Shown here: one piece after another, positions 1 to 34,363 of the stretch | Layout: every line of letters begins with the position of its first letter | How positions within the stretch are numbered: the stretch's first letter is position 1 | NCBI GenBank assembly: GCA_023645945.1 | Contig: JALAIB010000086.1 | Span: forward strand, 1-34,363 | Reading direction: 5' to 3' | Length of the DNA: 34,363 nt | Source of the DNA: Diploschistes diacapsis | Lineage: Eukaryota | The notes under the pieces: model-generated | Database searches by the model: none | What the model was told of the DNA's origin: nothing | The model's input: only the letters and a program-made list of their open reading frames with translations | Translations under genes and position numbers: made by a program

Positions 1-559
1 GATGGTGCTTTTTCTTTTGTGTGGGGGGGAGGGGGATGGATGGTAGATGATGGCGGTAGGGGGCAGAAAGAAGGTTGGTGACAGGAACAGGGTGGCTAGA
101 TACGCCAGCAAATGCAGTGGAATGCGCCGACGGTTTTCCACAGGAACGACACGGAGAAACATTCCCTAACTGCCTGGGCGCAATTTTGATTCTGAGGGAG
201 AATGGCAGACGTACGGATACCACACCTGCCCCGGTTTGCCCTCGATCTTCTTCATCACCAATATCTCATGCTCATCCTGCACCCCCTCCGCGGGCCTTGC
301 GGGCCTTGGCTCGGGAGTAAGCGCCGACATTGTTGAATGATTCAGACAGTATTTTCAAACAGCGTTGGACGCGACTGAGGCCCAAGAATCGAACAACATT
401 CCTTGATTGACTAACTGGTTCGAATTACCTCTGAATCCGTTCGGCATGTTGAACAGTTGCAATCCTCCTGACTGTCGTTCATGGCGAGGTCGTGAGTCAG
501 ACTCATGACATCACAGTGCCGACAACACTTCCCTTTCGGCCGAGGTTCAGTGATGAACC

Positions 560-1918
560 ACTTTTTGGTGCTCTTCAACAGCGAAGGAAGCTTAGCAATC
601 CCGGAAACTCGCTGTCGACAATGATTGACAGATCATTGCGTCCGAATGCTTCCAAGCACTAAGCCCGTCCATGTAGCTCCCGGTATTGCCTGCACTCGGA
701 GACGTCCGTATTGAGGAGCGCAACAGGGAATCTCGCAACCTGCTCGACAATGGCGCTTTCTCCGCCGTAAAGCCCTGCAAAAACATCGAAGCGGAGCCAA
801 AGTAGTGGATTCGCGTCCACTAGAGATATATGGGATGCATTATTTTCATTATGATCTTCACTTTCCAATACCTGCATTACTACACTGAGCCGTGCGCCAG
901 CGCCATGGCACTGCGCTAAGCGAGTTCACCACCTGTCCGAGGAGTTGCAATGAGAAAGAAGCCGGGATGTAGCGACGATGGGAGGTTCATTGTCATCAGC
1001 TGGGGGCTAGACCGACAAGCAGCAATTCCATAGCCCATGTGGCGCTTCTTCCAAGCTGCAGATGTTCGCCTGGTAATGTTAAGGGCTTGCAGGCCCATTG
1101 ACCCTAATTCATGCCAATGGGCCAAAATCCGAGGATTTTCCAGTCGTCTGGACCAAAACTTGTCACTGACAAGCATTTACAGGATCCGGCACTTGGTCCG
1201 AATGGCTGAACCAAGATCTAGCCCTGCACTCCAATTGGTTCGTGTAAATGAACGTGCAGGATGGCATACATGATGATTGCTTAGCTCGGACCTTATTTTG
1301 TAGTTGATATTGTTTCCTGTCGCATAAAGGAAGCAGGCTCCGCGGGAAATCTCCTCTGACTGTATACCAAATTGGGAGGCGTAGCTTATAGAGGTTTGGG
1401 ATTTCATCAACGCCATCTAAAGCCAAGTCGCCGAAGATGGAGCGGGCCCCGTTCTCCGGGCCGGAATCTGACCAATTCATTCAGCAGAACCTGGAAACAT
1501 GCGTCTACAAGCATCCCATGGTAAAAGAGGAGCAAGTGCTATGCTGCAGGCGAAGACACTAAGAGAAAACAAGGCACCAGGGGGGGCAGAAGAAGACGGC
1601 AAGGATCTTGAACCGACGATGGATCTATCTCCGGCAGAATCTTGTAAGCAATTGCCGGGATTATCTGTTCCGTGACCCGCAGCCCCCAAGGTGCATTGAT
1701 TAGACCAAGAAATGTGCTCTCCTGCACCTGTGATTTGTCGTGTTTCCGCCAAATCACACCGCTGTCAAGTTTCCCGGACGCTAAAGAGGTCATACCTCGT
1801 GGCAGCCACTATCACAGTTCATCACCATCGATCGCCTGCCAAGAGAGTTTGACAGCTCTTGACAGGGTAGAACGACATGGGTCGAGGAGCAAGCTGAGCC
1901 AATGATCCAGTACGTCTT
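560..1918 (-). pseudogene. Possible decayed protein-coding gene (fragmented reading frames)
   Basis: Consecutive protein-like minus-strand fragments are broken by isolated stops (TGA TAG at 1809..1814, TAG at 1539..1541) and frame changes. LALDGVDEIP near 1400..1428 resembles a NACHT Walker-B motif. Confidence 0.3.
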
Positions 1919-2749
1919 CGTAGACGGGGCGGGTAATTGCAGACCAACACGTCTCTAATCTTACTCAAGAGAGAGACAAGATTTGATGCGTGTGAAATAT
2001 GCTAGCTTGCGGTTTATTGGTTTCGCTTGCGTATTGGGGATTCGCCATTGTCAAATTTCTGGGTCAAAGGCAACTGGGGCCTTTTGCCGCTCCTCCTTGC
2101 GTGAGCCGATCAAAAGCAGGCTTGTAGCGCAGCACAGTGCATGCTTCTTCTTTCTCCCGTGCCCAATCATTCCCAACAGCCATGGCTTGTCCACACACCT
2201 TTCCTGCGGATACATGAAAGCCAGATGCAAGCTCGCCATGGGGAACCGGTCAATGGCACAATGCTGCTGTCATTCGTTGCTGCAGTGCGGTCAATCCCGT
2301 CTTGCTCGTTCCCAGACCCTTGGTGTCGTTCGGGCTGTCTGTGCCTCAGCGTGAGAGGGAAAATACAGTGGCTGGAATGCTAGTTAGGCCAGTTCCTGGG
2401 CCTACAGAGCATGAGAGGGACTCCTAGAGACCCGAATTTAAGAAGCTGAAGTGCAGCTATATGAGTAGCCAGCGCTTTGCCGCTCGGCGTCGGCGTCCCC
2501 CAAAAACGCAATAGGAAAGGCAATTGACAAATGATGGGTAGGAAGATAGTAGAAACAGCTTCCTATGGCGAGAGGCTATTCATCAATCATTAAGATAAGG
2601 CGAAGATTACGGTACAGAAATCTCTGCTCGTACTGTTATGTACTGTTATGTACAATACACATTAAGTTACATACATACGTTCTCCCCCATCTCCGCTCAT
2701 AATAATAACTTTCAGTATCGATTCCACTGTGAATACACATAGGCGTAAG

Positions 2750-2785
2750 TATATATATATATATATCTCTCTCTCTCTCTCGCGC
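2750..2785. repeat. Compound microsatellite (TA)n(TC)n followed by GCGC
   Basis: tatatatatatatatatctctctctctctctcgcgc. Confidence 0.9.
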
Positions 2786-4231
2786 CTGGGGCACCATATT
2801 GGCACAAAGGGCTCCCGCTGACCTGGTCTGGGTAGTCATGTATTGTGGCATAGGAAAGGTCCCGGGAGAGCCCCAGTACATCGAGGCTACCACACACACC
2901 TAAGCATGGGCGCAGTGCGTCCTTGAAAAGCCCACGGCTTGCTCGACTCTTTATTTAGCTCATTTGATGTCCACGTAGGCCATTCGCCACCTATCGGAGG
3001 GAATCAACACAGGATTCGGAAGGGGTTGGTGGCTTTTCAAGGGTAGCCTGATGGGGGCCGGACATAGATGGTAGAGTCCCCAATTAGCAAGACTGAAAGT
3101 AATTCTCAAGACTAGAGTTCGCCCCGAAGCCAGAAAATAAGCTTCTCACAGCTACTTGTTCCACGAAGATTGGACGAAACGAGGCTCCCGGATTAAAGCG
3201 AATATAAGTCGTTGAGTATGGTCCAAATGACAAGCCTGTGAGTTGCATCTCCATTCACGACCTAATTACTTATTATGTGCAAATTGTCTGTGATAAATAA
3301 CTCGTAAACCGTCATAAGCAGGAGCAGATCCTAGTTCCTCGCGAAGCCGTCCAACATCACTTCTCGGCCTTTGCTTCTCCATTATCTGGATCCGGCAATC
3401 CATCGTAACACGGGCCTCGTTTCCCACCAAACGCCACATTTAAAAGCCAACCTTCCTGGCTTTGCTCGCTCAAACGCTCATCCATGGGACAAGAAATCAA
3501 AAAAGATCAGACGGCAGATCGACCATACTAAGTAATGCTGCAAACGTAATAGCCCGCCGGTACTACCGCCACAGATACCCCACGCCCATGCTATACCAAA
3601 GCAATCGACACTATTAATCTAAAGGGGAATCGATGAGACGGAGATGGAAATTCCAGGCTTGCACAAGGGACGCCACTCGAAATGCTGCCGCACAAGAATA
3701 GAAATGCCAACCAGAACGCCGGGTAAAGCCAAGCTCGTCCAAAGTTCAATCAAGTCAGACAGACCTATACATAGCCAGTGCAACGCGAGCCGATGCTGTG
3801 ATGAATATTCAGAATAATTCAGTCGTAGATGAAGGATTTGAGAGACAGGCGAGATTGATCTCCTAAACCGAGTTCGCGCATTGGTTGTTCGGTCTCTCGC
3901 GTGCAATGAAGTAAGGTGGGTCGAGACAAGCCTCAAGATTTGGGTAAAAAGTTCGTGTATCCGGGTTGAGATTTCAAAAAGCACTTCCCCCACTAGCATC
4001 CCTGCAGTGGTGGTCGAGTCTAGAGTCGCACAATGCAAATGTGGTTGTTCCACAGCCGTCTCCGCATTCGACTAGCCAAACGCCGTGTCCTAGCACAAGC
4101 TCGTAGTTCGCATAAGCCCGGATCAGGAACCGTGTGCCCTTCCCACCGTCCCGGGTCTTTGATTGCGCCAACAGGACACCAACGAGTTCAGACGTGCATG
4201 AACAATGGGTCCCACAGACGAAGGGAGTGGC

Positions 4232-6418
4232 CTATGCGCCCGAGGATGCGTGGGTCATCTGATATTGACCGGCATTCTGCGTTGGGTCTACAGCATACAA
4301 CCCATCCCGGCTGGCTACTGTCGTTGGCTCCATGAATGTTGCATAGTCCCACGAGGAGGGCCGCCCATGCTGTTGTGGCACCTGCTGTGCGGTCATGGGC
4401 ATGGCTCCTGAACTGTGGTTCAAATGCGCCTGTGGATAGGGGTAGGGTTGATAACCGGGCGGCATTGTCGCGGACAAGATGGCCGGGCTTGCGCCAGGAT
4501 ACGGACTGGTGGCCTGAGCGTGTGGCACTTCGCTTGACATGGTAGTAGCTGTCATGGGAGATGGATAGGCAACGCTAATGGAGCTCTCGGCGTTCGAGTG
4601 CGGTGAGGCAGGAAGAAGATCGCCTCCGAAATCCTGGGCTTGTGGACCGCGAAGGTTGGAGCTCATTGAAGGCGGCAGAGCTCCCGCTGTGGATGAATAG
4701 CTAGCAGACTGCGTAAGATCAGCACCTTGACATCCAATAAACGGATTCGTTTCGCTTACATATTTGCCGATGATTTTCTTCAGTGCGTGCGACAAGATCT
4801 TCCACGGGAACACCTTGACATCCTTTTCTATATTTCGGGGCTTCGGGTTTGGAAAGCCCATGATGAGCTTGAAGAAGTCCTCGCTGTCGGATTTGCCTTT
4901 CGAAACCGTCATGGGCCGGAAACCCTCGAGGTTCCGCCGGATCCGGTTCTTCTCCTCGACGGTGAAACGGACAGCCACGAGCGACTCCAGGAGGTAGATG
5001 GTGTCGACGCTCGTAACGTAGTACTCGTTCCTCGATTCCCACCAGATGCAGCTGATGCAGATCGAACTTGGCTGGCGATCTTCAGGCGCCACAGGCTTGA
5101 ACGTCGTGGTTATCGTACTTCTCGTTTGAGATCTCCAGAATTGCACAAGTCTTCTCTTAACGTCCTTCTCTTCTTCGCTCCAATTCTCGATCATTGAATC
5201 CAGGCTCCCACTGATCATGAGACTGGCTTTGTGAGGGTAGATAGCGTAAGGATTGAAGGTACTCGGCGCAGATGCACCAGCCGGAGTGGAGGATGGACTT
5301 GGTGATTGCTGCAACGTAGAAGTGCGGACCAGAGGTGGGTGGGCGAGCGCAGAAGGGGAGGCGAGTGCAGTGGTCCTGCTGTTTGTGGAGCCAGCAATGC
5401 CTGGGCTCTTCAGTATCCGACCTCCGTTCAAATTTGCTATGCTCCATGACGGAGTTTGAGGCGACCTGCTACGAACCGGGGCCGAGATTGGGTTTGTGGA
5501 GGAAAGTTGTAACTGTAAGCCCAGGGGAGAATCCTGTCGTGGATTGGACGACTGGGTTTGCGCTCTTTGGTATGCCGGCAGCACGTTGTTGATCGAAGTG
5601 TCGAGGGCCAAATGCGGCGACTGGTGAAGGTACGAGGGAGTACTCTGTCGTAGGTAACCGTATCCCGGACTTCCGTAACTGCTATTGCTTTCGTTCCGCT
5701 CGTGCTGCGTAACTGCCCGCTTGAACGGCACGATAAGTTCGCTTGGCTCGTCTGATAGCCTCCTTTTTCTCGAAGCTTCGTTCGCGAGTTGCGAAATGCT
5801 AGCGTCTGTATAGGTAAATGCTGGCGTAAGCTTCACCAGAGCGATTTCAAGTCCTGACTGGTCTTGCGCAACAATACTGACTGGAACCTGTGTGCTCCCC
5901 CAACCTGTTGCAGAGAACGACGGAACTTCTGCGCTAAGCGCATACTGATAGTATGATCCCTGAGACTCAACTCTTCTAAGCGTGGCATTGCAACGATGGG
6001 AACCGAATTCGACTTCGAGCCTCCAGGAAGGATCGAGCTCGAATGCGGATATCAAGAATATGAACATTCGCGAGCCCGGTGGCCCCTGTTGCGGACTCCA
6101 GCTCGAGACTTCGGGTATCCGACGTGGAGCATTCGATAAATAGCTCGCTGCACCTTCACTCTGCGCTCCGCGGTTCTGGAAGAAGGCACCTGCTGCATAA
6201 GAGACTTGGTCGGTTGGCCGCGTGTATGAGATGGAGTGGGCCTGCAAATGAGGCTCAATCGCCCCAGGTTGCGCGTATGCAACATACATGTCTTGTTGGA
6301 GCGGTCGTGTAGTTTGATAGTCTGTAGGGATTGGTCAATTAGCATCCTCGTGGCAGCAGAATTGCAGCGCGAGCCTACCTTTGGCGTTAGGGTAGGCAGC
6401 TTTTCCGTAATCGGACAT
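4232..6418 (-). CDS. medA: Medusa/MedA developmental transcriptional regulator (ACR1/Ren1/ACON-3 family), about 692 aa; exons complement(6379..6418, 4760..6321, 4232..4708)
   Basis: The 685-codon ORF holds the MedA conserved domain (RRLVQFWR...CISCIWW...YVTSVDTIYLLESLV...FTVEEKNRIRRNLEGFRP...FFKLIMGFPNPKPRNIEKDVKVFPWKIL). The likely start MSDYGK at 6418 joins in frame via a 57-nt intron 6322..6378 (GTAGGC...GCTAAT...CAG). A second 51-nt intron 4709..4759 (GTAAGC...GCTGAT...CAG) restores KKIIGKY/SASYSS. Confidence 0.95.
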
Positions 6419-7438
6419 GGAAAGAAGAGCTGTTGAAAAGTTAGAACTGGCCAGAAGGCCGTTGTTCCTAGTAAATCCCTTTAACTGCCGCACCACTTTC
6501 AAAGTGTTCAAGCGCGTTGTCCCCTAATATCGGCAGAAAGCTCCTGTTCGATGTCTAAAGCGGAATTTATTAGCGCTTTCCAAAGGCAGAAGGGTGGAGG
6601 TAGCGAAAGTAGGACTCATTGGAGACGTTGACGATGGTGTGGGACACAACGTGCGAAAGTTTGCGCATCAAATGCCCTCTGTACCTCCAGCAAGGAGCTG
6701 GAGGCCAAAGAACCTTGGGAGATACAAGATTGACAGAAAGATAAGACATACCTGGATTGAGCCTTGAGGAGCTAGGACTGCAGTAATGCTCATTGGGTCC
6801 TGGCTCAGTGATTTCGGTGGGGAGACGGAGACACAAGATCAGATAAATCAAGCGTAAGGCGCGTATGCAAGGGCACAAGACCAAGGATCCGGTACAGAGG
6901 TTCGAAGGGGGGCCCAGGACTGTGCTATTTTCGGAAGCGAATGTGTATGCTGCAGAATGTTTGTGTAGAAGAGCTTGCCGAATGCCGTGAGTAGGTGGAG
7001 CTGAGGTTGAAGATATTGCATGCGGGACATGGAGCTCCCTAAATGACCAGGTCCCTCTCCTGCTATGTTCGTCCAGGAGAATGATCAGTTCGCGCTAGCA
7101 ATGGCTTAGGCAAAGTTGTTTCGGAAGAGTCGCATCAACTTAAACAGCAACAACGATCTGTAGGCCAAGAGTTCTGAATCATTTAATGAGCGCCAGCTTC
7201 AAACCAGAAAAGGCTCCCGCCTTTTTGCAGAAGGCAAAGGCAAAGTCTTACCAGCGTCGGACAAAGATCCCTCAACAAGTTCTCCAAAGGCTCGGGACCA
7301 ATGGATACTCGCCAGTCTCCAGACCTATTGGATAGCCTGGCGTGGAGAAAGCTTCTACGAGACCAGTTAGAGAATGTTCAATGACATAAAGGGAGGTAAC
7401 AGCAGTAGTCGGAGGAGCAGAAGAAGTGATAGTCATAC
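6419..7438 (-). promoter_or_regulatory. Predicted spliced 5' leader of medA: intron 6430..7251 (822 nt), exon 7252..7354, intron 7355..7438 (84 nt)
   Basis: Acceptor TTCTAACTTTTCAACAG ends at 6430, 11 nt before the medA ATG. Donor CTG|GTAAGA at 7251. The small intron reads CA|GTATGA...CTAAC TGGTCTCGTAG|. Pairing of the donors with the acceptors is inferred. Confidence 0.6.
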
Positions 7439-8191
7439 TGCAATGCAAGGGATATGCTATTCGACTCGGTCTTTTGGTGGGGTCACAAACCTATCTTTAT
7501 GATACAAGGCCTGAACAGGAACAGGGCAATAAAAGCGAGGCTGGCCCCAGTATGGGAACAAGTGCCTGAAGACGTTTGCATAAGACACCCCGACAAAGTG
7601 GTGCTCCAGGCACTGTGGTGGCGGCTAGATATGTACGGTAATCAAGAAGGCTGCCCGGTGGTTGTCCAACGACTCTGGTTGAACAGCAAGTCAATCTAGG
7701 CACAAGCAAGGCAAGGATGGCCTCCCGCGCTGCAAGGGAAAAGCTGCCCCAGACTGTCGTCGAGTCGCCTACAACTATGCGCTATGTGTATTTTGTTTGT
7801 TGAGCCGACCGAGAGAACCCGCTGAGGAGGCAAAGATGACCGCAAGGGAGAGGGGCTCGCCAGAGGTCGTAACCGAATCTGGACTGGCAGGCGGGTATCT
7901 AAATTATGCTGGTAGGAGTAAGTGGAGGAAAGGCTCAGAATGCGTCAGTACGGCCCGGACGTCGATTAGTATATTAGTGATTAGTACGTTAGATCGCAAG
8001 CAGTGAGGTTCGTGGCGTGCGCAAAAAAGTAACGACTGCGTGGAATTGGAAAGACATTAGAAAATAGAATCATGACCCTTGGGCCGCGGAGAAGAAGGAC
8101 GAAGTCGTGATAACGAGCATGAGCCACTATTGTGTAATATGGAGACTAACAGATATCAGGCGAGGGACGAGTGCCAGGGCTAGGAACTATA

Positions 8192-8246
8192 TCTCTCTCT
8201 CCCCCTCTCCCTCTCCCTCTCCCTCTCTCCCTCTCTCTCTCTCTCT
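8192..8246. repeat. Pure CT/GA tract with (CCCTCT)-like units upstream of medA
   Basis: About 55 nt containing only C and T on the + strand. Confidence 0.9.
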
Positions 8247-9506
8247 AGTGTATAATGTTAAGCCTATCCTTTGGAGAGCGACGTGTGGGTGAATATCTAA
8301 CTTGGGGGCGGCGTTTCGTTGGTTATGGTGTGCGTTTCCAGCTTTCCAACGAGCTCTGCTGACAACGTTTGACGAGGTTGTAACGTACGCATCCGCCCAC
8401 GATCCACTCTGGGAAGCGCTGCGCTGCTCACGTAGAGTACTGAACGATGGATAATTGAGACCGCTCAGGCGCTTCTTATGGAAGACTTTGTAGATGTTTG
8501 TTTTCGATGGTTTCACAGATGAGGGAGAGAGATGTAGGGGCCGTGAAGCTGGAAGTTAGAATGCATAATTATCGAGGCTGGAAACGATCCGGTAGCTCAG
8601 CCCAGATCCGAGATGCCTTCTTGAGGGTTTTGGTTTATGCTTTTATAGCGCAAACACGAGTACTATTGGGCCCGCTGGACACACCAGTGCGCAATAAGGC
8701 AGGGGTGCAGCCTCGAGAATGAGCGCTGGGCGGTTGCTTTGCGTGCGGAAAAGCCTCCTCTGACCAGGCTGGCAAAATAGGGGAGCACCCGCGGGCTGCA
8801 AGGTCGGATGGATTCATGGTAACGAACGGATAGCTTCCTTGCCATCACACGCCTTCGCTTTCCTTGCCAACCAGATCGACCTGTAGACGGGCATCCCTTC
8901 CAAGGGGCTAGTAGCAGGGAGTCTTGATTCATGCGGTCACGACCCTAGGCCCGGCAAAGCCCATTTCTGACGTATTATTAGGCATGGAACAGGTAAAGAT
9001 GAAAACATGGCAGGCATTTGGAAATGGCCAATGGCCAATGGCCAACTCCGTTTGCTGGGAAGCCGAAGGTGGACTTTGTGGAGCTCGTCCAGCATGGGCT
9101 CTGCCATCTGGCTTGGTGTAGTAGTAGTGAAGTGGGAGGGAGGATAGAAGGTTTACTGAGGTACAAAGTACAAATGGCATACTGTAGTGAAATATTACCG
9201 AGACACGAAATACAAATAACTAATAACTAATAACTGCCTAGTGGTAGGAGAAAATTACAGCTTGAAGCCAATCTTAGTTACTGGAGGGTCAGTAAATCGG
9301 TAAGGCAAGGTAGTGTATTGTATTGTATTGTGTTGTAACAATAGGGCGCACACTTTCGATAAATCATGGATCATGGATTCAGACCATGTTCATTTTCGGC
9401 ATCGGAATGAGAACTTTGACGAGGCGAAGAGGCTAACTCACGCTACCTTCATAGCTACTCAAAGTCGACAACTAGCTGACCAGGATAGCGCCATCCTCCT
9501 GTTCAT

Positions 9507-9551
9507 GGCTTTGGCTTGGCTTGGGCTTTGGCTTGGGCTTGGGCTTGGGCT
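9507..9551. repeat. Imperfect (GGCTTG)n tandem repeat
   Basis: ggctttggcttggcttgggctttggcttgggcttgggcttgggct. Confidence 0.8.
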
Positions 9552-12500
9552 AGCCTCTGACCCGCTCGAACGAGCAAAGCCCGGCGTACGGTAACCCAGC
9601 ATCCTTCCTTTCCTCATCTGCCCTGGCCTGATCAAGTACGCAGCGGCCGCGGGAAAATGTTGGAGTACCTAAGCTCATGTTGGATCGGCAATCAAGACGA
9701 CGTGATTGCTTTTGACTGAAAGGTACATGATCACTTGAAGCAAGCATAATGCCACGAGGCTCACCAGAGGCACGGCCATGTTGCAATTGTGCAGGGAGTA
9801 TGGAACAATCGTGCGTCCTTTGGTCGAGTACGAAGGGGTACAGTACCGCGTACCTTGCATAAGCACTGGGGGGGGGAGAAAGAGGAAACTGCAGGCGTTT
9901 CCGCTGCTGTTTCCCTTTCTATGTTTTATGGTATTAAGGAGAATGCTCGACGCTCGGGTCCTTGCTCGCCATGCGCAACCGCTTGCCCCCTGTCTAAAGA
10001 TGTGCCTGTGAGTTTGCCTGCTGGCTTGCAAGTTGCATCCCAGCGATTCTATTTTTGGTCTCAATCAGACAGTTTCAACATCGACTTCCTGCAGCATGCA
10101 GGAAATTGAAGGAGCATGATGGGAATCCATCACTTACGTACTTTGTACTCGAACCCAACCTAACTTGTAACGTTCCGTCGAGCCATGAGCCTTTGCGCTA
10201 GGTTGCGTTCACAAGCGCATCAAGTCCCGGCATACGGAAACTGAGCTCGCGCACATACTGTACAATTTCTCGTGAATCCCTTAGGTGCAAAAACGTTTAT
10301 CAAGTTTGCTCCTCTCATACCAGACCGGCATACTCAACCCAAAACTACGGTTCCCCGAACTTCAGTCTTGTTGTCTTTATGCACCTTTCTGCTCAATTGG
10401 CTCGAAAGAGCAACTAGCGTGAATATAAGTTCAAACCTTTGGCCGCCACCCCGCATACGAAGCTGAACATGTTGACCAATGGTTGTATCATTGAAGAACG
10501 GGGCTGGGTACTCGGCCTAAACCCATAATGCGCCTAGTTAAGATCGTGTCGCCCCAACTCGTGGCGGCGTGGTAGTTGCCCAAGACGCTATCTACTTAAA
10601 GGCCACACCAAGCTCCAGAGGGTGCGGTCAGAGCAAATATGAGCTAAGCCTACTTGCCCGTAAGGAAGCGGTTTGCAGCATGATAAGCGTTGAGTCGAAG
10701 TATAGCATAACCGGAACGTCTTCAATTCTGCCTTGGCCGGCTTCTGGCTTGCGATCTAAAACTGGCAAAGGACAGTATCATGTAACGATCTTGCATGGCC
10801 TGGTTGTTTGAAGTTGCAAATAGCAAGACGCCCAGCCCGGGTTTCCCAAACTACCATCCCTGTTTTCACCCCTATTTGTGCTCAGCCACCACGAGGAAGA
10901 TCGACTGTCCATTAAACCATGTGGTTACAAGGATTCATGTTGCCAGGGCTTCGAGTTAGCGACTATTAATTACTACCTCTATTTGGATACAAAAATAAAC
11001 ACGCTCCCTGAAGATGTCGATGCGACCTTGTGCCGAGTGCCTGTTCGACTTTGTTTTGTGCATGTAGGTTTGAAAAGACGGGCGATGGGTGAGAATGCTG
11101 CTGCGGCTTACTGTCGATCGATGCGCGTACCCGCACCCGGGCAAGGTCCGGCAAGAGCACAAGAGCCTACGGAGATACGAATTCGCCTGCATCGACTCGG
11201 GAGGCCGGGATATCCAACAGACGAAGTGTGCAAGTGGTGGAAATGCCGAGCTACGAGCAGCAGAGGTACTTCGTAGCTTCTAGTCTAGGTCAATATTCGG
11301 TGGCCAGAATGAACATGAACGGCCTACGCTTTGCCCAACTGCCAACAACCATCACACAGCAGGCTCCAATAGGATTACTGGCACCAGCAAGCAGAGCTCA
11401 AGCTTTCAGACACAGAAGCGCTCAAATCCTCAAGATGAATTGAGTTAATACCGACTGGCATTTGCGTTTTGAGAAATGGCTCTCGCGTCAGCCCAAAGTC
11501 TGTTCGGGAACAGTACTCTCCATTGCCTGCTTTGTCTCCGTTAGAGTGACGCTGCTAGCTTCATGCAATTGAAAATCAGACGATCTGTTCTGGGGCCGAT
11601 ACCTTTTGTGTAGAAAACTATTTTATCTTGTGCGAGGGCTATAGCTAAAAGCCTCGTGGCCATAACCGATTTGGCAATGTGGCTTCATGGCGTCTTTGCT
11701 TATTACCTGATCAAGCCGTTTTGGCTTGAGAAGTCGGCGATGTCAGGCATTGGCGGGCTCCGAATGGTACGGAAAGCATATCTATTCCGTACAGCAAGCT
11801 GGCGCCTGAGGCTGATCGCGATGATTTGCTAGCCACCAGAAGCCGGTCCGCTGTCAATCTGGCATATCGACACAAATGCGCTGTGGCTCCCCCGCCCTTG
11901 CTCGCCTGTCAACGACCATTTACCTCTTTCGGCTGCATGGGCATTTCTTGTCCTCTGATGGATGCAGCCATATTACCCCGCAATCGCGAGCTATGAACAG
12001 GCTAGCCTGTTGAATACTTCCTCAAGATGCTTTTGGGCGACGGAAGTATTTCCGGAGCTTGCTCGGTCAGCTACTACCGAGAAAATCCGAAGCAATAACA
12101 ATATCTACTAGTACTTGACCCAACATCGTTGACCATCGAAGGAGGAAAGGAGGCCAGCTGTGCCAGCCGTTACGGATCAGAACATCGCGACCAATGTCCG
12201 GGCCATAAATTCGCGCATTGGGCGAGATGTCGATGGTGCGTTTGTAGGTGTTGTCCAAATTCCAAGTACATGGAGCTCCTCTTTCCAGACTCCAGCCAGC
12301 AAAGTAATATTGATACGTCATGCTTCGTTCGGTTATGCGTTCATACTCCAGGATTCGTCGATGCTGCCGTTCTCTATTGCTCGAAAAGCTCTCCCTTGGA
12401 AGCAAGAGCGATAGAATTCAAAGCCCACATGCCACGCCGGATGAGAGTATCTAAAGGGAAGCAAACAACAGCAACGGCACGAACACGAGCTTGAACGGCT

Positions 12501-13902
12501 GCTTGAAGCTCATCAACTACATGTGGTCTCTCACATGTTGTAATCTTCTCCATTCATCACGACCATTTTGTTGCATATAAGAACGGGTAGCAAAAGGAGC
12601 AGGGCTGTGGAACCACGAATCAGCTACTATTCTACTTCGCCGAGCTTTTTAAAGCGTACATACCTTGCATTAGCCTCTTGCTAGGACTGCAATGGGATTT
12701 TTTTTCGAAACCTGGACTTCACGCACAAGTTCCAGCTTCGGCTTTTACCAAGCAGGTGAAGCCTGCGTGCGCTATTTGATCTGCTCGAAACGAGTTGTTG
12801 GGCCGGAATAATAACACCGATTGACTGCATTGCTCTTTTTCGGCATAGCCCCGATCGGATTGAGATCTAAGCGAAACCTAGCAGGGATTATAACAGATCT
12901 GATCAGATCTGCCCGCTCCACTTGCCGCTAGTACGCGCCCCTGGAATGAGGCGCAACCCCCCCCTCCCCCCATATCTCTGACCATTACTCGTGCAGTTCA
13001 ATGACCACATTGGTTGACATGTTCGACCAGGGATATTCAATCAAGCAAGTGTCCCTAGAAGCAATTTGTCGGCGCTGGAATCGCCAGACGGAGATCTATG
13101 GCGGAAGCGTTTCTGACCGGCGTTCAGGAGGGAGGAACAAAGTCGTCTGGGATCCTGGCCGAAGAAAGGTGAAGTGTGCAGTTTCTTTACACTTGGCAGG
13201 CAATGCACATCTCCTACATTTGATCGATGCTGATTGGTCTTCTCAGTCTCGACGGTATCTCTCAGCCTTGAGGTGCAGATATCTTCCGGACGAACATGAT
13301 TCATCACGGCCTCAGCGCTCTTCCGTGATCAAGAGGGCACCCAACCGGCTGCTAACGCAACTTGTGACGCCCGGGCGGGTTCCAACAACATATCGAAAGC
13401 GTTTACAAGCATGATTCTAGTTTTATAACACGGCTTGATAGATTCCGGTGCCGGATCGGCTCAGCCCGCTCACTCGTTTTGGGTTCCCGCCGTCCTCCTT
13501 CCGTACTGCTTTGACTGCACGATAATCATCCAAATTCGAAGCTCTTCGCTTGATTTTTATCCGACCAAACCGGCGCATTGCTCGTTGTTTGCGAACGCTC
13601 GGTGTCCATTGGGCATGAAAGTATAGTAAACAGGAGCTACCCGTGTAAGCCCTGTCGTCCATATGATTCAGTGCCTGGTATCAAAAGTCATATATGTCTA
13701 CGGGCATACCAGCCGTGCATTCTCTGATTTATGCACTTCAAGAACAAATAAGTTTTTCCAGTCGAATAATGCCTCCTCCACAAACTCTGCAGTCTAATGG
13801 CGTCGTTGGAATGTTACAATTCCAGCTGTGGTCGCCCACAAACTGTGCCGGCCAGAGCTGGGACAAGATGTCAGCATGCTATACAAGGGAAGAAGCCCTA
13901 AA

Positions 13903-13983
13903 GAAGAAGAAGAAGAAGAAGAAGAAGAAGAAGAAGAAGAAGAAGAAGAAGAAGAAGAAGAAGAAGAAGAAGAAGAAGAAGAA
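13903..13983. repeat. Perfect (GAA)27 trinucleotide microsatellite
   Basis: 81 nt of uninterrupted GAA. Confidence 0.97.
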
Positions 13984-14492
13984 GATGGGTTCCTGCTTCG
14001 CATGCATGCGGGTTCTGTAGTTCGCTTGGACGTCGCGTTAAGGCCAGCACTACTTTCTTCCAACTGCTTTCATGCTGTTCACGACTTTCTATCTGGCAAC
14101 GTACCCTCCTCCTGCGCTCCGATTCCCGAACGGGGGCTACGGCCACAACTTCCATATCTTCTTGTTTTCTTTCCCAGACGGCTGGCATTTCCCAGTTTCA
14201 ATCCCACAGCTCCAGAGCACCCTCTACTAATCTATCGTCAGTCATCCATCAGTGACCTCTCCTTTACCGAGCGCAATCCAGGCTCTCTTCAGTCTGCAAC
14301 TTAGTCCGCAGTTCTACCTTACCGCTACTCCCACGCCGCGCCGTCAACGGCGCAAAATCCTCCCATAATCAAGTCCCCCCGAGTGGTGGGGAGGGTAAAG
14401 GAGGTGGGGAAAGTGGAGACACAGGAGATGGTGCTCGCGCTTCGTCATACACGCGCACAGTCAACATTCACATTCGGTAGGATCGAGAGGGA

Positions 14493-14525
14493 TAGGTAGG
14501 CAGGTAGGTAGGTAGGTAGGTAGGT
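14493..14525. repeat. (TAGG)n tetranucleotide microsatellite with one CAGG variant
   Basis: taggtaggcaggtaggtaggtaggtaggtaggt. Confidence 0.9.
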
Positions 14526-15127
14526 CGAGAGATAGGACCGTGGTACGATCAGGTGCGCGGGGTGTATGATGGGAGGGAGAGGATGAACGATAAAGATGAA
14601 CCGGGGGCGCTAGAGGTGAGAGGTCTGGGCTGGAAGGAGACCGGGGGAATATTTGTATGTATGGTAGTGGGCAGTGCTCTGGTAAACGGTTTGGTCGACA
14701 AAAAGGTCCGGGGGCCCTCCAACTGAGGATGAAAAGAAAAAAAATAAACCATGATTTTCGGATCGTAGAAGCACAAACTAATGAATCGAGAGAGAGCATG
14801 TTATGCAAAAAAGTAACAGCGGCGGGCCCTATGAGCTTGAAAAGAACGGCAGGCTGAACGCAGCGAAGGAGAAGGAAAGGGGACAGACGCAAGCACAACG
14901 GTGCATCTTGCTCCTTCCCAGCTTGTGCGTAGCAAGCTTCGATTCTGAAACGATCTTAATGGTAACTGCACGGATCTTGACTCTTGCCCATCCCTACGCC
15001 CCCCAACCTTCTCGACACACTTTCTCGATACACACGCAGCTCACGCTTCCATTCCCCACCCCAGCAGCAGAGAGTCCCTCCCCGGCCACTCTCACGCAAA
15101 CCAATTCGCCCCGCCAACCAAATAAGC

Positions 15128-16437
15128 CTACTTGCCTGGGTTCTCCTTGACAAACTTAACGCCCTTCTCAATATTCTTCTTGAGATCGACCAGACACGCG
15201 TCCAACAGCCCCTGCTCGTGCTCCGATACCTCGCCAACAGGCATGATCTGCTGCACGCCATCCGGGCCCAGCTCTACCTTGCTGGCAAAGTACTCTACGC
15301 CCTGGTCCTTGTAGAGCGGGCTGTCCACGAATGTCGGCTCCACAACGCCCTTCACGCCCTGCGAGGCCTTGAGCAAGCTCTCCGCGAACCTGGCGCCAGC
15401 CATTGCCATGCTCAACGTTGCGCTGCCGGCGCCGTCCTTGGCCTTGACCACCTCATCGCCGCCGAACTGCACGCGGTAGACGAGGTCGTCGAGGGATTTG
15501 CCTTGGATGTCGCCGTGGCCCGATTGCGAGATGAGCGGTACAATGGTGACCCCCGAGTGACCGCCCACCACAACGATGTTCTCGTCGGCCGGGTCCGTGC
15601 CCTTGATCTGCGAGACGAAGCGCGATGCACGGACAACATCGAGGGTGGTCACGCCGAAGAGGCGCTTGGGGTTGTAGACACCTTTGGACTTGAAGATTTC
15701 GGCGACGATGGGGACCGTGGAGTTGACCTTTTGACAGGGACGCGAATATCAGCCATCAAACACTCAGGTGCGGAGATGGATGTTGCGCGTCGATTGAGGA
15801 GCAAAGATGAGCTTACCGGGTTCGAGATGATGAGGTAGTTGGCATTCGGGGCAGCGTCGGCAGCAGCCTTTGCGAGGTCGCGGACGATGGAGGCATTCGT
15901 GTTGAAGAGATCTGTCACATCATCAACCTCCATCCGTCACTGTCTGACGTTGTCAATCTCATACCATCCCGGGTCATGCCAGGCTTCCGGGGAACTCCGG
16001 CGGGAATCAGAACAATCTCAGCGTCCTGCAGGGCAGACTTGAGACCCCTTGCGTCTGGTTCATGGCTGCTGACTTTGCTCTGGGTGTTGATATGGCTGAT
16101 ATCGGCAGCCACACCTGTAATCGATAAGTAATTCGCCGATTGAGCTAAACAAGTTCCTCGTTCTCACCTGGGCCGCCCTTGATATCGTAGAGAGCGAGTT
16201 CAGTGACTCGGGGGTTAAGCTTCATAAGCAAGGATAATGGCTGTCCGATGCCACCGGCCGCTCCTAGAATGGTGACTTTGGATAACTGGTAAAGCGTTTA
16301 GGATCCATCGCTGCAAACCCAAGGCAGGGGGCAAGCTCTCAATGGAAAGCTCCCGAGGGTCTCAAACTTACGTCTCTAGCCGAAGCGGAAAAGGCTCTGC
16401 GCTGGGCAGCGCCGAGAACCTGTCTTGCAGCAAACAT
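15128..16437 (-). CDS. mdh1: Mitochondrial NAD-dependent malate dehydrogenase; exons complement(16372..16437, 16168..16285, 15965..16114, 15817..15911, 15128..15727)
   Basis: Presequence-like [22 protein letters not shown], Rossmann motif [70 protein letters not shown]. Four GT-AG introns keep the frame. Confidence 0.97.
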
Positions 16438-16912
16438 GTTTGATTATATGAGGGCGGAGGACGAAAAGAGATACGTAAGAATGCGTGGAGGTGATTAATG
16501 GGGAAAAGCGAGTAGTAGTGATGGTGGGAGTGTGCTGAGCTTCGTTCGTCAAGTTCAAGTTGCTGCGAAGATGCTCCCTTCCGGCCGATCCTCGAGCTTT
16601 ACCCGACTTGGTCTGGCTTAACGTAAAATTCCGCACTAAGAACAAAGCTTTTCGTATACAGGCTCACAGCTGATCTGAAGAGCTTCCCCAAACAAAACAA
16701 CTCAAGGCAGGCTGGCTCAACCGTTTCATTCGTACTAGTTGAAGGGTTCTGTCTAAGAGGGACGTCTCCAATATCCTTCTTGCTTGCTTTATAAAAACTT
16801 TTAGTCCATAGAAAAGATTGCCGAAAGCTCCGACACTGAATACACCCATTCCAACCAAGAAGAAGCGCAGCTCGAATGAAGCCTGATGTCAATGGCGATC
16901 TACTACGACCGA

Positions 16913-17803
16913 TCAATAAACCAGCCGATATGGTCGCCTATGGTATGGTTGTGTGTATCCGATACCCGCATGCTCATCCCGCGATCCCCCACCCCCACCA
17001 AAGCCAAGAAGATTCTGCCTGTTCCACACCGAAGAACCTCGGTGCCGATCCATCTGGCCGTTATGAAAGCCACCGTGCCACGGAAGCTGTAGGGCCCGAT
17101 TTTGTCGAGGGTCGTCGAGCGCAAGCCTTGGACGATGGTGGGCATTGCGTACGGCTATGCCACTGGAGTTGCTGAATGGATTCCAAGGCTCCACTTCACG
17201 ATGGTATGGTACGTATCGTCCATTCACTTCGTCGAGAAGCTCCAGCGTGTGCTTCCTAAAAGGAAACGGAGAAGGAAACTCGTCAATCTCCTGGATGAAA
17301 GACATTTCCCTACCAACGACTGCGCAGATGTCTGCCATGGGTTGATTCATCCAGTCGAGCGCGTTGAAACAGATCAAAGCAGTCTGTGGCGAGACCTCCA
17401 TCATGTCATCAAAGTTGCGTAGGAAGAAATTCGACAATGTCCGGAAAGAGTAGTCGCTGCTGATCTCCCCGTCCGGCGTGAGGAAACAAGCGAGATCTGT
17501 GAAAACAGAAGCAAAGGGAGCGGCTCGTGGCCACATATCGCGATTGATCAGACACTTGTAGTCGCGTTTCCACAGTTTCTCGAGGCTTCTTGGAAGGACT
17601 TGAGACGTTCCGCAGTCATAAAGCTCTTCGAAATGGTCCTGTAGGATGGCCGCCGCTTTTCGTGAGCCTCGGCCATGCATCATGTAGCTGTCTCTGGGGT
17701 AGTGGACACCTCGCCTGCCGTTCCGCAAATAGCCTGGAAGATGTTGCTGGAGGAAGTTTCGACCGGCCTCAAAACCCCGACCCGGTAGGAACCGGACACT
17801 CAT
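16913..17803 (-). CDS. Hypothetical protein, intronless, about 296 aa
   Basis: Uninterrupted ORF of ~300 codons that does not overlap another gene. First ATG at 17803 in ATC ATG context. Protein-like composition, but no family recognised. Confidence 0.75.
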   Translation of the reverse strand: MSVRFLPGRGFEAGRNFLQQHLPGYLRNGRRGVHYPRDSYMMHGRGSRKAAAILQDHFEELYDCGTSQVLPRSLEKLWKRDYKCLINRDMWPRAAPFASVFTDLACFLTPDGEISSDYSFRTLSNFFLRNFDDMMEVSPQTALICFNALDWMNQPMADICAVVGREMSFIQEIDEFPSPFPFRKHTLELLDEVNGRYVPYHREVEPWNPFSNSSGIAVRNAHHRPRLALDDPRQNRALQLPWHGGFHNGQMDRHRGSSVWNRQNLLGFGGGGGSRDEHAGIGYTQPYHRRPYRLVY

Positions 17804-19002
17804 GATGAAATAAATGACCGCCAAAGAGGCTTGAAGTAGGTGTAGTCAATTTGTATCAAGAAAAGAGAGTGTCAGACATGTGAAGTAAGAATGTCAAGGC
17901 TAGGCGGTGAGGAAAGTCATGCTGAAGGCCCGCATAGAAATAAGGCGCACAGCGTCCTGAGAAGATATTTATTTGGCGAAATCATACTCTAGAAGGAAAA
18001 TGCTTGAGTTACTCGTAAAGCCAGGAGGCAAATGAGCGTGAGGTGTATGCTATGACGCCGAGGCAAAATGATCAACATTGGCGATCGAGCAAACACAGCG
18101 CACACCGTGTTCGAAGCAAAGTAATGAAGCTACTAAGAACCTATCCGGCATTTGGCCGCGATGTACCAACTCTCCCAAGCACACTTTAGGGGTCTCATGC
18201 CCGGCCAGCATTCGACAGTGAGGCACCAAGCCCCCTGACCCCGTATTCTAAAGGCGTACAAGAGCTCGCATCTTCTTTCTTGGCGCCCGGCCACGCCGTG
18301 ATTGTTTTTGTTAGGCAATGATGTACATGAATTTTACGGCCATCGAGGGCAAACGCCTTGGCCAGGTTACGGGAGGATAAGCGGATAATGCTTCCGGGAT
18401 CGAGTATAACGTGCCATTGTTCGTGCACAACCGTCCGAAGTCGTTTGGAATTGTTGGGAAAGAAAGCAAAAAAGATGGTGAGCGGAAGGACAGCTGCAAT
18501 ATGGAAAGTCGAGGATGAAGCACAGACCTAACGCAAAATTAGAAGCCATTGGGCTGATTGAACAAGGGAAGCTGGTCCACCTAGAGAAACGTTGAACAAA
18601 TGCAAAGCCAGAGCAAATGAAAAAGTCTGCACCATTCCGCGGAACATCCTCCCGAAAGCAACGGGCTGGATTGCTTCGCGAGTCGTGTTACCGCAATAAT
18701 GTTGCTACCCGTGTATGCCAGTATTATTTGAAAGAAGGTCGATATGTCGGTTATGGTGGGAGAGGTGTTTGTTGGCTAGAGAACTCAAGACTTTGTTGTG
18801 TGTAGTAGGTATAGTATGTATATTAGGTAGTCGCTGTCAAGTGGGAAAAGCTAAACATTTTCGGCGCACACATAGTCACGTCATGGACTGCACTCAGGTG
18901 GCAAGAAAGAACTCTTTGGATGCACTGCAACTTAAAGCATTTGACGATAGTGACATTCGAAAGGAAAACCCCTACCAGGTAGCGTGAGTGGACTCGACAA
19001 AT

Positions 19003-20097
19003 ATGTCAATTATCAAGACGACACATTTCAACCCGGATAAGGATATACCTGATCTGAGTGGCAAGGCATGGAGATCAACCTGTATCGAGAATCACTTAGC
19101 TGACTTTCCTCCTTTGCCAGACATTCATTGTCACTGGAGGCTCTGCCGGTATCGGATTTGGTATTGTCGCGCATCTCCTCCAGCACCATGCGGGCAAAAT
19201 CATTCTCCTTTCAAACAAGGAGGAGCATGCCTCGGAAGCTCTGGACGAGTTTAAAAATTGGGGGAACGTCGCCACTGTTGATTGGCAGCAGTGCGATTTG
19301 GCTGACTTGGAGCAAACCAACCATGTCGCACATAAGCTCAAGTCACAGCTAGAACAGCTGGATGCCTTGATTTGTAATGCCGGTTTGGGAGTAGGCAGGT
19401 ACTGGGAGACGAAAGACGGTCTGGGTAGGTCTGAGATATTCCCCTGCAGAGCCCGCTCGCCAATGCAGCACTAGATTCTCATTTTCAGGTCAATCACCTC
19501 TCACAAATGCTGCTTACCATGGTCTTGCTCCCCTTGGTGTTGGCCACGCCGAATTCCCGCCTGGTATACCAGTCTTCCGAACTCCATCGGGGAACCCCGT
19601 CATCCACCCACTTTGCCTCGAAGCAGGAGATCAATCAAGACCTGGGGCCATCCAACCTCTATGCTCGGTCAAAGCTTGCGCAAATTCTGTTTGTCCACGC
19701 TCTCCACAGACGCTTGCAGAACCCTCCATCATATATTGCAAACCTGCCGAATCGAGCCGGCACCATCTGGATCAATTCCACTCATCCCGGTGCTGTCGAG
19801 ACTCCGCAGCAGGAGCAGGCCAAGGACGCCTATGGCACTGTGGGTAAGATCGGAGTTGCCATCATCAGACCGTTCATGACGGATCCCGTGAAGGTTGGCT
19901 GCAGAAGTGCACTCTTTGCTGCGACATCGGACGACGTGATTAAAGGAAATATCAACGCACAGTATATTGTGCCGGATTGTGAGGTGAAGTCCGTATCGAA
20001 GCAGGGGCAGGACGAAGGGCTCCAGGAAGCGTTGTGGAAGCTCTCCGAGGAGCTTATCCAAGCGCGATTTGGTACCCTACCATACGTGACTGAATAG
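19003..20097 (+). CDS. Short-chain dehydrogenase/reductase (retinol dehydrogenase/WWOX-like); exons 19003..19065, 19121..19424, 19475..20097
   Basis: DIPDLSGK/TFIVTGGSAGIG cofactor motif, LDALICNAG, HFQVNHLS, catalytic YARSK, HPGAV. Intron 1 (19066..19120) is GC-AG and intron 2 (19425..19474) is GT-AG. Confidence 0.93.
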
Positions 20098-20326
20098 AAA
20101 GGCACATCAGGGGCGCGAGTTCCTCAACCGGTGCAAGAATAATGTTATGTCAGCTACGAGAAAGGACCCAAGACTACTTCAATGGAACCGAGCAGCTGGG
20201 TACTTTGAGCAACGTGAATCAATCTTGTAAAACGGTCTGAAGGACCCCGAGCCGTGGCCTAGCATTAGAACTAAATGAGGAACTCGTAGCCGGTCCAAGG
20301 GTGGGTAAGTACTTGTACTACAACGT

Positions 20327-20362
20327 GTAGGTAGGTAGGTAGGTAGGTAGGTAGGTAGGTAG
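20327..20362. repeat. (GTAG)9 tetranucleotide microsatellite
   Basis: Nine perfect GTAG units between the SDR and SnoaL-like genes. Confidence 0.95.
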
Positions 20363-20558
20363 TACTGGAGGCGCATGGTTTTTCCTTCCTGATGCTCCTC
20401 GCTTTGCCATAGAGTGATGATGTCACCCGTTCTCGTGGTTAGTTAAGTTGAGTATTGACGCGGATGACAGGAAAAAAAAAAGAGTGGAGTGGACCTGGAC
20501 ACCTTTCTTTCTTTTCGTGAAGTGGATAGACAACCAGAGATATACTGTAACTTTCGCC

Positions 20559-21181
20559 ATGTCAGATAACCCAAAGCAATACGAGCCTCATCCGGACCCT
20601 CAGGGGCTTACCTCCAAATTATCCGCTGAACCGAAGCTCGACATCGACTATGAGCCGTATCCCGAACGCTCGGTAAAGATTGACGCAGACCGTGAGAAGG
20701 TACTGAAGTCGATCTGCAATCTATATTCCGGAAGCGCAAGCGAGGAAGACATGCAGGTCTACGCCGAGAAAGCCGTCTATGATGACCCCTGGAGCTACTG
20801 CGATACCCGCTATAAGATTGCAGGTCAATGGTACGGTGAGTTGTCATAGAGATCGTGGAGATAGTTAACACTAATATTAAACATTCTCTAGGCATCCCAA
20901 AGATCATGGCTTCCTCCAAGACGCTCAAGACGGAAGTGGTGTCCTCAACCCCGACGGAATTGGCGTTCAAGCTGCAACAGGAATACAAACCGAGAGTGCT
21001 TCAGCTACCCAAACCTGTGAACAGTCTGGTGACACTGACCTTTGACGAGCAAGGCAAGGTCAAGTACCACAAGGATATGTGGAACGAGAAGGATTATAGC
21101 CATGGTGGGATAGGGAAGATCCTAAAGACTCTGAACGGAGATCATCTTACCAAAATCACCAATCCGCCAGATTCGCTGTAG
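20559..21181 (+). CDS. Conserved fungal protein, probable NTF2/SnoaL-like fold; exons 20559..20835, 20892..21181
   Basis: GCC ATG start. YAEKAVYDDPWSYC...IAGQWYG/IPK and LTFDEQGKVKYHKDMW match the SnoaL-like pattern (Y...A.F.DP; G.I..H.D.W). Intron GTGAGT...CTAAT...TAG (56 nt) joins two ORF-track fragments in frame. Confidence 0.85.
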
Positions 21182-21888
21182 TGGGACGTTGGTAGTTATT
21201 GATATCAATTTCCCATATCTATGGGGGTATTTGTACACAGCTACGAGCCGGCCGTCGCCGAATCGCCATCCGCTGCTCCTGTATCTGATCTAGGTGTGGA
21301 TATTTCCATGCCTGGCAAACAAGGGTTTGCGAATAGAGAGTTGATGCCTAGAAAGTGCTGAATCAAGCTCTACTGGCTAGTCATTGAAATTGCTGATAAC
21401 CAAGACATCATCTCCCACATGGATGCCGTGCAGTGCAAGAGAGCTATCTGCAATTGATGCCGAGTCTATATTGACCATATGCAGACTTCATCCTACTGTG
21501 GATAGTGATCAGCGAAAGCGTGCAGTTGTTGAGCGCAAGGCCCAATCCCCATCATCCTCCGCCGCGATTCCACCAGGTAGCATGTTTGTGGAGTTCCTTG
21601 CTCCGAAGCCAAAGAGAATAACATAGAAAGTGTAGAAAGGCGTGGACGAAAAGGGAAAGGGCCAAAACCCCGTAAGAGATCGCAGAGCTTTCTCGAAGGG
21701 CAGAATGAATCTGTCCTTTGGGGCGGAAGAGCTCTAACGTAGCCTACCCACCATATAAAGTTGAGCGTAGAAGCAAACATGGCGTAGAGGACCAACAGAT
21801 GTAAGTCATAAACCAAGAGTCCAGATGCACGCCGTGAGCACGCTGCATGGTGACTACCAGACTCAAGAGCTCAATAGATGTGTGATAG

Positions 21889-21927
21889 AGAAGCATGGAA
21901 GGATGGAAGCATGGAAGGATGGAAGGA
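21889..21927. repeat. Short tandem repeat of GGAAG(C/G)AT octamers
   Basis: agaagcatggaaggatggaagcatggaaggatggaagga. Confidence 0.7.
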
Positions 21928-22498
21928 CGTAAAGGATGTGAAGGCGAATAATGAAACCAACGTACTGTACAAGAGGAAGAGGAGGAGGGCTGAATGATGA
22001 ATAATGGAAGAACGCTGTGATTGGCTGATTCAGCCGGGTCGGCCTGACTGTCGGCCCGACTCTTTGGCATGAGTCGGATATTATCCGAGTTTTTTTTGGA
22101 GTCTTCTGCGCTTACGGTAGTGTATGCAGTGGAGAAAAAACTCGATCAACACGTGGCCAAAGGAACAACTACTACCCGGCCGTGCCCTAAATTCAGCCCT
22201 TCCTTTGCTCCTTTGGATTCACGATGTATCATCCTTGAGTCTTATGACGCGCAATGATAGATAAATCTATAAAGGAGGTATGTTGTGATTATCCACACGC
22301 CAAACACGTCAAAGGGATAGGAACGATGAATATAAAGATGGGGTTGATCCCCCTCCAGAACAGACAGGGAATCAAAGAATCTGCAACAACAAGATCATCT
22401 GCATTCCAAACCTAGGCTCCGTTGATATATAGATCCCTTAAATTTCAAACGGAACTTGGCCAAAAAGCTTCAACACCCTCCCTGCCGTCAGAATCAAC

Positions 22499-23342
22499 AT
22501 GTCTGCTCAGGGACCAATTGCGTTCTTCGGTGCCACCGGAGGTTGTGCTAACGCTGCCCTTGCACTCGCTCTTAAAACTGGTTACCAATGCTCAGCCCGT
22601 AAGTCGGATGAAAAACGCGTTGTCCCCAAATGGCAGAAGCTGACCATTGGTAGTTGCTCGCACGCCGCAAAGGTTGCACGAGATGCTCGCCGCCAAAGAA
22701 GTCCCCAAGGAGACGATTGATCGTAATCTGCAGATGGTCCAGGGGGATGTAACGCATGTCGAGACGGTCAAAAAGGTGCTCTTCTACAGAAACCAGCCGG
22801 TGTCGAAGATCCTGTCCGGTATCGGCATGGCTCCCTCACTGAACATTTCAAAGATGGATGGGACTATCTGTAAGTTTGCCTGGTTAGTCGATTCCACGTT
22901 CCTAGGACTGACTCCGGTAGGCCAAAAGTCCGCGAGAACAATCATACAAGCTCTGAAGGAACTCGACTTCGAGAGGAAACCTTACTTTGCACTCATCTCA
23001 ACCACAGGGATCTCTAAGGGGCCACAAGACGTGCCTTTGTTTTGCAGGCCCATGTACCACTGGCTTCTCGCGGTTCCACTCAACGACAAACGAGTTGTAG
23101 AGGAACTGGTTATCGAGGCAGATGAGGAAGGCAAGGCGTTCATTGGCTATACTGTGGTAAGACCAGCTTCCTTGCGGGATACCAAATCCAAAGGTATGAG
23201 GAATATCAGGGTTGGAAGCGAAGAAAAGCCCGTCCTTGGTTATTTCATCTGCCGAGATGATGTTGGCTTATGGATTTTCGAAGAGCTTCTCAAAGGTGAT
23301 GCTTCCAGGTGGTACGGACAGAAGCCAACAATCGCTCATTGA
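22499..23342 (+). CDS. NAD(P)-binding Rossmann-fold protein (flavin reductase/biliverdin reductase B-like atypical SDR); exons 22499..22598, 22654..22869, 22921..23342
   Basis: IAFFGATGGC, ALARTP, VQGDV, ISTTG, YTVVRPASL, ICRDDVG motifs. Introns 22599..22653 and 22870..22920 have GTAAGT donors and CTGAC branch points. Confidence 0.9.
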
Positions 23343-23476
23343 TCCTGTCCCTGGATCCTGGGCATGAACGGTCCGGCCGCGAAAGCCTATCTGCTTAGGC
23401 TTGGTAGTTTGGCTTTTCATGATACCCCCAACTTTCATAGTTATAATCCGCGATTCAACATAGACACTATCTAGAA

Positions 23477-24337
23477 TTAGAGTGACCATCCAAAGCTGCC
23501 ATCGAATTCAAAAAGTTCAAAGTCTGTGTAACCTCGAAGGCGTTCCAAAGTTGGCACTTCCCCAGATTGATAGAAGCCAAGGAGCTGTTCCATGTCGCGT
23601 TCGCTCATGTTCGTGAGGTCTTCTAGACTCCATGACTCACAAACCTTCGACATCCTATACAACAATATAAGCCAAAGATAAGAGCATAACCAAGGGCCAT
23701 GCGTACCACTGCATCCTTTTCGGGCCTTCATCGGCGTTTGGCGCGACTTTCCTCAATTTCTTTCTTAAGAAACCTACTCTTTGTATTGCGGCACCTATAT
23801 TTTCAGGTAGATTCGCGGCGATCTGTTTACGCACAATACTAGCCAACTTTGGACCGTTTCCATTTGTGCTGACCATGATCTGGAGTGGTCCGTCACGGTG
23901 TACACTGCCAAAATAGAAATCACATTCTGGTGGCACATCTGCGATGTTTGCAGCAACCTTACGTTCCTTGCAAAGCTTCCAGATGTCTGTCGAAGCAGCG
24001 GGGTCATCGACCGCGGTGAGAACCATGTCAACACCATCGAGGTCAGAAGGTTTGAATTTGCGGTCAACATAGTCTACTTGACCTTTTTCTATACGATGTG
24101 CTACTTCATCGTTCAGACCCTCCCGCGGCGACACGACCGTTACCTTAGCATCGGCATTTAGTACGTTCAGGATTCGCCCGGCTGCAACCTAGGTATCCGA
24201 TAAGCTCGTCTTGAGATACAGAAGATGGGATATGCACTCACCTCGCCACCCCCAACGACTAAAACCCTCTTGTTTTTGATTTGCCATGCGAGTATAAGCG
24301 ATCCACCACCTTGCACTTCAGGAAAGCTTGCTGGCAT
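23477..24337 (-). CDS. met8: Siroheme biosynthesis protein, precorrin-2 dehydrogenase/sirohydrochlorin ferrochelatase; exons complement(24242..24337, 23707..24188, 23477..23654)
   Basis: GGGSLILAWQIKNKRVLVVGGGE/VAAGR, ANIADVPPECDFYFG, GPLQIMVSTNGNGPKLA, KRMQW/MSKVCESWSLEDL. Two GT-AG introns. Confidence 0.95.
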
Positions 24338-24709
24338 TGTGTTGTAAATTGGAAAATTTTCAAAGTGAGCTTGATGGTGTAATTATCGAATAACATCGGC
24401 CCTCTCCCCTCGACCGGAGCCTGAATTCGACCGAGGGACTCTCGGATGCTCTTACAATGTGAATCTAATCTTTGATCTCGACTCCTGCACAATTCGTTGG
24501 TAACATTCACATGCCTCATGCTTGCTGCGAGGAGTGCGTACTTCGACAGTCTGTAGTCTGCACCGCCGCGACCCACCGCCGTGAAGAAAGGCCTGCATAA
24601 AGCGCGCATAAGTTTATGCTGGCCATGTGAAGGACGCATCCCCCACCAGGGGTGTGTTTGACATACTACGAGCTCGCAAGAAACTTCAAGGCCTTTGAGG
24701 TCAAAGACT
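24338..24709. promoter_or_regulatory. Compact bidirectional promoter region between met8 and pep7
   Basis: Divergent ATGs at 24337 (-) and 24710 (+) are separated by only 372 nt. Confidence 0.6.
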
Positions 24710-26804
24710 ATGTCGACGAGAAAGATTGGAGAAAGTCGAGTACTTGGTAGCGGACGTTCTCTTTCCCCAGCTTCGTCGCCGCAACCCAAGAGAACCTCGA
24801 GCCTACTATCTCCTACAGCCAGTACCACTTCGCTCATATCCTCCGGTTCCACGGCGCATACGTCTCCACCAGACAGTCAAGATCTCAAGTCGAGAGTTTC
24901 TCTGGAACACAACGGCAACGGCAATGTCAACACGGCGGCGGCGGCGTCTGCGAGCTCTCGGCTTGCCTGCCCAATCTGCAACGAGGAGATGGTGAGCTCG
25001 ACCTCCGACAACTGTGGCTTGCCGAGCTAACTAGCGGTCTTCAGGTCACCTTGTTACAGTTGAACAGGTACTGTCACAGGGCCTTGGCAGCTCATCGCTA
25101 ATTCTGCAAGAGACATTTAGACGATGCGCATAAGAATCTAGAGGAGGTTCGGCAGGATGAAGTTAAGGATTGGTTTCGCACGCAGGTTATCAAGGCGAGA
25201 AAGTTTCAGCCGCTCGCTGTTCTAAATCAGAAACTGAAAGGACTGGACGTTTTCGAAGCCAACGAAACAGGTCCGCCTGCGAATGTTTCACCAATCTCTA
25301 GCCCAAGTCGGGTCAGATCGCCTGAACCCCCTCGACCGGACCCAGACGATGCTGTTACGAAGAACCACTGGCAGAGATTTGGGCCCAACGATACCTGCTC
25401 GGAGCCCATGTGTGGCAACAGCCTTAACGCCACAAATGGGAAGGTTAATTGCAGGAAATGCGGGAAATTATTTTGTGAGGAACACACAATGTACCAAATG
25501 AAGCTCTCCAGGTCAGCGCAGCACGAACCGGTCCGGGGTTTTTGGTGCAGAGTATGTGAGACGTGCTATAAATCAAGAGAAGGCTACAACGACCACAAAG
25601 GCATGTGCAACGGGCCTTTTCGCTTTGAAAATTTTGGCTCACTACTTCAGGGTTTGAACGAGATTACACCAAAAGTTTCGCTGAAATACGGAAAAAAAAT
25701 GTGGACAAGACCTTTCTCGAAGTCTCGCGCCTAGAAAAGAGGCTCTCCAGGCTGACCCAGCTTCTTGCGAATCCTCCAGAGCAGACGCCATCTGGCGGTG
25801 GACTCCTTTGGTCGCTATCAACCCTAAAGACTCAGCGGAAGGAACTTGAGCAGTCAGTGGTTCAGTGGGAAGAGGATGCAAAAGTAGCCCGATGCCCGTT
25901 TTGTCAGCAAGACTTTTCGAGTTACACCTTCCGGAGACATCACTGTAGAACTTGTGGCAGAGTAGTATGTGCCGATCCCCGGACAGGTTGCTCTTCCGAA
26001 GTTGGATTCAATGTTGCAGCTGCGAATACACGAAAGGAGAAGAGCGATAGTCATATTGACATTGACATTCGAATGTGCAAGGAGTGCAAACATACAGCCT
26101 TCAGCAAAAAGGACTTTGCAGCAGAGGTTTCCAAAAAACCACCAGACGTCCGCGCTTATGACAATCTTACGCAATTTGAAAGAGGAATCCGTCTACTACT
26201 TCCCAAGTTCCAGCACCTCCTCACTGCACTCCAAGATCCTGACAAGCCGCCCACCTCGAGCCAATTAGCAGATGCGTCCAAGGTACGAAAGCGCCTGATG
26301 GACTCTTTTACCCAATATAACATTGCGGCCCGCCGCTTCCGGGATTTGCCCACGGAATCGGAGACGCAAAAACGACTGCAGAAAGCTGTGTATAACCAAG
26401 CAACAAATTTTCTTCATCTTCACATGCTCCCGCTCAAATCGCTCCCCAAGGTGCTCAAACACGCTTCTCCCAACGGCGTGCCCTCACGTATGCCTCATAG
26501 CCGACAAAACAGCGCTCTTGCGGCAATCAAGTTCAACGACGCCGAGAACGCATCGCAGGTCAGCAGCAGCAGCGCCATCTCCGCGCTCGAAGAGGAAGAG
26601 AAATCGCTACGCGAAAGGCTGATTGTGCTCGAGGAGCAAAAGTTCTTCGTCGGCGAAATGGTGGCGGACGCGAACAAGCGGCGCAAGCTCGACGAGGCGA
26701 GCGCCCTGTCGCAGAACTTGCAGGACTTGAGCAGGGAGATTGATCAGATTCAGGGTCAGATATCCGGGTTGGACTTTGAAGGCGCGTATGCGGGGAATAC
26801 CTGA
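24710..26804 (+). CDS. pep7: Vacuolar segregation protein Pep7/Vac1 (rabenosyn-5 homolog; C2H2 finger, two FYVE-type fingers, C-terminal coiled coil); exons 24710..24991, 25045..25067, 25113..25600, 25651..26804
   Basis: CPICNEEM/VTLLQLNR/HLDDAH C2H2 finger; NCRKCGKLFCEEH...WCRVCETCY; LEVSRLEKRL; WEED...CPFC...RRHHCRTCGRVVC FYVE signature; LREQ-like LRERLIVLEEQKFFV tail. Confidence 0.95.
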
Positions 26805-27847
26805 CTCGCGGCATCGAATGCGTGTACGATAGGCGTTGGTTCTTCTTGCTGATAGCGATTGTACTGGCGAGGAGTTTGGGGCTTTGGTGCTTCCGATTTT
26901 ACCATGGCAGTTTATGCGAGTATGGCATACAGATAGTGAAGAAGAAGCATTCCATTCTGTTGAACACATATCCTCAGAACTTGAAAGTCTCAGCGCCTCT
27001 GTACCGAACCAGCTACTTGCCACTACAACAACGCGGCCCCTACAGCACGCCGATAACATACACAACCTCACAGCGCCTTCTCCTCACACCCAACCACGAC
27101 CCTACCCAAATACCCACCCCACGATATCCGATGCGCACCACAGCCCTATCCAACCCCCTTCCTCTACAAAACCTACAAAACACCCATCAAGGCGAAAAAA
27201 CTCCTTCCCCCCCTCAAACAGTCGCCGCACAAATTCCGTGGGAAACGAGTCCGGCCGAAACGTCTGCACCGTCGCGCGCGCGCGCAACAACATGCCGCCC
27301 CGTCGCCCAACGGCGCGTGTGCAGATGCGGTGCCGGTCGCACACAACGGACGGATGCCGCGCCCCGTGCTGCTGCGCCACGCAGGGAATTGGTCGCTCCT
27401 CCCAGCTGCCCCCCTCTTTTTGTGCCGTCGGGGCGTGGTGTTAGCGGTGGTGGTGCTCTCCGTCCCATGCTGTGCTTGCTGCTGTAGTCGTGCACACCGA
27501 GATTCATGGCCAGGCTGGCCCTCTGCGTACAGTCGAAAGGGAAGTAGGTCCTTGTGGAGTTGACGGGCCCATTACATTCCTGTTGCCGTCTTCGCCAGAG
27601 TGCTGCCAAATTGTCGAAGGCTACATGCCTATGACGAAGCTTGAGGGGATGGAAGACAGAGAAGTCCAGTGGAAGAAGAGGACCACCATCGCTCGAGAGG
27701 ATAGCATTATATGCCATGTTTATCAGCAAGCAAAGCAGACCTAAAATTCTTCCGACGTTTGATTCGGCTTCGTGCGAGCATGAGGATGGAATCATTTAGC
27801 CTGAATTGGGAAAAGCGCAGGGATCTACGCCCCGTACGTTTCTTATG

Positions 27848-29113
27848 TTATAACCAATATAGATTAAGATTTGACTTTCGTTCAAAGATATGTAAGATTT
27901 TGAAAACAAGCCCCCCATCTCCTGAAGAGCTTGATAAAGCTTGCCTGCCCCTTTTTTCGTTGTGACAATTTTTCCTCCTACTAATCCATGGCTTGCAAGG
28001 GCCAGGAGACCCTAGACCTTCTGAGATAGCGATCGGTTTTTGAACCTCCCAAGCTTGCTTCATCGCTGTGAAAGTAAAGGTATTGAATGTCCAAAACAGC
28101 TTCAGCCGCGCTTTTATCTCTTCTAACAATCCGGCATAGTACTCGTGAAAATCCGCTTCTTCTGCGGTCAACATATGTGCTAGCTTCTTGCCTTTGTCTT
28201 TCTTCCAGGCGTTGATGACCGGAACTATTGAGCCTGCGCTTTTCCACTTCAGAGACATAAGTGCTTCGTATATGGATAGCTCTGCGCCTTCCAGTACGCG
28301 GTGTTAGCAATCGTTGACCAAAACGTAAGCGTTGAGGGGATCTGTGTGGTTTTCTCAGAACGGTAGCCCTATTCGTAACGCTCCAGAGGAACTATTGGGT
28401 CAGATCTTCCATATTGCGCACAGGTGATGTCGAGGACGTATTGGCCTCCGGCCTTAAGGTCAAGAATGTAAACCTCATGATAAGTAATCTCTCGGGCACT
28501 CTTTGATGGACCATGCCACGCTATACGCCGTTTCGCTAGGTTTGATGGCATTTCCTTCCCACAATACCAGATGAATGAGCAGATATCTTTGAATTGATTT
28601 AAGTTAGTAGCGCATCGTAGAAACGAATTCAAGCTGCTAAGGTCTCTACTCACTTGCCATCATCCGCGGGACAATGCTGTGTGTTGTAATAATTGCATCA
28701 GTGCAACACAGGTAAGAGAGAACAACCTCTCCATCCTCTTCCGCCCAGCCGAAATGCTCGGAGAACCTTTGGAATAATTGCGATTTATCGGATTCTGCTT
28801 CGTAGAGATGGATCTTGCCATCCTTTTTCTCCCTATAGCAACGAGAGACAAATCAAAAGGTGTGAGCTTTGAAGGCGAAGAAAATTTTCTGCAGTAACTC
28901 TCCAGCACGATAAAGCTGCTTGCAAACCTGTTTATGCTTCGGCCAATGAGTACTTTGGCACTCCTTGCCACAGTACCAGATCAGGTGTGCTTCACCGGTA
29001 TCCGGTCTGGCGCCCACGCATCCCTTGCAAAAACATGTCGCATTAGCTCCACATTGATGGCATACCCCATGGCGGTTTTTTCTTCCTCCATCTACTGGGC
29101 TAGAGGCCTGCAT
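27848..29113 (-). pseudogene. Disrupted MYND-type zinc finger protein gene (copy 1)
   Basis: CHQC...CKGC...WYCGKECQSTHWPKHKQVC MYND finger, then LYRAGELLQKIF. In-frame TGA at 28853..28855. Intron 28587..28653. Downstream HEVYILDLKAGGQYVLDITCAQYG, then TAG at 28369..28371 and a further frame change before the LAHMLTAEEADF tail. Confidence 0.75.
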
Positions 29114-29499
29114 CTCTGCCAATGTACTCCGATTGAGACAGGTGTCGGCAACAGTGCAAAGTTGAGCAAAAGGGGGAAACCAATCTCGTTATAGTAAAAG
29201 GTGAGACAGGAAGAAAAGGTATGAAGTTGCAAGATTTCCCTGAAATGTGATGCTAGAGATTGGGAGTGAATGCTCTGCTAGCCTCACTGTAAGAAGAACC
29301 GAAAGCGATATCATGCGTATGTGATGGACGATCCCTCTGTCAAGTGTTCTCCAAAAAAGGCGTATAGTGAGATAGGGATCCGTGTGAATAAAGAAAGCCT
29401 TTTAGGAGCTGAGAATGGGATTCTTCAATGCTAGGTCCATTATCGACCATGTAACAGACTAGAACAAGCATTCCGAGCAAAACTTTGTTTCGAGGGTTT

Positions 29500-30730
29500 C
29501 CCAAGCCAAACTTCCTACTCTATGCTTAAAACGACCTCGCTCAGCATCCAATACTCCGATAGCCTCACTCTGATACACTCGACCAGGCACCTTGACTTGT
29601 CATAGTACTCCTAATCTGAGGGATCCAGCAGTTGAGCTGATGTAAATTGTTTTTCCCCTCCCACCTGACGGCTGCATCATCAATGACTTGCGCATTCAAC
29701 AGATGGCGTTAAACGATCGCTTCCCCGGAAACCCCTAAGCAAACGAGCTCCAAGACGGCCAGAAAGCTGGGGGCTGTACTCGTCCCCCACATGATCCAAG
29801 CCGATGAAATGCAGGTAGCGCGGTCCGAAGAGTACCTCGTAGCGAGTGGCCTGGTAATGTACATCGTGGTGGCCGAATTGAGCTCCAGCTAGACCATGAT
29901 GAAGCAGCTGCCGTCTTTCGTTGCAAGAATCCTACGTTATGCGATCCACCAGTGTCGAAGACGTCCGCGCTATGAAGTACAATAGACTACTCATTAGACG
30001 TAAGGACCAGTGTCAAGAGACGAACTTTAGAGTAGAGACCCGCAAACATAGGAACCATTAGGCGCGAGGGCTCGACCGTTATACATTTGCTAAAGCCAGG
30101 ACTTACCATCCAAAAGCCTCGTAACGAGGCTTTGAATTACCACATGGGCATCGCTGCAACATCCAAATGATAGCAGCCTCGGTCTCTCTTCCTTGGTCCA
30201 AGCAAACCGTCTCGGAAATAAGAAAGTGCCTCGCGATCTGTAATCAGCTGTCTTGCGTAGACGTATCTTTGCATTACGTCCTTCAGCATTGTGCACATCG
30301 AAGCCAAATGTATTCTCGCTTGAGGCATAAACATCTCCTGCAGTAATTTTGCCGCCGCAGACAATATCTTGCGGTTGCGAACATGTTCCAGGAGCTTCTC
30401 GGCACTGCATAGACCTGTGTGCACTTTCCAATCTGCCCTCTGGCAAATAATACTGCAGTACCAGGCTCGGATCTGTCCATGGTTGGTCGGACACTGGCGC
30501 AACTGCCTGCGCAGACAAGCATTGCTCCCTTTTGATAATGGAGGCAAACCCCTCTCTCCCTTTGCTATCACTCTGAATCGTGGGGGCAATATCTCCAACC
30601 AGTCTGATATGACTAGCGTGCCCTGGAGACTATGCCAATAGTCTTGAACTATGTTTGGCTGAGGATCGAGTTTATCTTCCCAATATATGAATTGATGGGA
30701 TTGAAGAGGACAAAGTGGTAAGGAATGCAC
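29500..30730 (-). pseudogene. Disrupted MYND-type zinc finger protein gene (copy 2, more decayed; boundaries approximate)
   Basis: WYCSIICQRADWKVHTGLC...RKILSAAAKLLQEMF parallels copy 1. Frameshift near 30330 into ENTFGFDV...LLSFGCCSDAH...RLLDG, matching LSYLCCTDAI...RMMA of copy 1. GTAAGT donor at 30106 in the equivalent position. No open frame afterwards. Confidence 0.65.
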
Positions 30731-31605
30731 AATACTCGACGAAGCGCTATATGTCCATATATCTTGAAGGCTCGGAAATTATACCAACAAATCATCAGCT
30801 TCCATAGGTTCCTAACCAAATACCTTGTTGTGGTCGTCTGTGTGTTCGACGCCAGGAACTCGGGCTATGTGGGAGCAGCGTCGCTGTCTGCAACAGCAAG
30901 CAAGAAATTCAACGGCGACTTTGTGCATTTGATTACTGGAGATGCAATATAGATAGGTACATTGCAATATGACCGAGAGGGAGAAGGGAAGGTAAGACGC
31001 TGAGCTGACAAGAATATAACTTCCCTTGCAATCCACGATCCAGCGTGTTACTGCTTGCAGACGGCGAAGCCATGCTCCATGTATTTCACAGAATTTATGA
31101 TAGTGACGCAAAGTTATGACAGAGATGCCAGCCAGGAATGTTGTGGACGAAGAAGAAGTTCTTGAAGTGAGTCTCTAGAGAGCAGAAAGAAGTGCTTACG
31201 TAAGCTTGCCCATCCTTCCATGCAAAAGAAATCCTCACCTTACGGAGTACATACATATATCTAGCAATACGACTGTTAGCACTCTCGAAAGCTCTCAAAG
31301 TTAACATTTGGCGTGATAGACGTGACCATAGCAGTCGGTCGAATGATAATATTATGCAAAGGTACAGTACCAGGCTGTTTTTGCAAGGTGTGGTTGCCGC
31401 TTGCCTTGCCACATGCCGGATTCAAGTTCCAAGTTGTTTTTCCCCTCTCATCAGCCTTTGCAAAGTTAGCAACTTGAACTTGAACCTGAACCTAACACGC
31501 TAAACTCCAAATTGGAGCTCACGCCATCCAATATCTCTAGATATATAATTCTAGGGTACACCCGCTACCTAATTTGCCCTTTAGGATTCAACTTTGTCTG
31601 GCAGT

Positions 31606-32587
31606 ATGGGCCGCTGGACTGATTACGATGGGGTATATCCACGTCATGCAACAATGTCCACGACACCCCAGAACTGACTTAACCTTGGCAGGACGAACAT
31701 CGCCTACCGGAGGGCATGAGTAGGGTGGGCTACGATGCCGACACAGAGATCTATACATTTAGAGACACCGATGGGGCCTATTGGGAAGGGCTACCGGGCC
31801 AGTACTATGGCAAGATGACAAGGGGTTTGTGCTTGTCCAGTCTTATCACGAATCGAAACTTTCTGCTATGTTAAGATCCATGCGCAGAAGTGGCAGCATT
31901 GTATGGGATACTAACTTTACCTTCAAGTTAGAGAGGCTTCTCCTTTATCGTCTGTTACTATCTCTCGGAGCCGCTCCACCACCTCGCCTCCGCCTCCCTA
32001 CACGGCCGAAGTCAAGGCCTTCCCCAACCGCTCGTCATCTTCGTTGACCTCTTCTTCACATGGAGAGCGCTCTCCTTCGCCATCTTCTGCTTTCTGCAAG
32101 CGGTTCGGCTACCGACCAGGAGCATTTCCCATAACCGTGCGGCGCGGCAGTCAATACATATCGGATACTAATTTCGACGATTTCCTTCCTGAAGACAAAG
32201 AAGAGAGATCTTCGAATAGAGCGAGGGCTGTTTCCTCGCCTATGGGGCTTTTGGTATGTATAACTTTATCTCCTTACTTCTGGGTGATTCTGCTTTTGTA
32301 GCAACAATCGTTAAGTCTGATACCAGCAACGAGCATTCTCTGTCGTGTCAAGTTTGGCTTTACCTAGTGAGAAAGCAGAAAGAGGGGGCGCGAAACTCGA
32401 GGCTCACGAAACGGCCGGAGTTATGAAAAAAGAGAGAAGTTATCAGCAGGCCAACGATGGAGAGAAGCGGGAGAGAAGGAAACCGTCCCGCCGCGGAACC
32501 GTGAGGGGAAGGCAACCATCAGCGGAAGACGGTCTGGAAACGCAGTCCAAAGGAGCGGTTGGGCGTAGAATGACCGCCAGGTGGTAG
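31606..32587 (+). CDS. Conserved fungal hypothetical protein with MGRW...RLPEGM.RVGYDADT N-terminal module and low-complexity Ser/Arg-rich tail; exons 31606..31632, 31692..31824, 31928..32253, ~32327..32587
   Basis: Spliced translation MGRWTDYDG/DEHRLPEGMSRVGYDADTEIYTFRDTDGAYWEGLPGQYYGKMTR, a module I recognise from fungal proteins often annotated with LysM/CBM50. The last acceptor is uncertain (32301 or 32326). Confidence 0.75.
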
Positions 32588-33056
32588 ACACCGCAGATGG
32601 ATATGGCGGCACGAGATACGATGATGGGTCATGGATAGTCTGGCGTTGACATGGGCTTCTATGGACGCAAGCATAGGTAGCTTCACATAGACTTGCGTGA
32701 ATATTTGCTATCAATATCTTGTTGATCCTTGATTTCTTCCGCATCATCTTTCCGCCTGAGCATCGTCAACTCATTCCAAGTGCAGGATACTAGAGTCTCA
32801 CCAAGGTTGTTTTATCTAGAACTGTAATAAGTATCTCAGACAATCAATGACTACTCATTTCCACTGCAAGTATTCTATTGAAGCTGACGTATATCCACCC
32901 TTCAACGAGGCTGGGTTGGTCAATCCTTGCATGAGTTGTGAGCGCTACAGAGATATAGGGCTGAAGAAGTGTACCGGCCAGGCTCCGGTATATAATTGTG
33001 TCTGAATCGGGTTATTTTGCTTTGCTCTTGCATATTTCTGTTAGTGCAGTGCAGTC

Positions 33057-34363
33057 ATGGACCTCAAGAGCTCTGCCTCTGCTGCGATTGACGATCATGA
33101 AGCCAGGCATCTTTCCCCGAAATCAAATTCATGGAGCTGGAAACTGGCACCATGGGCGTTCGCAGCCGCGGGACTCTTCCTTATGTACTGGTTCGACCAT
33201 CTCGGTATATCTGTTACACGCCCATGGGATCGTAGTTTGATATCAGGCGTGGAAAGTCCTCGGGAGAATCTCAATGGCTTTGCATGGAAAGACGTATGTC
33301 TCGTAGCACATTTGAACTATGGGAATGCTCTAATCGCAATGAAAACAGATTACACCCTCGCCGAAGCTTGAATACACTTCGTGTTTCAGTGGCTTCGAAT
33401 GTGCAAGATTGCAGGTCCCACTAGACTGGAACTCGACGGACGTAAAGAGTCTCAAGGCCAACATAGCCATCATTAGAAAACCTGCCCTTGTGCCTGTAAC
33501 AGATCCGCGATACGGTGGGCCGATACTCATCAATCCTGGTACAATCACCACTACTCTTGTGATGTATGCACACAATGAATACTAAACCGCAACAGGTGGT
33601 CCAGGAGGCTCTGGGGTCCAATTTGTGGCCGCCGTAGGTGAGGCCTTGCAGACGATTGTCGACTCTGGATCCGAGGGTGGGAAATACTTCGACATCGTCA
33701 GCTTCGATCCAAGAGGAATCAACAATACTACTCCAACGGTGCCCGGCATCAAGGATCCTGGAGTGCTCCGTGAGTACAAACAGAAGTCTACGGATTTCGG
33801 CTTCTCGGTCGACGACGAGGAGTCTTTCAACAAGATCTTCGAGTTGAACCGCCTGTATGGACGCCTCATCTCATCGCCCGAGAACGGTGGTCTCGAGAAC
33901 GGTGAACACATCGGGAACTTCATTGGCACGGCGAGTGTCGCCCGGGACATGCTAGAGATCGCTGAGCGACATGGCGAATGGAGAGAGGAAACCGCCCGGT
34001 GCAGGCTCGATTGCCAATGCAGCGACATCTGCCATGACCCGCTGGATGGCCTCGATTACGAGAACAACGTCGCCACTACGATTGAGCGCACGGCGTGGCG
34101 CAAAGGTGCCGAGAAGCTCCAATACTGGGGCTTCTCCTACGGCACGATCCTAGGCCAGACCTTCGCATCCATGTACCCCGAGCGCGTGGGGCGGCTAGTC
34201 CTGGACGGCGTGGCAAACGTAACGGACTACTACGCCGGCGAATGGTTCACGTCGATGCGCAACGCCGAGGACATCAACGCCAACTTCAGCGCCGCCTGCG
34301 CTGCCGCCGGCCCTTCCCTCTGTCCAATGGCAAATTGGACGGCACCAAACCTCTCCCCCCAAG
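33057..34363 (+). CDS. TAP-like (tripeptidyl aminopeptidase-like) alpha/beta-hydrolase peptidase with N-terminal membrane anchor, 3'-truncated by the window; exons 33057..33293, 33349..33538, 33596..>34363
   Basis: FECARLQVPLDW, ILINP/GGPGGSG, FDIVSFDPRGI, GTASVARDM, nucleophile motif YWGFSYGT, YPERVGRLVLDGV. Hydrophobic segment WAFAAAGLFLMYWF near the N-terminus. Confidence 0.93.

Follow-up and report, generated by a model that had tools for sequence, protein, structure and literature searches.

Comparative analysis of the MedA 5' end in Diploschistes diacapsis and a putative CUG-initiated extension in related fungi

Introduction

MedA, a master regulator of asexual development in fungi, controls conidiophore development and, in A. 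fumigatus, also adherence and virulence. The MedA locus of Diploschistes diacapsis raises the question of where translation of this protein starts. The window, i.e., the whole stretch of 34,363 nucleotides that was analysed, contains a MedA gene whose deposited model starts at an AUG. A first-pass annotation of the same DNA had suggested that a second, longer MedA isoform might be made from a CUG codon located in a separate upstream exon. Here, the region upstream of the annotated AUG was compared with the corresponding region of related fungi.

The MedA gene and its annotated start

The MedA locus was read on the minus strand of the window throughout. The DUF7082 domain (Pfam PF23305) was found in residues 354-507 of the long ORF, in its C-terminal half (Pfam, E 3.7e-74), and 2298 homologs were obtained at E<=0.001 from 8000 scored candidates. 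The annotated part of the gene comprises the following features:

4232..6321, minus strand: MedA coding remainder with the DUF7082 domain (Pfam PF23305 match and homologs)
6322..6378, minus strand: intron 2 (57 nt), which follows MSDYGKAAYPNAK and one further base (P0292 reads ...PNAK then DYQTT)
6416..6418, minus strand: annotated MedA AUG (MSDYGK), start of the deposited model P0292

P0292 begins at MSDYGK and omits the N-terminal extension described below. An identical ORF is also present on an independent Logan contig. The AUG at 6418 corresponds to an internal, nearly invariant Met of the family, which is invariant in alignment A2. Within the best overall explanation, the interval studied here would be the mis-annotated 5' end of the MedA (DUF7082) gene, a reading held with moderate confidence. 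Separately, the corrected gene model includes a 51-nt unspliced intron near the MedA 3' end.

A conserved segment upstream of the annotated Met in relatives

In relatives from several fungal classes, the approximately 45 codons that precede the annotated Met are coding and AUG-free; this extension is present in 55 of the 80 fetched loci and in 140 cluster representatives. It is preceded by a short first exon carrying a CTG (in one case a GTG) 10 codons before a phase-0 donor. Exon 1 was recovered for 24 of the 33 distinct exon-2 sequences, with CTG in 23 cases and GTG in one. Nineteen of these 24 finds were seeded with a pattern requiring CTGGC and therefore contain the CTG by construction, and five were independent of the seed motif. 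Six distinct lineages yielded no exon 1 despite sufficient upstream DNA. The loci L018, L029 and L068 are single ORFs without the intron, and an exon 1 of AUG type occurs in P0143, P0160, P0235, P0237, P0274, P0290, and P0291. The predicted intron 1 measures 16-257 nt in the relatives (19 of 23 ortholog loci were treated by the script as having one), the shortest values stemming from over-extended acceptor choices.

Each of the 23 distinct exon-1 contexts has A at -3 and G at +4 around the CTG, and none of them contains an in-frame ATG between the CTG and the preceding stop, which is 4-71 codons away. Pairwise substitution counts, which are not phylogenetically independent, gave 332/218/676 differences at codon positions 1/2/3 of exon 2 versus 184/202/185 in an intron control, and in the exon-1 alignment they gave a flat level of approximately 22-25 differences per site upstream of -13 and, from +4 to +30, values of 6.6/6.4/12.4 for the three codon positions. 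Conservation sets in at about -12 and the coding signature begins at the CTG. The ATG-free leader before the CTG has a median length of 173 nt, versus 45 nt at random positions. Predicted splicing puts the CTG and the main ATG into one frame in all 23 loci, and in 20 of them no ATG in any frame intervenes between the two. The orthologs show both features that characterise an extension of the cpc-1 type, namely an open, conserved, AUG-free frame and a near-cognate codon at the 5' edge of conservation. No match was returned when longer proteins were searched with the intron-less form L068, no Pfam model for the MedA extension was found, and the literature search gave no relevant report linking MedA or acon-3 to non-AUG or near-cognate initiation.

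We propose that the MedA genes of Pezizomycotina carry an ancestral segment of about 50-57 codons before the Met usually annotated as start. It would comprise a brief first exon, then a phase-0 intron, likewise brief and missing from some lineages, and finally about 45 codons that run directly into the Met. The segment is AUG-free in Leotiomycete and Lecanoromycete fungi and in several further lineages, where it would start at the invariant CUG, whose context has A at -3 and GC at +4/+5; most ribosomes would leak past this CUG to the first AUG, which would give two isoforms. Conservation, frames, motifs, and coordinates were observed directly; start-codon use, splice junctions, and isoforms we infer from them. 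As a whole, this is the best explanation, and we consider it reasonably probable.

The extension in the window

The counterpart of the 45 conserved codons lies immediately upstream of the annotated AUG and contains a break in its reading frame:

6419..6554, minus strand: conserved N-terminal extension, exon 2, 136 nt (45 codons plus 1 base)
6468..6473, minus strand: frame break at TAC TAG, the TAG being a stop for the exon-1 frame, located by comparison with P0222

The 5' half reads TSNRSFLPILGDNALEHFESGAAVKGIY and then meets a stop, and the 3' half, RNNGLLASSNFSTALLS, is in the frame of ATG 6418. Together with the MedA start, the 3' half matches the extension profile built from 144 sequences at E 2e-10. 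In BLASTP alignments to P0222, the 3' half gave 12/17 identities (E 3e-5) and the 5' half 7/18 identities (E 3e-4), and the two alignments, in two frames, are colinear. The 5' half, which aligns to P0222, gave no alignment to P0229 and was not detected by profiles. The sequence 6419..6554 is ATG-free in every frame. Compared with the 45 codons of P0222, it contains one extra base somewhere within about 6494-6468; P0222 residues 35 and 36 correspond to 6473-6471 and 6469-6467, respectively. As assembled, the long frame ends at TAG 6470-6468, after 42 codons, and with the frame thus closed, the extension may not be made in the window's genome.

First exon, first intron and upstream motif in the window

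Further upstream, the following elements are proposed:

6752..6793, minus strand: proposed coding part of exon 1, ATG 6793-6791 and the next 13 codons (MSITAVLAPQGSIQ), with a phase-0 end (donor, phase, and motif)
6555..6751, minus strand: proposed intron 1, 197 nt, with GTATGT donor, GCTAAT branch site (6574-6569), and TTTAG acceptor
6865..6874, minus strand: motif GCCCTTGCAT, candidate promoter-proximal element, with a second partial copy at 6859

According to the proposed explanation, exon 1 would run from ATG 6793 to 6752, intron 1 from 6751 to 6555 and the extension from 6554 to 6419, and an AUG four codons upstream of the old CUG column would have taken over as start. The family CTG column now reads GCA (6781-6779), 10 codons before the donor, and in the window no near-cognate codon in the frame of the annotated AUG corresponds to the family start. 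ATG 6793, whose -3 position is a C, follows a 225-nt leader that is ATG-free and 63% pyrimidine.

The predicted intron 6751-6555 has GT-AG boundaries, a branch site and phase 0, and it occupies the position of the ortholog intron. Its acceptor coincides exactly with the start of exon-2 homology to P0222. Among strong donors less than 700 nt from the ancestral acceptor, only its GTATGT has an in-phase ATG; this donor shares an alignment column with the Lecanoromycete loci L002, L007, L004, and L006. Splicing would excise three ATGs (6749, 6668, and 6619), and ATG 6793 is the only ATG in the spliced leader. The exon-1 peptide MSITAVLAPQGSIQ was not recognised by the exon-1 profile (-2.1 bits), and the exon-1 assignment is therefore based on position, phase, and the upstream motif only.

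The motif GC(G/C)CCCTTACAT is located 94-115 nt before the CTG in all five Lecanoromycete loci and in only one of 18 other loci, there at -371. In the window, the match at 6859 is the sole one in the MedA leader, with 0.1 expected per 400 nt. The motif block aligns in alignment A3, and the distance from motif to donor is 123 nt in the window versus 126-147 nt in the relatives.

Readings of the frame break

Two readings of the extra base carry most of the weight. If it is a real mutation, for which we see about an even chance, the first 42 codons would become an upstream ORF and only the short isoform would be made. An assembly or consensus indel at 6470 is also a serious candidate, at somewhat below an even chance; a 59-residue AUG-initiated extension would then be made.

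In a more radical form, the break would be real, extension and exon 1 would be recent relics, and the species would make MedA solely from AUG 6418, the remnants acting at most as a 42-codon upstream ORF or lying outside the main transcript. Such decay would account for the TAG at 6470-6468 that closes the exon-1 frame, for the change of the PIILD block to PILGD, with loss of its invariant I and L, for the weak conservation of the 5' half and for the loss of the family CTG column. It would also agree with the complementation of an A. fumigatus medA deletion by the short form, and even by residues 346-557 alone, as given in the parts of PMC3503810 considered here. However, the 3' half is as conserved as the MedA start itself, exon 2 measures exactly 45 codons plus 1 base and is ATG-free, and donor, branch site, and acceptor are intact; moreover, an AUG-initiated upstream ORF of 42 codons would lower MedA translation. 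We regard this more radical reading as unlikely.

Decoding of a real break is a far less probable reading. In the antizyme-type +1 shift, a stop codon stands in the A site and is followed by the correct +1 frame, a geometry which UAC-UAG-G at 6473-6467 fits; likewise, joining exon 1 to 6523 by an alternative acceptor (6524/6523) gives an open frame into MedA, in the frame of AUG 6418. Yet three other AGs lie between the branch site and acceptor 6524, whose use would remove the PIILD block, and the relatives (P0222, P0229, and all loci) have no frame break, so that nothing conserved points to a programmed event.

The upstream exon proposed earlier

The first-pass annotation had placed the extension elsewhere, at the first three of these positions; the fourth comes from the present comparison:

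7252..7327, minus strand: putative first exon (TAG 7327-7325, CTG 7315-7313), with no significant exon-1 profile match
7246..7251, minus strand: GTAAGA donor, canonical in sequence, use unsupported, phase 1 for the CTG-7315 frame
6430..6444, minus strand: CTAAC...CAG, taken as acceptor, corresponding to the S-N-F-S-T-A codons of the conserved extension
7179..7196, minus strand: second CTG in strong context (GAAG CTG GCG CTC), with a stop after 5 codons

In that model, translation from CUG 7315, removal of an 822-nt intron (7251-6430) and joining of a 21-codon exon plus 11 nt to the annotated start would give a 25-residue extension. The signals listed for it are all present (TAG 7327-7325, CTG 7315-7313, GTAAGA 7251-7246, CTAAC 6444-6440, and CAG 6432-6430), and the CAG lies 11 nt before ATG 6418-6416. 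CTG 7315-7313 has A at -3 and G at +4 and an in-frame stop four codons upstream, and the join of 7252 to 6429 does give an open, AUG-free frame running into MSDYGK. The intron has GT-AG boundaries and a branch site (GTAAGA, CTAAC, CAG), its removal would avoid the frame break at 6470, and no ATG occurs between 7387 and 7182. Nevertheless, the openness of the joined frame does not exceed chance expectation: 14 GT-AG pairs leave the CTG-7315 frame open into ATG 6418, and the GTAAGA donor does so with two acceptors (6495 and 6429).

The supposed textbook acceptor consists of the codons TCT AAC TTT TCA ACA GCT within the conserved coding stretch. If the intron were constitutive, protein-conserved sequence upstream of AUG 6418 (12/17 identities to P0222, profile E 2e-10) would be intronic; the constraint is the reverse of that expected, with the 17 residues before the Met conserved and the upstream exon recognised by neither the protein nor the DNA exon-1 profile. 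No homology between CTG 7315 and the family exon 1 was detected: the protein profile did not list it (-1.6 to -1.7 bits) and the DNA profiles missed it. Its ATG-free leader of 69 nt (to ATG 7387) is shorter than the minimum of 77 nt in the 23 orthologs, it lies on the wrong side of the Lecanoromycete motif, 441 nt upstream of it, and the intron is about three times as long as the longest ortholog intron 1. The GTAAGA donor cannot be joined in frame to the ancestral acceptor at 6554, and the corresponding ortholog-style splice meets a stop. The first-pass annotation had itself named a frame starting at an AUG by different splicing as evidence against it, and the exon 1 that matches the ortholog architecture has AUG 6793 and a predicted splice from 6752 to 6554. 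To judge from these comparisons, use of CTG 7315, donor 7251, and acceptor 6430 is improbable, 7252..7327 is probably upstream non-coding DNA, and the model as a whole is very unlikely.

The CTG at 7179..7196 is the best exon-1 profile match, below significance (protein 7.1 bits; DNA E = 5), and may be a decayed exon-1 copy or a chance match. ATG 7436, which opens a 54-codon ORF, was considered as the ortholog of the Xylographa N-terminus, with a frameshift or a tiny intron as the link. It was rejected because the possible GT-AG pairs give introns of 27-54 nt or cut conserved residues, and because the ortholog analysis then located the extension elsewhere.

The earlier concept is right and its specifics are wrong. 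A spliced MedA extension missed by gene callers is borne out in kind, as P0292 omits one, with another exon, donor, and acceptor than those proposed; an AUG-free CUG start is supported by the invariant, well-placed CTG of the relatives and not by CTG 7315 in the window.

Discussion

The putative family-wide CUG start is a more interesting result than the window-specific gene structure. It is fairly likely that two MedA isoforms are produced from one mRNA in most Leotiomycete, Lecanoromycete, and allied lineages, and that the start has switched between CUG and AUG several times. The long form would start at the CUG (GUG in one lineage), which has an ideal context, and the short form about 50-57 codons further on, at the first AUG; the putative switches concern Sordariomycete-type relatives, Calycina, and the window. 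If such switching is true, start-codon identity would set the isoform ratio, and the family would provide a clean comparative example of CUG/AUG start-codon turnover. If the conserved long isoform exists, about 55 conserved residues, among them the invariant P-I-x-D core of the acidic PIILD-type block, are missing from constructs and annotations starting at the internal Met, and, should the two-isoform reading be true, functional work has used the short form only. For the window, the corrected model predicts a new exon 1, a 197-nt intron, and a 59-codon extension.

One of the closest known systems is cpc-1 of Neurospora crassa with its Pezizomycotina homologs, in which near-cognate codons initiate conserved N-terminal extensions (Ivanov et al., 2017, PMC5487733). 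There, cpc-1 resembles MedA in the open, conserved frame upstream of the annotated AUG without in-frame AUG, in the conserved near-cognate codon with A at -3 and G at +4, and in the heterogeneous annotated models. The two differ in that the putative MedA start is one dominant CUG, placed in a short exon of its own, whereas the 700-nt cpc-1 leader, which has two upstream ORFs, contains several near-cognate codons; the cpc-1 extension has in vitro and in vivo support, and the MedA extension is predicted from sequence comparison. MedA and acon-3 are not mentioned in the text and supplementary files of Ivanov et al. (2017; PMC5487733) that were consulted.

In Aspergillus, the experimental A. fumigatus MedA ORF starts at the Met equivalent to AUG 6418, according to our translation of the primer table of PMC3503810, and the consulted parts of the Aspergillus MedA papers (PMC3503810, PMC3563288) describe no upstream non-AUG extension. 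The A. nidulans medA gene has two transcription initiation sites (Busby et al., 1996, as cited in the part of PMC3563288 used), and these two transcript starts could separate long and short MedA forms. Loci with MSAFQK or MSAYEK starts (L029 and L018) have the CUG exon.

Finally, the AUG-type orthologs from Corynascus similis (P0160), Calycina marina (P0143), and Sordariomycete-type relatives (P0235, P0237, P0274, P0290, and P0291) share with their CUG relatives the class of exon-1 peptide, the PIILD...LLSM block, and then the internal Met. Their frame is intact, whereas the window has a one-base break in its frame and a far more divergent exon-1 peptide. An AUG situated a few codons before the CUG column is nevertheless a feature that the window shares with these orthologs.

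Gene identity and the deposited model

The long ORF of the window (6289-4232, minus strand) carries DUF7082 (E 3.7e-74); of 8000 scored candidates, 2298 were homologs at E ≤ 0.001. Among the named homologs of this MedA, the nearest come from Lecanoromycetes such as Xylographa rather than from Aspergillus. Clustering at 90% groups the ORF with an NCBI model of 709 residues, labelled a Diploschistes diacapsis MAG protein, which begins with MSDYGK and hence at ATG 6418. A 51-nt in-frame intron (GTAAGC ... CTGAT ... CAG, 4709-4759, minus strand) lies inside the ORF. In the deposited model P0292 this intron is translated, which adds 17 residues, VSETNPFIGCQGADLTQ; at this place in named orthologs such as Xylographa ...GKY runs directly into SASYSS. 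A GA/GAG-rich microsatellite is located at about 8190-8240, upstream of the medA leader.

Neighbouring genes of medA
22644-23342, plus strand: NAD(P)H-binding protein
25102-27487, plus strand: FYVE and Rabenosyn Rab-binding protein (Vac1/Pep7-like)
30137-30778, minus strand: zf-MYND protein
33586-34362, plus strand: alpha/beta hydrolase

A conserved N-terminal extension of MedA in related fungi

N-terminal extensions that end in ...AALLSM are present in several annotated models from Lecanoromycetes. In a comparison set of 80 related loci taken from metagenome contigs the start-exon pattern was found in 36, of which L044 was dropped as a false match far downstream. The frame upstream of this pattern was open, conserved and without intron, and 16 of 21 distinct sequences had no Met in it, the other five representing one divergent lineage. 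A profile of the extension matched 55 of the 80 loci and, in a search of 1.84 billion proteins, 140 cluster representatives, 40 of them at E ≤ 1e-10. Two regular expressions in order, a PIILD-type block (the conserved acidic block of the extension) and then the start-exon pattern, matched 45 of these 140 representatives, and a Met lay between them in only one of the 45. Differences by codon position were 332/218/676 in exon 2 versus 184/202/185 in an intron control, these pairwise counts not being phylogenetically independent. The MedA extension exists, is conserved and is contiguous with the annotated Met; Pfam holds no model for it.

The divergent lineage (L028, L030, L031, L034, L036, and L065) is without the PIILD block and carries, 41 codons before MSAYGK, a Met in the same frame (MQPALLSPYPFNEF...); it yielded no exon 1. 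In nearly all ortholog loci the Asp before Glu (D-E/D-D of the PIILD block) is encoded by GAC, by which the out-of-frame ATG of GAT GAA is avoided; L021 has GAT GAA and belongs to the small number of loci in which an ATG occurs between CTG and main AUG.

Exon 1 and its proposed CTG start

In the relatives, the extension (exon 2) begins just after a canonical acceptor. A short upstream exon 1 has the consensus acCgTCAAn CTG GC; after the CTG come exactly nine more codons and then a GT donor in phase 0. Exon 1 was found for 24 of 33 distinct exon-2 sequences (23 with CTG, one with GTG) and not for six, and three had too little upstream DNA for the search. In 19 of the 24 the CTG is there by construction, since the pattern used to select these seeds included CTGGC; the five found independently of the seed have CTG in L018, L029, L056, and L068 and GTG in L079. 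The former four have no intron 1, so that the CTG leads directly into the extension. In L018, L029, and L068 a single ORF spans the entire gene; that of L068 opens seven codons before the CTG and has its first in-frame ATG 52 codons after it.

Each of the 23 distinct exon-1 contexts has A at -3 and G at +4. The upstream stop lies 4-71 codons before the CTG, and in no case does an in-frame ATG fall in this interval; five contexts also contain no other near-cognate codon there. Up to -13, within-group divergence is high (about 22-25 differences per site) and does not vary with codon position; it drops to about 6 from -12 relative to the CTG and shows coding periodicity from +4 to +30 (6.6/6.4/12.4 differences by codon position). 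The ATG-free leader before the CTG has a median of 173 nt and measures at least 100 nt for 21 of 23 CTGs versus 25% of random positions. The predicted splice puts the CTG in frame with the main ATG in 23 of 23 loci, and 20 of them have no ATG in any frame between the two (mean stretch 176 nt; by our own arithmetic the chance of one such ATG-free stretch is about 6%). The exceptions are L021 and L048, with one ATG each, and L070, a script artefact in which an in-frame intron was not removed. Taken as sequence evidence, these patterns suggest that the CTG serves as start codon in the relatives and that CUG initiation is at play in the MedA family. At the start column, L079 (L079/L080 exon 1) has GTG and the Marssonina coronariae model P0141 reads V (..TVKVAYSTYRLFE); each is a near-cognate substitute for CTG in that column.

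Annotated models that include the extension have unrelated N-termini. The JGI models P0104 and P0137, flagged as partial, begin without Met. The same exon-1 peptide class starts with AUG in the Sordariomycete-type models P0160 (Corynascus), P0235, P0237, P0274, P0290, and P0291 and likewise in Calycina P0143, this AUG lying about five codons upstream of the CTG column. The short ORFs P0122 and P0128 come from contigs that lack intron 1 and, in the case of P0128, intron 2 as well; these contigs, of unspecified library type, provide weak RNA-level support.

The start and splice first proposed for D. diacapsis

The first-pass annotation had proposed a CUG-initiated extension of MedA in which a donor at 7251 is joined to an acceptor at 6430.

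Elements of the first proposed start and splice
7327-7325, minus strand: in-frame stop TAG
7315-7313, minus strand: CTG, context AGA CTG G
7251-7246, minus strand: GTAAGA
6444-6440, minus strand: CTAAC
6432-6430, minus strand: CAG
6418-6416, minus strand: ATG

Every element was found at its position, and a 7252-6429 junction does produce the open frame without AUG that had been described. Such a frame is not exceptional: 14 GT-AG pairs keep the CTG 7315 frame open into ATG 6418, and the GTAAGA donor alone has two acceptors that do so. The idea of a hidden spliced extension with CUG initiation held for the family, whereas the codon, donor and acceptor chosen for the window did not. The acceptor sits in conserved coding sequence: the frame directly upstream of ATG 6418, reading ...RNNGLLASSNFSTALLS, was the sole significant match of a 144-sequence extension profile among 1709 six-frame window fragments (E 2e-10; E 0.055 with an earlier, smaller profile). 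The alignment reaches 17 residues upstream of the Met, and therefore CTAAC...CAG represents codons of the extension. CTG 7315 was not picked out by the protein or DNA exon-1 profiles, its ATG-free leader of only 69 nt is shorter than any ortholog's, and it lies 441 nt upstream of a Lecanoromycete block at 6874, all of which argues against it as the start.

A second CTG in strong context (GAAG CTG GCG CTC, 7179-7200, minus strand; CTG at 7196) is the best exon-1 profile match in the window, still not significant. Its first residues (KLAL) resemble Lecanoromycete exon 1; an in-frame TGA follows at the sixth codon, after five codons, and a donor is absent. This CTG may mark a decayed duplicate or a mini-ORF of five codons.

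Exon 2 of the window and its frame break

The 5' half of the window's extension is in a different frame from the 3' half and starts right after a TTTAG acceptor (6559-6555), which is preceded by a GCTAAT branch site. In BLASTP against P0222, the closest available relative, the 5' half is identical at 7 of 18 positions (E 3e-4) and the 3' half at 12 of 17 (E 3e-5), neither alignment containing a gap and the two being exactly colinear, with a single surplus base near 6470. The 5' half was not detected by the extension profiles and gave no alignment with the protein P0229. The stretch 6554-6419 comprises 136 nt, or 45 codons and one base; for the corresponding part of P0222 our own count is 45 codons. 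The extension frame of the window has a one-base break, in a context with three-base runs of A, of G and of T, and the surplus base may be an assembly error or real. The 2-kb main MedA ORF is intact.

A proposed architecture-matched exon 1

Donors able to feed the phase-0 acceptor at 6554 were enumerated, and GTATGT at 6751 was the only one with an in-phase ATG, ATG 6793, which is followed by 13 further codons before the donor.

Proposed architecture-matched model
6793-6752, minus strand: exon 1, beginning with ATG 6793
6751-6555, minus strand: intron 1, 197 nt
from 6554, minus strand: exon 2

Three independent features support this exon 1. The first is a block, GC(G/C)CCCTTACAT, found 94-115 nt before the CTG in five of five Lecanoromycete loci (L002, L004, L006, L007, and L012) and absent at that position in loci of other lineages; the window has it at 6874/6859, its sole occurrence in the leader. 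This Lecanoromycete-specific block may be a core-promoter or transcription-start element. The second is the donor: aligned from the block, the window's GT shares its column with those of L002, L007, L004, and L006, at 123 nt from the block versus 126-147 nt in relatives. The third is the 225-nt ATG-free, pyrimidine-rich leader before ATG 6793; in the spliced leader no further ATG occurs before 6418. Against this exon count the C at -3 of ATG 6793 and its peptide, which the exon-1 profile did not recognise (-2.1 bits). The CTG column reads GCA in the window (6781-6779), with the ATG four codons upstream, and the start in the D. diacapsis genome appears to have moved to AUG. As assembled, the frame from ATG 6793 stops at TAG 6470-6468 after 42 codons.

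Comparison with known systems

By our own translation of the primer table in the available part of PMC3503810, the MedA constructs of A. fumigatus start with the Met that corresponds to 6418; according to its authors, N-terminal truncations accumulate faster. A. nidulans medA is said to have two transcription initiation sites (PMC3563288, available part). In the open-access literature searched, no description of an upstream non-AUG MedA extension was found, nor anything relevant on medA or acon-3 together with non-AUG, near-cognate or start codon. MedA and acon-3 are not mentioned in the available portions of Ivanov et al. (2017) and its 10 supplementary files (PMC5487733); the cpc-1 case described there is analogous to the proposed CUG extension of MedA.
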